In this document: in pieces, positions 1-64,000 of the stretch
How the letters are laid out: each line of letters begins with the position of its first letter
How positions within the stretch are numbered: position 1 is the first letter of the stretch
From: an uncultured Nitrospiraceae bacterium
GTDB lineage: Bacteria > Nitrospirota > Nitrospiria > Nitrospirales > Nitrospiraceae
Length of the DNA: 64,000 bases
Assembly (NCBI GenBank): GCA_963706325.1
Contig: CAVPLT010000007.1
Span: 768,001-832,000 of the forward strand
Direction: 5' to 3'
Made by a program: the position numbers and the translations under genes
The notes under the pieces: model-generated
What the model was told of the DNA's origin: nothing
The model's database searches: none
The model's input: the letters and a program-made list of their open reading frames with translations, nothing else

Positions 1-215
1 GTGACGGACGGTTTCTGGAGATTCTTGGCATATTCGATCCGCTGAAAAACCCGGCCGTACCGGTGCTGAAGTCGGAGCGGGTGCTGAGCTGGTTGCGGCA
101 TGGCGCTCAGCCTACCGTCACGGTGCGGACGCTGCTCAAGCGTCATGGGGTCTGGAAAGAGTTCGAGACCGAGAAAGCTCAGAAGAGCGAGAAGACGGAG
201 AAGGGCAAGAAGTAG
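1..215 (+). CDS. rpsP: 30S ribosomal protein S16, 5'-truncated by window edge
   Basis: Not in the ORF track. Manual translation of frame 3 gives DGRFLEILGIFDPLKNPAVPVLKSERVLSWLRHGAQPTVTVRTLLKRHGVW...KK*, stop TAG 213-215. S16 motifs (DGRFxE, W..GAQP) and position upstream of rimM-trmD-rplS. Confidence 0.95.
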   Translation, partial: DGRFLEILGIFDPLKNPAVPVLKSERVLSWLRHGAQPTVTVRTLLKRHGVWKEFETEKAQKSEKTEKGKK

Positions 216-225
216 CGGGGGTTTG

Positions 226-753
226 ATGGCGACGTCCGATCAAGCAGAACTCGTCACCATCGGAAGGATTGAGCGGTCCTTCGGAGTGCGAGGCGAGGCG
301 CGCGTGCGTTCGCTCAGCGATGTGCCGGGACGGCTTGAGGCACTTCGACAGGTGAGCATTGCAGGGCCTGGCGGCAAAACCATCGAAACTGTCGTGACCC
401 ACGTGCGGCCTGGTGGCCCCACATGGATTATGGGGTTCGAAGCCTTTACGACCCCGGAGCAAGTAGCTGAGTTTCGTGGAGGGTTCCTCCAGGCCCCTCG
501 CGGGGACTCGCCGACGTTGCCGGCCGATCAATACTACCAATGTGATCTGATCGGCATGCTCGTGCGGGATGAGGCCGGTACGGTGCTGGGCCGGTTGGAA
601 GGTGTTTGGGATATGTCCGACAATCAGTCGTTCGTGGTTCGGCAGGACGGGAAAGAAATCTTGATTCCCGCGGCGAAACAGGTCGTGGTGGCAGTGGACG
701 TAGCAGGGCGCGTCATGACGGTTCGATTGCCGGAAGGGTTTGGAGATCTGTAG
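226..753 (+). CDS. rimM: 16S rRNA processing protein RimM
   Basis: VTIGRIERSFGVRGE N-terminal motif, YYQCDLIG, ILIP, PEG C-terminus; conserved operon position. ATG 226 preferred over the track start at 100, which lies inside rpsP. Confidence 0.95.
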   Translation: MATSDQAELVTIGRIERSFGVRGEARVRSLSDVPGRLEALRQVSIAGPGGKTIETVVTHVRPGGPTWIMGFEAFTTPEQVAEFRGGFLQAPRGDSPTLPADQYYQCDLIGMLVRDEAGTVLGRLEGVWDMSDNQSFVVRQDGKEILIPAAKQVVVAVDVAGRVMTVRLPEGFGDL

Positions 754-754
754 G

Positions 755-1528
755 ATGCGGTGCGCCGTTCTAACATTGTTCCCGGACATGGTGGCCCCGG
801 TTCTTGGACAGAGCATGCTCAAGCGCGCCCAGGAGAAGGGGTTGCTGGAGGTGTCTGTTCAGAACTTGCGCGACCATACCTCCGATCGGCACAAAACGGC
901 AGACGATGTGCCGTATGGCGGAGGGGCTGGGATGGTCATGAAAGCCGAGCCCATCTTGCAGGCGGTCGATGCGTTGCGTGCCGCGTATTCGGCCTCGGAA
1001 CCCGTCACGGATTTGCGAGTGATCGTGCCGTCTCCACAAGGGCGGCCCTTTACGCAGGATCTGGCACAATCTTTGGCGCAGGATCAACGCGTGGTGGTGT
1101 TTGTTTGCGGGCACTATGAAGGTATCGATGCGCGCGTTCAATTGGCATTGGTTCCCGAGGAAATTTCGGTCGGTGATTATGTGCTGACAGGGGGAGAATT
1201 GGCTGCTTTGGTGATGATCGATGCGGCGGCCCGTTTAATCCCAGGCGTGCTGGGCGATGCCGCCTCGGCAATTGAAGAATCGTTTACTGAAGGATTGTTG
1301 GAATATCCGCACTATACCAGGCCCGCGGAGGTGCGAGGAATGATGGTTCCTGAGGTGTTGGTGTCGGGCCATCATGAGGCGATTCGGATGTGGCGCCGCA
1401 AGGAAGCGTTACGAAATACCTATCTGAAGCGGCCGGATTTGTTGCAGGTTCGTGAGTTTGGACCAGAGGATCAGCAATTGTTGAATGAAGTGATGCAGGA
1501 GAGTCTTGTAGACGTACCTGTTCGTTGA
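755..1528 (+). CDS. trmD: tRNA (guanine37-N1)-methyltransferase
   Basis: [48 protein letters not shown] motifs; ATG 755 directly after the rimM stop. Confidence 0.97.
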
Positions 1529-1545
1529 GAGGAGGAGAGAAGATT

Positions 1546-1959
1546 ATGAATCGGCTAGAACGGATCCAGAGATCCTTAACCAAAAAGACGGCGCCCAAGT
1601 TCGAGATCGGGGATACCGTTCGTGTCCATGTCAAGGTGGTCGAGGGTGAAAAAGAGCGTATTCAGGTGTATGAAGGGACAGTGATCGCCAGAAAAGGGAC
1701 GCTGAATAGCGAAACTTTCACGGTGCGCAAGCTGTCCTATAATGTCGGCGTCGAGCGGACGTTCCCCATTCATTCACCCAATGTGGCCAAAGTCGACGTC
1801 GTCCGTCAGGGACGTGTCCGACGCGCCAAGCTTTATTATTTACGTACGAAGAAGGGTAAGTTCGCCAAGGTGGAAGACCGGGAGTTCAAGGTTGAAAGCA
1901 AAGCCCAGGTTGCAGCCAAACTCGCGGCCGCGGAAACCGCTTCGGCAGCAAAGGCCTGA
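1546..1959 (+). CDS. rplS: 50S ribosomal protein L19 with Ala/Lys-rich C-terminal extension
   Basis: [50 protein letters not shown] Shine-Dalgarno upstream of ATG 1546. Confidence 0.97.
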
Positions 1960-2001
1960 TCCGTGCTCATTTCCATTTGACAGCAACGCAGAGGCGCACG
2001 T

Positions 2002-2676
2002 TTGGCTGGCACTTCGAACCCGACAACAGGGGGCCCCACCGAAGAGTTCGAGGTGGAGGCCAGATGCTGCGGGTACCGACGCATCGCCGGTCTTGATGAG
2101 GCTGGACGTGGGCCTCTCGCCGGGCCCGTCGTCGCGGCGGCAGTGGTATTGCCGCGTCGCTGTCGGCTCGCTGGATTAAACGATTCCAAACAGGTCGGCG
2201 AGCCGGATCGTATCCGGCTGTTCGCGGAAATCGTTCGTCGGGCAAGGGGCATCGGCATCGGATCCGCGAGTGAAGCGGAGATCGACCGTCTCAATATTCT
2301 TGAAGCGACCCGATTGGCCATGCGGCGCGCTTTGCAAGCGCTCCCGCTCACGCCGGATTTTCTCCTGTTGGACGCTCTGAGTCTTCCCGGGATTTCGGTT
2401 CGACAGCGTCCCATTATCAAAGGCGACGGACTATCATGTTCTATTGCCGCGGCGTCTATTATTGCCAAGGTTACGCGCGATCGATTGATGGTCGAGTATC
2501 ACCGCTGGTACCCTCAATACAATTTTGCCGAACATAAGGGGTACAGTACCCCACAGCATTTGCGACTCCTGCGAGAGCACGGACCCTGTGCGATCCACCG
2601 TTGTACGTTTGCGCCCGTTCAGCATCTTCTTACCGGATCTGTGACAGACTTCGATACGGATTCCTTCGATACGTGA
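2002..2676 (+). CDS. rnhB: Ribonuclease HII
   Basis: AGLDEAGRGPLAGPVVAAAV, NDSK, KGD..SIAAASIIAKVTRD, HKGY motifs. Start (TTG 2002) is uncertain. Confidence 0.95.
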   Translation: MAGTSNPTTGGPTEEFEVEARCCGYRRIAGLDEAGRGPLAGPVVAAAVVLPRRCRLAGLNDSKQVGEPDRIRLFAEIVRRARGIGIGSASEAEIDRLNILEATRLAMRRALQALPLTPDFLLLDALSLPGISVRQRPIIKGDGLSCSIAAASIIAKVTRDRLMVEYHRWYPQYNFAEHKGYSTPQHLRLLREHGPCAIHRCTFAPVQHLLTGSVTDFDTDSFDT

Positions 2677-2693
2677 CAGCCGGCGACCATTCC

Positions 2694-3080
2694 ATGCGAG
2701 ACCCCCGTCGTACATTAGGCGATGAAGGAGAAGGCCGCGCGGAGGCCTTTCTGCGAGCGCAAGGATTTCGAATTCTTGGCCGCAATGTGCGTTCACCATT
2801 AGGCGAACTCGATTTGGTGGCCGATGATCAGGGAGTGCTGGTATTCGTTGAGGTCAAACGGCGGCGCACGGGAGCTTTCGGCGGTGCGATCGAAGCGGTG
2901 GATGCGCGGAAGCGTGCCAAATTGATTCAGCTGGCCGCGCAATATCTTGCCCAACATCGTATTCGAAATCGCGCGTGCCGGTTCGATGTCATATTAATAC
3001 AGGACAATGCCGGGTCTGCAGAGGCCGTGCAGCATATAACGAATGCGTTCGACCTCGATGGGGATGATCTGCGATGGTAG
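2694..3080 (+). CDS. yraN: YraN/UPF0102 family predicted endonuclease
   Basis: GE..A..FL..G..IL.RN, GELDLVA, LVFVEVK, RFDVI, HITNAF. Alternative GTG start at 2673 overlaps the rnhB stop. Confidence 0.9.
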   Translation: MRDPRRTLGDEGEGRAEAFLRAQGFRILGRNVRSPLGELDLVADDQGVLVFVEVKRRRTGAFGGAIEAVDARKRAKLIQLAAQYLAQHRIRNRACRFDVILIQDNAGSAEAVQHITNAFDLDGDDLRW

Positions 3081-3180
3081 GATGGAGGCGAGTGCCATTG
3101 TGGTCGATGTCCTTCCGTCCGCATTAAGGGCAGGGTTTCCGTGCAAACACATAGCTGAACTCCCGTAGTTGTCACGATCC

Positions 3181-3849
3181 ATGATTCAACTCTTCCACGT
3201 CTCAAAATACTATGACCGTCGCTTGGCGCTCTCGGACATTACGCTCGAAGTCGAGAAAGGGGAATTTATTCTCCTCATGGGCCCAAGCGGGGCGGGAAAA
3301 TCAACGCTCTTAAAGTTACTGATCGGCGCAGAGCGACCGGAAGAAGGGCAGATATTCGTGCAGGGCCGCAGCTTGGCAAAGTTGCGATCGTCTGAAATCC
3401 CCTTGCTGCGTCGGAAAGTAGGCGTCGTCCTCCAAGATTTCCATCTCCTGCCCAAGAAAACCGTCTTTGACAACGTCTCATTGCCCCTCCTGGTTCAAGG
3501 CTCCGCCAATGGTGAAATCCGACGGAAAGTGACTGAGGCCCTGCGCGCGGTCGGGCTGGACCATAAGAAGGATCTTTTGCCGCCGGGGCTATCCACCGGC
3601 GAGCAGCAACGAATTTGTATCGCCCGGGCGATCGTGAACGGTCCGATTGTGCTGCTGGCCGACGAACCGACGGGGAATTTGGATCCAGACTTGACGAGCG
3701 AAATCATCGAACTCTTCAAATCGATCAATGCCCGTGGCACAACCGTGATTGTCGCCACGCACGATCCCAACGTATTGGCCCAGGTCAATCGCCGGGTGAT
3801 TACGTTGGACCACGGCAAGCTGGTGTCGAATGAACAGGTGTCTGCATGA
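3181..3849 (+). CDS. ftsE: Cell division ATP-binding protein FtsE
   Basis: Walker A GPSGAGKST, LSTGEQQR signature, LLADEPTGNLD; followed by ftsX with ATGA overlap. Confidence 0.93.
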   Translation: MIQLFHVSKYYDRRLALSDITLEVEKGEFILLMGPSGAGKSTLLKLLIGAERPEEGQIFVQGRSLAKLRSSEIPLLRRKVGVVLQDFHLLPKKTVFDNVSLPLLVQGSANGEIRRKVTEALRAVGLDHKKDLLPPGLSTGEQQRICIARAIVNGPIVLLADEPTGNLDPDLTSEIIELFKSINARGTTVIVATHDPNVLAQVNRRVITLDHGKLVSNEQVSA

Positions 3850-4745
3850 GACGCCTCCTGTATCTCCTGCGGGAGGCCCTGGCCAATGTATTGACGAACC
3901 GGACCACGACGGTGGTGGCGGTGGCGACAACTGCCTTCACCTTTGCATGCGTGGGGGTTTTTTTACTGCTCTATGTCAATCTACGGGCGATGGCATCGTC
4001 TCTAGAGCAGGATATCCAGGTCATGGTCTATCTTCAGGACGACGTGACCGGTCAGGTAAGAAGCGAGATTGAGCAACAGTTGAAAGCGGATCGGGCGGTT
4101 GCGGCACTGACCTTTGTCTCTAAAGAGCAGGCGCTGGCTGATTTTCAAGCGCAGTTTCCGGCCGAATCACATCTACTACAAGGGCTGGGACAGAATCCAT
4201 TGCCGGCGTCGTTCGTCGTGACATTGGCGGCGGAGACCCGTTCGTCCGATTCGATGCGACGCTGGGCAGATGGTGCGCAGCTGATCACGGGGGTGGGACA
4301 AGTCCAGTACAACCAGGCCTGGGTCGAGGCGTTGGCCAGCATGGTCAGGTACATTGAGCTCGCTGCCATTATCGTCGGCGTCATTCTGTCTGCCGCATCG
4401 GTGACGATCATCGCCAACACGATTCGCTTAGCGCTGTATTCCCGCCGCGAAGAAATCGAGATTCTCGGCATGATTGGGGCGAGTACGGCTTTTATTCGCG
4501 TGCCCTATCTACTCGAAGGTGCGGCGCTGGGTTTACTCGGCAGTGCGCTGTCCTTGGTGATCCTAAAAGCCGGGTTCGAGTTGTTTCGGCATGAAATCCG
4601 GTCTGCCAGCCGCTTTCTCGGTGTGGATGCGTTGCTCACTTTTTTCCCCTGGGAGATGTGTCTCGTGCTGGTGCTGGTGGGATTGTTTCTCGGCTGCGCC
4701 GGAAGTTTCCTCTCATTGCTCCGGTTCGGAGAGGGACGCGCATGA
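3846..4745 (+). CDS. ftsX: Cell division permease FtsX
   Basis: Four TM segments, NPLPASF loop motif, IANTIRLALYSRREEIEI..IGA...FIRVPYLLEG. Confidence 0.93.
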   Translation: MRRLLYLLREALANVLTNRTTTVVAVATTAFTFACVGVFLLLYVNLRAMASSLEQDIQVMVYLQDDVTGQVRSEIEQQLKADRAVAALTFVSKEQALADFQAQFPAESHLLQGLGQNPLPASFVVTLAAETRSSDSMRRWADGAQLITGVGQVQYNQAWVEALASMVRYIELAAIIVGVILSAASVTIIANTIRLALYSRREEIEILGMIGASTAFIRVPYLLEGAALGLLGSALSLVILKAGFELFRHEIRSASRFLGVDALLTFFPWEMCLVLVLVGLFLGCAGSFLSLLRFGEGRA

Positions 4746-5935
4746 CTCGGATTACGTGTGGATTCGTCGTAGTTCTCATGCATATGGCCTTTTTCGCCCC
4801 TGCCACCGCTTCCGCCGAACGTAAGGATTCCTATGCGGACAAGATCGAACGGGAAAAGAGAACGCTGGAAAAGTTGCGCGGCACGATTGTCGAAAAACGA
4901 AAGAAGGCGGACGAAGCGGAAAAAAAACGGGAGTCGGTTTTGCAGGGTCTCCAGTCCTTGGATGAGCGCCTCGTCCGCTACCGGCAGGAGCACCAAGACA
5001 TTCGTAAGCAGCTGAAGAAGAAAGACATTGAAATCGAGCATATGAGCGTACAGTTGAGCCGGCTGTCGGAGCGTATCGATGAGCGTCAGGATGCCATTGC
5101 CGCTCGTTTGCGGGTCCAATATATCGAAGGGCGATTTTGGCATCTAAAGACACTGCTCGCCGCCAGTTCTTCGGGGGATTTTCAGCGGCGGTTCCGGTAT
5201 CTATCGGCGGTGACGCAGCGGGAATACGAGATTATGGAACGCTACCAAAAGGATGCCGAGCGGATCGCTGAGGTCGAACGAAGCAGAGAAGAAGCCCGCC
5301 AGGGCATCTTGGCTTATAAAACCAGCACCGAAGAGAAATTGGCGCAGATTCGGGGGTTGAAGAAAGAGAAAAGGGTCTATCTGGCTAAAATTACTCAAGA
5401 AAAAGAGTCGCATGATCGCGCGGTGGCAGAATTGGAGCGTTCCGCCTCGCGGGTAGATAGCCTGTTGCAAGAGCTGGAGACTCGGCGCCGCGCGGCAATG
5501 GCATCTCGGTTACCGTCCGTGGCCGGAGGGCTTAAAGCGCTCCGTGGAACCCTTCTTTGGCCCACTGACGGACAGGTCGTCTCCTATTTCGGCAGGCAGA
5601 AACATCCAACCTTTAATACCTACATTCAACGAAAAGGGATTGAGATTCGCGTTGCAGAAGGGAGTAATATACGGTCGGTGCTTGCCGGACAGGTCGTATA
5701 TGCGGACTGGTTGAAAGGCTATGGACTCGTTATAATTGTGGATCATGCCAACGGAGTTTTTTCCCTCTACGCCCACGCGTCGAAAATTCTGACTTCCGTC
5801 GGAGCCAAAATTGAAGCGGGGGAGACGATCGGAGAAACCGGAGACACGGGCATGACGGGTGAGAATACGCTTTATTTTGAGTTGCGTCAGGGGGCAGAAC
5901 CGGTGGATCCCCTGGTGTGGCTTTCAAAACGCTAG
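4742..5935 (+). CDS. envC: EnvC-like murein hydrolase activator (coiled coil plus degenerate M23/LytM domain)
   Basis: Signal peptide, long coiled coil, C-terminal WPTDG...RKGIEI...GYGLVIIVDH..SLYAH...LYFELR (Zn ligands degenerate); located after ftsEX. Confidence 0.85.
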   Translation: MTRITCGFVVVLMHMAFFAPATASAERKDSYADKIEREKRTLEKLRGTIVEKRKKADEAEKKRESVLQGLQSLDERLVRYRQEHQDIRKQLKKKDIEIEHMSVQLSRLSERIDERQDAIAARLRVQYIEGRFWHLKTLLAASSSGDFQRRFRYLSAVTQREYEIMERYQKDAERIAEVERSREEARQGILAYKTSTEEKLAQIRGLKKEKRVYLAKITQEKESHDRAVAELERSASRVDSLLQELETRRRAAMASRLPSVAGGLKALRGTLLWPTDGQVVSYFGRQKHPTFNTYIQRKGIEIRVAEGSNIRSVLAGQVVYADWLKGYGLVIIVDHANGVFSLYAHASKILTSVGAKIEAGETIGETGDTGMTGENTLYFELRQGAEPVDPLVWLSKR

Positions 5936-5960
5936 GTCTCGGAAGGAAGGAACCCACGTT

Positions 5961-7307
5961 ATGGAACAGCGGCGGAGCCGACGGTGGTTGTATCTCTTAT
6001 TGATGGTGACGGTAGCCCTCGGGATCGGCATTGTGCTGGAAAAGGGTCTGGAACGAACCGGGCACGCGTCCGAAACTTATGAAGAACTTCGCACCTTTTC
6101 CGAGGTCTTGACGCAAGTGCAGAAACACTATGTCGATGATACGAAGGTGAAAGACCTCGTCCAGGGCGCGATCCGCGGGATGCTGTCGACGTTGGATCCG
6201 CACTCAGCCTACATGACGCCTGACATGTACAAAGAAATGCAGGTTGAGACGAAAGGTGAGTTCGGCGGAGTGGGGATTCAGATCGGCGTGAAGGAGAATC
6301 GGCTGGCCGTTATCGCCCCTATTGAAGGGACGCCGGCGCATCGGGCTGGCATTAAAGCGGGCGATTTCATTACCAAGGTTAATGACGAGACCACCAAAGA
6401 TCTGACGCTGATGGATGCCGTGCAGAAAATGCGCGGGCCTAAAGGCACGAAGGTCAATCTCACTATTCAACGCGACGGGACAACGGATCCACTGGCGTTT
6501 TCACTTGTGCGGGACACCATCAAGATCGAAAGCGTCAAGTTCAAGGTTATCGACAACACTATAGGGTATGTACGATTGACGCAGTTTCAGGAAGCCACGG
6601 GAAGAGATCTGGGCCGGGCGCTCAAGCAATTCAAAGAGCAGAAGCTACAGGGAACAGTCCTCGACTTGCGAAATAACCCCGGGGGATTGTTGACGGCGGC
6701 GGTAGATGTGTCGGAGCAATTCGTGGGGAACGGGAAGTTGATCGTCTACACTAAGGGCCGCGAGGGGAAGAAAGACGAGTGGTTCTCCAAGACCAAGGAG
6801 ACACTGGAGGACTCCCCGATGATCATCCTGGTGAACGAAGGATCAGCCAGTGCATCGGAGATTGTAGCCGGCGCCTTGCAGGACTGGGGACGGGCCGTCA
6901 TTGTCGGCACCACCTCATTCGGCAAGGGCTCCGTGCAGACGATTTTGCCGCTCGGCGATGGATCTGGCCTTCGCCTCACCACCGCCAAGTACTACACCCC
7001 GAAGGGGCGTTCCATCCAGTCAACCGGCATTACACCGGATATTGTGGTGAAACTGCAGGCGCAGACTGTGGCAAAGGCGGCTGAAAAGGATGGCAAAGAG
7101 GGGGAGTCCAAAGCCGCAAAATCTCCGGCCAGTGCAAAGGACTCACCCGCTCCGCTGAAATCCGGTGAGGATTCCACGCACAAGAACGGTGCCGCACCGG
7201 CGGTCGAAGCTGCTGGGGAGCTCTCTATGGAGGACGATCTTCAGCTTCAAAAGGCGGTTGAACTGTTGAAGACCTGGAAGATCTTCAAGGAGCTTCGTCC
7301 CGCGTAA
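5961..7307 (+). CDS. ctpA: Carboxyl-terminal processing protease, S41 family with PDZ domain
   Basis: LDPHSAY, GEFGGVGI (PDZ), LDLRNNPGG, SASASEIVAGAL (catalytic Ser), SFGKGSVQ (catalytic Lys). Confidence 0.93.
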   Translation: MEQRRSRRWLYLLLMVTVALGIGIVLEKGLERTGHASETYEELRTFSEVLTQVQKHYVDDTKVKDLVQGAIRGMLSTLDPHSAYMTPDMYKEMQVETKGEFGGVGIQIGVKENRLAVIAPIEGTPAHRAGIKAGDFITKVNDETTKDLTLMDAVQKMRGPKGTKVNLTIQRDGTTDPLAFSLVRDTIKIESVKFKVIDNTIGYVRLTQFQEATGRDLGRALKQFKEQKLQGTVLDLRNNPGGLLTAAVDVSEQFVGNGKLIVYTKGREGKKDEWFSKTKETLEDSPMIILVNEGSASASEIVAGALQDWGRAVIVGTTSFGKGSVQTILPLGDGSGLRLTTAKYYTPKGRSIQSTGITPDIVVKLQAQTVAKAAEKDGKEGESKAAKSPASAKDSPAPLKSGEDSTHKNGAAPAVEAAGELSMEDDLQLQKAVELLKTWKIFKELRPA

Positions 7308-7773
7308 CCGACATGGTCCGTTGTTGCTCGCGGATGGCCGCAATGAGCGATTCTTCTGACCCTGAAAATCCTGGTTGTGTCCTCAATAAATGTGATGCAA
7401 CCAGGGTTTCTAGGTCGGCCAGGCTGCGGATATTCAACCGGAAATACAGGTAACTGACTAACGCATCGGACAGTCCCGGCAGTGAGGTCCATCCCGCAAC
7501 TTCCTCAGGAAGTGGGGTCTTGAGCTCTTCATAAGCGCGAATGGTTCCCGTCGCAAGAAACTCCTCTATCTTTTCCGCCAAGTCGCGTCCGACTCCAGGG
7601 ATGGCCTGCAAGTGGTGCTGCGCCGCGAGGTCGGCGAGGTCTCCTGAAATGGTCAGGACTGAGTCGGCCGCTTTTCTGTAAGCACGTATCCGGTAGGGGT
7701 TGGCGCGTCGAGTGGCGAGAAGATTTGCCATAGCGCGGAAGAGTTGTGCGAGTTGGGTGGTGCGGTCATCCAT
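7285..7773 (-). CDS. DNA polymerase X family N-terminal (8 kDa lyase/HhH) domain-only protein, 162 aa
   Basis: NPYRIRAYRKAA and IPGVGRDLAEKIEEF..TG...YEELK match the PolX/Pol beta N-terminus; the ORF ends before palm and PHP domains. ATG 7773 chosen. Confidence 0.8.
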   Translation of the reverse strand: MDDRTTQLAQLFRAMANLLATRRANPYRIRAYRKAADSVLTISGDLADLAAQHHLQAIPGVGRDLAEKIEEFLATGTIRAYEELKTPLPEEVAGWTSLPGLSDALVSYLYFRLNIRSLADLETLVASHLLRTQPGFSGSEESLIAAIREQQRTMSVTRDEAP

Positions 7774-7850
7774 AGCTTTACATGATCGTTGTGTTTTCGT
7801 GTTATTGTGCGGCGAATGAAGGGCAAACAACAAGGCCTCGAGGGGTTCGG

Positions 7851-7880
7851 TTGACATTCGGTTTTCCCGTTTCATAGGAT
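7851..7880 (+). promoter_or_regulatory. Putative sigma70 promoter of thiS-thiG-thiE
   Basis: TTGACA (7851-7856), 18 nt spacer, TAGGAT (7875-7880), 21 nt upstream of thiS. Confidence 0.55.
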
Positions 7881-7901
7881 GACCTCACGGAGTGAGATAT
7901 T

Positions 7902-8111
7902 GTGGCGACCATTCAAGTTAATGGTGAATATCGCGGGGTCAGCGATGGGCAGACGGTAGCGGCCTTGCTCCATGAATTGGACATTCGGGTCGATCGGGTG
8001 GCTGTCGAGTTGAACCTGGAGATCCTTGATCGAGGTGATTTCGACAGCCGCGGTCTCCGGGAGGGAGATCGGGTGGAAATATTGAGCTTTATCGGGGGGG
8101 GGGCGGGGTAA
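7902..8111 (+). CDS. thiS: Sulfur carrier protein ThiS
   Basis: [31 protein letters not shown]; directly upstream of thiG; ends GGGAG*. Confidence 0.93.
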
Positions 8112-8118
8112 TCTATCT

Positions 8119-8898
8119 ATGGATACGATCAACGATCGGTTAGTGATTGCCGGAAGAGAATTCAAGTCTCGCCTCTGGGTCGGGACTGGAAAATACAAGA
8201 ATTTCGTGGAAACCAAGAAAGCGATCGACGCGTCCGGGGCGGACGTGGTGACCGTCGCGGTTCGTCGGGTGAATATTACGGATCGCTCCCAAGAGAATCT
8301 TCTGGACTATCTTGACCCGAAAAAATATATCATTTTGCCGAACACTGCTGGCTGTTACACGGTGGAGGACGCCGTACGGTATGCCCGTTTGGCGCGAGCG
8401 GCCGGCGTGTCTGATTTGGTGAAGCTGGAAGTCTTGGGCGATGAGAAGACCCTATTTCCCGACACGGCGGGCTTAATCGAAGCCGCGAAGATTCTCATCA
8501 AAGAAGGGTTCATCGTGCTGCCCTATACGAACGACGATCCGATCGTTGCAAGGAAGTTGGTGGACATCGGCTGTCCTGCCGTCATGCCGCTGGCGGCTCC
8601 CATCGGCTCTGGCCTCGGTATCAGGAATCCGTATAATTTGAAAATCATCATGGAGACGGTGAAGGTGCCGATCATCGTGGATGCAGGCGTTGGAACGGCG
8701 TCTGATGCCGCGCTAGCGATGGAATATGGCGCGGACGCGGTTCTTATGAATACGGCTATCGCGGGTGCGCAGGATCCTCTTGCGATGGCTGAAGCCATGA
8801 AATACGCCGTCTGGGCCGGTCGCTTGGCCCATAAAGCGGGACGTATCCCTCGCAAACTCTACGCAACAGCCAGCAGCCCGATTGAGGGCATGCTCTAA
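8119..8898 (+). CDS. thiG: Thiazole synthase
   Basis: [53 protein letters not shown]. Confidence 0.97.
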
Positions 8899-8957
8899 GC
8901 CAGTTGTGTGTCCTGGTCGAGTGCTGAGTGCCCTTTCCAAGTTCAGAATTCCTTTGA

Positions 8958-9584
8958 ATGCCTTCCATCGATTTCCGTCTGTATCTAGTCACTGACCGTC
9001 ATCAAACCATGGGACGTCCCCTCTTGTCGCTTGTGGGACGAGCCGTACGAGCCGGGGTGCGCGCAGTGCAACTGCGCGAACGGGATTTGCCGATCCGTGA
9101 GCTGCTTGTCTTGGCGACGGAGTTTCGACGCGAGATGCCGGAAGCCAAGCTTTTTATCAACGACCGCGTGGATCTGGCTCTCGCACTCGACGCTCATGGC
9201 GTCCACTTGCGTGAGAGCAGCCTGCCGACCCCGGAGGTTCGAGGCGTGTTGCACCCGCGACAATTGATTGGCCGGTCCGTTCACTCCCTTGAAGGTGTTG
9301 CATCGGCAGAACGTCACGGGGCAGATTTCGTGGTGTTAGGTCCGATCTATGAGACGCCGTCGAAGCAAGTGTACGGACCGCCGCTCGGGCTAGGTTTGCT
9401 CGAACAGGCCTCGCGCACGGCCCGCATTCCGATCTTTGCGATCGGCGGAGTCACAGCCGCGCGCGCGTGTGAGGTGCGGGGTGCGGGGGGCTTCGGTGTC
9501 GCCGTATCGTCGTCGATTTTGAGCGCCTCAAATGTTGAGCAGGCGACCGAGGCACTGCGCGCTGCGATCGAGCGTGCAGGATGA
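8958..9584 (+). CDS. thiE: Thiamine-phosphate synthase family protein (ThiE/TenI)
   Basis: LYLVTD, VQLRER, INDRVDLA..A.GVHL, GRSVH, GPIYETPSK, AIGG. ThiE cannot be separated from TenI with certainty. Confidence 0.75.
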   Translation: MPSIDFRLYLVTDRHQTMGRPLLSLVGRAVRAGVRAVQLRERDLPIRELLVLATEFRREMPEAKLFINDRVDLALALDAHGVHLRESSLPTPEVRGVLHPRQLIGRSVHSLEGVASAERHGADFVVLGPIYETPSKQVYGPPLGLGLLEQASRTARIPIFAIGGVTAARACEVRGAGGFGVAVSSSILSASNVEQATEALRAAIERAG

Positions 9585-9649
9585 TGCGACGTGTCCCCTG
9601 TCTTGAATGCGCGTCGAGAGCTGCTTCCCGAGATGCTTGCGCAGTGCAG

Positions 9650-9678
9650 TTGACCACCCCACATGTGGATGTTAGAAT
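9650..9678 (+). promoter_or_regulatory. Putative sigma70 promoter of the proteasome operon
   Basis: TTGACC (9650-9655), 17 nt spacer, TAGAAT (9673-9678) preceded by TGn (extended -10). Confidence 0.65.
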
Positions 9679-9738
9679 CCGAAAAGACGCGGACCACCGT
9701 GACTGACAAGGCTTTCGAACGATTCGACGAGTAGAGCG

Positions 9739-11508
9739 ATGGCCGAATCAAAAAGGAGTTTAGGCCGACTCCGGTCCTTCCGTGATTCCGTCAAGCGCTT
9801 TACCAAGTCACTTTCTGACGGAGAGGGGATCGTGACACATAAGAACGACGAACATGCGCGCGAGGTTGAAAAACTTCGTATCCAAATCCAGTCCATGGAA
9901 GAGGAAATTCGACGGCTCTATCAGTCACGCTACCAGCTTGAACAAACGACGAAGCAGAACGAAAAGCTCGTTGCCACCCTCCAAGAAGCCAAATCCCAGA
10001 TTGAAGCCCTGCGGGCCGAAGTCGAAAAACTGACCGCTCCGCCTTCCACCTACGGCATTTTCTCCAGCCTCGATTCCGATGGTACAGGGAACGTGTACGT
10101 ATCCGGCCGTAAGATGAAGGTCAGCCTCCATCCCTCCATCAAGGCAAAAAACCTACGTAAAGGCCAGGAAGTTATCCTGAACGAAGCGCTGAATGTTATC
10201 GAAGCGCGTGGATTTGACGTGCAGGGAGAAGTTGTCCGACTCAAGGATGTTCTTGAGGGGAATCGAGCATTGGTGACCTTGCATTTCGATGAAGAAAAAG
10301 TCGCCGAACTTGGCGAGCCCTTGCTCAGTGAGCGCCTCAGCGTCGGCGATCACTTGTTATACGACGCTCGTTCCGGTTGCGTCATTGAAAAGTTGCCGAA
10401 GTCTGAGGCTGAGGAGCTCGTGCTCGAAGAGGTGCCGGATGTGGACTATGAGCACATTGGCGGTTTGCAGAAAGAAATCGAGCAGGTGCGGGATGCCGTA
10501 GAGTTGCCGTTCTTGTATCCGCACATCTTCTCAGACTACAAGCTGCATGCGCCCAAGGGTGTGTTGTTGTATGGCCCTCCAGGTTGCGGAAAGACGCTCA
10601 TTGCGAAGGCCGTGGCAAGTTCCATTGCGAAGAAGTTGGGACATTTGAAGGATAAACAGTTGCGAAGTTATTTCCTCCATGTGAAAGGGCCGGAACTACT
10701 GAACAAGTATGTGGGGGAGTCGGAGCGGCAGGTTCGGGAAGTGTTCAAGAAGGCCAAGGAGCGGGCCGATGACGGCCATCCGGTGATCGTGTTTTTCGAC
10801 GAAATGGATGCGCTCTTCCGCACGCGCGGGACAGGCGTCTCGTCCGATATCGAATCGACCATAGTCCCGCAGTTTTTGTCGGAGATCGACGGGGTGGAGC
10901 GATTGAACAACGTGATTGTCATCGGCGCGAGCAATCGGCAGGACTTGATCGATCCGGCTGTGCTGCGAGCAGGCAGGCTGGATGTGAAGGTAAAAGTAGG
11001 CCGCCCTGATGCCGCAGCCGCCCGGGACATTTTCTCCAAGTACGTCACCCCAGATTTGCCCTTCGCAGAAGACGATCTGAAACGCCACGGCGGGGATGCC
11101 CGCGCGTTGGTTGATTCGCTCATGAGTATGACAGTCGATGCCATGTACGCGACTTCAGATGAAAATAAGTTCATTGAAGTGACCTACGCAAACGGGGAAA
11201 AGGAAGTGCTGTACTTCAAGGATTTTGCCAGCGGCGCTTTGATCGAAGGCATCGTCTCACGCGCCAAGAAGTTCGCGGTGAAGAGGGCTATTGCTCAAGA
11301 AGGAACCGGCCTCCGAGCAGACGATCTTGTGCGAGCGATTCGTGAAGAGTTCAAGGAACACGAAGACTTGCCCAACACCACCAATCCGGACGATTGGGCC
11401 AAGGTAGCCGGTAAGAAGGGCGAAAAGATTATTCACCTTCGGACGATCAGCGGCGGGCCAGCTGAGGCTCGCCAAATTGAAACGGTCAACACAGGTCACT
11501 ACCTGTAG
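9739..11508 (+). CDS. arc: Proteasome-associated AAA ATPase ARC/Mpa
   Basis: N-terminal coiled coil, PPSTYG OB entry, LEEVPDVDYEHIGGL, GPPGCGKT, KGPELLNKYVGESER, FFDEMD, DLPNTTNPDDWA, C-terminal TGHYL (GQYL-like docking motif). Alternative GTG start at 9832 has a good SD. Confidence 0.96.
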   Translation: MAESKRSLGRLRSFRDSVKRFTKSLSDGEGIVTHKNDEHAREVEKLRIQIQSMEEEIRRLYQSRYQLEQTTKQNEKLVATLQEAKSQIEALRAEVEKLTAPPSTYGIFSSLDSDGTGNVYVSGRKMKVSLHPSIKAKNLRKGQEVILNEALNVIEARGFDVQGEVVRLKDVLEGNRALVTLHFDEEKVAELGEPLLSERLSVGDHLLYDARSGCVIEKLPKSEAEELVLEEVPDVDYEHIGGLQKEIEQVRDAVELPFLYPHIFSDYKLHAPKGVLLYGPPGCGKTLIAKAVASSIAKKLGHLKDKQLRSYFLHVKGPELLNKYVGESERQVREVFKKAKERADDGHPVIVFFDEMDALFRTRGTGVSSDIESTIVPQFLSEIDGVERLNNVIVIGASNRQDLIDPAVLRAGRLDVKVKVGRPDAAAARDIFSKYVTPDLPFAEDDLKRHGGDARALVDSLMSMTVDAMYATSDENKFIEVTYANGEKEVLYFKDFASGALIEGIVSRAKKFAVKRAIAQEGTGLRADDLVRAIREEFKEHEDLPNTTNPDDWAKVAGKKGEKIIHLRTISGGPAEARQIETVNTGHYL

Positions 11509-11523
11509 TACGCTCGACAACCC

Positions 11524-13023
11524 ATGAACGACACCCATTCACACAACATGTCCCGTGTCATCGGCACGGAAACCGAATTTGGTATCGCTAGCCGCGATCC
11601 GAATGCGGCCGACCCCGTTGCCAATTCCCTGCACCTCATCGGACACTACCCGAATCTTCCGGCGCCCCATGCGGTGTGGGATTACGAGAATGAAAATCCC
11701 CTCCTGGACGCGCGCGGATTTGAGGTGGATGGGGAACGGGAACGGCCGGGGCCGGACTATAACCGGCAACTGAACAAAGTCTTGGCCAACGGCGGGCGGC
11801 TCTATGTAGATGGCGCCCACCCTGAATATTCGACTCCAGAATGCACCAATGCGCGTGAGGTCGTGGCCTTTGAGCGGGTGGGGGAACGTATCGTTGCGCA
11901 GGCGTTGGCGAGCATCACCAAGGCGCGAGGACGGGAACAATTCGCCTTGTACAAGAACAATTCCGACGGCAAGGGCAATAGCTACGGCTACCATGAAAAC
12001 TACCTCGTCTTGCGTAGGGTGTCTTTTGAACGCATCACGCAGGTGCTGACTCCTTTTCTTGTCACGCGATCTGTTTATGCGGGATCAGGCAAGGTTGGGG
12101 CGGAGAATCAGACCGGTCCGACGGACTATCAGCTTTCGCAGCGGGCAGATTTTTTCGAGACGCTCGTTGACCTCAATACCATGGTTCGGCGCCCCATCAT
12201 CAACACGCGCGACGAACCGCATTCGGATTCAGCGAAGTACCGTCGGCTCCACGTGATTGTCGGAGATGCGAACATGGCTGAGTTATCGACCTATCTGAAG
12301 GTCGGAACATTGGCGATCGTACTCGACTTGCTTGAAGCCGGAGCCGATCTTCCGCTCATCAATTTGGCGGATCCAATCGCTGCCATCAAGCAGGTCTCTC
12401 GAGATGTTCAGGTGAAAGAGTCCCTTAAGTTGATCGGTGGGACAGCGACGACCGCGATCGCGGTGCAGCGACTCTACTTGAAGGCCGCGCAGGACTTTTA
12501 TGCCTGCCATGAACTTGACCAGGTGACGAAAGATGTGTTGGTGCGATGGGAAGACGTGCTCGACCGGTTGGAACGAGACCCTCACTCACTGGTGCGAGAG
12601 CTGGATTGGGTGGCTAAACGCTATTTAATTGAATCGTATATAGAGCGGAAGTCATGCGGATGGGATGATCCGCGCGTGCGGTTGATGGATCTGCAGTATC
12701 ACGACATCCGTCCAGACAAAGGGCTCTACTATACGCTCGAACGTAGCAATAGAATGGAGCGAGTGGTTTTGGACCAGGAGATCGCGCGAGCGGAGTTCAC
12801 GCCGCCGGTGGGCACACGGGCCTATTTCCGAGGGCAGTGCGTCAAGAAATACCCGAATGCCGTCTACGGGGCGAGTTGGACGTCGGTATTGTTTGATATC
12901 GGGCAGAACAAGATCAAGAAAATCCCACTGATGGAACCTCTACGCGGGACTGAGGCGTTAACGGGAGAACTCTTCGCCCAGGCAGAGACTGCGGCGGCAC
13001 TGCTCGAAAAACTTTCGACCTAA
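11524..13023 (+). CDS. dop: Pup deamidase/depupylase Dop (PafA2)
   Basis: GTETEFGI, WDYENENPLLDARGF (Dop loop), NGGRLYVDGAHPEYSTPEC, KNNSDGKGNSYGYHENY, RRLHVIVGDAN, TRAYFRG, ASW. Confidence 0.93.
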   Translation: MNDTHSHNMSRVIGTETEFGIASRDPNAADPVANSLHLIGHYPNLPAPHAVWDYENENPLLDARGFEVDGERERPGPDYNRQLNKVLANGGRLYVDGAHPEYSTPECTNAREVVAFERVGERIVAQALASITKARGREQFALYKNNSDGKGNSYGYHENYLVLRRVSFERITQVLTPFLVTRSVYAGSGKVGAENQTGPTDYQLSQRADFFETLVDLNTMVRRPIINTRDEPHSDSAKYRRLHVIVGDANMAELSTYLKVGTLAIVLDLLEAGADLPLINLADPIAAIKQVSRDVQVKESLKLIGGTATTAIAVQRLYLKAAQDFYACHELDQVTKDVLVRWEDVLDRLERDPHSLVRELDWVAKRYLIESYIERKSCGWDDPRVRLMDLQYHDIRPDKGLYYTLERSNRMERVVLDQEIARAEFTPPVGTRAYFRGQCVKKYPNAVYGASWTSVLFDIGQNKIKKIPLMEPLRGTEALTGELFAQAETAAALLEKLST

Positions 13024-13036
13024 TCGCGACGTTCAC

Positions 13037-13861
13037 ATGAAAAACAGCTCCTTTCTCCCACATCACGACGGGTCGAGCTTTTTCGACTTCCTCAGTAAAC
13101 ACTATCCTTCATTGACTCCCTGCCTGAACGAATTCGGTGGACAGCCGATGGCCATGGCGCAGGATTTGAGCCGATCAGGAATGTTGTCGGTCCCGCATGG
13201 GACGACGGTCTTGGCCATCAAGTATCGTGACGGAGCCATTATCGCGGGTGATCGCCGCGCGACCGAAGGATTTCAGATTGCCGACCGACGGATTGAGAAG
13301 GTCTTTCGCATCGACGACTATTCCGCCATGGCGATCGCGGGAGCAGCTGGACCGTGCATTGAGATGGCCAAGTTGTTCCAAACCGAACTCGAGCATTATG
13401 AAAAGCTGGAAGGCGTGCAGCTCTCCTGCGAAGGCAAGGCGAATAAGTTGGGGCAGATGGTAAAGGCCAATTTGCCGATGGTGTTTCAAGGATTGGTCGT
13501 CATGCCGCTCTACGTTGGATATGACCTGAAGCGTAACGAAGGTCGAATCTTCAAGTACGACATCACAGGGGGGCGCTACGAAGAGTCTGAACACCATTCA
13601 ATCGGCTCGGGCGGCAAAGATGCCCGAAACACAATGCGGGAGCATTACCGTTCGGGGCTGTCTGAAGAGGAGGCGATTCGTGTCGGGCTCCTGGCGCTCT
13701 ACAATGCAGCGGATGAGGATGTGGGAACCGGAGGCCCTGATCTGGTTCGCGGCATTTATCCAACGGCGAAAATTGTCAGCGACGCCGGTATTATCGATGT
13801 GCCGGAGGAACGGGTCCGTGCCCTATACGAGACCATGATTGCGCAGAGAAGGAGAACGTAA
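13037..13861 (+). CDS. prcB: 20S proteasome beta subunit with propeptide
   Basis: Propeptide with SSFFDFL motif, autocleavage site PHG|TTVLA, AGDRRAT, ELEHYEKLEG, GSGG, AADEDVGTGGPD. Confidence 0.96.
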   Translation: MKNSSFLPHHDGSSFFDFLSKHYPSLTPCLNEFGGQPMAMAQDLSRSGMLSVPHGTTVLAIKYRDGAIIAGDRRATEGFQIADRRIEKVFRIDDYSAMAIAGAAGPCIEMAKLFQTELEHYEKLEGVQLSCEGKANKLGQMVKANLPMVFQGLVVMPLYVGYDLKRNEGRIFKYDITGGRYEESEHHSIGSGGKDARNTMREHYRSGLSEEEAIRVGLLALYNAADEDVGTGGPDLVRGIYPTAKIVSDAGIIDVPEERVRALYETMIAQRRRT

Positions 13862-13864
13862 TCG

Positions 13865-14548
13865 ATGCCGTTGCCGTACTACGTCTCGCCTGAACAAATG
13901 ATGCAGGATAAGGCGGAGTACGCCAAGAAGGGCATCGCAAAGGGGCGCTCGATCATTGCGCTGGAGTATAACGACGGCATTCTTCTGGCGGCGGACAACC
14001 CCAGTTCGTCTTTGCACAAAGTATCCGAGGTGTACGATCGCATTGCCTTCGCCGGAGCCGGCAAGTATAGCGAGTTCGAACATCTCAGGAAGGCGGGTAT
14101 TCGCCACGCTGACTTGACCGGCTATATGTACAGTCGCGAGGATGTCAGTGCGCGCACATTGTCCAATGCCTATTCGCAGAGCCTGGGAACCGCGTTCAGT
14201 ACGGATGTCAAGCCATTGGAGGTGGAAATTCTTGTGGTGCAAGTCGCGCTCAATGGCCAGGTGAATGAGATTTATCGCATTTTATTCGATGGAAGCATCG
14301 TGGATGAGAAGAATTTTGCCGTTATTGGAGGTCGCTCGGAAGCGGTGCAACAGTATTTGCGGGAACATGCCACGCCCCAGCCCGCGACGTTGAAGGATAG
14401 TCTGAAGCGCTGCGTGGCCGCATTTGAACAGGTAGCCGCTCAAAAAATTCCGTCTGAGAATCTAGAAGTGGCCGTGCTGGACAGAAATCGTACTGGGCGG
14501 AAATTCAAACGATTGAGTAGTACTGATATTTCTCAGCTCTTTGCCTAG
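13865..14548 (+). CDS. prcA: 20S proteasome alpha subunit
   Basis: MPLPYYVSPEQMMQDKAEYAKKGIAKGRS, LHKVSEVYDRIAFAG.GKY.EF, LEVAVLDR: actinobacterial-type PrcA. Confidence 0.96.
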   Translation: MPLPYYVSPEQMMQDKAEYAKKGIAKGRSIIALEYNDGILLAADNPSSSLHKVSEVYDRIAFAGAGKYSEFEHLRKAGIRHADLTGYMYSREDVSARTLSNAYSQSLGTAFSTDVKPLEVEILVVQVALNGQVNEIYRILFDGSIVDEKNFAVIGGRSEAVQQYLREHATPQPATLKDSLKRCVAAFEQVAAQKIPSENLEVAVLDRNRTGRKFKRLSSTDISQLFA

Positions 14549-14653
14549 CCGCTTGCCAACCCGCCTCATCATCGGTGCCGATTTGTTGCAGGCACCGCAT
14601 CAGAATCGCAGTAATTCTATGGTGTACGCTCGATGCGTAATGAGACGCGTCTG

Positions 14654-14682
14654 TTGAAGCCTCACCCGTCACGGTGTATCCT
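14654..14682 (+). promoter_or_regulatory. Putative internal sigma70 promoter upstream of pafA
   Basis: TTGAAG (14654-14659), 17 nt spacer, TATCCT (14677-14682). A GC hairpin CGGTGCC/GGCACCG (14573-14597) lies between prcA and this site. Confidence 0.45.
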
Positions 14683-14714
14683 GAATACACATGCCTGCGA
14701 GGAATGACTTATCC

Positions 14715-16091
14715 ATGCAACAGCGAATTTTCGGCCTGGAGAATGAATACGGACTGATCTTTTCTCCAAACGGGAAGATCTATCTTCCGATGGAGAAGGT
14801 CCTGGGTTATATCTTCGAGGGGCTGATTCCCAACAGTTGGCCGTCCAATGCGTTTCTGGTCAACGGCGCGCGATTTTACCAAGATACTGGCTGCCATCCG
14901 GAGTATTCGACGCCTGAATGCGACAATATTCTCGATTTGGTCATTCACGACAAGGCCGGTGAGCGCCTCTTGGAAGCCTGCTTGCCCGCGGCGGAAGAGC
15001 GTTTGCGGGAGGAAGGCCTGGCTGGAGAAATCTACATATTCAAGAATAATACCGATTCGCTGGGAAATACCTACGGCTGCCATGAAAATTATCTGATGCG
15101 TCGGGATGTCGATTTCTGGAAGGTCACCGAGCAGCTCATTCCGTTTTTCGTGACACGGCAAATCTACTCCGGCGCCGGGAAAGTGCTGAAGGTATCGGGG
15201 AAGCCTCAATATTTTATCTCGCAACGAGCGCAGCACATCCACGAAAAAACCTCCTCGTCGACCACGTCCTCACGGAGTATTATCAATACGCGAGACGAAC
15301 CGCATGCAGATGCGGAAAAATATCGACGGCTCCATATTATCGTGGGCGATTCAAACATGTCGGAATATGCCACCTATCTCAAGGTTGGAACGGCGACATT
15401 AGTACTCTCCATGATTGAAGCGGGATTTTCCGTGAGCGGCATGGAACTGGAAGATCCGGTCAAAGCCATCCGCGAGATTTCTCGTGATCCCACGCTCAAT
15501 AAAAAAGTGAAGCTGGACGACGGCCGGCAGATGACCGCCATCGAAATCCAGCGTGTCTACGTGGCGCGCGCGAAAGAATTTCTGGCAGAGCAGGACCATG
15601 ATCCGGTTTTGGACGATGTGCTCGAAAAATGGGTGTCCGTGCTGGATCGGCTCGAAGAGGATCCCATGCAACTCTTGCATGAGGTCGATTGGGTCATGAA
15701 AAAGCATCTCATTCAGTCATACACGGATAAAAAAGACTGCGGGTGGGACGATCCTCGCGTCTTCCTGTTGGATTTGCAGTTTCATGACGTGAAACGGACC
15801 CGCGGGTTGTATTATTTAATGGAAAATCGTGGAATGGCCGTCCGTGTCGTCGAGGAGGAGGCGGTTCAGCGTGCCATGTCGGTACCGCCGCAAACCACTC
15901 GGGCGAAGGTACGCGGAGATTTTATCCGGTTTGCGCGTGCCAAGAATCGTTCCTATACGGTGGATTGGACCTATTTGAAATTGAATGGGTATTGGGAAGA
16001 GACCATTCTCTGCATGGACCCGTTCAGTGCCGTGAATCGGCGCGTTGATGAGTTGCTATCGCAGGTCTCCAGCGCGCGATTTTATCGATGA
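14715..16091 (+). CDS. pafA: Pup-protein ligase PafA
   Basis: MQQRIFGLENEYG, SNAFLVNGARFYQDTG.HPEY.TPECD, FKNNTDS.GN.YGCHENY, SSSTTSSR.IINTRDEPHADAEKYRRLH, PPQTTRAK.RG.FI, VDW, DPF. ATG 14715; in-frame ATG 14691 also possible. Confidence 0.95.
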   Translation: MQQRIFGLENEYGLIFSPNGKIYLPMEKVLGYIFEGLIPNSWPSNAFLVNGARFYQDTGCHPEYSTPECDNILDLVIHDKAGERLLEACLPAAEERLREEGLAGEIYIFKNNTDSLGNTYGCHENYLMRRDVDFWKVTEQLIPFFVTRQIYSGAGKVLKVSGKPQYFISQRAQHIHEKTSSSTTSSRSIINTRDEPHADAEKYRRLHIIVGDSNMSEYATYLKVGTATLVLSMIEAGFSVSGMELEDPVKAIREISRDPTLNKKVKLDDGRQMTAIEIQRVYVARAKEFLAEQDHDPVLDDVLEKWVSVLDRLEEDPMQLLHEVDWVMKKHLIQSYTDKKDCGWDDPRVFLLDLQFHDVKRTRGLYYLMENRGMAVRVVEEEAVQRAMSVPPQTTRAKVRGDFIRFARAKNRSYTVDWTYLKLNGYWEETILCMDPFSAVNRRVDELLSQVSSARFYR

Positions 16092-16123
16092 CCTGAGCTG
16101 AAGAACCGAGTTGAGAGATAGCC

Positions 16124-17110
16124 ATGTCGCATCTGGATCGGTTTCTCATCATCTCTGTGGTATTACTGGCCAGTGTGTTTCCAGTGGAATTGTTTCCGAA
16201 CACGGTTCCTGCACATCGAGGCGCCGACGGCCAATTTACTGGAAAACAGGGACAAATCGTTCTCATCACGATGCCGGATCTTAAGGACGCGACCAGCGTC
16301 AAAGGTCGGTTTCTGGGACGCACGATCACGCTATTTCCTGACCCCTCAAGGGGGGCAGGTTTCGGTTATATTGGCTTGCTGGGGATTGATTTGCAGGATG
16401 AGCCTGGTGCGCACGAGCTGACGGTTGATGCACAATTGGGCGAACAAATGCGGCATCTCAGTTACCAGGTCTTCGTGATGAAAGAAAAATTTTCCGTTGA
16501 GCATCTCACATTGCCGAAAGACAAAGTCGATCTGGATGACAAAGCAGCCGCGCGCTGGAAAGCTGAGCAGGAGGATGTTCGTAAAGCCCTGGCCGAAGAG
16601 TCAGCCATGCGCCTGTGGAAGACGAGATTTATCGAGCCGGTTCGAGGAAAACGCACTGGCATTTTCGGTAGCGTCAGAATCATGAATGGACAGGCGAGAA
16701 ATCCACATAATGGAGAGGATATCGGGGCTCCGCACGGTACCGATGTGCTGGCCAGCAACGATGGGGTTGTACGTCTGACTGTGGATCACATTTTTTCCGG
16801 CCGGGGCATCTTTTTGGATCACGGCCTCGGCCTCTATTCGATGTATTTTCACCTCTCTGACGTGCTGGTCAAAGAAGGTGATTTGATAAAGGCCGGACAG
16901 ATCATAGGCAAGGTCGGAACCACGGGGCGTGCCACGGGACCGCATCTCCATTGGGGGATAAAGGTGAACGGGGCTCGCGTCAACCCATATGCTCTGCTTG
17001 AATTACCGTTTCCTCAGAACCCCGCCGCGTCACAGTCGCCGTCCGCCACGCCATCTAGTCTCGTTCAGCCTGAATTGATCTCACCTGCTGTCGGTAGTGA
17101 TCAACGTTAG
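16124..17110 (+). CDS. M23 family metallopeptidase, exported
   Basis: Hydrophobic N-terminus; HNGED (HxxxD), DHG.G..S.Y.HLS, GRATGPHLHWG (HxH) intact. Confidence 0.9.
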   Translation: MSHLDRFLIISVVLLASVFPVELFPNTVPAHRGADGQFTGKQGQIVLITMPDLKDATSVKGRFLGRTITLFPDPSRGAGFGYIGLLGIDLQDEPGAHELTVDAQLGEQMRHLSYQVFVMKEKFSVEHLTLPKDKVDLDDKAAARWKAEQEDVRKALAEESAMRLWKTRFIEPVRGKRTGIFGSVRIMNGQARNPHNGEDIGAPHGTDVLASNDGVVRLTVDHIFSGRGIFLDHGLGLYSMYFHLSDVLVKEGDLIKAGQIIGKVGTTGRATGPHLHWGIKVNGARVNPYALLELPFPQNPAASQSPSATPSSLVQPELISPAVGSDQR

Positions 17111-17325
17111 TGTGTGACGGCCTTTCCGTTTCACGTAACGCCAATATGATTCACGAAAAAGTTAGTGTTGGCATACTGATCGAAAACCCATAGCTATCCG
17201 CTAATATGATCAGGCCGGACGATGAATGACACTCCACGTCCTACGCATTCGTGATTTTCAAACCGGCGGCAATGCGGCACCCTCGGTGCGCAGCGCTGGA
17301 TCAATCTGCTGATCGGCAACTTCTG

Positions 17326-19755
17326 TCAGTGCAATCGTTCGAGACTTGGATCAAAGGCCGCGAGCACAGCCTTTGTCAGCGAGTCCGGCGTGTAGGGCTT
17401 CGGAAGAAACGCTGTCTGGGCATCACTGTCCTCGAACACTTTTCCCTGTCGGTCAGAGTAACCGGACGTGACGATGACCTTGATGTTGGGTTGCAACATT
17501 CTGAGTTCGGCGGCAAGCTCCGCTCCGCCCATCCCCGGCATAATCATATCGGTCAGCAAGAGTGCGATAGGGCGGGTCTGCCGGCGAGCGATGTCCAACG
17601 CTTCTTCAGCAGAGCGCGCTGCCAAGACCGTATAATTCCCAGCCGCCAGTATGGTGTTCGCCAGTCCCCTCACCATGTCATTGTCTTCAACCAGTAGAAT
17701 GGTTTCTGACTTATCGACCGTCCCCGCCGGTTGAATGACTGGGCGTGGCAGCTCGGCCTGCTCCGTGACCCGTGGTAGGTAGATGGTGAAGGTGGTGCCA
17801 TTTCCTGGCTCGCTCGTGATGCCGACAGTCCCTCCGCATTGGCGCGCGATGCCATACACGGTAGAGAGCCCTAGGCCCGTACCTTTCCCTTGCTCCTTCG
17901 TGGTGAAAAACGGTTCAAATATATGGGCTTGGGTTTCCGCATCCATTCCGCATCCGGTATCTCGGACCACCAATGTAGTATACGGACCAGGGGCGAGTGG
18001 GTCAGGCCAACACGGATCGGTATGCGAAATGGACACTTCCTTCGTTTCAAGCTCAAGACGGCCGCCATACGGCATGGCATCGCGGGCATTGACGACTAGA
18101 TTCATGATGACCTGTTCGATCTGTCCCGGATCCGCTTTGATGAAGCCCAATGTAGGATCCAGCGTCACGACGAGGTTGATATCTTCGCCGATCACGCGCT
18201 TCATCAATTCGGCGATGTCAACCACGCGGTCGTTCAGGTTCAGGGCCTTACGTTCGACCAGTTGGTGACGCGTGAAGGCTAACAATTGCCGAGTGAGACC
18301 AGTCGCTTTATAGCCGGCTTCCTTCATTTGTCCTACGCCGCGTCGAACCCGGGCGTTAAGTCCCGGCTCTTCCAGCAACAATTCTGCCCAGCTATTGATG
18401 ACAGTCAGGAGATTGTTGAAGTCGTGGGCGATGCCTCCCGCCATGCGTCCCAATGCTTCCATCTTTTGCGCTTGGCGAAGTTGCCGCTCGAGGTCCTTGC
18501 GGTAAAGAAACTGACTGATCATTGCGCCCAATTCGGCAACTCGCTCCAGTTTCCAGGTTGTCGGACGCAGGACTTCACAGGTCAAAAACTCCATGATGCC
18601 CAGGATGTCTTTACCCTTGTGGATCGGAAACGCCAGGCCACCATGTAGCTCGGCCTGTCGAGTTGCCTGCAGAGCGGGCAATCCTTTCTCCAGTTGAATA
18701 TCCGGCCAGAGCAAGATCTCTCCGGTCTTCCAGACCTGTCCGGCAAGTCCCGTCCCTGGTTGCAAAACCAAGCCTCGGTACTGTCGGGCAAACTCTTCGG
18801 CGAACCTTCCAGTCTGGTGCCATAGCGCCTCGCAGCGTAACGTTTTTCCGTGAGTATTGGGGAGCCACAATGCTCCCAATGTCCAGCCTTGTAGTTCACA
18901 CATGGCGCGGATGATTTTCGGCACGGCCTCATTGAAGGTGACTGATTCCTCGAGCGCCAGGCCAATGGCGACCTGCGTGGCGTGCATAGTCTCCGCCTGT
19001 CTGCGTTCGGTGATATCGCTCTTCGCCCCGATCATCCGATAGGGTTTGCCATGAGAGTCTCGAAGCACATAGCCATGGTCGATCACATAGGCATACGTGC
19101 CGTCGGTCCTTCGATACCGATACTCGGCGGTCCACAGGTGCTGATCCGATTCGAGCACATAGGCCAGGCCGGCGATGATTGATGCCCGGTCTGCAGGATG
19201 GATTTGCTCGGACCAGGCCAGCCATCCCTCCTCCGAGTCCTGCCGGCCGTATCCATACACGGTTTCGTAGGCCTCGTTCCACCACACGACACCCGAGGTG
19301 ATATCCCAATCCCAGATCGCGTCTCTGGTTGCGAGGCAGGTCAGTTGAAAACGCTCTTCGCTTTTCCTCAAAGCTTGTTCGACACGATGTCGGCCCATCG
19401 CATAACGAATCGCGCGTCTCAGCGTATCTCCAGTCAACCGTCCTTTGACGAGATAATCTTGCGCCCCATGAAGAAGGGATTCTTCGGCGATTCCGTCGTC
19501 GTCCAGCCCGGTCAAGACAATGACGGGAGCCTCATGCGCTTTTGCTCGCACACGATCAAGGCTTTCCAATCCCTGGCTGTCGGGAAGCGATAGATCCACT
19601 AAAATCGCGTCCACCTGATTCTGCGCGAGTGTGACAAAGCCCGCTTCAAGCGTGCCGGCCCAGTGTAAGGTGAAGCTGTGGGAAGAATGTTCCGAGAGGG
19701 CTTCCCGGATCAGCTCCGCGTCATCCTCATTATCCTCGATCAGCAACACATGCAC
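17326..19755 (-). CDS. Hybrid sensor histidine kinase/response regulator (REC-PAS-GAF-HisKA-HATPase-REC)
   Basis: N-terminal LLIEDN..D..VDLSLPD; PAS_3 (WDWD...IHPADR); GAF (G.GLAG.VW); [39 protein letters not shown]-terminal [12 protein letters not shown]. Confidence 0.93.
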
Positions 19756-19758
19756 GCG

Positions 19759-20199
19759 TCACCTCTTGACAAAGGGAATTTTTGACACCAAGGACCAGTA
19801 CATTTCGAACTCTTTGACGACCGTGATAAATCTCGTGAAGGTGACTGGTTTACGAATGTAGGAGCACGCGCCTTGTTCAAAGGACCGGAGGATGTCCTCC
19901 TCTCGTTCGCTCACGGTCAGCATCACGATAGGAAGGGCGCGAAAACGGGGTTCGGCCTTGATTGCCGAGAGTACTTCGAGGCCGGTCTTTTTCGGCATAT
20001 TGATGTCGAGCAATACCATGCCTGGCAGCAGGGACTCTTTGAAAGCGCCCTCTCCACGCAAATAGGCCAAGGCTTCTTCACCGTCCCGCACGACGGCAAT
20101 ACGATTGACCATATTCACTTCCTCGAATGCCTCGCGGATGAGCAAAATATCATCCTCATTGTCTTCCGCGATCAGAATATCGAACGGTCGCAGCGTCAT
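19759..20199 (-). CDS. Single-domain response regulator (Rcp1-like)
   Basis: ILIAEDNEDD, DGEEALAYL, LLDINMPKKTGLEVL, PIVMLT.S..EEDI..S...GA.SYIRKP, YW. Confidence 0.92.
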   Translation of the reverse strand: MTLRPFDILIAEDNEDDILLIREAFEEVNMVNRIAVVRDGEEALAYLRGEGAFKESLLPGMVLLDINMPKKTGLEVLSAIKAEPRFRALPIVMLTVSEREEDILRSFEQGACSYIRKPVTFTRFITVVKEFEMYWSLVSKIPFVKR

Positions 20200-23100
20200 A
20201 GACCCACCTCTTTCGCCGCGTGGTCTTTCACGCCAAATGTGATGTAAAATTCAGCCCCCCCTCCTTCGCGAGACGTCGCCCAGGCGCGTCCGCCATGTCG
20301 TTCCGCGACCTGGCGAACGATGGCCAACCCCGCTCCCGTTCCCTCCACTTCACGGCCGACCGCTCGTTTGAACAGATCGAAAATTCGCTCACGGTGTTCT
20401 GAAGCAATTCCCGGTCCGCGATCACGTATAACCAATCCCACGCATGTGGGACCTTGCGAATCGCTTTCGATATAAGACGCAATGTCAATCTCCGGAGGCT
20501 GACCAGGGCTCACGAATTTCAGCGCATTCGTCACAAGATTATAAATACCTTGGATGGCCCAGGTTCGATTCACACGGAGTCGCGGTAGAGGTGAATGGAT
20601 CGTAATGTGGGCCTGAGTCTCTTTCACGCGGCTCTCGAGTCTCCGTAACACTTCTTGCACGAGGAGCTCTGATTCAATATCCTCGGTTGGCGCTTCCATG
20701 CGTTGGGCGCGCGAAAGATTGAGAATGTCGGTCAGCAACTGGTCGAGCCGCTGAGTGGCGCGAATGATCCGCCGCAGAAAGTCTTGTCCCTTCTCATCCA
20801 GCCGATCGGCATAGCGCTCTTGAATGAGCACGGAAAAACTTTCGATTGCGCGCAGCGGTTCTTTGAGGTCGTGAGAGGTCACGTGCAAAAGAGTTTCCAG
20901 ATCCTTATTCTTCCTGAGAATGGTCTCTTCGAACCGCCTTCGTTGAGTAATATCACGATTGGTTTCCAGCACGAGATGGCGGCCGTTGGCCTTCAAGAGG
21001 CCCCATCGGGTTTCCACCAGCAAGTCTTGTCCCGCTTTGGTGCGATGATGCACTTCCCCCGTCCACTCACCCGTTGCTTCCAGGATGGCTCGGATTTCAG
21101 CGAATGGCGACGGAAACATCGTGTTGAGCAACTGGTAACTGGTGCGCCCGAGAGCCTCTGAGGCTGCATAGCCATACAGTTGCTCACAGCCCAGATTCCA
21201 CTGCGCGATTCCGCGTTCCATATCCCAGGCAAAAATAGGCTCCTGTGACAATTCCAATAACCGACGCTGTTGTTGCAGCATTTCTTCTGCCCGCTTCCTA
21301 GCGGTGATATCCCGTGCGATGGTAGACACGCCGATTACAGCGAGCCTGGAGTCTTTGATAGGGGAGATGGTCAGCGACACGTCGACATAGGTACCGTCTT
21401 TTCGCCTTCGAAGGGTTTCGATCTGCTGGACCTGTTTGCCCGCCTTGACATGTTCAATGATCATGAGTTCTTCATGTCGGCACTCGGCGGGGACCAGAAT
21501 CAGGATGGAGCGACCGATTGTTTCGTCGGCTGTATAGCCGAACATGCGTTCAGCGGCCGTATTCCAAGTGAGCACAATGCCGTCGAGAGATTTGCTGATG
21601 ATCGCGTCGGAGGAAGATTCGACAATCGCTCCCAAACGAGCCTGTGTGGCTTCCGCTTGCTTGCGATCGTCGATATCTGTATTCGCGCCTAACCATTTCA
21701 TGACACGTCCGTCCGTGCCGCGAATTGGGGTGACATGGGTGTGGAACCAGCGGTAGCTTCCATCAGTCCCACGAATACGGAATTCGAGCTCGAATGCTTG
21801 GTTCAGGCTCATCGCGGCTTGCCACCCTTCCGCCGTCATAGCCCGATCATCGGGATGAAGGTGTCGTATCCAGCCGCTGCCCAACTGTCTTTCTGCCGGG
21901 ATACCGGTATAGGTGACCCATTGTGGACTGAGATAGTCACAGCCTCCTTCCGCCGCGCAGGTCCAAATAAGCTGCGGCAAACCTTCGAGGAGGTCGCGGA
22001 AGCGGCCCTCGCTCGCCTTAAGCGCATCTTCTGCTTGTTTCCGTTGAGAAATATCGCGAAGAATGACGGTGAAGAGCTTCTGTCCCCGAGCGGGCACCTG
22101 TGAAATGGAAGCCTCAATTGGAAATTCTTCTCCATTCGCACGGAGGCCAGAGATGGTGCCGAGGGCGCCCATCCCGCGTTTTGTGACGGAGGTTTGCCAA
22201 AAGGCCGCAACATGATGGCTATGCGAGGCGCGAAAGCGGTCAGGAATGAGCAGGGTCACCGATTGGCCAATCGTCTCCTCGGCCCGACGTCCGAACATCG
22301 TCTCCGCCGCCCCATTGAAGTGGGTGACTTCCTGTCGGTCGTTAATCGTAATGATTGCGTCCATGGCGGAGTTGAAAATGCCGCTGAGGAGTTCTTCGCT
22401 GTCACGTACCGCGGCAAGCGCTTCCTTGTATTCTGTGATATCAATACAAGAGCCGATGAAGCCGACGAACCGATTGTCCCCTTCCAGGCGTGGGACGCCG
22501 TGGTCCAGAAGCCACCGCCACTCTCCGTCATGCCGTCGCAAGCGATATTGCATCTTAAATTCACGTTTGGCATCAAAGGCGCTTTCATAGACCCGGAGGC
22601 AATAGTCAACGTCGTCGGGATGGACATTTTCGGCCCATCCGTTTCCCCGTTCCTGTTCCAGAGTGCGGCCGACGAATGTTAACCAGGGATTGTTGAACCA
22701 GACGTATCCCTTAGACAGGTCGCTGACCCAAATCAACACGGGGGCATTGTCTGCCATCAACTGAAAGCGAGCCTCGGTTGATTTTACGGCCGCCTGGGCA
22801 TTGCGAGTGGCGATCAGCTCCTGCTCCAGCCGCTGGTTCGAGACTCGAAGCTCCTCAGTTCGATCCTTGACATCAGATTCGAGCCTCTCGTGACTCATGC
22901 GAAGCAAGTCATCCGCCCGTTTACGGTCGGTGATATCCACAAGTGTAGCGCGGCTGGATACAAATTGGCCTTCCGCATCCGAGACGGCAGTGGCACTGAG
23001 GATCACGGGAAATTGCGCGCCGTTTTTCTTGACGATGTCAAACTCTAAGCCGTTGACGTGGCCTTGCTTCATAACGATGGCGAACTGTTCTTTAAAGCGC

Positions 23101-23714
23101 TCCACCCTATCCAGGGCTATCAGCTCAATAAAATGCTTCCGTCCTATGAGTTCCTGTGCCGTGTATCCGAGCCAGTCGAGTTCAGTCTGATTCATCGCAA
23201 TAATAAGGCCCTCAGGATCGAGAGAATGATAGCCGCAGGGCGCATTGTCATAGAGGTCTTGCAAGTCCTCAGCATTCTTCGCCAATAAGCGTTCCCGAAG
23301 TTTGAGGGCCTCATGCTCTACTTCCAGCCTCGTAGCCTTGATCAGGTCGTGCGTCATGCGCTTCTGTTGGACGATCGCGTAGGCTATGATCGAAAATATG
23401 ACAATGCCGACTACGCGATTAAGGAGCGGAATCCACGGCGGCACTTCGACCAAGTTCGGGGAAATGAAATATGCGAGAAAGGTCATCCCGGCGCAGCAAC
23501 CGGCCAGGGTTGACGGAGCCCAGAAATAGGGCATCTGATGCGTGAGGATCAGTGGAATCAGGTACAGTACCCAAACGGGAATTCCGCGAGGAGTGAGGCT
23601 ATCGAGGATAAAAACCAGCCCTGCCAGGAGACCGGCCAGAGCGACGGATGCCAATCCGTAATCAGGGAGAAGAGTCGTTCCCTCCCGAGGCGCGGAAGGA
23701 CAAGCTGTCGTCAT
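20196..23714 (-). CDS. Membrane-anchored multi-PAS (about six) sensor histidine kinase
   Basis: About four N-terminal TM helices, six PAS/PAC repeats each ending DI[TSD].R/K-like, HisKA SHDLKEPLR, NLVTNALKF, DRGPGI, GTGAGL. ATGA overlap with the response regulator. Confidence 0.93.
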   Translation of the reverse strand: MTTACPSAPREGTTLLPDYGLASVALAGLLAGLVFILDSLTPRGIPVWVLYLIPLILTHQMPYFWAPSTLAGCCAGMTFLAYFISPNLVEVPPWIPLLNRVVGIVIFSIIAYAIVQQKRMTHDLIKATRLEVEHEALKLRERLLAKNAEDLQDLYDNAPCGYHSLDPEGLIIAMNQTELDWLGYTAQELIGRKHFIELIALDRVERFKEQFAIVMKQGHVNGLEFDIVKKNGAQFPVILSATAVSDAEGQFVSSRATLVDITDRKRADDLLRMSHERLESDVKDRTEELRVSNQRLEQELIATRNAQAAVKSTEARFQLMADNAPVLIWVSDLSKGYVWFNNPWLTFVGRTLEQERGNGWAENVHPDDVDYCLRVYESAFDAKREFKMQYRLRRHDGEWRWLLDHGVPRLEGDNRFVGFIGSCIDITEYKEALAAVRDSEELLSGIFNSAMDAIITINDRQEVTHFNGAAETMFGRRAEETIGQSVTLLIPDRFRASHSHHVAAFWQTSVTKRGMGALGTISGLRANGEEFPIEASISQVPARGQKLFTVILRDISQRKQAEDALKASEGRFRDLLEGLPQLIWTCAAEGGCDYLSPQWVTYTGIPAERQLGSGWIRHLHPDDRAMTAEGWQAAMSLNQAFELEFRIRGTDGSYRWFHTHVTPIRGTDGRVMKWLGANTDIDDRKQAEATQARLGAIVESSSDAIISKSLDGIVLTWNTAAERMFGYTADETIGRSILILVPAECRHEELMIIEHVKAGKQVQQIETLRRRKDGTYVDVSLTISPIKDSRLAVIGVSTIARDITARKRAEEMLQQQRRLLELSQEPIFAWDMERGIAQWNLGCEQLYGYAASEALGRTSYQLLNTMFPSPFAEIRAILEATGEWTGEVHHRTKAGQDLLVETRWGLLKANGRHLVLETNRDITQRRRFEETILRKNKDLETLLHVTSHDLKEPLRAIESFSVLIQERYADRLDEKGQDFLRRIIRATQRLDQLLTDILNLSRAQRMEAPTEDIESELLVQEVLRRLESRVKETQAHITIHSPLPRLRVNRTWAIQGIYNLVTNALKFVSPGQPPEIDIASYIESDSQGPTCVGLVIRDRGPGIASEHRERIFDLFKRAVGREVEGTGAGLAIVRQVAERHGGRAWATSREGGGAEFYITFGVKDHAAKEVGL

Positions 23715-23921
23715 AGAGCTCCTGTTTTGAGGGCCGATCGGATGGTCGAAGGACGACCCGAATAAACCGTACTATAAGGTAGAAATACTATGAAGAAATC
23801 TTTGTGTTTTGAGCAGCTGGGATCTTACCTAGGGTAATCCCTAGGGGGCTGCTAAGCGTGATGTATCATTGCCTCGCCGACGACCAGGTATAGCCGGTCT
23901 TGTTCAAGGTTGGTCAGGAAT

Positions 23922-25334
23922 TCATTCGATCGTGGAAGCGGTCATATTCAAAACGGTCGCGGCGGCTTTCGATAACGCAGCGTCTTGCTCGTGATCGAGT
24001 GCATACACACGAAATTGGATCAGGCGGGTGGGAAGCAAGTCCAACAATTCTTCCAGCGGCTCCGGCGACAGACGCTGAGTGCTGGGATCGTAGACCAAAA
24101 GAGGAATGCCTCGTGTATCCTTTGGGTCCGGACGCGGATCGAGCAAAGCCATATCGACTCGGAAGGGCAAGGACTGTAACGTTGCCGGCAGGGCTTCTTG
24201 TATGAGTTCGCGGAACTGTTCCTGGCTAGGGAAATCCATTCCTCGCTCAATCCCCTTTTCCTTGAGCACCGTGCTATAGGCCATCTTCCATTTCACATCA
24301 CGGCCGAGAATATGCGCCCACTCGTGATGCAGGCGACGCAGGTTGCTCCGTCCTGCTGTCTTCCATCGTCGAACATCCTCCAGCAAAGACCAGTCTGTCA
24401 GGGTCAGATACTCATCCATGTGTGTGGCGGGGTTGGAAGGGAACAGCAGCTTCATGGTGTCGCCGAAGATGTCGCGTAGGTGAATGTCAATGGCTCGAGT
24501 CGTGCGGTGATAATACACATTGGAGTAAAGATACATTCTCGTGTTCAGGAACATATGCAAGGCCGGTAGGCCCGTCTTATGAATCGTAAAACCCTTCTCG
24601 GTGATGATGCTGTAGTGAATCAAGCGGGTCAAATCGACCGGGCCCACCGCGACACCGCACATGTAGGCATCGCGCAGGACGTAGTCCAGATTGTCGGCGG
24701 TGTAGCTGCCTGAAATCACTGGTTGGAGGAAGTTGATCCAGCGCGGAATCCTGGAGTTGTCTTTGCCCTTCTCCTTTAGGATCACATGCGCGATCAGATC
24801 CGGGTTCAGTTCTTCGCCTCGCTCGAACGGACCGGACGGACTCCGGCGGATTTTTTTGATGAGTGGCCCAAGATGTTCGCGCACAATAATTTGGCCAAGT
24901 TTTTCATGCGAGAGACCAAACCCGTGCAGGTAATTGTCGTCGAAGAAATGACAAAAAGGCCCATGCCCGATGTCATGCACCAGCGCCGTGATTCTCAGGA
25001 ATTCTTCGACAAAGGCCGCCGAGGGAACGTTGGGCACGGCCTTTTGCAAGAAGGGATAGAGATGGCGCGCAAACCGGCCGGCCACGTGCATCGTGCCGAG
25101 CGAGTGCACAAAGCGCGTGTGTTCTGCCGAGGGATAGACCCATCGGGCGCTCTGCAATTGATAGATATAACGCAGCCGCTGGACCCAAGGAGAATCAATC
25201 AGATCTTTTTCAGTGCGCTCTTCGGGATCCAGTGTCGCATAAGGAACCGTGAAGGAGACGTATTCATGGATGGGATCAGCAATAAGGGCCGATCCATCAT
25301 GGGGCGCCGGAGGATTTGCGGAGGGTAATTTCAT
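23922..25334 (-). CDS. HD-domain phosphohydrolase, SAMHD1/dNTP-triphosphohydrolase-like
   Basis: DPIH, IDSPWVQRLR.I.QL, YPSA.HTRF.HSLG, LVHDIGHGPFCH, ADNLDYVLRD, VYYH. Confidence 0.88.
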   Translation of the reverse strand: MKLPSANPPAPHDGSALIADPIHEYVSFTVPYATLDPEERTEKDLIDSPWVQRLRYIYQLQSARWVYPSAEHTRFVHSLGTMHVAGRFARHLYPFLQKAVPNVPSAAFVEEFLRITALVHDIGHGPFCHFFDDNYLHGFGLSHEKLGQIIVREHLGPLIKKIRRSPSGPFERGEELNPDLIAHVILKEKGKDNSRIPRWINFLQPVISGSYTADNLDYVLRDAYMCGVAVGPVDLTRLIHYSIITEKGFTIHKTGLPALHMFLNTRMYLYSNVYYHRTTRAIDIHLRDIFGDTMKLLFPSNPATHMDEYLTLTDWSLLEDVRRWKTAGRSNLRRLHHEWAHILGRDVKWKMAYSTVLKEKGIERGMDFPSQEQFRELIQEALPATLQSLPFRVDMALLDPRPDPKDTRGIPLLVYDPSTQRLSPEPLEELLDLLPTRLIQFRVYALDHEQDAALSKAAATVLNMTASTIE

Positions 25335-25357
25335 GCGACGATTGTGATGAACGAATC

Positions 25358-25837
25358 TTAGCGCAGGCTTGGCGGAGGGGGCAATGGTTCATGTCCTTCG
25401 GTTGGCTTGCTCTGACGATACTTGGAAATTAAAGCGTACGCGAGCGGATAAGCCAGGAGACCGCCGACCATACTCAAGACCATTCCGCCCACGAAGAACG
25501 GCCAGGCATAGGGCATCACTTGATGATAGATTCCCGTGAAGGTCAGGTCGCTCCAATCGAAGGCGGGAAAGTCATGGATGCCCAGTAATGTGGCTCCGGT
25601 CCAATAGGTTCCTCCGAGAACGGGGATAAGGGTCCAAGGATTGTTCAGAAACGCGCCGGCCAGCAGTGCGATCAGATTTAATCCGAACGCCCAGGCGCAA
25701 AACCCCACCATCAGCATGTGGAGGCCGTATGCCGGAGAAAAGCCGATGACCACGCCGACGGCGAAGGCCAAAGCGGTGCGGTGTGGCGTTTCTCGAAGAT
25801 GAAGAATTTGTCGGAACAGCGAACGAACATCTGCCAT
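25358..25837 (-). CDS. DUF2062 family membrane protein
   Basis: TPHRTALAFAVGV.IG.SP..G.H, G....NPWT..P, hydrophobic C-terminal helix. Confidence 0.82.
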   Translation of the reverse strand: MADVRSLFRQILHLRETPHRTALAFAVGVVIGFSPAYGLHMLMVGFCAWAFGLNLIALLAGAFLNNPWTLIPVLGGTYWTGATLLGIHDFPAFDWSDLTFTGIYHQVMPYAWPFFVGGMVLSMVGGLLAYPLAYALISKYRQSKPTEGHEPLPPPPSLR

Positions 25838-25856
25838 AAGCGGATCTGTTCCAGGT

Positions 25857-26909
25857 CTAGGAAGACGGCCTGAGAAAGTGTTCGTAACTCGTGTTCGAAA
25901 GGGCCGTAGCAGTACCGTCGGCTTGCCGGACTCGAAGGCCGAGACGTTGTGGCGTAATCGAGCCGATACAGGTGAAACGAAACGCGGTTCTGGCCCTCAA
26001 CCGCTCGAAGCGTGGTCGTTGACTGAGGGGAACTGTGAACAGCAACTCGTAATCTTCTCCCCCTTGTAAGGCAAGGTGCGGTGCATCGAGATGATAGGTC
26101 TTGGCATAGGCTCGACAGGCCGGCGAGAGGGGGAGCGAAGTTTCGACGATGTCCGCGCCGACGTTGCTCTCTTCGCAGAGATGCCAAAGATCGCCGCTCA
26201 GGCCGTCGGAGACATCAATGGCGGCGGTGGCGAGGCCGTGCTTGACGAGCCACTGACCTTCGGCAACGCGGGCGGAAGGCCGCTGGTGCCGAGCCAGCAG
26301 AAACCGGCAGTGCGTCGGCTTCAAGGTCGCATGACGCGATTGCGCAGAATGCATGAGGAGTCCGAGGCCGGCATGAGAATCGCCCAACGTCCCGGTCACA
26401 AAGAGGGAATCGCCGATGCGGGCACCGCTCCGGAGCAAGGCCTGACCGGGTTTGACGATTCCGGTGAGTGTGATGCTGAGAAATAGTCCGCGTTGAGAGG
26501 CAGAGGTGTCTCCCCCGACGAGCGACAGGCGATAGGGCCGCCCCGCTTGCATCATGCCGCGGTAGAGTCGTTGAATCTGTCTTGTCGAGCAGGTCGGCGG
26601 AATAGCGATCGCGACGAGCATGAAACGGGGAGTGCCGCCCATGGCTGCGATATCACTCAGGTTCGCGATGGCGGCACGATACCCGATATCTTCGAAGGAG
26701 GACAGGGCAGGATCGAAGTGAATTCCCTCAGTCAGAAGATCGGTCGTGATGAGCGTCCACTCTGAGGTCGAGGTTTTGAGGATGGCGGTGTCGTCGCCGA
26801 TCCCTTTGAATACCTGACGGTCCGGCCTTGCCGCCTGAGCCTGCAGGCTTCGGATCAGCCCAAATTCATTGCTGACAGGGCTGGTCCGACGAGATCGGCC
26901 GGATGGCAT
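25857..26909 (-). CDS. thiL: Thiamine-monophosphate kinase
   Basis: EFGLI, GIGDDTA, TD.L.EG.HF, NLSDIAAMGG.P, GGDT, DVSDGL..DL, GGEDYELLFT, YEHF. ATG 26909 directly follows the lon stop. Confidence 0.95.
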   Translation of the reverse strand: MPSGRSRRTSPVSNEFGLIRSLQAQAARPDRQVFKGIGDDTAILKTSTSEWTLITTDLLTEGIHFDPALSSFEDIGYRAAIANLSDIAAMGGTPRFMLVAIAIPPTCSTRQIQRLYRGMMQAGRPYRLSLVGGDTSASQRGLFLSITLTGIVKPGQALLRSGARIGDSLFVTGTLGDSHAGLGLLMHSAQSRHATLKPTHCRFLLARHQRPSARVAEGQWLVKHGLATAAIDVSDGLSGDLWHLCEESNVGADIVETSLPLSPACRAYAKTYHLDAPHLALQGGEDYELLFTVPLSQRPRFERLRARTAFRFTCIGSITPQRLGLRVRQADGTATALSNTSYEHFLRPSS

Positions 26910-26910
26910 G

Positions 26911-29406
26911 TTAGAGGGAAAGCGCCTGGGAGGCCGCGGGAAGATGAAGGCTTCTTCGCGGTGATGCGGCCGCCCGCTTGGACAAGGGAACTCGTCTGCC
27001 CTTTTTTTGCGGAGGTTTCGGTGCGGCTGCGCGCGGCTTGGACGATGAGGGGCGACGTAAGGCCGCCTTGATAACGTCGTCCACTGTATCGACAAAGATC
27101 AGCTCAATGCCTTTGAGCAGATGTTTAGGGATTTCCTCGAGATCCTTTTTGTTCCGTTTCGGGAGAACGACGGTCGCGAGTTTGGCTCGTTTTGCGGCGA
27201 GAATTTTTTCCTTCAGTCCACCGATAGGCAAGACCCGTCCGCGCAATGTGATTTCACCGGTCATTGCGAGATCTCGGCGCACAGGAATCTGTGCCAGCGC
27301 CGAAGCGATCGCCGTGGCCATGGTGATGCCGGCAGAGGGGCCGTCCTTAGGCGTTGCACCGGCCGGCACATGGATGTGAATGTCGTTCTTGGCAAAGATG
27401 TCGGGGTTGATCCCCAGCGTTTTCTCTCGTGAACGCACATAGCTGAGCGCCGCCTGCGCCGATTCTTTCATGACATCGCCGAGATGACCGGTGAGGGTCA
27501 GTTGACCTTTGCCTTTCATCACCGTGGCTTCGATGTACAACACATCGCCGCCGCTTTCGGTCCATGCCAGTCCGGTGGCCACGCCGACCTCGTCTTTCTC
27601 GAGTTCCGCCTCGGGGACGAATTTTGCCACTCCCAAAAACTTGTTCAGGTTGCTCTGGTCGATGATGTGGCACTGCGTTTTGCCTTCGGCGACCTTCTTA
27701 GCCACTTTCCGCATGAGGTTAGCGATCTCACGTTCGAGATTACGGACACCGGCCTCGCGCGTGTAATGCGAGATAATGTGGCGAATCGTCGCCTCTTGGA
27801 CGCGTATGTGTTTCTCGGTGATGCCGTGTTCGTTCATCTGCCGTGGGAACAGGTATTTCTGCGCGATGCCGAGTTTTTCTTCCTCTGTGTAGCCAGGAAT
27901 GTCAATGACTTCCATACGATCCCGCAGCGCCGGCAGGATGGGGTCCATGAGGTTTGCCGTAGTGACAAACATGACCTCCGTCAAATCGAAAGGCACTCCG
28001 AGATAGTGGTCGGTGAACGTGCTGTTTTGTTCCGGATCCAACACTTCCAGCAAGGCGGCCGAGGGATCACCACGAAAATCCATGCCGACTTTGTCGACTT
28101 CGTCGAGCATGAAGACGGGATTGCTCGTACCGGCCTGCTTCATGCCCTGTATAATACGTCCCGGTAGCGCGCCGACATAGGTCCGGCGGTGTCCGCGGAT
28201 TTCTGCCTCGTCCCGCACGCCGCCCAAACTAATGCGGACGAACTCGCGGCCCAATGCGCGGGCGATGGATTTGCCCAGCGATGTTTTACCGACGCCCGGG
28301 GGGCCCACGAAGCAGAGGATCGGGCCTTTCATTTTCTCTTTCAGCTTGCGCACGGCGAGATATTCGACGATGCGTTCTTTCACCTTTTCCAAATCGTAAT
28401 GGTCCTCGTTCAGGACCTTCATCGCAGCCTTCAAGTCGAGGTTGTCCTTCGACTTCTTATTCCACGGTAATTCAACCATCCACTCCAGGTAGGTTCGGAC
28501 CGTGGCCGACTCCGCCGTGTCCGGGTGCATTTTTTCCAGCCGCTTCAGCTGCTTTTCTGTTTCCTTCAGCACCTTGTCGGGCATCTTGGCGTCTTTGATG
28601 CGTTTGCGGAAATCCGCAACTTCCTCCGCGCGCTCGTCCAACTCGCCGAGTTCCTTCTGAATCGCTTTCAGCTGCTCGCGCAGAAAGTACTCGCGTTGGG
28701 TCTTGTCCATTTCCCCCTTGGCTTGGGCCTGAATTTTCTGTTGCATGGAGAGGACATCGATTTCCTTCGCGAGAATCTCACTGATCTGCCTCAGCCGTTG
28801 AATGGGCTCAACAATTTCCAAGACGGCTTGCGTGATATCGACCTTCAGCCCAAGATTAGAGGCAACCATGTCGGCCAGCCGACCCGGGTCTTCCAGATTT
28901 TCAATCACGACCATGACGTCCGGGATCAACACCTTGCCGAGGCTTACGATCTTCTCGATCTGTTCCTTCACGGTACGCATGACGGCTTCTGTTTCGAGCG
29001 AGGAACCGGGCTGCTTTACCTCGACCAGCTTTTCGATCCGGACGGAATAATAGGGGTCGTTCTGGATGTATTCCTCGATGCGCCCCTTCGCGAGCCCCTG
29101 CACCAGAATCTTGATGCGCTCGTCGGGCAACTTGAGCATTCGCATGATGATGCCCACGGTACCGACCGCGTGGATGTCGTCCGGTTGCGGGTTCTCCACA
29201 TCCAGGGATTTTTGAGTCGCGAGGAAGAGCATGCGATTGCCCGCGAGCGCGGCCTCGATCGCCTTGATCGACATTTCGCGTCCGACGAACAGCGGGAGCA
29301 CCATATAGGGGAAGACGACGATATCTCGCACGGGCAGCAAGGGCAATTGGTCCGGCGGCTCGAGATTCTGATTGCTTGAGAAATCTTGTTCTACTGCTTC
29401 AGCCAT
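26911..29406 (-). CDS. lon: ATP-dependent Lon protease
   Basis: [74 protein letters not shown]. Start ATG 29406. Confidence 0.97.
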
Positions 29407-29494
29407 GAGGCTCCAGTCTACTGAGTGTGTAATCTGAGTGACGATGTCGTGCTGTGGCACGGGTTGGGCAACGGTACCCCGTCATGCCCAAGGA

Positions 29495-30436
29495 TTAGCT
29501 GGTGGCGCGTGTCCGACCTGGGCTGGAACGTCCGGTGCCGCGACGACGCGCGTCGGTGGCGGCCGGTTGAAGACGCTGTTGCAGAAATTCGGCGAACGCA
29601 GGTCCCAGGGACGGATTCTTCAAAGCCAATTCGACAGTGGCAATAAGGAAGCCGAGTTTATCGCCTGCATCATGCCGTTGCCCTTGGATTTCATGGGCAA
29701 ACATCGGGGTATGTCGGACGAGTTGCCGCAGGGCATCAGTCAACTGAATTTCTCCGTTCTTACCCGGCGGAGTTTTGCGCAGGATCGGGAAAATTTCCGG
29801 CGGCAAGACATAGCGCCCGATAACCGCAAGATTCGAGGGCGCATCGGCGGGCGCCGGCTTTTCAACCAGATCGTCGACCCGATGCAGTCCCTTGCCTAGG
29901 CGGCGCGCGGAGATGATGCCGTAACGGCTCACCTCTTGCGGCGGAACTTCCTGCACCCCCAAGACGGCACCTTTGCGTTGTTTGAAAATATGGATGAGCT
30001 GGGCGAGACCGGGGACTGCCGCGTCGATGATTTCATCGCCCAAGATTACCGCGAATGGCTCATCGCCGATCAGATGTTGGGCGCACAAGACGGCGTGACC
30101 CAATCCCATGGCTTCCGGTTGACGAACGTAACAGAAGTTCGCCAAATTTGAAATGTGTCGCATTTGGTTCAGGACTTGGCCTTTACCGCTGCCCTTGAGA
30201 TTTTCTTCGAGTTCCAATGAACGGTCGAAATGATCTTCAATCGCGCGCTTCCCGCGGCCGGTGATGACAATAATATCTTCGATCCCGGAGGCGACCGCTT
30301 CTTCGACGACATATTGAATCAACGGTTTGTCGACCAGCGGCAGCATCTCTTTTGGGGAGGCCTTCGTGGCGGGAAGAAAGCGCGTACCCAGTCCGGCAGC
30401 GGGAATAATGGCTTTACGTACGTCTGTTCGAGTCAT
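29495..30436 (-). CDS. galU: UTP-glucose-1-phosphate uridylyltransferase
   Basis: RKAIIPAAGLGTRFLPATKASPKEMLP, IEDHFD, GLGHAVL, VEKP, GEIQLTDA. Start ATG 30436. Confidence 0.96.
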   Translation of the reverse strand: MTRTDVRKAIIPAAGLGTRFLPATKASPKEMLPLVDKPLIQYVVEEAVASGIEDIIVITGRGKRAIEDHFDRSLELEENLKGSGKGQVLNQMRHISNLANFCYVRQPEAMGLGHAVLCAQHLIGDEPFAVILGDEIIDAAVPGLAQLIHIFKQRKGAVLGVQEVPPQEVSRYGIISARRLGKGLHRVDDLVEKPAPADAPSNLAVIGRYVLPPEIFPILRKTPPGKNGEIQLTDALRQLVRHTPMFAHEIQGQRHDAGDKLGFLIATVELALKNPSLGPAFAEFLQQRLQPAATDARRRGTGRSSPGRTRATS

Positions 30437-30443
30437 AGGGGCG

Positions 30444-30472
30444 ATAGTATGTGATGGGGTAGGTGAAGTCAA
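30444..30472 (-). promoter_or_regulatory. Putative sigma70 promoter of galU (probably leaderless)
   Basis: Minus strand TTGACT (30472-30467), 17 nt spacer, TACTAT (30449-30444), 7 nt before the galU ATG. Confidence 0.6.
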
Positions 30473-30527
30473 GATTTCGTCGGGTCTTTTCGGCCGTCGT
30501 CGGCGCGCTGCTCTGCCGGGAAACTCC

Positions 30528-30556
30528 TTTACATTGAAAAATGTGATCAATATAAT
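30528..30556 (+). promoter_or_regulatory. Putative sigma70 promoter of the bamA-lipid A operon
   Basis: TTTACA (30528-30533), 17 nt spacer, TATAAT (30551-30556); near consensus. Confidence 0.7.
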
Positions 30557-30755
30557 CCGAGAGTTTTCCTGCAAAAAGTACGGTCGTGCTGCAACGAAAG
30601 CGGCGCATCGGTGACTCTAATAGTGACAGTTCGTGAGTGTCAGCTCGGGACCGATCGGCCCTGTGCAAGGAACGCCACATCTAGCGTGACGGTGTCCTCT
30701 CTTGCGGTTTCGTATGACCAGTGCTTGCATCCCCAAGTGCTGCAGAAGGATTGCG

Positions 30756-33080
30756 GTGATCAAGGCCGGAAGCAGGCGTTGGGGGCGGATTTTCATTCTT
30801 GCACTGGCCGTGCTCTACTCCCTCGGTGTTGGGGAACTCCTGTCCGCGCAGGACGGGGTGCCGCCGGTGACCTCGGTCACGATCCGTGGCCAGAAACGTA
30901 TTGAATTGCAGGCGATTGAAGGGCGTCTCACGCTCAAGGCGAACGACCGTTTTACCGCCGACGCGCTTCGTGAGCAGGTCAAGATTTTGTATGGAACCGG
31001 CTATTTCGAGGATGTGCAGGTGGAGACGGACCCTGGTCAGGGCGGGGTGGCCGTGACATTTGTCATCCGTGAAAAGCCCTTCATCACAGAAATCGTGTTC
31101 GATGGAAATGAGGAGTTGAGCGACGATAAGCTGAAAGAGAAAATTACTATTAAGAGCCAAACGTTTCTCGATCAGCAGCAGGCAAAAGAAAGCGCCGAGA
31201 AGATTCGGCTCGCTTATCAGGAAGATGGGTTTTATAACGCCCAAGTCATTCCCGTCATTCAGGCGGTGGACGAGGACCGTAAACGACTGACCTATTTCGT
31301 CAAGGAAGGCACGAAGGCCAAAGTCAGACGCATCAACCTCGAAGGCATGCGCGCCGTGACCAAGGAGGAAATGTTCAAGGTGACGGCCACCCGGGAGTGG
31401 ATCCCGTGGTATGGGATCGTTACGCAACTAAAAGTGCCGTCGCTGCTCTCCGACGCCGGCGTGCTCAAGCGGGAAGAACTCGGCAATGATATCGAACGCA
31501 TGCGGGAAGTCTACTTGAATAAAGGCTACCTGAATGTGCAGATCAGCCAACCGACGGTGGAGCTCAGCGACGATAAGCAATGGTTCGAGATCACTTATTC
31601 AGTCGCCGAAGGCGAGCCGTTCATCGTTCAAGAAATCGGATTTCGGGGCAACACGGTTTTCGAGGATCATGAATTGCGGGACGGGCTGAATATCAAGGCC
31701 GGTGAAATATTTCAGCGGGCCAAGATTCGCGGCGAAATTACGCGCATCACCGATCTGTATGGCGCCAAGGGATATGCCTTTGCCGACGTGGTGCCGAACG
31801 TCACGCCCGACAACAATGCGCGCACGGCCACGATTCTCCTCAATGTGAAGGAAGGGGAGATGATGCGGGTCCGGGAAATCCACGTCAACGGCAACGACAA
31901 GACGCGCGACAATGTGGTACGCAGGGAATTGCGACTGGATGAGCAGGATGTGGTCGACACCCTCGCATTGAAACGCAGTTTCCAACGACTGAATAATCTA
32001 AACTTTTTCGAAACCGTGGAAATCCTGCCGCAGCAGGTGGAGCCCGATAAGGTCGATCTTAACGTGAAGGTTAAAGAGAAGCCGACCGGTCAGTTCAGCA
32101 TCGGCGGCGGGTTCAGCACCCTGGATAAACTCGTGGCGATTGCGGATATCACCGAAGGTAATCTGGGTGGCAATGGATGGCTGGGCCGTATCCGCGGGCA
32201 GTTGGGTCAGCAACGGTCATTGGGGCTGGTCACGTTCCGGAATCCCTACGTGAACGATTCGTATAACGCCTTGCAGCTGGATATTTACCGGACGATGACC
32301 AACTACATTTCCTATTATGAAGAGAAATCCGGTGCGAGCGTGACCTGGAGCCGGTGGTTGTCCGAGTATGTGAATGCAAGCGCCAGCCTCTTCGCTGAAG
32401 AGCTTACATACAAGGACCCTCAGGCGGGCCTGTGTCCAGATCTGATCCCTTTGATCTGCACCCAGCTTGGAACGCAATCGTCGACTGGCGTGCGCACCTC
32501 GATCTTTCGGGACACGCGGGACTACTACCTCGACCCGCGAACCGGATGGCGGTTCGGCCTTGGCGCAGATTACGGCACTCCTGCGCTGGGAGGTACCAAT
32601 CATTTTTATAAATTCACCGTCGATGTCATCAAATATACCCCGTTAATCTATGACACGCGCTATTCGTTCCATGTCCGTTATGGACAGGTAGAAGGACTTG
32701 AAGGCAAGCCGATTCCCCTGACCGAGCGGTTTTTCGTGGGAGGCATCAACACCATGCGCGGGTTTGTGTTCGGACGTGCGGGTCCCGTGACGCCGTCCGG
32801 ATCGCTCTTGGGTGCCGCCAAACAGCTCATTTTTAACAACGATTTTATTTTCACGATTTCATCCGAAGCGAAACTGAACGGCGTCCTGTTCTTCGACTAC
32901 GGCAACGGTTTCGACGACAATGAGGCGGTGGAATTCAGTAAAATGAGAAAAGCAGTTGGATTTGAGGCCCGATGGATTTCTCCGTTCGGTCCGTTGCGTG
33001 CGGCCTATGGCATCAATCTCGATCCCCGGCCGACTGAACGTACGGGGGTCTTTGAGTTTACGATCGGCTCTTTGTTTTGA
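30756..33080 (+). CDS. bamA: Outer membrane protein assembly factor BamA
   Basis: POTRA repeats (LYGTGYFEDV, FDGN, Y...GY, GNDKTRD.VVRRE), MRGF motif, W.SPFGPL, C-terminal FEFTIGSLF. Start uncertain (30702/30714/30756). Confidence 0.95.
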   Translation: MIKAGSRRWGRIFILALAVLYSLGVGELLSAQDGVPPVTSVTIRGQKRIELQAIEGRLTLKANDRFTADALREQVKILYGTGYFEDVQVETDPGQGGVAVTFVIREKPFITEIVFDGNEELSDDKLKEKITIKSQTFLDQQQAKESAEKIRLAYQEDGFYNAQVIPVIQAVDEDRKRLTYFVKEGTKAKVRRINLEGMRAVTKEEMFKVTATREWIPWYGIVTQLKVPSLLSDAGVLKREELGNDIERMREVYLNKGYLNVQISQPTVELSDDKQWFEITYSVAEGEPFIVQEIGFRGNTVFEDHELRDGLNIKAGEIFQRAKIRGEITRITDLYGAKGYAFADVVPNVTPDNNARTATILLNVKEGEMMRVREIHVNGNDKTRDNVVRRELRLDEQDVVDTLALKRSFQRLNNLNFFETVEILPQQVEPDKVDLNVKVKEKPTGQFSIGGGFSTLDKLVAIADITEGNLGGNGWLGRIRGQLGQQRSLGLVTFRNPYVNDSYNALQLDIYRTMTNYISYYEEKSGASVTWSRWLSEYVNASASLFAEELTYKDPQAGLCPDLIPLICTQLGTQSSTGVRTSIFRDTRDYYLDPRTGWRFGLGADYGTPALGGTNHFYKFTVDVIKYTPLIYDTRYSFHVRYGQVEGLEGKPIPLTERFFVGGINTMRGFVFGRAGPVTPSGSLLGAAKQLIFNNDFIFTISSEAKLNGVLFFDYGNGFDDNEAVEFSKMRKAVGFEARWISPFGPLRAAYGINLDPRPTERTGVFEFTIGSLF

Positions 33081-33148
33081 GGCGGATGTTTGAACGCGTG
33101 CGGGGGAAAGGAATCAGCCGAATGGGTGGACTTGTGTGGCATGCAAGG

Positions 33149-33697
33149 ATGAGGACCGCCGGATGGGCTGGGGGCTGTATGGTGCTCCTGGCCGCGGCGT
33201 TGCTGGTCGGCGGATGCCGGTCGAACCAGTCGACGGTGCCGACATCAACCCGCATCGGAGTGGTGGATCCTCAGCGGGTGCTGAGCGAGACCAATGTGGG
33301 GAAAAAGGCCAAAGACATGCTGGCTTCCTTTGCGAAGAATCGGCAGGCGCTCATCGAGTTGGAAGAAAAAGAATTGCGCCGAATGGAAGAAGATTTCATG
33401 AAGCAGGGCAGTGTGCTGAGCGCGAACGCCAAACGTGAGCGGGAAGAACTTTTTCGACGCCGCATGGCCGAATATCAGCAGAAGGTGACCGACCTGAATC
33501 GGGAAGTGCAGGATAAGCAAAAAGATGTGTTGGATAGTTTCCGTGACAAGATTGAGGCCATGTGTGCGAAAGTTGCCAAACGTCTGGAGCTACAGGCGGT
33601 TTTTGATCGTGGGCGTGGAGGGCCGACGATTTATTTCGACGAGGCGGTGGATGTGTCGTCGCAACTGATCGAAGAATTCAACAAAACATACCCATGA
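33149..33697 (+). CDS. skp: OmpH/Skp family chaperone, predicted lipoprotein
   Basis: RIGVVDPQRVL.....GK, long coiled coil, VD.S...I. LLVGG|C lipobox. Start uncertain. Confidence 0.85.
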   Translation: MRTAGWAGGCMVLLAAALLVGGCRSNQSTVPTSTRIGVVDPQRVLSETNVGKKAKDMLASFAKNRQALIELEEKELRRMEEDFMKQGSVLSANAKREREELFRRRMAEYQQKVTDLNREVQDKQKDVLDSFRDKIEAMCAKVAKRLELQAVFDRGRGGPTIYFDEAVDVSSQLIEEFNKTYP

Positions 33698-34245
33698 TGA
33701 GGGACTCTATGACAAGACGAAATTTGATCGTAGCGGGTGTTCTGCAGATTTTGCTGGCATGGCTGGCACAACCCGTTCAGGCGGCGGATCGCGTGAAGGT
33801 GGCGATGATGGACCAGCAGCAAGTCATTGAGCGGACGGTGGCGGGGAAGCGCGCCTTGGAGGATCTCAAAACGTATTCCACTACGCGTCAGAAAATCATC
33901 GACTCCGACGATCAAGAGTTGAAGGAGCTTGAGAAGGGGGTCCAGGACGCGACTCTCTCGGAGGAAGTACGCAAAGAGAAACAGGAGCATTTCCGTACCA
34001 AGCTCGAGGCGTACCAGCGGCGGATTCAGGACTTCAACCGCGAAGTGCAGGAAAAACAGCGCGCGATGGTGGCGGAGTATGCCCAAAAGATTCAGGCCGC
34101 CGCGTCGGCGGTGGCTCAAAAAGAAGGCTATATCGCCGTAATCGACAAAGGCAGCGAGTCGACGGTCAAGATTGTGCTCTACAGCCACCCCTCGATCGAT
34201 CTCACGGACCAGATCGTCAAGGAGTTCGATCGACAGAACAAATAG
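33694..34245 (+). CDS. skp: OmpH/Skp family chaperone, second copy
   Basis: Signal peptide ending VQA, KVAMMD.Q.VI.....GK, VA.KEG...VID, VLY....IDLT..IVK. Confidence 0.88.
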
Positions 34246-34288
34246 TCAAATCGTTGCAGTCGTCTACGCAATACAGGAGGCGGGGCTG

Positions 34289-34744
34289 ATGTCAGTGATG
34301 GACAGCATGGAAATTCAATTGATCCTTCCCCATCGGTATCCGTTCTTGCTCGTCGATCGTATACGCGAGCTGGATCCGGACCGTCGTATCGTGGGCATCA
34401 AGAATGTGTCGATCAACGAGCCATTCTTCCAAGGCCATTTTCCCGGGCGGCCGGTCATGCCGGGTGTCTTGATTCTAGAGGCTTTGGCCCAGGTCGGTGG
34501 GGTGCTGGCATTCAAATCATTCGGCTCCGTCGGCCGTCCGGTGGTGTATTTGACGGGGATCGATGGAGCCAAGTTCAGGAAGCCCGTCGTGCCAGGCGAT
34601 ATCCTCCGACTGGAAGTGGACGTCATAAAAAAGCGCCCGCCCTTTTGGAAAATGCAAGGCAAAGCCTTCGTCGACACAGAGCTGGTGTGTGAGGCGGAAG
34701 TTACCGCCATGGTGACCGATGAAAAGGCAGCAGGTGGACAATAA
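34289..34744 (+). CDS. fabZ: 3-hydroxyacyl-ACP dehydratase
   Basis: [57 protein letters not shown] upstream. Confidence 0.97.
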
Positions 34745-34812
34745 TTCGTTTCGGTGTCATGACCGGCGGCTATGCTCGGCAGACGGCCGCGGACGATGGT
34801 GAGGAGGTGTGA

Positions 34813-35622
34813 GTGAAGATACATCCGACCGCGGTGATCCATCCCAAAGCGGTACTGGCGGACGACGTGGAAGTAGGGGCCTACTCGGTCGTCGGCGAAC
34901 ACGTTCGGATCGGCGCAGGCACTCGAGTGCTGTCACATGTGTGTATCGATGGTTGGACCGACATCGGAGAGCGGTGCGAATTGCATCCCTTTGTGTCGGT
35001 GGGCGGACCCCCGCAACACATGCAGTATAAGGGTGAGTCCACCAAGGTGGTGATCGGGCACGACAATATTCTGCGCGAGTATGTGACCGTCAATCGGGCG
35101 ACGGCGCAGGGTGGCGGCGTGACCAGCGTGGGCCATTCTAATTTCTTGATGGCGTATGTGCATGTCGCGCACGACTGCCATCTCGGTAATCATCTGATTC
35201 TGGCGAATGCGGCGAGCTTGGCCGGGCACATCACCATCGGTGACCATGCGATTATCGGCGGTCTGTCGGGCATCCATCAATTTGTTCGCATCGGCGCCTA
35301 TTCGATGGTCGGGGGCTGCTGCGCGCTCGGCCAGGATCTGCCGCCCTTTATGCGGGCCGCTGGTGGCTATCGTGCGCGGATGTTTGGCTTGAATTCGATC
35401 GGGTTGCGCCGCCATGGCTTTTCCTCCGAGCGTATCTCAGCCTTGAAACACGCATACGAAGTGCTGTTTCGCTCGGGGCATCGGGTGGCGGAAGCCGTCA
35501 AATTAGCGCGTGAGAACTTCGCTGGCAGTCAGGACGTCATGCAGGTGGCCGATTTCATGGAAGGCACAAAGCGGGGCATTTGCCGTTCAGTCGGCAAGCA
35601 TCAAGAGGGCGAAGAGGAGTAG
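34813..35622 (+). CDS. lpxA: Acyl-ACP:UDP-N-acetylglucosamine acyltransferase
   Basis: IHPTAVI hexapeptide repeats, GGPPQ..YKGE, RE.VTVNRAT, HVAHDC, HQF, GLN.IGLRR.GF. Confidence 0.96.
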   Translation: MKIHPTAVIHPKAVLADDVEVGAYSVVGEHVRIGAGTRVLSHVCIDGWTDIGERCELHPFVSVGGPPQHMQYKGESTKVVIGHDNILREYVTVNRATAQGGGVTSVGHSNFLMAYVHVAHDCHLGNHLILANAASLAGHITIGDHAIIGGLSGIHQFVRIGAYSMVGGCCALGQDLPPFMRAAGGYRARMFGLNSIGLRRHGFSSERISALKHAYEVLFRSGHRVAEAVKLARENFAGSQDVMQVADFMEGTKRGICRSVGKHQEGEEE

Positions 35623-35626
35623 GCCT

Positions 35627-36469
35627 GTGGGGAAGCACGGCGCCGATGGCATTCCTGCCTCGGATGGGCAGCGTATCGGTCTGATCGCGGGCAATGGCCG
35701 CTTTCCGATCATTTTTGCCGACAATGCAAAGCGACTTGGATATTCCGTGTCCGCGGTGGCCCATGAAGGCGAAACAGATCCCGAGCTAGAACGGCATGTG
35801 GATCGCATTCACTGGATCAAGATCGGGCAGTTCGGCAAGTTGATTGAGGCGCTCAAGGGGGACGATGTCCAGCGAGCGGTCATGCTGGGGGGCATCAGGA
35901 AGACCCATGTCTTTTCTACGGTTCGACCGGACTTTCGCGCCTTGGCCTTGGCTGCCAAACTGATTCATCTCAAGGATGACGACATTCTTCGCCGAGTGGC
36001 CGAGGAGATCGAACAGGAAGGCATCCAGATCTGCGAGTCCACATTCGGGCTCCAAGGAATTCTCGTCGAAGCGGGCACCTTGACGAGACGGGAACCGAGC
36101 AAGAAGGAATGGGAGGACATTCGCTACGGCTGGGATGTGGGTAAAGAGATCGGCGCGTTAGACATCGGCCAGTGCGTAGTGGTGAAGGATCGGGTGATCG
36201 TCGCTGTGGAGGCCGTCGAGGGCACCGATGGAGCGATTCGTCGCGGCGGCGAACTGGCGCAAGGAGGCGCGGTGGTGGTGAAGCGATGCAAGCCCCAACA
36301 GGATCTCCGATTCGATCTTCCGGCGGTCGGTCCACTGACGATTGAGGTGATGGCGGCCGTTAAGGCTTCCGTCCTGGCGCTGGAAGCAGAACGAGGCATT
36401 CTGTTGGACCGCGACGAGACGATCGCGAAGGCCAACCGTGCCGGCATTGCCATTGTCGGACTTACGTGA
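35627..36469 (+). CDS. lpxI: UDP-2,3-diacylglucosamine diphosphatase LpxI
   Basis: IGLIAGNGRFP, DDDIL, LDIGQCVVV, AVEAVEGTD, K..KPQQDLRFDLP.VG; directly after lpxA. Confidence 0.93.
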   Translation: MGKHGADGIPASDGQRIGLIAGNGRFPIIFADNAKRLGYSVSAVAHEGETDPELERHVDRIHWIKIGQFGKLIEALKGDDVQRAVMLGGIRKTHVFSTVRPDFRALALAAKLIHLKDDDILRRVAEEIEQEGIQICESTFGLQGILVEAGTLTRREPSKKEWEDIRYGWDVGKEIGALDIGQCVVVKDRVIVAVEAVEGTDGAIRRGGELAQGGAVVVKRCKPQQDLRFDLPAVGPLTIEVMAAVKASVLALEAERGILLDRDETIAKANRAGIAIVGLT

Positions 36470-36521
36470 TGTCAGTGGATATTGGAACGGAGGCTGGTTT
36501 CGGCATGCGGAGCGGATTTCG

Positions 36522-37511
36522 ATGAAGCCGCTGCGGGCCGGGGTCATCGGCGTAGGCCACCTGGGCCAGCACCACGCCCGGCATTATGCGACTCTGCCCG
36601 GTTCGATTTTGGTGGGAGTCTTTGACGCGGATGCAACCCGCGCCAAGCTCATTGCCGACCGCCATGCGGTGCAGGCATGGACGGATCTCAACGACCTGCT
36701 GAGGAACGTGGAAATCGTCAGCGTGGTCGCCCCGACCTCCGCCCACTTTGCGGCGACGAAAGCCTGTCTGGAAGCCGGCAAACATGTGCTGGTAGAAAAG
36801 CCGATTGCCGCGACATCGGCCGAAGCCCGGGAGTTGGTCGCCCTCGCCGCGGAGCGCGGTTGTCTCCTGCAGGTCGGCCACAGCGAGCGGTTCAATCCGA
36901 TCATGCAACGCATGCGTTCCTACATTGATCGGCCGGCCTTTGTGGAATGTCATCGATTGAGCGCGTTTGGAGAACGAGGGACCGATGTCGACGTGGTGCT
37001 GGATCTGATGATTCATGATTTGGATTTGGTGCTGTCGTTCAATCCGGGACCCGTCGAGGAAGTTCGTGCAGCCGGTGTGCCGGTGCTCTCGTCCAACATC
37101 GATATTGCCAATGCTCGCATTGCCTTTGCGAGCGGATGCGTAGCGAATGTGACAGCCAGTCGTGTCTCGACCAACAAAATGCGCCGGTTGCGGGTATTTC
37201 AGCGCGACCGCTATGTCTCGATCGATTTCCAAACGCGCCAGGCGGTTGTGTCCCGCCGCACACAGACCACTGGGGCCAAGCCGGCGATCGACGTCGAATC
37301 GTACCAAGCCGGAGATGATGAGCCATTGCGCCTGGAGTTAGATTCCTTCCTTCAAGCCGTGGCGAGTGGCTCGCGTCCCGTTGTCTCAGGCGAAGACGGC
37401 GAGGCCGCCCTCAACCTGGCCATGCGCGTGTTGGAGGCCATCGGTCAGTTCACCCAGCGCCACCAGGGAGACAGCGCGCCCGAGATCCCGTGGGATTCGA
37501 AACGTGTATAA
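36522..37511 (+). CDS. Gfo/Idh/MocA oxidoreductase, GnnA-like
   Basis: GVIGVGHLGQHHAR, HVLVEKP, QVGHSERFNP, R.TDVDVVLDLMIHDLD, DIANARI.F, TASRVS; located between lpxA/lpxI and lpxB. Confidence 0.85.
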   Translation: MKPLRAGVIGVGHLGQHHARHYATLPGSILVGVFDADATRAKLIADRHAVQAWTDLNDLLRNVEIVSVVAPTSAHFAATKACLEAGKHVLVEKPIAATSAEARELVALAAERGCLLQVGHSERFNPIMQRMRSYIDRPAFVECHRLSAFGERGTDVDVVLDLMIHDLDLVLSFNPGPVEEVRAAGVPVLSSNIDIANARIAFASGCVANVTASRVSTNKMRRLRVFQRDRYVSIDFQTRQAVVSRRTQTTGAKPAIDVESYQAGDDEPLRLELDSFLQAVASGSRPVVSGEDGEAALNLAMRVLEAIGQFTQRHQGDSAPEIPWDSKRV

Positions 37512-37550
37512 AGGTTCGGCATCGGTGTCCGCCCGCGTGAAAAGAGCGAC

Positions 37551-38684
37551 ATGCCACGTATCTTAATCGTGACCGGAGAAGCCTCCGGTGACTTGCACGG
37601 CGCCCACTTGGTGAAGGCCTTGAAGCAGCTCTCCCCCTCTTTGCAGATGGTGGGCATCGGTGGTCCCTCGATGCAGGCGGCCGGCGCGGAACTGGTCAAG
37701 GATATCCCGCAAGTGGATGTGATGGGTCTCATCGGCCTGTCAGCGGTGAAGGCGATACTACAGAGGATTTCCAGGGTCAGGCGGCTGATCAGGGGGGAAC
37801 GCTGGGATCTCGTGGTGTTGATCGACAATCCTGGTCTGAATTTTCATTTTGCACGGGTGGCCAAGGCGTGCGGTATCAAAGTGCTGTACTACATTGCGCC
37901 CCAGCTGTGGGCCTGGCGCAAGGGGCGGATGCGCTGGATTCAGCGGCGTGTCGATCACGTGCTCGTGATTCTTCCCTTCGAAGAGCCACTTTATACGCAT
38001 GCGGGCGTGCGTTGTACCTTCGTCGGTAATCCCATTCTGGACGAGGTCGCTCCGTCGTACGACCGCCAAGCGTTGCGCCGGCAGTTCGGCTTGTCGGACG
38101 ACGGCGTGGTGATCGGATTGTTTCCCGGTAGTCGCAAGGGAGAATTGCGCGAACACATGCCATTGCTGTTGGAAACGGCGAAACGCCTCGCGGAGCGCCA
38201 CCCGTCAATGCAATTTATTTTGGCGCAAGCTTCGACGGTTCAAGATGACTTGCTCGGGGAACTAATGCGGGACAGCTCGGTTCCCATTCGAGTTTTTCGC
38301 AACCAGGCCAGCGAAGTCATGGCCGTATCTGATCTGCTGGTCGTCAAATCGGGCACCTCCACGTTGCAGGCGGCGGTGGTGGGAACCCCGATGATCTTAT
38401 TTTATCGGGCTTCCTCCTGGATCACGTATCGTCTCGCGCGCCTGTTGATCCGAGTGCCCTGGATCGGATTGGCCAATCTAGTCGCGGGACGCGGCATCGT
38501 GCCGGAACTGATCCACGACGAGGCCACGCCGGAACGATTGGTGCAAGAAACCGAACGGCTATTGGCAGATTCGCGCGCGTATGAGGAAATGAAGGCCGCC
38601 CTTTTATCGGTCCGACGGGCATTGGGAAACCCAGGCGCCTCACGTCGCGCTGCGGAAGCCGTTCTTGCCGAGTGTGGGCCATGA
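37551..38684 (+). CDS. lpxB: Lipid-A-disaccharide synthase
   Basis: GEASGDLHGA, ID.PG.N, YYIAPQLWAWR, ILPFE, FVGNP, PGSR, SGT.TL, GL.N. Confidence 0.96.
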   Translation: MPRILIVTGEASGDLHGAHLVKALKQLSPSLQMVGIGGPSMQAAGAELVKDIPQVDVMGLIGLSAVKAILQRISRVRRLIRGERWDLVVLIDNPGLNFHFARVAKACGIKVLYYIAPQLWAWRKGRMRWIQRRVDHVLVILPFEEPLYTHAGVRCTFVGNPILDEVAPSYDRQALRRQFGLSDDGVVIGLFPGSRKGELREHMPLLLETAKRLAERHPSMQFILAQASTVQDDLLGELMRDSSVPIRVFRNQASEVMAVSDLLVVKSGTSTLQAAVVGTPMILFYRASSWITYRLARLLIRVPWIGLANLVAGRGIVPELIHDEATPERLVQETERLLADSRAYEEMKAALLSVRRALGNPGASRRAAEAVLAECGP

Positions 38685-40417
38685 AACATTATCTCCGGCT
38701 CATCAAGTATCTGGAACCGTATCGATTTCGATTAGGGGCCGCCTTTGTATGTGCGCTACTCGTAGCAGGTCTCTCGGCCGCCTATGCCTGGTTGGTTCGG
38801 CCGGTGCTCGACGGCTTGTTCATCAGCAAAGATGAAAGTCTGTTGCTGGTGCTTCCCATCGCCATTTTGGCCGTGGCGATCCTCAAGGGAGTATTTAACT
38901 ACGGCCAAAATTATTTGATGAACTATGTCGGGAATCAGGTGATCGGTGACATTCGAGAGCAACTGTTCTCTAAGCTGGTGCGATTGCCGGTTCACTTTCA
39001 CGATACCAATACGTCCGGCCGCTTGGTGTCGCGTGTCATTAACGATGTGAATCAGATGGCCAATGCCGTCACCGGTGTCCTCAAAGATTTGTTCCAGCAA
39101 GGTCTCACGTTCCTGGCGATGATGGGCGTGATCGTCTATCAAAACTGGAAGTTGGCGATGGTCTCGATGGTCGTCGTTCCCCTGTCGGTAGTCACGATGG
39201 TGCGGATGGGCCAGCGGTTGCGGAACCTCGCCACGCGCGGGCAGGAGCGGATGGGCGACATGGCCTCAGCGCTTCAGGAAACGCTGGCCGGTATCCGAAT
39301 GGTGAAGTCGTTCGGAAGGGAAGAGGAAGAGGCCAAACGGTTTCGTGAAAGCAACGATGCCTTCATCCACACCACGATGAAAGCCATCCAGGTGTCCTCT
39401 CTGGGTTCCTCCCACATGGAAGTGATCGGTGTGCTCGGCATCGCGGGGATCATTTGGTATGGCGGATTTCTGGTGATCCATGATGAAATGACCCCCGGCG
39501 CGTTTTTCTCGTTTCTCGCGGCCATGTTCATGGCCTACACGCCGATCAGAAGACTGTCAGGCGCCAATAACACAGTTCAGCAGGCGTTGGCGGCTGCCGA
39601 ACGGGTGTTCGACGTTCTTGATCTCCCGACCGAGCAGGTTGTCAATGGAGGGCATACCGATCTCCCATCGATTTCCCGCTCGCTCGAGTTCAGGCAAGTT
39701 GCTTTTCGGTATGATGGTCAGATCGATGCAGCCCTGACCGGTATCGATTTAATGATTCGCGCAGGCGAGGTCATTGCCTTCGTGGGGAGCAGTGGGAGTG
39801 GAAAAACTACATTAGTGAGTTTGTTGCCGAGATTCTACGAGCCGACCGGTGGACAGATTTTGATCGATGGGGTGGATCTCCGTGCCTGTACTCTACCCTC
39901 GGTGAGGGGACAGATCGGAATTGTGTCCCAGGAAGTCATCCTCTTCGACGATACGGTCCTCAATAACATCGGGTACGGGCGGCAAGGCGCCACCCCTGAA
40001 GATGTGATGCAGGCGGCACAATTGGCGTATGCCCACGATTTCATCCTGCGGATGCCCCAGGGATACGGCACGCTGATCGGGGAGCGCGGTCTGAAATTGT
40101 CGGGCGGCGAGCGCCAGCGAATTGCGATCGCCCGTGCCATTCTCCGCGATCCGCCGGTGTTGATCTTGGATGAAGCCACCTCGGCGTTGGATACGCAGTC
40201 GGAGAGGATCGTGCAATTGGCGCTGGCCAATTTAATGAAGAATCGGACGACGCTGGTCGTCGCCCACCGCCTTTCGACGATTCAAAATGCCGATCGTATC
40301 GTGGTCCTGGATCGAGGCACGATCGTCGAGGTGGGGTCGCATGAAGAGCTGCTGCGAAAGGGCGGCATGTACAAGCGATTGCACGCGATGCAGTTCACCG
40401 ATGCGATTCCGGAGTAA
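38681..40417 (+). CDS. msbA: Lipid A export ABC transporter MsbA
   Basis: ABC TM domain plus GSSGSGKT, LSGGERQRIAIARA, LILDEATSALD, VAHRLST; lpxB-waaA-lpxK context. Confidence 0.92.
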   Translation: MKHYLRLIKYLEPYRFRLGAAFVCALLVAGLSAAYAWLVRPVLDGLFISKDESLLLVLPIAILAVAILKGVFNYGQNYLMNYVGNQVIGDIREQLFSKLVRLPVHFHDTNTSGRLVSRVINDVNQMANAVTGVLKDLFQQGLTFLAMMGVIVYQNWKLAMVSMVVVPLSVVTMVRMGQRLRNLATRGQERMGDMASALQETLAGIRMVKSFGREEEEAKRFRESNDAFIHTTMKAIQVSSLGSSHMEVIGVLGIAGIIWYGGFLVIHDEMTPGAFFSFLAAMFMAYTPIRRLSGANNTVQQALAAAERVFDVLDLPTEQVVNGGHTDLPSISRSLEFRQVAFRYDGQIDAALTGIDLMIRAGEVIAFVGSSGSGKTTLVSLLPRFYEPTGGQILIDGVDLRACTLPSVRGQIGIVSQEVILFDDTVLNNIGYGRQGATPEDVMQAAQLAYAHDFILRMPQGYGTLIGERGLKLSGGERQRIAIARAILRDPPVLILDEATSALDTQSERIVQLALANLMKNRTTLVVAHRLSTIQNADRIVVLDRGTIVEVGSHEELLRKGGMYKRLHAMQFTDAIPE

Positions 40418-40435
40418 CGACATGGCAAGGCAACA

Positions 40436-41160
40436 ATGAGCGGACCTCCGGCACAGACTCCCTCGGCGACTCCTCCTCCGAAACCATCCTTGTTGAAGCG
40501 GGCGACGAATGCCGTGAAGGTCGCGGTGGTACCGCCGGTCGGGTATCATGTGATCCGACTGTTGAGTCGGACGATGACGCTGCGCGTCGAGGGTGGCGAG
40601 CATCTATCCCAGAGATTCGCTGAGGGGAAACGGGTGATTCTCGCTTTTTGGCATGCCCAGCAATTGATGATGCCGTTGGCTTTTCCAGGCTTGGAGGCCC
40701 ATGTGCTGATCAGTCAGCATCGCGATGGAGAATTGATCCGCCGCATCGTGGCGCGGTTCGGCTTAGACGCCGTTCGTGGTTCGAGCACCAGAGGCGGCGC
40801 GGAGGCCTTTCGGAAGCTGATTCGCCTCGGCCGCTCCGGATCCAATTTGGTGCTCACTCCTGATGGACCGAAGGGCCCGCGGCAAATCGCGAAGGTGGGC
40901 GTAGTCCAGTTAGCGAGGGCGACCGGATTGCCGATCGTCCCCATGGCGTTTGGTTGCTCAAAAAAAAACTCTTCGCCAGCTGGGATCGCTTCATCATGCC
41001 CTATCCGTTCACGCGGGGCTTTATCCGGTTTGGGCCGCCGATCGTCATCCCGTCCGACTCGTCCATTGACGACTTGGATCGCCATCGCCGGGAGTTGGAA
41101 GAGACGCTGAACCGCATGACAATCGAAGCCGATGCGGCGGTCCGGCGGGCCGGTCCGTAA
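40436..41160 (+). CDS. DUF374/LpxJ-like lipid A acyltransferase, split by a -1 frame change at an A9 run (40960-40968)
   Basis: Frame 0: AFWH, LISQHRDGE, VRGSSTRGG, TPDGPKGP, LA..TG.PIVP. The family C-terminus (SWDRFIMPYPFTR...FGPPI) is in the -1 frame, which ends at TAA 41158-41160 overlapping the waaA ATG. Confidence 0.85.
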
Positions 41161-42521
41161 TGTGGTACCTGCTGTACAATAGCCTCCTGCTCCTTGCTTC
41201 CCCGGTTATTCTGCTCGTCTTGTTGGCCAAGCAACGATGTCGTCGTGGGCTTCCGCAGCGCTTGGGGTTGGCGGCGGAGCCACCCTCGGACCAGTCCGTC
41301 GACAATCCGGATCAGGTGATCTGGATCCATGCGGTGTCGTTGGGTGAGGTCGTTGCAGTGGCGCCGCTCGTCCGCGATTTGCACAGACGCTATCCTGCGG
41401 CGAGGTTGATCGTCTCGACGGTGACGGAAACAGGACGCGAGGCGCTGGAGCAGCGTCTGGAAGGTATTGCCGAACATCGGTATGCTCCGCTGGATTTTCC
41501 CTGGGTCGTCAACCAGGTCATTGCGCGGATCAATCCTGCCCTCTACGTCTTTGTCGAGACGGAACTCTGGCCGAATCTCCTGCGCAGTTTGCGGCGGCGG
41601 AAGATTCCGTCCATTCTTGTCAACGGACGGTTGTCCACGCGATCGTTCGAGCGGCAGCGTCTGCCGGTGATCCGGAATTTCTATCGCACGATGTTGAACA
41701 TGATCAGCTGTTGCCTCATGCAATCGGAGCGAGACGCCAAGCGGATGGTCGCGCTGGGAGCGGAGCCCCTGCGGGTCCGTTGTACTGGCAATATCAAATT
41801 CGATCAGCCGGTTCCGCTGGTGGAGGCCGGCGGTGGCGCCATCTCGAAAGCCTCGTTGGGGGTGAGCGATCACGAGCAATTGTTGGTGGCTGGGAGCACG
41901 CATCCCGGTGAGGAGGAGGCGCTTGTCACTGCCTATCAGTCGCTCTCTGCGGAGTCGCCCGATCTCCTGTTAGTGCTGGCGCCTCGCCATATCGAGCGGG
42001 CGGCGCAGGTCGAGCAGATGGTCCGAAGTCGAGGACTCACGGTCTCACGCCGCAGTACCGGCGACGGAGGGCAGATGGCCGGGAGCGGACCGCGGGTGCT
42101 CATCCTGGATACGCGGGGCGAATTGGCGCTGCTCTATCGCGATGCCGTAGTGGCCTTTGTGGGTGGGACGTTGGTCCCGATTGGAGGCCACAATCTTTTG
42201 GAGCCGGCGGTATGGGGAAAGCCGGTTTTCTTCGGCCCGCATACTGACCATTGCGCCGACGTGGCGGCGTTGTTGATGAACGCTCAAGGCGGGCGAGTCG
42301 TGCTAGATGCGCAACAGTTTGCGCAGGCCTTGCGGGAGCTCCTCCGCGATCCTGATGGCTTGCGACGGATGGGGCAGGCTGCTCAACAGGTCGTCACGGA
42401 TAACCAGGGCGCGCTCCAACGAACGGCGGACATCATTGCGACGTTTCTTCCTGGACGGGCGGATCTCGCAGCGCCCAGTGCGGCGGAGGGGCTGCGCCAC
42501 TTGTCGAGTCGGCAATCGTGA
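41160..42521 (+). CDS. waaA: Kdo transferase
   Basis: IWIHAVSLGE, YAPLD, ETELWPN, NGRLS, GNIKFD, AGSTH.GE, LAPRH.ER, FVGG.L...GGHN.LEPA. Confidence 0.96.
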   Translation: MWYLLYNSLLLLASPVILLVLLAKQRCRRGLPQRLGLAAEPPSDQSVDNPDQVIWIHAVSLGEVVAVAPLVRDLHRRYPAARLIVSTVTETGREALEQRLEGIAEHRYAPLDFPWVVNQVIARINPALYVFVETELWPNLLRSLRRRKIPSILVNGRLSTRSFERQRLPVIRNFYRTMLNMISCCLMQSERDAKRMVALGAEPLRVRCTGNIKFDQPVPLVEAGGGAISKASLGVSDHEQLLVAGSTHPGEEEALVTAYQSLSAESPDLLLVLAPRHIERAAQVEQMVRSRGLTVSRRSTGDGGQMAGSGPRVLILDTRGELALLYRDAVVAFVGGTLVPIGGHNLLEPAVWGKPVFFGPHTDHCADVAALLMNAQGGRVVLDAQQFAQALRELLRDPDGLRRMGQAAQQVVTDNQGALQRTADIIATFLPGRADLAAPSAAEGLRHLSSRQS

Positions 42522-43600
42522 TGACGACTCAGCTGTCGAGGTGGTTGGGTATCTGTTTGCGCTGGGTTGGAGCGCCCTACGAAGTAGCGGCTCGTGCTCG
42601 GCTGTGGGGTTACGAGCAGGGGTGGTTCCGCACGCAGCGCTTGACTCGCCCTGTGATCAGCGTCGGGAATCTCACGGTAGGAGGAACGGGAAAAACACCT
42701 GTAGTCATGCATCTAGTCGAACGGTTGACGGCGCAAGGAATGCGAGTAGCAGTCTTAAGTCGCGGGTATCGGCGTCGGAGTCAAGCACCGCAGCTCTTAG
42801 TGTCAGACGGTCAACGCGTCCTTATCGGTCCGGAGGAAGCCGGAGATGAGCCCTACTTGATCGCACGCCGCTGTCCTCAGGCTGTGGTTGCCGTGGGCGC
42901 TGATCGGTATGCGCTGGGCCAATGGGTGCTAAGTCGGCTGCCGGTCGATTGTTTTCTGTTGGATGACGGCTTTCAGCATGTGCAACTGCATCGCGATCTC
43001 AATCTCTTGCTGGTGGATGCGACAGATCTCAAGGGCATTCAGGCCGCATTGCCGATCGGGCGCTTGCGGGAACCGCTTTCGGCTGCGGTCCGCGCCACGG
43101 CCATTGTGATTACCAGGGTGAATCAAGCGAAGGATGCGGAGGCTGTGTGGAGTCGTCTCCTCCAGGCCAACGGCTCGCTTCCGCCGCCGTTGCTGGTGGG
43201 ATTTCCTGCCGATGATTTTCGACGGGTAGGCGGAGACGAGCAGCGCCCACTGGACGCGTTTCGTGGCTGCTCGGCCGTCATCTTCAGCGGGATCGGCAAT
43301 GCCGGATCTTTCCATGCATTGGTGGAAGGCCTGGGTGTGACGGTGGTGGAGACTCTGGCATTTCCCGACCATGTGCATTATACCGATGGCATGCTGAAAA
43401 CCATTCGAGCCAAGGCACAGGCCTGTGGCGCGGATCTGTTAATGACGACGGAGAAGGATGCCGACAAGGTGGCGCGTTTTCTGGGCTCAACTGATTTCTG
43501 TTGGGCCGTCAGGCTCCGGACAGAGATTCTGAGGGGACAGGATCAGCTGGAGCAGTTGTTACGACTCGATCCACAGGTGACAAAGGCAGGCCATGCGTAA
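42518..43600 (+). CDS. lpxK: Tetraacyldisaccharide 4'-kinase
   Basis: PVISVGNLTVGGTGKTP, LSRGY, GDEP, LDDGFQH, G.LRE, FPDH, TTEKD. Confidence 0.96.
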   Translation: MMTTQLSRWLGICLRWVGAPYEVAARARLWGYEQGWFRTQRLTRPVISVGNLTVGGTGKTPVVMHLVERLTAQGMRVAVLSRGYRRRSQAPQLLVSDGQRVLIGPEEAGDEPYLIARRCPQAVVAVGADRYALGQWVLSRLPVDCFLLDDGFQHVQLHRDLNLLLVDATDLKGIQAALPIGRLREPLSAAVRATAIVITRVNQAKDAEAVWSRLLQANGSLPPPLLVGFPADDFRRVGGDEQRPLDAFRGCSAVIFSGIGNAGSFHALVEGLGVTVVETLAFPDHVHYTDGMLKTIRAKAQACGADLLMTTEKDADKVARFLGSTDFCWAVRLRTEILRGQDQLEQLLRLDPQVTKAGHA

Positions 43601-45290
43601 GGAAGGCATTCATCGCATCGTCGTCCGCGGCCCCAATTGGCTGGGGGACGCCGTGATGTGTGAGCCCGCCTTGAGCCAGGTGCGCGCGATTTTTCCTCAG
43701 GCCGAGATTACGCTCCTTGTCAAGCCGGCGATTGCCGATCTGCTGGCGCAGCATCCCGCAGTGAATCGGACGCTGGTGTACGACGACCGAGGACGCCATG
43801 CAGGCCTCACCGGTAAATGGACGCTGGCCGGCGTGCTGCGCCGCCATCGATTCGACCTCGCCATTTTGTTTCAGAATGCGTTTGAGGCCGCCTTGATTAG
43901 TTTCCTGGCAGGCATCTCTCGACGACTCGGGTATGCGACAGATGGCCGGAGCCTGTTGCTGACGGACCCCGTGTCCGTACCGCCACGAAACGGCCAGAAG
44001 CATCAAGTCACATACTATTGGGATTTGTTGAAGCCGCTTGGGGGACATGGCCCAGCGCCGGCGCCGCGCCTGTTTGTCACCCCGGAAGAATCTGCTGCGA
44101 TCACCAAGCGATTGGTTGATGCCGGGATCGGCACGTCGGATCCGGTCATCGGCGTCAATCCCGGCTCGACCTATGGCCATGCTAAACGGTGGCTGCCGGA
44201 ACGGTATGCCGAGGTCGTCAATCGCGTGCTGAACGATATGCAGGCTCAAACCGGCGCCAAAGTCGGCGTGGCCATTCTCGGGGCCCCGGGCGAAGAACCG
44301 TTGGGGCATGCGATCGCCAAAAAAATTAAGACGCGCACGGTCGTCTGTTCCGGTCAGACCACGGTGCGGGAATTGATGGCGCTTGTGAAGCGCTGCCAGT
44401 TGTTTCTGACGAACGATACGGGGCCCATGCATGTGGCCGCGGCGTTCAAGGTGCCGCTCGTGGCGGTGTTCGGGCCGACCGATTGGCAGACCACCTCCCC
44501 CTATGGCGTCGAGGCGAAACTCGTCCGTCAGCCGGTCTCCTGTGCCCCTTGTTTGCTGCGGGAATGTCCTATCGATCACCGCTGTATGACGGGCGTGACG
44601 GTAGACCAAGTACACGGCGCCGCCCTTGAGCATCTGCCGCTGGCGGCCCCTTTCCTGGCATCAGATCCAATGTCTTCCAAAGGCAGCATTGATCAGGTCT
44701 CACTGCCGGGAGTCACGGTATTTTTGGATCGGGACGGCACGCTCAACGAAGACACCGGCTACATCAAATCTCCTGATGAGCTGACATTGCTGCCTGGAGT
44801 GGGAGCAGCGCTGGCCCGGCTCAAGCACGCCGGTGTGCGCCTCGTCGTCGTGACGAATCAGTCTGGACTGGGGCGCGGATACTTTGACGGCAAGGATCTT
44901 GATGCGATTCACAGCAAGCTGCGACTCTTGCTGGCCGAGGATAAGGTGGCGCTCGACGGGTTGTATTTTTGTCCCCATCATCCGGATGATCGGTGCAATT
45001 GTCGCAAGCCGGCTCCCGGCATGATCGATCGGGCGGTTGCCGAATTGAAGGTGGACTTGGGTCGGGCCTATGTCATTGGAGACAGCGCGCGAGACATCGA
45101 GCTGGCCAAACAGGTCGGCGCGCAGAGCCTGTTGGTCCTGACCGGCCCATCGGGGAGAGAGACATTAGCCGATCTGACCGATCGAGGTCTGGCGCCGGAC
45201 CATGTAGCCGATGCCTTGCCGCAAGCGGTAGAGTGGATACTCGCCCATGCGACCTGTAGGCCGGTTGCTTCACAGGCACATCCCTGCTAG
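43593..45290 (+). CDS. waaF: Heptosyltransferase II (GT9, WaaF-like) fused to D,D-heptose 1,7-bisphosphate phosphatase (GmhB)
   Basis: N-part: PNWLGDAVM, NPG..YG.AKRW, NDTGPMHVAAA, FGPT, C.PC..R.CP..H.CM. C-part: VFLDRDGTLN, VVTNQSG, CPHHP...C.CRKP.PGM, IGDS..D. One ORF with no stop in the linker. Confidence 0.9.
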   Translation: MRKEGIHRIVVRGPNWLGDAVMCEPALSQVRAIFPQAEITLLVKPAIADLLAQHPAVNRTLVYDDRGRHAGLTGKWTLAGVLRRHRFDLAILFQNAFEAALISFLAGISRRLGYATDGRSLLLTDPVSVPPRNGQKHQVTYYWDLLKPLGGHGPAPAPRLFVTPEESAAITKRLVDAGIGTSDPVIGVNPGSTYGHAKRWLPERYAEVVNRVLNDMQAQTGAKVGVAILGAPGEEPLGHAIAKKIKTRTVVCSGQTTVRELMALVKRCQLFLTNDTGPMHVAAAFKVPLVAVFGPTDWQTTSPYGVEAKLVRQPVSCAPCLLRECPIDHRCMTGVTVDQVHGAALEHLPLAAPFLASDPMSSKGSIDQVSLPGVTVFLDRDGTLNEDTGYIKSPDELTLLPGVGAALARLKHAGVRLVVVTNQSGLGRGYFDGKDLDAIHSKLRLLLAEDKVALDGLYFCPHHPDDRCNCRKPAPGMIDRAVAELKVDLGRAYVIGDSARDIELAKQVGAQSLLVLTGPSGRETLADLTDRGLAPDHVADALPQAVEWILAHATCRPVASQAHPC

Positions 45291-45312
45291 CGGCCTCGTC
45301 ACTGGTGGCTGA

Positions 45313-46356
45313 ATGACCGACCCTGTTCGCCGACTGCTATTTATTAAACCGAGTTCACTTGGCGACATCGTCCATGCGATGCCGACACTCGCCGCGTTGC
45401 GCGCTCGGTTTTCTCACGCTGAGGTGACGTGGCTGGTAAAGCGGCAATGGGCGCCGTTGGTGGAAACCATCGACGGGGTGGATCAGGTCTGCGCGGTGGA
45501 GACGGGGCTCTCGGGCTGGCTGGGGCGAGTACCTGAACTTCGTGCGGCTCGGTTCGATCTGGTGGTTGATCTCCAAGGGCTTTTCAGGAGCGGCGCGATG
45601 GCGTGGTTGACCGGCTGCGGCCGTCGGATCGGATTTGCCAACGCGCGTGAGGGCAGCCGGCTGTTCTATACCCAGCGAGTTGGCGTGCCGCATGCCTCGA
45701 TGCATGCGGTCGATCGATATCTGTTGGTCGCGGAAGCGCTCGGTGCGGATCGTCCCGTGCCGCCTCGCTTCGATTTCGTCGACCATCCTCAAGACCGGCC
45801 GGCCGTGGAAGCGATCCTCACCAGCGCCGGAGTGGTCGCCTCTCTGCCGTGGATTGCAATCAACGCCTCCGCGCGCTGGGAGACCAAACGCTGGCCCCCG
45901 CAACATTTTGCGGAAGCGGCGGATCAGTTGTCGCAGGCGCATGCGTTGCCGATCGTGTTCATCGGAGGAGTGGCTGAGCGGCCGGAAGCTCTCGCGGTGA
46001 TGGCGCTCATGCGGACGAAAGCGGTTGATCTCACAGGACAGACCCCTGTAGGCTTGCTGCCCAGTTTATTGCGAAAGGCGGCTGTCTTGATCACCAACGA
46101 TTCCGGACCGATGCACATTGCGGCGGCGGTGGGGACGCCGGTGGTGGCGTTATTCGGGCCGACTGATCCGCGCAGAACGGGTCCCTATGGCCAGGGACAT
46201 CTCGTCCTGTCGCAGACGGTGGAATGCAGTCCGTGTTTTCGGCGAGATTGTACGAGGGCCGTGAGGCTCGAATGTCTGACTGAAGTCAAGCCGGACCAGG
46301 TGGTTCGCGCCGTACAACAGCAACTTGCTCCGTCATTGAAGCAGAGATTGTTGTGA
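45313..46356 (+). CDS. Heptosyltransferase (GT9, WaaC-like)
   Basis: IKPSSLGDIVH..P, DLQGLFRS, HAVDRY, W.TKRWP, NDSGPMHIAAA.G.P..ALFGPT. Confidence 0.9.
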   Translation: MTDPVRRLLFIKPSSLGDIVHAMPTLAALRARFSHAEVTWLVKRQWAPLVETIDGVDQVCAVETGLSGWLGRVPELRAARFDLVVDLQGLFRSGAMAWLTGCGRRIGFANAREGSRLFYTQRVGVPHASMHAVDRYLLVAEALGADRPVPPRFDFVDHPQDRPAVEAILTSAGVVASLPWIAINASARWETKRWPPQHFAEAADQLSQAHALPIVFIGGVAERPEALAVMALMRTKAVDLTGQTPVGLLPSLLRKAAVLITNDSGPMHIAAAVGTPVVALFGPTDPRRTGPYGQGHLVLSQTVECSPCFRRDCTRAVRLECLTEVKPDQVVRAVQQQLAPSLKQRLL

Positions 46357-47456
46357 ATATTTTGATTGCGGAATCCAGCAGGTCGATGGGCGGGCAGGAA
46401 TTGGCTGTCCTGCTGCATGCCGAACGACTCTGCAAGCGGGGTCATCGCGTACGGTTGGTTTTGGAGCCGCATAGTCCCATCATGGCGATGGCGAAGGAGC
46501 GCAGCTTGCCGGTGGAACCGTTCATCATGCAGCAATGGCGCCTGCCTTGGTCGATCCTTGCCTTTCGTCGTTTGTTGAAACAGGATCATCCGGACATCGT
46601 CCATGTGAACAGCTCGCGTGACAGCTGGCTTGCGACACTGGCGACTCGGTTAGTCGACCCGCGTCCCAAAGTCATTCGTACCAGGCATATTTCCGCGCCC
46701 CTTACCAACAACCGGGCCACGCACCTGTTGTACCGGAAGTTGTTCGATATGGTCATCGTGACCGGTGGAGAACGCAACCGCCAGGAGCTGATACATCGAG
46801 ACGGGTTGAGGCCTGACCGGGTGGCAGCCTTTCCCATCGGATTGGACGTGGAGTATTTTTCGCCCGCCAAACCTCTGCGGAATATTCGAGTAGAACTGGG
46901 CATTCCATCCAGTCATCGACTCGTCGGGATTATTTCCTATCTGCGGGACTATAAAGGGCACCGCTATTTTGTCGAGGCGGCCGCCAAGGTGTTGAAGCAG
47001 CATCAGAGGGTGGCCTTTCTCATTGTCGGAGAAGGCCCGGAGGAGCAGAACATCCGTGGGCAGATTGAGCGCCTCGACCTAACGGCCGACGTCCGCATGC
47101 TAGGGTTTCGCGACGACCTGCTGGATGTATTTCGATCCCTGGACCTGTTCGTCATCCCCACGGTCGAAGGCGACACCATCCCACAGGTGTTGATGCAAGC
47201 CTTGGCGCTCGGCCTTCCGGTGGTGTCGACGACGACCGGATCGATTCCGGATGTCGTGGCCGATGGAGAATCTGGGTTCATCGTCCCGCCGCGCGATGTC
47301 GATGCGCTAGCCGATCGGATTGAGCGGTTATTACTCGATCCCGATCTGCGGACGTCGATGGGCCGACGCGGCCGCCAGACGGTGGAACGTTCCTTCTCGA
47401 TCGACCGTATGGTGGATGAATTGGAAGGGGTCTATCGGCGGGTGATAGAACCATGA
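46353..47456 (+). CDS. Glycosyltransferase family 4
   Basis: GGQE, D.VHVNSSRD, TRH, KGH, GFRDD, P.V...TG...DVV.DG.SG. The EX7E motif is atypical (DTIPQVLMQ). Confidence 0.88.
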   Translation: MNILIAESSRSMGGQELAVLLHAERLCKRGHRVRLVLEPHSPIMAMAKERSLPVEPFIMQQWRLPWSILAFRRLLKQDHPDIVHVNSSRDSWLATLATRLVDPRPKVIRTRHISAPLTNNRATHLLYRKLFDMVIVTGGERNRQELIHRDGLRPDRVAAFPIGLDVEYFSPAKPLRNIRVELGIPSSHRLVGIISYLRDYKGHRYFVEAAAKVLKQHQRVAFLIVGEGPEEQNIRGQIERLDLTADVRMLGFRDDLLDVFRSLDLFVIPTVEGDTIPQVLMQALALGLPVVSTTTGSIPDVVADGESGFIVPPRDVDALADRIERLLLDPDLRTSMGRRGRQTVERSFSIDRMVDELEGVYRRVIEP

Positions 47457-48588
47457 TGGCACGATGTGCTGAAGCGAGGTCGTCAGTCCGAAAAACGGTC
47501 CTCTTCTGGTGGATTTTATCCGTCGTGATGCAAACGACGGAGCGTCTCTTCCTGCTCCGTGATGCGTTCGCGCAAGAAACGCCGACGCTGTCTCTTTTGC
47601 TACATACGCTGGCTCAGAATCCAATCTTGTTCGCCAGCGAGGCATCGCGGGTTGCTTGGGTTTCTCGAGGATCGATGGCGCAGCGGGCAAATACCGAGAT
47701 CATGCCGTATGACGTCGCTGTGCGCACGGCGCAGGGTCTGTTAGGACCGGGAGAGGTCTTCCCGAATCCACGGTACCCATTGGTCCGAGCCATGATGGCC
47801 AATGCCGACGGCATACGCTTCACCGAGCCCGCCAACGTGATCATCCTGTTTTTGGAAGGGTTGGACCCCCGATATCTGGGGCAGACCTACGGCGAGGTGC
47901 GCGGAACTCCGTTTCTGGATCGCTTAAGGGAAGACAGCGTCTATTTCACCAATTTCTTCTCCAATGGCGTTCAGACTTCCTGGGGACTCTTCGCCACTCT
48001 TTGCAGCACGTACCCGCGGCATGGGGACAGCGCAATGAAAACGCGTTATGCCCACGATTATCTTTGCCTGCCATCGCTTTTGCAGCGCCAAAGCTACAGT
48101 ACGGAAATGGTGATCGGGCAGCTTCGGGATCTCAACCGACTGCAAACTTTTTTCTCTCGAAATGGCTTGCAACAGCTGCTGGACGAGGGTGATTTCCCTT
48201 TGCAGGCGGAGCGGGCGGGGTTGGGCATCGTCGACGGCCCGCTCTTCGATCTCTGTTATGAACGGATCAAGCCCTGCCTCCTCGCCGGGATTGTTTGCCG
48301 GATCAGGTGGCCTATCTCATCAGCATCTACGACAATATGGTCAGGTTAGCCAGTCGTGACGGCGTCTTATTGTACTCGTTTCTGACAGAGCGGCTTCAGA
48401 CCAGGAATCTGGCTTTCGAACTCCTGCCGGACGAGCAGGAGGGCAGGCCGTCCCTCTCGGCCTCCCGCTATCAGGAGTTGTTGGCGCTCTACGAAGTGTC
48501 CAATCTGGCGCTGGATTCCAATCGTATTTGATCCTGGCGGGAGTTTGGTTCACGGCTCCGAATGTGTGTTCCGGGTACTCGCCTGTGA
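47453..48588 (+). pseudogene. Decayed LTA-synthase/alkaline-phosphatase-superfamily (LtaS/MdoB-like) transferase
   Basis: NVIILFLEG, FFSNG.QTS.GLF, GIVDG.LF are recognisable, but only one N-terminal TM remains. Homology breaks near 48270, C-terminal fragments sit in other frames, and there is an in-frame TGA at 48529-48531. Confidence 0.7.
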
Positions 48589-48596
48589 AAGGTTGA

Positions 48597-49427
48597 ATGT
48601 CTGCTCGAGAAGAAATCGTGCCTGTGAGGCACACACCGATCACGGCGGTGGTCATCGCCTATAATGATGAACCCAACATGCGAGCCTGCCTGGAGTCCAT
48701 CACCTGGGCGGATGAAATAATCGTGGTTGATTCGCACAGCACCGATGCCACGGAACGCATCAGCCGCGAATTCACCGAGCAGGTATACCAGCATGACTTT
48801 CATGGCTTCGGCCGTCTGCGCAATGAGGCCCTCGCGCATGCCACGCACGACTGGGTGTTCAGTTTGGATACCGACGAGCGCGCGACCCCGGAGTTGCGGG
48901 ATGAGATTCGGCAGGTGTTAGATGCCGGTCCCCAGGCTGATGCCTACTTGGTGCCACGCAAGAATTATTTTCTCGGCCGCTGGATCAAGCATTGCGGCTG
49001 GTTTCCCGACTATCGGCAGCCGCAACTCTTTCGCAAGAGCCGCCTGCGCTATCGAGACGAGCTGGTTCATGAAAGTTTCGATCTGGACGGTCGCCTCGGC
49101 CATCTCACCGCCGCCGCTCTGCAGTTCCCATTTCGGGACATCGATCATTATTTGGCGAAGCAAGAACGCTATTCAGATCTGATGGCGCGCCGCATGGTCG
49201 AGCAAGGACGCTCCTTTTCCTGGCATCAGCTGCTGTCGCATCCCTGCTTCACATTCTTGAAGATGTATGTCGGACGAAAAGGCTGCCTCGATGGGGTACC
49301 GGGCCTCATTTTGTCCGGGCTCTACGCGTATTATACGTTCATTAAATATGCTCGTTTTTGGGAGCTGCAAGGCATAGCGGCGGTTGCCGAACGTCCGGTG
49401 GCTCCGATGAAGCAAGGGCAGGGATGA
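48597..49427 (+). CDS. Glycosyltransferase family 2 (WaaE/KdtX-like)
   Basis: ITAVVIAYNDE, WADEIIVVDS.STD.T, WVFSLD.DER, G.WI.H.GW.PD...LF, VHE. Confidence 0.9.
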   Translation: MSAREEIVPVRHTPITAVVIAYNDEPNMRACLESITWADEIIVVDSHSTDATERISREFTEQVYQHDFHGFGRLRNEALAHATHDWVFSLDTDERATPELRDEIRQVLDAGPQADAYLVPRKNYFLGRWIKHCGWFPDYRQPQLFRKSRLRYRDELVHESFDLDGRLGHLTAAALQFPFRDIDHYLAKQERYSDLMARRMVEQGRSFSWHQLLSHPCFTFLKMYVGRKGCLDGVPGLILSGLYAYYTFIKYARFWELQGIAAVAERPVAPMKQGQG

Positions 49428-50218
49428 AGGACATCGGGGTGGAGCAGAAGCGAAGGTCCATGATCGCGGCAGTGGTTATTACGAAAGATGAAGAAAACAA
49501 CATCGTGGACTGTCTTGAATCAGTACGCTGGGCTGACGAACTCATTGTGGTGGACGCGGAGAGCCGAGATCGGACTGTGGAACTGGCGCAGCGGTATACA
49601 TCGCGAGTGGTTGTCCGGCCATGGGCGGGGTACGGTCCTCAAAAAAACTTTGGCATCGATCAAGCCGGGGCAGACTGGATCCTCGTCGTGGATGCCGACG
49701 AGCGAGTGACCGACGGCTTGCGGCGGGAAATCCAGAACCTATTGGCCGGTGGGCCGCCGGCGGAGATCGGGGGGTATGAGATTCCGCGGCGGAACTTCTT
49801 TTACGGGAAATGGATTCAAGGCGGCGGCCTGTTCCCTGACTATCAACTGCGGCTCTTCCGAACGACGTCCGGCCGTTATGACGATGTGCGGCTGCACGAA
49901 CACCTCACGCTCAGCGGGCGTCGGGAACGGCTTCATGAGCCGTTCGATCACTACAGCATGCCCACCGTGAAACATCACATCCGCAAGATGATGCGGTACA
50001 CCACCCTGGGCGCCGATGAAAAACTGAAACGCACCATGTCGATCAGCGGCTGGGTCATTGCGACCCACCATCTTGGCACGATACTAAAGACCCTGTTCGT
50101 GCGCGGCGGCTATCGGGATGGCGTGCATGGCTTGGTGGTGGCGATGTTTGCCGGCCTCCATACGTTCGTCAAATATGCCAAGGCTTGGGAGCGGTTGAAT
50201 GTGAGGCGCGACGGATGA
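49424..50218 (+). CDS. Glycosyltransferase family 2 (WaaE/KdtX-like), tandem paralogue
   Basis: AVVITKDEE, WADELIVVD.ES.D.T, WILVVDADER, PDYQLRLF, G..DG.HG, KYAK. ATGA overlap with the upstream GT2. Confidence 0.9.
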   Translation: MKDIGVEQKRRSMIAAVVITKDEENNIVDCLESVRWADELIVVDAESRDRTVELAQRYTSRVVVRPWAGYGPQKNFGIDQAGADWILVVDADERVTDGLRREIQNLLAGGPPAEIGGYEIPRRNFFYGKWIQGGGLFPDYQLRLFRTTSGRYDDVRLHEHLTLSGRRERLHEPFDHYSMPTVKHHIRKMMRYTTLGADEKLKRTMSISGWVIATHHLGTILKTLFVRGGYRDGVHGLVVAMFAGLHTFVKYAKAWERLNVRRDG

Positions 50219-50267
50219 GCGGGCTATGCGCGGTGCATGCCATGTTAGTGGAGGCGTCTTTCGCTTG

Positions 50268-51371
50268 ATGCGTATCGGGATCGATGCGGCTTCGATCGTG
50301 GGAGACAAGGGCGGCGTCGGCTGGCATACGCATCATCTCCTACGGGCTCTGTTGGATCTGGAAGAGGAGACCGAGTATCTCGGATATCTCAGGCCCGGTT
50401 CTCTGCGAGCAGGCCGGCTCGATGGCTGGCCCGTGAACGATCGAATGCGTTGGGTGGAGTCGCCGCGGTGGCTGATGTCCTGGCGGGGAGCCTGGGATCG
50501 TCTCGATCTGTACCATGGTCCCAATTTCAAGATGGCCGCGACAGGACGGTCCGGCGGCATCGTCACCATTCACGATCTATGGCTTGCTCGTCATCCCGAA
50601 TATTCGCGGAAAGTGTTGGGACAGGCGGGATCGTCGCGGCGCGCGCGCGCCACGGCCTTGCAGGCACGGAAAGTCGTAACGGTTTCGGAGTTCTCGGCTC
50701 GGGAAATCGAGGCGCTCTACGGCGTTCCGCCTGAACAGGTGGTCGTCATTTATAATGGGGTTTCCGAGGAATTTGTGCCGGAGCACGATAAGCAGGTAGT
50801 GGCTGGCGTGCGACAACGTTGGGCGATTCCGGCAGCCGGGTTTATCCTGTTCGTCGGCGGCGCCGATCCGAGAAAAAACCACCGTGGCTTCCTGCAGGCG
50901 GTGGCGCGGTGGCGATCTCAATTGGGAGGACGAGCGCTCGTCCTCGTCGGTGACGCGGAGCATCCGCAGGGAAGCTACCGGGCCACCGCGCAGGCGCTGG
51001 GGTTAGAACAGGACATCCGTTGTACCGGGCGTCTCAACCGCGAAGATCTCCGTCGACTCTATTCCTGTGCCGATCTGTTTGTCTTTCCTTCATTGTATGA
51101 GGGATTCGGCATGCCGGTTCTAGAAGCCATGGCCTGTGGAGCCCCCACGATCACAGCCGCTACGTCCTCTCTGCCGGAAGTGGCTGGAGAGGCGGCAGTG
51201 TTGGTGGATCCCGAGGATGTTGAGGGTTTGGCTAACGCGATGGTGACGGTATTGTCCGATGCGTCTGTCCGACAGGGACTGCGACAGCGCGGATTCGATC
51301 GGGCGCGACTCTTTACCTGGCAGCGGGCTGCATTGCGTACGAGCGCTCTCTACCACGAGCTCTGCGCCTGA
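50268..51371 (+). CDS. Glycosyltransferase family 4 (mannosyltransferase-like)
   Basis: MRIGIDA, GVG, TIHDL, VSEFS, PRKN, FVFPSLYEGFGMPVLEAMACG.P, SSLPEVAG, FTW. Confidence 0.92.
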   Translation: MRIGIDAASIVGDKGGVGWHTHHLLRALLDLEEETEYLGYLRPGSLRAGRLDGWPVNDRMRWVESPRWLMSWRGAWDRLDLYHGPNFKMAATGRSGGIVTIHDLWLARHPEYSRKVLGQAGSSRRARATALQARKVVTVSEFSAREIEALYGVPPEQVVVIYNGVSEEFVPEHDKQVVAGVRQRWAIPAAGFILFVGGADPRKNHRGFLQAVARWRSQLGGRALVLVGDAEHPQGSYRATAQALGLEQDIRCTGRLNREDLRRLYSCADLFVFPSLYEGFGMPVLEAMACGAPTITAATSSLPEVAGEAAVLVDPEDVEGLANAMVTVLSDASVRQGLRQRGFDRARLFTWQRAALRTSALYHELCA

Positions 51372-51385
51372 GGATTATCGGCGGA

Positions 51386-52429
51386 ATGCATTATCGTAAT
51401 ATCCTGGTCATCAAGTTGCGGCACATCGGCGATGTGCTGCTTTCGACGCCCGTCCTGCGTGCCTTGCGGGACGCCTATCCCGACGCACAGTTGACTATGC
51501 TGGTCAACCGCGGGACCGAGGAGATCCTGGCGCACAATCCGGATGTGAATGAGGTGTTATGCCTCGAGAAGGGGAGTTGGGATGCTCAATGGAGCTTTGT
51601 GCAATCGTTGCGGCGTCGGGCATTCGATTGCGTGATCGACTTGACTGACGGCGATCGATCGGCCGTCATCAGTCTCGTGACCGGCGCGTCCATTCGTGTG
51701 GGTTTCAATGCCGAACATCGTTGGCGGGGAATCTTGTATAGCGCGGTGGCTACACCGCGTCCGACGGACCAGCATCGTGTGGAGTACGATCTCTGCGCCC
51801 TCCGGCATCTGGGCCTGGATCCGAAACCAGGCACACCGGTTCTGCATGTATCCCAGGGGGAGAATGTGGTGGTGGAGACGTGGCTGCGAGAGGCCGGCCT
51901 CACCACCTCGAAGGATGCCCCACCGTTGCTGTTGTTGCAACCAGGCGCGCGTTACTCCCTGAAGGTGTGGCCGCATGAACGGTTCGTTGAGCTGGCCGAT
52001 CGTCTCACCGACCGGTTCTCCTGTCGGATTCTGCTGGGCGGTGATCAGCGAGAGCGCGAGATTGCTGAGCAGATTGCCCGTAAAATGCGCGATGCGCCTA
52101 AGGTCGTGGCGGGGAGATTTTCACTGCTGCAGTTCGCCGCACTGGCGAAACACTGCGCATTGTTCATCGGGAACGACGGCGGCGCCATGCATATCGCGGC
52201 GGCGATGGGGACGCCGGTGGTGGCGCTCTTCGGGCCGACCTATCCTCGGCGATGGGGGCCCCGGGGCAGCCCGGCGCAGGTGATCTACAAGGGATTGGAT
52301 TGTCGTGCCTGTTACCATCCCGCATGCTTGCGCGGCGACGACAGCTGCATGCAGCAAATCACCGTGGACGAAGTGTTTGGGGCCGCCAGCCGGATGCTGG
52401 AGCGCACGCTTGCAGGGAGGAAGGCATGA
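51386..52429 (+). CDS. Heptosyltransferase (GT9, WaaQ/RfaQ-like)
   Basis: ILVIKLRHIGDVLL.TP, DLT.GDRSA, H.VE, K.WP, GNDGGAMHIAAA.GTP..ALFGP. Confidence 0.88.
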   Translation: MHYRNILVIKLRHIGDVLLSTPVLRALRDAYPDAQLTMLVNRGTEEILAHNPDVNEVLCLEKGSWDAQWSFVQSLRRRAFDCVIDLTDGDRSAVISLVTGASIRVGFNAEHRWRGILYSAVATPRPTDQHRVEYDLCALRHLGLDPKPGTPVLHVSQGENVVVETWLREAGLTTSKDAPPLLLLQPGARYSLKVWPHERFVELADRLTDRFSCRILLGGDQREREIAEQIARKMRDAPKVVAGRFSLLQFAALAKHCALFIGNDGGAMHIAAAMGTPVVALFGPTYPRRWGPRGSPAQVIYKGLDCRACYHPACLRGDDSCMQQITVDEVFGAASRMLERTLAGRKA

Positions 52430-53550
52430 GTGCTCAACCCATGTCAAAAATCCGTGTGCTTCACGTGACCAATAGGCTTGAGCTCGGTGGCACGGAGAAG
52501 ACCCTTCAGATTTTCTGCCAATACCTCGACAAGTCGCGATTCGAGGTGTTTGCCTGTGGGCGTACCGGCGGCGGTGTCCGTGCGGCGGAACTCGAACGAT
52601 TCGGCATTCCAGTCTTGATCCAGCCGCGCGATCTGACACAGCTCATACGCGAGTACAAGATCGATATCTGCCATGTTCATCGGGCCGGTACGTACGAACC
52701 AGGATCACTACCCGAGAAATACCCTGGCGGGCCTCGCATCGTGGAAACCAATGTGTTCCATGCGCTCGATGAGCGAGAAGGGGACCGTATCGACTGCCAC
52801 TGCTTTGTTTCCGAGAGTTCCAAATTCACCTATCTCCGTCGCTACGGAGAGCAAACCGGCAAGCGGTACGAGGTGCTGTATAACCCAGTGGATTTTTCAG
52901 CGTTGGGTTCGGGCGACAAACCGTTCAGCTTCACGATCGGGCGCTGCAGCCGGCCGGATGACCAGAAGTGGCATGATGTCTGTCTGAACAGTCTGCCGAA
53001 AATCTTTCGGAAAGTGCCCGAGGCGCGCTGCCTGATTCAAGGGGCGACGGAGCGAGTGAAAACAAAGCTCGCAGGGCTGGGCCTGAACGGTCGGATCGAG
53101 TTGTTCGAGCCATCCGTACAGGTGGGGGATTTCTATCGGCGTCTCGATATCTTTATTCACGGCTCGCGGATCGGGGAGACGTTCGGGTGTGTCATCGCCG
53201 AAGCCATGGCCTGTGGGATTCCTGTCGTAACCCTCAGTACACCCCAGCGGAAGAAGGCGAATGCCCAGGCAGAACTGGTGGAGCACAATGTGACCGGCTT
53301 TGTCTGTCGCTGGCAATGGCAGTACGCGGGGGCAGTGATCGAGCTGTTACAGAATAAAGAGTTGCGGACCACCTTTGGCCGACGAAGTTATGAGAAAGCT
53401 CGCGAACAGTTTGATGCATCTATGCTGACAAAGAAGTTGGAACAACTGTACCTGGATCTGATGGATACGCCCCGTAGCGAGAGGGAGAACGCACCGGAGA
53501 TCTTACGTCCGTGGACTGGAGAAGGCCGGTTGTGGGAAAGGGTTGGCTGA
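52426..53550 (+). CDS. Glycosyltransferase family 4
   Basis: VLHV...L..GGTEK, GR.SR.D..KW, ETFG.VIAEAMA.G.PVV, E.VEH..TGF. ATGA overlap with the upstream gene. Confidence 0.88.
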   Translation: MSAQPMSKIRVLHVTNRLELGGTEKTLQIFCQYLDKSRFEVFACGRTGGGVRAAELERFGIPVLIQPRDLTQLIREYKIDICHVHRAGTYEPGSLPEKYPGGPRIVETNVFHALDEREGDRIDCHCFVSESSKFTYLRRYGEQTGKRYEVLYNPVDFSALGSGDKPFSFTIGRCSRPDDQKWHDVCLNSLPKIFRKVPEARCLIQGATERVKTKLAGLGLNGRIELFEPSVQVGDFYRRLDIFIHGSRIGETFGCVIAEAMACGIPVVTLSTPQRKKANAQAELVEHNVTGFVCRWQWQYAGAVIELLQNKELRTTFGRRSYEKAREQFDASMLTKKLEQLYLDLMDTPRSERENAPEILRPWTGEGRLWERVG

Positions 53551-53552
53551 TC

Positions 53553-54035
53553 GTGGTTGTCATCGACCTTGGTTGCGGGAAAAGTAAGCGACGGGAGGCA
53601 TTCGGCTTTGACTGCCGGAAGGAGCTGGGCGTGAATGCCCTGTGCGACATCGAACGGCCGCTGCCGCTGAAAAGCAATTGCGCCGATGTCGTCCACTTGA
53701 GCCATGTCATGGAACACGTTCGCAATCTGATCCCGTTCATGGAGGAAGTCTATCGCATTTGCAAGTCGGGAGCGGAAATCCAGGTTACGGTTCCCTACTA
53801 TACGTCGCGTGGGGCGTTTCGCGATCCGACCCACGTTCGATACATCGCCGAAGATACCTTCCAATATTTCGAACAACCGACCGACTACGGGTGCAGACCA
53901 ATTTTCGCATCGAAGCTATTCACTAGCATACGCGCAAACCCTTTCGATAATTGCCAGAGTATGTGCGCAAACGTTGCTCGAATCATCTGTTGAACGTGGT
54001 GGAGAACATCCACGTACTGCTCCGGGTAGTGAAAT
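53553..54035 (+). pseudogene. Class I SAM-dependent methyltransferase, frameshifted with two in-frame stops
   Basis: IDLGCG, SHVMEH, EEVYR, AFRDPTH. After DYG (GGG 53889-53891) the plausible continuation VQTNFRIEAIH*HTRKPFR*LPEYVRKR...NVVEN..V.LRVVK is in the -1 frame with TAG 53924-53926 and TAA 53948-53950. Confidence 0.75.
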
Positions 54036-54070
54036 CCCAGACGACTTGGCCATCCCGCCAAACGATCCGC

Positions 54071-55150
54071 ATGAAGGTCCTCTATCTGACAGATCCGGAA
54101 CTCGACTATCTGGCCGATCAGGTTTACGACGGGCTCTGTGCCATCTTAGGGTGGCAGAATGTCTTTGACTTCCCGCGGAAAGCAGCGTACCACGACCCCG
54201 AAGCGCGCGTGGGCTATCTCGGTCAGAATCCGGGGCACAGCTATGGATTGGAGGATTTCGCCGGGATGATCCGCGAACGCCAAGTTGATCTGGCGATACT
54301 GTCCTCTCCCCGGCGTGGAGTGGTGGAGGCTTGCCGCGCACTTGCGGCGCGAGTCGAGCTTACCCCCGTGGTGTTACTGGACGGGGAGGACGACAGCCGG
54401 ATTCGTGAGGATCTTTTCCGGTCTGTCGGAGCGGCATTGTACTTCAAGCGCGAATTTCCCATTGGCGTCAGAAGGCGGGGCGGACCCTGGTTCACATCCG
54501 GTGGGCGATCCGACTCGACCGATCTTATCGGCCGGACGTATCCGCTACCGTTTTCAGTCACGGGCGCTGCGCTGGCAATCGCGCCGGATGTTCCCAGAGA
54601 TGTCGACATTTCATTTGTCGGAAGAGCCTCCCATCACAAACGTGTGAGAGCGGTCAGGCTGCTGAAAGAGGCCACGGATCTTCGTTTCGAGGGTGGGGTC
54701 TATGTGAATTCAACTGACCGGTCTTCGAAGGTCGCGGAGTCCTGGGTTGGGGCTATGGCGGCGAAGCTGATAGGAGACCCGCCCGCCAGGGGATCGATTC
54801 AAAAGATACAGCCTGAGGAGTATCGCGCATTGCTCCACCGGTCAAAAATGGCGTTGTCGGTACGGGGAGGGGGTTTCGACACCGTTCGCTACTGGGAAAT
54901 TCCGGCCTCTGGGGCGTTGCTCATTTCGGAGAGGCCCGATATCGTGATTCCTCATAATTTCGAGCACGGCGTCCATGCAATTTTTTGCCGGCCCGATTTG
55001 CAGGATCTCCCGGGATGGGTGCGACAGCTGCGGGACGATAAGCCCGAGCGGACACGGATGGCGGAGGCGGCCCACCGACACCTGCTGGCCTTCCACACGT
55101 CGGAACACCGGGCGACATATTTGCTCGATCTCTGCCGACGGTTGCTATGA
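54071..55150 (+). CDS. Glycosyltransferase (Glyco_trans_1_2/CgeB-like C-terminal domain)
   Basis: LLDGED, YFKRE, PLPF, DISFVG, Y..LL.RSK.ALS..GGGFDT.RYWEI.A.G..L, HT..HRA. Start ATG 54071. Confidence 0.8.
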   Translation: MKVLYLTDPELDYLADQVYDGLCAILGWQNVFDFPRKAAYHDPEARVGYLGQNPGHSYGLEDFAGMIRERQVDLAILSSPRRGVVEACRALAARVELTPVVLLDGEDDSRIREDLFRSVGAALYFKREFPIGVRRRGGPWFTSGGRSDSTDLIGRTYPLPFSVTGAALAIAPDVPRDVDISFVGRASHHKRVRAVRLLKEATDLRFEGGVYVNSTDRSSKVAESWVGAMAAKLIGDPPARGSIQKIQPEEYRALLHRSKMALSVRGGGFDTVRYWEIPASGALLISERPDIVIPHNFEHGVHAIFCRPDLQDLPGWVRQLRDDKPERTRMAEAAHRHLLAFHTSEHRATYLLDLCRRLL

Positions 55151-55160
55151 GGATGTTCCG

Positions 55161-55952
55161 ATGAAATCAGTGAGCCTGGTCATCGCACTCTACAATCAGG
55201 TCGATTATACCCGCCGTTGTATCGCATCGATTATGGAGTGTACCCCGCGTCCGTTCGAATTGATTCTCATCGATAACGGATGCGTGGATGGCACTGCTGA
55301 ATACTTGCGCACCGTCGACGCCACTGTCATCACTAACGACACGAACCTCGGCTGTGCCAAGGCCTGGAATCAGGGCATTCGCGCCAGTCGCGGGCAGATC
55401 GTCGGCATCCTGAACAACGATATCGTGGTGACGCCGGCTTGGATCGAGAGGCTCTGTGCTTTCATGGAACGGGGACAGTATGGAATTGTTTGTCCCTCTG
55501 CTCGCGAAGGTCTTCTCGACTATGATCTACAGGCCTACGCCTGCGACTTTACGAGTGCCTGTGCCGAGGCGGTTCGTGAGGATCTCTACGCTCCCTGCAT
55601 GCTGATCCATCGGGGCGTGTTCGATCGCATCGGTTTATTCGACGACGTGTTCTCCTACGGAGGCTGCGAAGACACCGATTTTCGCTGGCGGACGGAGCAG
55701 GCGGGCTTCAGAGTCGCGATGACGGGAGCCGTCCTGATTCACCATTTTTCGATGGTGACGCAGAACTCGATCAAGCGCACGGAGACGGATCAATATTGGA
55801 ACCACAACATGGCGCACTTTCGGAAGAAATGGGGGCGAACTATTCGAGGGAACTGGTTCGAACGGCGATGGACCGATTTAAGAAACAAGTGGGTGAAGGG
55901 ATATGAGCGGTTCCGCTTCGGTCATACGCTGGTCGAAAAGCCCTTTCAATGA
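55161..55952 (+). CDS. Glycosyltransferase family 2
   Basis: VSLVI..YNQ, ELILIDNG..DGT, N.G.AKA.NQG, LNND, IG.FD, EDTD. Confidence 0.9.
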   Translation: MKSVSLVIALYNQVDYTRRCIASIMECTPRPFELILIDNGCVDGTAEYLRTVDATVITNDTNLGCAKAWNQGIRASRGQIVGILNNDIVVTPAWIERLCAFMERGQYGIVCPSAREGLLDYDLQAYACDFTSACAEAVREDLYAPCMLIHRGVFDRIGLFDDVFSYGGCEDTDFRWRTEQAGFRVAMTGAVLIHHFSMVTQNSIKRTETDQYWNHNMAHFRKKWGRTIRGNWFERRWTDLRNKWVKGYERFRFGHTLVEKPFQ

Positions 55953-56039
55953 GCCCACAGGCGGCGTCTCTGGGTCTCATGCAACCGGCCGGTTGCCGTG
56001 CGGCGCGTCCTGCGTGACGACTCGACGAAGACGTAAGCC

Positions 56040-57122
56040 ATGAGAATTGCGATTGCCGCATGGCATCTCAAGAATCCACATGTCGGAATCGGACGGTACG
56101 CTCGAGAATTGATCGAAGCCTTAGGGCGCGTCGATCATACAAATCAGTACGAGGTGCTGCTTCCTTGCGCGGAACATCCGTTTACTCCTCGTCCAAACAT
56201 GCAGTTTCGCGTCGTTCGCTTTCCGCTGTTCCGTCGCCGATTCTGGGAGCAGGTCGCACCGCTGTTGGTCGGCCCATACGATGTACTGCATTTCCCATAC
56301 GATTCCTGTGTGGCATGGAAGCGCGGGAAGTTCGTCTCTACCATCCATGATGTCAAGCCATTGCTGTTTCCGGAGCTGCGTGCCCGCACGAGCCTGAATC
56401 GCCGAATCGAGCGGTGGCTGGTCGGGGATCGATGGAAGACGATCGACCATGTCATCACCATCTCCGAACATTCACGACAAGATCTCTTGCGGCACGTGCC
56501 GCTCCGTTCCGACCAGGTGACGGTGACTCCACTGGGCCTCGATACCGAGCGTTTTCGACCTGCCGATCACCGTCAGGGAGGACGCCCCTACGTATTCTGT
56601 GTAGCCGGCGCCGACCCGACAAAAAACGTCGGCTGTCTCGTGGAAGCGTATGCAAAGCTGTCCAAAGGACTTCGCGGTCGCTTCGATCTTGTACTCGCCG
56701 GGGATGTGTGTAAACGGACGGATATTCGAGCGGCCATCGATCGCCTGGGTATCGGCGCGCGGAGCAAACTCATCGGACGGGTATCGGACGAGGAGCTTAT
56801 TGCCTACTATCAGCAAGCTACGGTGTTTGTGTTTCCCTCGCTGTATGAAGGCTTCGGTCTGCCTGTGTTGGAGGCGATGGGTTGCGGTTGTCCCGTGATC
56901 TGTTCAAGTCTGTCCTCGTTGCCTGAGGTGGCCGGCGATGCTGCGTTACTGATCGATCCCAAAGACAGCGGACAACTCGCCGCTGATCTGTCCCGTGTCC
57001 TGGAGTCGCCTGCGCTGCAGGGTGAATTGAGGGCTAGGGGTGTGGCGAGAGCAGGCCAATTCTCCTGGGACCGCACCGCCTCTGCCACGGTGGAAGTCTA
57101 TCAGCGTCTGGCCGGCCCATAG
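56040..57122 (+). CDS. Glycosyltransferase family 4 (mannosyltransferase-like)
   Basis: GIGRY, TIHD, ISE.S..D, KN, FVFPSLYEGFGLPVLEAM.CG.PV, SSLPEVAGD, FSW. Confidence 0.92.
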   Translation: MRIAIAAWHLKNPHVGIGRYARELIEALGRVDHTNQYEVLLPCAEHPFTPRPNMQFRVVRFPLFRRRFWEQVAPLLVGPYDVLHFPYDSCVAWKRGKFVSTIHDVKPLLFPELRARTSLNRRIERWLVGDRWKTIDHVITISEHSRQDLLRHVPLRSDQVTVTPLGLDTERFRPADHRQGGRPYVFCVAGADPTKNVGCLVEAYAKLSKGLRGRFDLVLAGDVCKRTDIRAAIDRLGIGARSKLIGRVSDEELIAYYQQATVFVFPSLYEGFGLPVLEAMGCGCPVICSSLSSLPEVAGDAALLIDPKDSGQLAADLSRVLESPALQGELRARGVARAGQFSWDRTASATVEVYQRLAGP

Positions 57123-57251
57123 ACTGCCACCTATCGTTTGATGTCCATCCGTTGTGTCGGTGAAGCCGCAACATGCTTATTACTCGACAGAGCGGCGCGC
57201 CTGTGTTGTCATTTGTCGTCCTCTGTCTGTGGTCCGCAGGTGACGAAATAA

Positions 57252-58454
57252 ATGAACGAAAAGACCTGTGATTTTCTCATTGTCGGGGCCGGAGTGATCG
57301 GGGTTTCCATGGCCAGGGAGATCAAGCGTCGGTATGGCGCTACGGTCGTGGTGTTGGAAAAGGAGGCCACGGCTGCTTTGCATGCCAGCGGCCGCAACAG
57401 CGGCGTGCTGCATGCGGGCGTCTATTACAAGGCGGGGACGCTCAAAGCCAGATTGTGCGTGGAGGGCAACCGGCGCTTACGGGCCTATTGTCAGGAAAAG
57501 GCCATTATGCTCAACGATCATGGCAAGGTGATTGTCGCGCGGACGGAAGCGGAGTTGCCCGCATTACGCGAGTTGCATGCACGATCTCAGTCCAATGGAG
57601 TGCGTGCGAGCCTGCTTGATCCGCAGGCGCTGAAAGAGGTCGAGCCCTGTGCCAAAACGGTCCAACAGGCCTTGTATGTGAAAGACACGGCGGTGGTGAA
57701 TCCTCAGCATGTCATGGCTGCCATGGTGGCCGATGCCGAGCGCGAGGGAGTGCAGTTCTGGTTCGGCTGTGCCTGGCAAGGGCGCGAGGGCGAGGCGACA
57801 GTAAGAACCACTCGCGGCGATGTGTCGTACGGCCATCTGGTAAATTGCGCGGGACTGTTTGCCGATCGTCTCGCACAGGCTTATGGGGTTGGGCAACACT
57901 TCAGAATTTTACCCTTTCGCGGGCAGTTTTTTCGGCTGCGTCCAGAATCCAAACTGCAGGTTCGGGGCAACATTTATCCGGTGCCGGATCTACGGAATCC
58001 CTTTCTGGGGGTCCACTTTACGCGGAGGCCGGAAGGCGACGTCACGATCGGCCCATCGGCCCTTCCGCTGCTGGGGCGCGAGCAGTATCAGGGCATGACG
58101 GGTGCGACGTTCGGCGATAGTCTGACGATGCTGACCTATCTGATGCGACTCTTTGGTCGCAATCGCGACCATTTTCGCTCGATCGCTTGGACGGAGATGG
58201 TGAAACTCACGCGCACGGGGTTTTTTCGTGAGGCCGAAGCGTTGGGAGTGGGATTCGAGAAAGCGGATCTGCTGCCGGGTAAAGAGCCCGGCATCCGGGC
58301 ACAATTGATTGATATCAGATCGGCGGAGCTCGTGAGTGATTTTGTCATCGAGCCAGGGCCTCGGTCGACTCACGTGTTGAATGCGGTTTCGCCGGCCTTC
58401 ACCGCCTCGCTCCCTTTTGCCGAGCATGTCGTCGACAACATGGACGTTGAATAG
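57252..58454 (+). CDS. lhgO: L-2-hydroxyglutarate oxidase family FAD-dependent oxidoreductase
   Basis: GAGVIG, HASGRNSGVLHAG.YY..G.LKA, NCAGL.AD, PFRG, IYPVPD..NPFLGVHFT, GIRAQ, DF, HVLNA.SPA.T.S. Confidence 0.87.
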   Translation: MNEKTCDFLIVGAGVIGVSMAREIKRRYGATVVVLEKEATAALHASGRNSGVLHAGVYYKAGTLKARLCVEGNRRLRAYCQEKAIMLNDHGKVIVARTEAELPALRELHARSQSNGVRASLLDPQALKEVEPCAKTVQQALYVKDTAVVNPQHVMAAMVADAEREGVQFWFGCAWQGREGEATVRTTRGDVSYGHLVNCAGLFADRLAQAYGVGQHFRILPFRGQFFRLRPESKLQVRGNIYPVPDLRNPFLGVHFTRRPEGDVTIGPSALPLLGREQYQGMTGATFGDSLTMLTYLMRLFGRNRDHFRSIAWTEMVKLTRTGFFREAEALGVGFEKADLLPGKEPGIRAQLIDIRSAELVSDFVIEPGPRSTHVLNAVSPAFTASLPFAEHVVDNMDVE

Positions 58455-58599
58455 ATTCCTGTGGACCATGCTCGAATTTTCTGGTCTGACTCCCGGTGAA
58501 ACGCTAAGATGCAGTCGTCTGATGGTCGGTCATGACTGCCGTGCGATAATATAGAAATGCTCGTCTGATCTACTCATACTGTTGCGTTGGGGGTGCCGG

Positions 58600-59334
58600 A
58601 TGAAGGGTGTCGTGCTTGCCGGAGGCCTTGGTTCTCGACTGCTTCCTCTTACTAAAGTGACGAATAAACATCTGTTGCCGGTCTATGACAAGCCGATGAT
58701 CTATTACCCGATTCAAACGCTCGTGAACGCCGGCATCACGGAAGTCATGCTGGTGACTGGCGGCAACAGCGCAGGGGATTTTCTCAAGTTGCTGGGGAAC
58801 GGCAAGGATTTCGGGCTCAAGCATTTGAGTTATACCTACCAGCAGGGCGAAGGTGGCATCGCTGATGCCTTGCGTTTGGCGGAGCATTTTGCGGACGAGG
58901 GGCCAATCTGTGTCGTGCTGGGAGACAACCTGATTCAGGGCAATATCGCCAAGGCGGCCGCAGCGTTTCGCGCGCAACAAACCGGCGCCAAGATTCTGCT
59001 GAAGGAAGTGAAGGATCCCCAGCGGTTCGGGGTACCCCATCTCCAGGGCGACCGGGTGCTGAGCATTGAGGAGAAGCCGGCGCAACCGCGCTCGTCCTAT
59101 GCGGTGACCGGGATCTATTTTTACGATGCGCGGGTGTTCGAGATTACCCGGACGCTCAAGCCGTCCGGCCGCGGCGAACTGGAAATTACGGATGTCAACA
59201 ATGCGTACATTGCGTCCGGCGCATTGACGTGGAATGTGTTGGATGGCTGGTGGACCGATGCCGGCACGATCGAGTCGCTCCTCGCAGCCAATCAACTGGT
59301 AGCTCAGACAGGAGCGAATAGGATGGAGTTCTAG
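58600..59334 (+). CDS. rmlA: Glucose-1-phosphate thymidylyltransferase (short RmlA/SpsI type)
   Basis: MKGVVLAGGLGSRL.PLT...NKHLLPVYDKPMIYYP, LGDN, EEKP, PS.RGELEITD, W.DAGT.ESL. Confidence 0.92.
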   Translation: MKGVVLAGGLGSRLLPLTKVTNKHLLPVYDKPMIYYPIQTLVNAGITEVMLVTGGNSAGDFLKLLGNGKDFGLKHLSYTYQQGEGGIADALRLAEHFADEGPICVVLGDNLIQGNIAKAAAAFRAQQTGAKILLKEVKDPQRFGVPHLQGDRVLSIEEKPAQPRSSYAVTGIYFYDARVFEITRTLKPSGRGELEITDVNNAYIASGALTWNVLDGWWTDAGTIESLLAANQLVAQTGANRMEF

Positions 59335-59335
59335 C

Positions 59336-60364
59336 ATGCGTATTCTCGTGACGGGCGGCGCGGGCTTCATTGGGTCCCATTTGGTACGCCGACTGATTCA
59401 GACCGGACGCCATGCGGTCGTGAATCTCGACGCGCTCAAGTATTCCGGCAATCTTGAGAATCTTACGGACTTGGTCGGTCATCCAGACTATACCTTCGCG
59501 CATGGCGATATCTGCGATCAGCCGTTGGTGCATGGGATACTGAAAGAGCACCGGATCGAAGGTATCATCAATTGCGCCGCGGAGACCCATGTCGATCGCT
59601 CGATCCTTGATCCGGGGGCATTTGCCCGCACGGATGTAGTCGGCACCGGTGTGTTATTGGAGGAGGCTCGCCAGGCCGGTATCCGGCGCTTTCTGCAAGT
59701 CAGCACCGATGAAGTATATGGAAGTGTGGAGCAGGGGAGTTCCACAGAGGAAGACCGGCTGGAGCCGCGGAGCCCCTATTCGGCGAGCAAGGCGGGCGGG
59801 GAACTGTTGGTCATGAGTTATTGGACCACCTACAGGTTTCCTGTTGTCGTTACGCGCGGCAGCAATACGTATGGTCCGAATCAGTATCCCGAGAAATTTA
59901 TTCCCCTGTTTGTGACGAACGCGATCGATGGCGAGGCACTCCCGCTCTACGGCGACGGCAAGCACTGTCGGGATTGGCTCTCGGTCTATGATCATGTGGC
60001 GGGTATCGAGCATGTGTTTGATCACGGCCAACCGGGGGAAATCTACAACCTCGGCGGAGGGAACGAACGCGAGAACGTGACTGTGGCCGAACAGATCGTG
60101 ACGACGCTGGGCCAATCGCGCGCCCTTATCCGCTTTGTGGAGGATCGGCCGGGGCATGATCGTCGATATGCGGTCGATTGCCGCCGGTTGCGCGCATTGG
60201 GATGGGAGCCGAAGGTGCGGTTCGAAGAAGGATTGAAGCAGACCGTCGAATGGTATCGCACGCATGAGAGCTGGTGGCGAACGATCAAGTCCGGTGAGTT
60301 CAAGGCATACTATCAGCAGCAGTATGCGAAACGGTTGCAAAAGGGAACGGCGTGCGGATCGTAA
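59336..60364 (+). CDS. rmlB: dTDP-glucose 4,6-dehydratase
   Basis: VTGGAGFIGS, AAETHVDRSI, VSTDEVYG, SPYSASKA, GP.QYPEK.IP, DRPGHDRRY. Confidence 0.96.
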   Translation: MRILVTGGAGFIGSHLVRRLIQTGRHAVVNLDALKYSGNLENLTDLVGHPDYTFAHGDICDQPLVHGILKEHRIEGIINCAAETHVDRSILDPGAFARTDVVGTGVLLEEARQAGIRRFLQVSTDEVYGSVEQGSSTEEDRLEPRSPYSASKAGGELLVMSYWTTYRFPVVVTRGSNTYGPNQYPEKFIPLFVTNAIDGEALPLYGDGKHCRDWLSVYDHVAGIEHVFDHGQPGEIYNLGGGNERENVTVAEQIVTTLGQSRALIRFVEDRPGHDRRYAVDCRRLRALGWEPKVRFEEGLKQTVEWYRTHESWWRTIKSGEFKAYYQQQYAKRLQKGTACGS

Positions 60365-61203
60365 TCACCGGCGCGCAGGGACAGCTGGGCACAGACCTTC
60401 GACAGACGTTGAGGGGCCATCAATTGACGGCGCTCGACCTCCCAACGTTTGATCTCACTGATCCCGACTGTGCGCGGGCCATCGTGGATGCGGCCCCGGA
60501 GGTTGTAATTCACGCGGGTGCGTACACTGATGTGGATGGGGCAGAACGGAACCCCGGCCTGGCCATGACGGTGAATGCCGAGGGAACAGAACGGGTGGCC
60601 AGCGCCGCCGCCAAGACTGGGGCCCGGCTCATCTATATCTCGACCGATTATGTGTTCGATGGTCAAGGGACCCACCCCTATGTCGAAACGGATCTGACCA
60701 ATCCTCTCAGTGTCTATGGCGAGTCTAAGTGCCTAGGCGAGCAGCGGGCTTTGGCCGGCTGTGACAATTCATTGGTGGTGCGCACGGCGTGGCTCTACGG
60801 CAGGCACGGCAAGAATTTCGTCAAGACCATGCTGCAGCTCGCGGCCGAACGACCCTGTTTGAAAGTCGTGGCGGATCAGCATGGCTGCCCGACCTTTTCC
60901 GAAGACCTTGCGGGCATGATCGGGCGCCTCGTTGCGCATTCGGTGCGGGGCATTTTGCATGTCACGAATGAGGGCCACTGTACCTGGCATGAATTCGCCT
61001 CGGAAATTGTCAGATTGTCCAGGCTGGAAGTTCCCGTCGAGCCGATCACCACGGGAGACATGCCCAGGCCAGCAAAGCGACCGGCCTATTCCGTGTTGTC
61101 GGCAGCTCGTCTCCATCAGCTAGGGCTCAGAATGCCTACTTGGCAGGACGGGCTGCAGCGATTCCTCAAGACGTTTCCGGTGGTCTCATCAGCTGCTTCT
61201 TAG
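60352..61203 (+). CDS. rmlD: dTDP-4-dehydrorhamnose reductase
   Basis: TGA.GQLG, AYTDVDGAE, ISTDYVFDG, YG.SK..GE, RTAWLYG, NFVKTM, DQ.G.PT, RP.YS.L. Confidence 0.95.
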   Translation: MRIVITGAQGQLGTDLRQTLRGHQLTALDLPTFDLTDPDCARAIVDAAPEVVIHAGAYTDVDGAERNPGLAMTVNAEGTERVASAAAKTGARLIYISTDYVFDGQGTHPYVETDLTNPLSVYGESKCLGEQRALAGCDNSLVVRTAWLYGRHGKNFVKTMLQLAAERPCLKVVADQHGCPTFSEDLAGMIGRLVAHSVRGILHVTNEGHCTWHEFASEIVRLSRLEVPVEPITTGDMPRPAKRPAYSVLSAARLHQLGLRMPTWQDGLQRFLKTFPVVSSAAS

Positions 61204-61294
61204 GTATGCCTCCAACGCATTTCTTATAACATTTCAGCCTCGTTCCAGTTTATGGCTAGCCTACGGCAGGGTTGTGTCCATCACAGCACATTTC

Positions 61295-61323
61295 TTGTGC
61301 AACCCACGTGTTTTCTCTATACT
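61295..61323 (+). promoter_or_regulatory. Putative sigma70 promoter of the O-antigen ligase/gmd unit
   Basis: TTGTGC (61295-61300), 17 nt spacer, TATACT (61318-61323). Confidence 0.55.
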
Positions 61324-61608
61324 GCGGTCCCGCGATGATCTGGGCCGCTCTGGTTTAGGTGCCTGCCGTGGGTCGATGGTGATCCTACGCACCTGCCCCA
61401 TTGATTGATGATTGGTTGATCCACATTTCATGCGAATGCCTGATGTCGAGACGATGCCCTTCGTGTCAGGCAGGGGAATCGCCTTGGTGATCAATGCTCG
61501 AGGTAGATGTGAAATCTTGCGTTGCCTCCATCAATGTGTGACCTGCAGTAAGGGCATTGTTGGTGTAAGCGTGGTCGACTCGAAATGTAGGAGAAGTGGT
61601 CCCTTCTT

Positions 61609-62937
61609 ATGAACGCAGCTATGTCGTCACCCTCCGAGTCATCTGTCCGGCCTATTCAGGCGGGAGAACGGCACGCCCCAGGTCGCGCTCTCTTTTGGGG
61701 ACTTCAAAGTTACGTGATGATCGCCATTGCTTGCTCGAGTTTTTTCCCGATGCTGTTCCGCTATCAGGAGCACGCGGTCATTATTCTCATCCTGCTTTGC
61801 CTGGGCATGTGTGCCATAGAAAAGACGAGTCCTTGGATTAAAAACCCGCTAGATCTTCCCCTCTGGCTCTTCATGAGCTGGGTGCTCTGTACCGTCCCGT
61901 TCGCAATCGACCCTGCGTACAGTTTTGCGGAATGGAAAAAATTTGTCGCGCAAGCCGGTGTGTTCTATTGGTCTTTGCTCGTACTTGATCGCTGTCGACG
62001 GGAGAACCTCCCGCAGCAGATTCTTTTGTCGTTCGCCCTAGGGGGGACCATTCTAGCTGCATATGCGCTCCTCGACTTTGTGGACCGGGGCGGGACATGG
62101 AAGGATCGCTTTGTTCGAGCCCTAGCGTTTGGCTCGGACTATAACTGGCTCAGCACCTACATGGTGATGACCATTCCTGTCATTGGCAGCCTCCTCGTCC
62201 TGACTCACCTAGCCTTGATTCGCGCAGTTGGGGTATTGGCTCTCGGTTTGGCATTGGCTGCGCAAGTGTTTTCCTATACCCGCGGTGGGTGGGTAGGGCA
62301 TGCGGCGCAAGGAGTCACGCTCGCATTGCTGATCGGCGGACGAAGGTTGGCCATGACTGCCCTGGGATGTTTAGTCCTTGCGACTGGAGGTTTGGTGGTC
62401 ATGTCGCAGATTGGTATTCAAACGGATACGGTCGCGGCTAAAACTGTGGATACGCGGCTGAAGGTCTGGGGCATCGGATTGCAGGAGGTAGTCACGCACC
62501 CGGTGGTCGGCATCGGCTATGGCAACAATTCGTTTATTAAGAAATTTCCTGAATATTCCGTTGCGCGGCAGGACCAGCTTCCCGAAGGGGACCGCATCAT
62601 TCCAGCCATGCACAATACCTTTCTCATGGTGACATTGGGTAGCGGGCTTCCCGCATTAGGGTGTTTTGTCTGGATCTTTGTCTCGTTGGTGCGGCAGCTC
62701 ATTCCGGTGCTCTGGATGGCGGAACAAGGTAATGTATTCTCTGGGATGGCTGCCGGAATCGGCCTGGCTGTCATCGGCTTCGCAGTCAGGAATTTCTTCG
62801 ATTATATGTTTATGGGTAGCTTAGCACACCTGTTTTGGTTATTGGCGGCGGTCGGGATCACCGTGACAAGGGCAGGTTGGCGAAAAGTCGTGACCCAAGC
62901 GAAAATTGGGAAACCAGCAGAAAGCATCGGAGATTGA
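61609..62937 (+). CDS. O-antigen ligase family (WaaL/Wzy_C) membrane protein
   Basis: About 11-12 hydrophobic segments; SYTRGGW, R..VW......HP..GIG.G..SF, HN.FL......G..ALG.F. Confidence 0.87.
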   Translation: MNAAMSSPSESSVRPIQAGERHAPGRALFWGLQSYVMIAIACSSFFPMLFRYQEHAVIILILLCLGMCAIEKTSPWIKNPLDLPLWLFMSWVLCTVPFAIDPAYSFAEWKKFVAQAGVFYWSLLVLDRCRRENLPQQILLSFALGGTILAAYALLDFVDRGGTWKDRFVRALAFGSDYNWLSTYMVMTIPVIGSLLVLTHLALIRAVGVLALGLALAAQVFSYTRGGWVGHAAQGVTLALLIGGRRLAMTALGCLVLATGGLVVMSQIGIQTDTVAAKTVDTRLKVWGIGLQEVVTHPVVGIGYGNNSFIKKFPEYSVARQDQLPEGDRIIPAMHNTFLMVTLGSGLPALGCFVWIFVSLVRQLIPVLWMAEQGNVFSGMAAGIGLAVIGFAVRNFFDYMFMGSLAHLFWLLAAVGITVTRAGWRKVVTQAKIGKPAESIGD

Positions 62938-63046
62938 CAGGATTTCGTAGATCCATCACAACTGAATCTTACCCTGTGGAGGTATGGCAAATGGCATTGA
63001 TGCGCCGGTCCATTGGGTCTACAAAACAGATCGGAGTGTGTAGACA

Positions 63047-64000
63047 GTGAAGGCCTTGATCACCGGCATTACGGGCCAAGATGGGTCGTACCTCGCTGAA
63101 TTTCTCCTGGCCAAGGGGTACGATGTATACGGCGTCATTCGCCGGTCGAGTTCTTTCAATACATCCCGGATCGACTCGGTTTATCAGGATCCCCATATTC
63201 CTGAGGCCAAGCTGCATTTGGTATATGGTGACCTCAATGATGCCAGTTCCCTGAATAGAATTCTGCGCACGGTTCGGCCGGATGAGATTTACAATCTCGG
63301 AGCACAGAGCCATGTTCGTGTCAGTTTCGACATCCCGGAGTACACCGCTGAGATTACGGGCCTGGGCACCGTGCGATTGCTCGAAGCCATTCGTGAGTCA
63401 GGATTGCGCCCCAAGTTCTATCAAGCGTCCTCGAGCGAAATGTTCGGCAAGGTAAAGGACGTCCCGCAGCGAGAAACGACGCCGTTCTATCCGCGCAGTC
63501 CGTACGGCGCCGCGAAAGTGTATGCGCATTGGATCACCGTCAATTATCGTGAGGCGTACGGCCTGTTTGCCTGCAACGGCATCCTCTTCAACCATGAATC
63601 ACCCCGGCGGGGCGAAACGTTCGTCACGCGCAAAATCACGAAGGCTGCGGCGCTGATCAAATTGGGTTTGCAGCAGGACTTGTTCCTCGGCAATTTGGAC
63701 GCAAAACGGGATTGGGGCTATGCCGGAGACTATGTCGAAGCCATGTGGCTCATGCTGCAGCAGGAACAGCCTGAGGATTATGTCGTGGCGACCGGGGAGA
63801 CCCATACGGTGCGTGAGTTCCTCGATGTGGCGTTCGGTCATTTGGGACTGGACTGGCATCGTCACGTGAAGATCGATCCGCGGTATTACCGACCGACTGA
63901 GGTCGATCTGCTGATCGGAGATCCGGCAAAGGCGCGGCGGCAACTTGGGTGGAAACCGACGGTCAAATTTCATGAATTGGCAATTATGATGGTCGAGGCG
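63047..64000 (+). CDS. gmd: GDP-mannose 4,6-dehydratase, 3'-truncated by window edge
   Basis: Not in the ORF track. GTG 63047 gives [80 protein letters not shown]. Confidence 0.96.

Follow-up and report, generated by a model that had tools for sequence, protein, structure and literature searches.

A conserved frame break at a nine-adenine tract in lpxJ of Nitrospirota and other phyla: a candidate recoding site in lipid A biosynthesis

The lpxJ locus and its two reading frames

The window (the whole stretch of DNA analysed, 64,000 nucleotides) comes from an uncultured Nitrospiraceae bacterium (assembly GCA_963706325.1, contig CAVPLT010000007.1, forward-strand positions 768,001 to 832,000). It carries the genes lpxI, an oxidoreductase gene, lpxB, msbA, lpxJ, waaA, lpxK and two heptosyltransferase genes in this order, assigned with Pfam and named after their families. 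The preliminary description of this DNA, made from the letters alone, had recognised a DUF374 gene between msbA and waaA, and Pfam bears this out both in the neighbours (Table 1) and in a PF04028/DUF374 match at residues 83-149 (E 3e-28, 97.5 bits against a cut-off of 26.8). It is the single DUF374 match in the genome; the genome profile search finds one LpxL and no LpxM above the cut-off. A heptosyltransferase domain (GT9) is fused to a HAD-family phosphatase domain at window positions 43593-45290, which we take to be probably a waaF-gmhB fusion.

The lpxJ gene is split between two frames at a run of nine adenines (A9). Frame 0 leaves the family sequence at the run, while the -1 frame is open across A9 to a stop at 41158-41160 that overlaps the waaA ATG at 41160, and one added base at A9 gives a 241-aa product with Trp-Asp at 183-184. 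The sequence and the ORF coordinates thus agree with what had been read from the letters: an A9 run at 40960-40968 in its serine-lysine context, a frame-0 ORF of 224 aa stopping at 41110, and a product of about 241 aa, made by a -1 shift or an extra base, whose TAA lies over the waaA ATG. The run is the sole A/T run of at least nine in the window and one of 11 in the 4.2 Mb genome; the other ten showed no similar frame break (eight were inspected, two were judged by frame lengths only). A G10 run lies at window positions 8094-8103, shortly upstream of an ORF at 8119-8898 that we take to be thiG-like by sequence, where it could affect the ribosome-binding region or vary.

Table 1. Features of the lpxJ region (window coordinates)
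Feature	Position	Strand	Basis or remark
msbA-type lipid A flippase gene	38672..40417	+	PF00664 + PF00005; upstream neighbour
lpxJ frame-0 ORF, 224 aa, with about 176 residues of the family followed by an off-frame tail that ends in TGA at 41108-41110	40436..41110	+	ORF list and Pfam
Trp72-His73, probable equivalent of W60/H61 of Rickettsia LpxJ	40649..40654	+	motif and spacing
Asp143 of the PDG motif, probable equivalent of D132 of the proposed catalytic dyad	40862..40864	+	motif and spacing
Candidate A9 slippage site, joining the two frames by one extra base or a -1 shift	40960..40968	+	sequence
lpxJ 3' part in the -1 frame, the family C-terminus, TAA at 41158-41160	40969..41160	+	comparison with an in-frame orthologue
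Trp183-Asp184, probable equivalent of W172/D173, which are essential in Rickettsia LpxJ; translated only once the frame has changed	40981..40986	+	motif and spacing
TAATG stop/start overlap with waaA; a trait of the window's genus, not general	41158..41162	+	sequence
waaA Kdo transferase gene	41160..42521	+	PF04413; downstream neighbour

The position of the break probably matters for the enzyme. In Rickettsia typhi LpxJ, W60, H61, D86, D132, W172 and D173 are each required (PMC6148475). The equivalents in the window are W72, H73, D97, D143, W183 and D184, placed by motif and a constant offset of 11-12 and not by alignment to the Rickettsia sequence itself, and the last two fall 3' of the break. 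An AlphaFold model (pLDDT 87.5) was made for an in-frame orthologue (locus L047), which aligns to both halves of the window's lpxJ and is 58% identical to its 5' half. In this model, which matches PlsC, GPAT, PatA and LpxM folds, the break site separates two strands, and the part beyond it forms three strands and a helix of 28 residues. The gene resembles the lpxJ of Rickettsia, Helicobacter, Campylobacter and Wolinella in its PF04028 match and lipid A operon setting, in having W72/H73, H95/D97, D143 and W183/D184 all at matching spacing, and, as far as the modelled orthologue goes, in a PlsC/GPAT/PatA/LpxM-type acyltransferase fold. It differs in the frame break, of which there is no mention for those species in the portion of the LpxJ paper covered here (PMC6148475). 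The 241-aa product is likely to be a 3'-secondary lipid A acyltransferase, judging from its family, its operon and the absence of an LpxM above the cut-off. The unslipped product, which lacks the essential Trp-Asp pair and the C-terminal fold, is probably inactive.

Could the gene work as it is written? It is highly improbable that there is no recoding and that either the truncated N-terminal product suffices or the 3' part is translated separately, the enzyme assembling from two pieces. The frame-0 product does hold His73 and Asp143, and the -1 frame of the window has a TTG immediately ahead of the run, but W172A and D173A abolish Rickettsia LpxJ activity (PMC6148475), and 128 of the 151 broken genes described below are without a start codon within 20 codons in the 3' frame. 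A promoter scan gave no promoter-like site, and the invariance of the A-run would be left unexplained.

Spread of the break and selection on both halves

A search of relatives matched 60 of 61 genomes, and in all of the 30 best loci the two halves of lpxJ match in frames differing by -1, an offset that places the break beyond chance. A draw across the phylum matched 139 of 201 genomes. The 134 phylum loci compared (the 30 top-ranking ones from either search plus a further 74 picked from the lists of matches) yielded 128 that could be classified; of the other six, three lie at contig ends and three are weak, distant matches. In the family of the window (coded f1) the break occurs in 55/55 classified genomes, several of them single-contig. 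Elsewhere in the phylum the number of broken among classified genomes is 11/12 in f2, 8/8 in f3, 2/2 in f5, 1/1 in f6, 4/4 in f7, 11/12 in f8, 2/2 in f12 and 1/1 in f19, and none in f4 (0/5), f11 (0/7), f14 (0/3), f15 (0/2) and f26 (0/1).

The break extends to other phyla. Named records that share the junction are mostly Nitrospira and other Nitrospirota, and a pattern scan that required A9 found at least 120 loci; 114 distinct junctions among the matches listed could be classified, of which 108 are broken and 6 are in frame. Their labels include Syntrophorhabdia, Acidobacteriota, Myxococcota and Deltaproteobacteria (these are MAG labels, some possibly misbinned). Homology sampling outside the phylum was centred on four records chosen for carrying the run, so its figures describe spread and not frequency across bacteria: 27 of the 30 best loci are broken in the class of a Syntrophorhabdus record (60 genomes matched), 17/27 in the class of an Acidobacteriota record and 9/18 in the phylum of an unclassified bacterium, and the 29 new loci from the phylum of a Deltaproteobacteria record comprise 2 broken, 24 in frame and 3 unclassified.

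In total, 151 of 217 homology-selected distinct junctions are broken at the same place and 66 are in frame. Related genomes are not independent, and tree counts correct for this only partly. On a FastTree phylogeny of 178 representatives the broken and in-frame states change 16 times; the deep branches are weak, so one origin with losses is indistinguishable from several origins or transfer. One in-frame gene (L047, G040:C1), with a G interrupting the A-run, is nested among broken genes and has the look of a revertant, its frame regained and its signal lost at the same time. Nitrospira-labelled in-frame LpxJ proteins also exist (e.g. P0062, P0076), with Gln, Arg or His replacing the third Lys, so the family has in-frame branches beyond the genome sample. 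These in-frame lineages indicate that the device is dispensable.

Both sides of the run are under selection. Among 34 loci of the window's genus, dN/dS is 0.049 upstream of the run. Downstream of it the value depends on the frame, at 0.21 for the -1 frame against 0.92 for frame 0. In each of the 151 broken genes at least 54 codons follow the conserved Trp before the -1 frame closes, and the frame-0 tail varies in length from 4 to 92 codons. A conserved break, selection on both frames and the existence of in-frame orthologues are the comparative marks of a programmed site, and on sequence comparison lpxJ has all three. The comparison proposed in the preliminary description, which looked for the same break at a conserved A-run with both halves under selection, has thus come out in favour of programming, with 151/217 junctions in several phyla.

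Homopolymers are error-prone, which makes an assembly error or a recent pseudogene a candidate, and in the read archives compared no contig of this strain bridges the run. Four of the 22 listed runs were compared as Logan contigs. The identical-strain contig in run X1 ends at 40960 and the next starts at 41006, leaving A9 unbridged; in X1 and X5, four short stretches belonging to other strains span the A9 site without gaps. The RNA run X19 yielded no matching contig. The RNA run X20 holds a 151-nt contig of another organism that is seemingly one base shorter at the run, judged from a loose end only, and this contig is left out of the evidence. Metagenome contigs were also scanned with a pattern in which the Ser codon and a downstream motif were fixed and 7-13 bases were allowed between them: exactly A9 was found in 119/119 of the matches listed (at least 119, in 107 distinct contexts). 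Against error or decay stand the same one-base break in 55/55 classified family genomes and in other phyla, the dN/dS of 0.05 upstream and 0.21 downstream, and the open 3' frame in every broken gene. Taken as a general explanation, error or decay is contradicted by these data and is extremely improbable. We are highly confident that the break is programmed, on comparative grounds. The break and the run are kept under selection in related and distant bacteria, so a working LpxJ is very probably made by slippage at the run.

Run length and the mechanism of recoding

The junctions obey a rule of run length. All 151 broken junctions have 9-11 A's, never A8, and 63 of the 66 in-frame orthologues have eight or fewer. 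Around a core of A8, the broken junctions carry an extra A on the 5' side only (71), on the 3' side only (57) or on both (23), and none has neither. The bases that a single A_AAA_AAA shift leaves free are A at both positions in 52/52 and 38/38 tree representatives, and ten two-fold control sites changed 7-15 times in the first of these subsets and 4-13 times in the second. Nor is this invariance a protein constraint, since in 57 colinear in-frame orthologues the three columns hold Lys in only 24, 25 and 33, with AAA and AAG about even.

A matched control points the same way. Among 30 genus genomes the Lys-Lys-Asn stretch of atpH contains A9 just once, the other 29 having runs of 2-8 there, whereas lpxJ has A9 in 35/35 genus loci, using TCA (about 11% of the genome's Ser codons). 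The in-frame A9 inside atpH belongs to the genome of the window itself (L484:867-875; G000:C1:750766).

In living cells, slippage on runs of nine A/T is efficient, and the hybrid within the polymerase measures 9-10 bp (PMC5009743). Conservation follows the length of the run (nine or more) rather than one heptamer, and no Shine-Dalgarno (SD) or hairpin stimulator was found. Transcriptional slippage is for these reasons the mechanism we favour over -1 ribosomal frameshifting, with reasonable though not high confidence. RNA polymerase would realign on the A9 tract, similar in length to its RNA-DNA hybrid, and would add one untemplated A in a fraction of lpxJ transcripts. Ordinary translation of the slipped mRNAs would give the 241-aa LpxJ, and unslipped mRNAs would give the product without the Trp-Asp pair and the C-terminal fold.

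The search for stimulators covered both sides of the run. Upstream pairing with the anti-SD is weaker than in the control, at -0.9 vs -4.7 kcal/mol (50/191 broken genes), and no stimulatory hairpin was found on either side, folding z being about 0 against synonymous shuffles in 74 representatives (pseudoknots lie outside this folding). Rfam has no match there. One candidate, a hairpin 5' of the run in the window, was rejected: its signal against dinucleotide shuffles (z -0.97 in broken genes vs -0.10) is gone against synonymous shuffles (-0.14 vs -0.10), and the 74 representatives have no consensus structure. The earlier statement that the site has no convincing hairpin or upstream SD therefore stands.

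Ribosomes could make the same joint by themselves. A tandem slip of tRNA-Lys at A_AAA_AAA or A_AAA_AAC, made more efficient by the longer run instead of by a stimulator, is a less likely reading that deserves weight, and it may act alongside transcriptional slippage. The in-phase A_AAA_AAA heptamer, correctly noted at A9 in the preliminary description, is present in frame 0 of 151/151 broken junctions in both run arrangements. All broken junctions are one base short, and the direction of the shift is always -1; Antonov et al. 2013 took a uniform direction as pointing to ribosomal frameshifting, and both directions as the mark of transcriptional slippage, so that by their criterion this uniformity counts against the transcriptional reading (PMC3711429). 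Modest extra synonymous conservation is also seen 3' of the run in the genus: four-fold heterozygosity is 0.25 just 3' of the run and 0.47 upstream, and the Leu, Ala and Ser codons at window positions 40969-40983 are the same in 34-35 of 35 loci. Neither feature is kept across phyla; the reduced variation could be a local signal and would then speak against slippage by the polymerase. On the other side, the two bases per class that one heptamer would leave free are invariant, and stimulators were not found by the SD and folding searches. A_AAA_AAG is the strongest shift motif in E. coli (PMC4066793), yet it occurs in only 6 of the 151 broken junctions, always within A9, and no A6-A8 or A_AAA_AAG-only site is present in the 151 junctions or the 119 metagenome matches listed.

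Three in-frame orthologues from the class of the Syntrophorhabdus record (L259, L274 and L276) keep A9, with an extra base just downstream of the run; slippage in these genes would lower, not raise, the full-length product. Together with the in-frame A9 in atpH they suggest that slippage at A9 may be modest. Among the Logan contigs compared, those of the window's strain do not span the run and no transcript with an added A was seen, a point against the transcriptional reading.

A change in the DNA itself is very unlikely. Slipped-strand mispairing would turn A9 (off) into A10 (on) in part of the population and so vary lipid A acylation, in keeping with the effect of lpxJ on the cell surface. 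In-frame forms one A longer do occur, in 3 of 114 pattern-selected loci listed (L155, L204, L236), and three lysines stand at the site in 23 of 76 in-frame proteins scored among 120 listed database matches; the query was an in-frame protein, which ranks one-base-longer forms first, and the 23 may stem from an allele, a transcript or an assembly error. The length of the run nevertheless hardly varies, being exactly A9 in 119/119 metagenome matches listed, where 7-13 bases were allowed, and A9 in 35/35 genus loci. Purifying selection on the 3' half would be hard to sustain in a gene that is nearly always off, and no indel is listed in the Logan contigs compared (contigs drop rare variants). Transcriptional slippage, ribosomal frameshifting and phase variation had been held equally plausible at the outset; transcriptional slippage keeps its place as an option, while the equality has gone, run-length conservation favouring transcription and constant length opposing phase variation. 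The peptide LFASWDR, proposed earlier as a sign of the -1 frame, would show recoding without separating these mechanisms.

Purpose, precedents and the downstream gene

On the reading by transcriptional slippage, the simplest and most likely purpose is that of a fixed attenuator: the site would hold LpxJ below the level of msbA and waaA, with which it is co-transcribed. The preliminary description had likewise supposed that recoding may set how much full-length enzyme is made. The site may instead respond to the physiology of the cell, or be a neutral state that has become entrenched. More tentatively, the site could be an old lipid A recoding switch common to Nitrospirota, Syntrophorhabdia and some Acidobacteriota, in which polymerase slippage at the nine-A tract sets the share of active LpxJ, hence the acylation state of lipid A, possibly adjusted by nucleotide pools, elongation rate or transcription-translation coupling. 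If true, outer-membrane composition would be regulated by transcriptional slippage in mid-gene, at a site whose breadth is matched in cellular genes mainly by prfB. Conserved recoding in non-mobile bacterial genes is rare, and lpxJ belongs to a core envelope pathway in a major nitrifier lineage and several phyla. The two codon phases, the repeated gains and losses (16 changes in the 178-protein tree) and the revertants form a natural experiment, which makes a regulatory role, a fixed dosage device and an entrenched neutral state directly testable. There is also a practical side: many close relatives of the in-frame orthologue stand in protein databases as proteins of 163-164 aa covering 68% of the query (among 120 listed matches), so that truncated forms of lpxJ have been deposited and database C-termini are wrong or missing.

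The kind of recoding proposed has precedents. In mxiE of Shigella flexneri two frames are joined at a homopolymer, and the added base gives the longer, canonical product (PMC1088944); the slippage also affects the downstream gene (PMC5009743). In tssM of Citrobacter rodentium and Yersinia, transcriptional slippage likewise gives the full-length protein, and both forms are needed (PMC4256274), whereas the frame-0 tail of lpxJ is unconstrained. Both mxiE and tssM are secretion-system genes of a few related species in which slippage was demonstrated; lpxJ belongs to lipid A biosynthesis, its site extends across several phyla, and slippage there is argued from sequence. Thermus thermophilus dnaX offers a slippage-prone A9 in a chromosomal housekeeping gene (PMC1088944), and two-ORF dnaX genes with 9-10 A's have also been read as slippage-prone. 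The templated frame of Thermus dnaX encodes the full-length subunit and slippage yields a second, functional, shorter one (PMC1088944), whereas the templated frame of lpxJ lacks essential residues and its short form has no evident role.

The likeness to prfB lies in a widely conserved, patchily lost recoding site that is needed for a full-length chromosomal product. At prfB the ribosome shifts by +1 at a stop codon, stimulated by an SD sequence, and the gene is known to regulate itself. The lpxJ signal, unlike that of prfB, is a homopolymer for which the searches above gave no stimulator and no feedback is known. The literature covered, which takes in neither Sharma et al. 2011 nor the GeneTack database nor supplementary file 1 of Antonov 2013, holds no description of the lpxJ site. 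The main text of Antonov 2013 names DUF111 and DUF772 and, in the part covered, no DUF374, which is also absent from its supplementary file 2; file 1 may list one (PMC3711429). What is new here is a broadly conserved, very probable recoding site in lpxJ; its kind of recoding is already known.

Translational coupling to waaA through the TAATG overlap had also been put forward. The overlap is present in the window, and among the 183 broken loci followed by waaA the exact TAATG occurs in 38, of which 35 belong to the window's genus. Specificity to broken genes did not hold up: some lpxJ-waaA overlap is found in 19/38 in-frame and 90/183 broken loci (starts were assigned automatically, and two loci are without one). 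Of the loci followed by waaA, 171 broken and 28 in-frame ones are immediately preceded by msbA. Gene order and overlap being alike in broken and in-frame genes, the comparison lends no support to coupling to waaA as the purpose of the site.

Candidate fusions with the neighbouring genes were also encountered. Two apparent msbA-lpxJ fusions (L098 and L099) proved to be off-frame read-through. In one genome (L037, G053:C70, about 1970-3450) the frame of the lpxJ 3' half leads straight on into WaaA, staying open for 492 codons beyond the Trp, and the place where WaaA usually begins is without a start codon, so that the slip would open the way to an LpxJ-WaaA fusion. If this is real, WaaA in that genome would have to be made through the slip or from an internal start.
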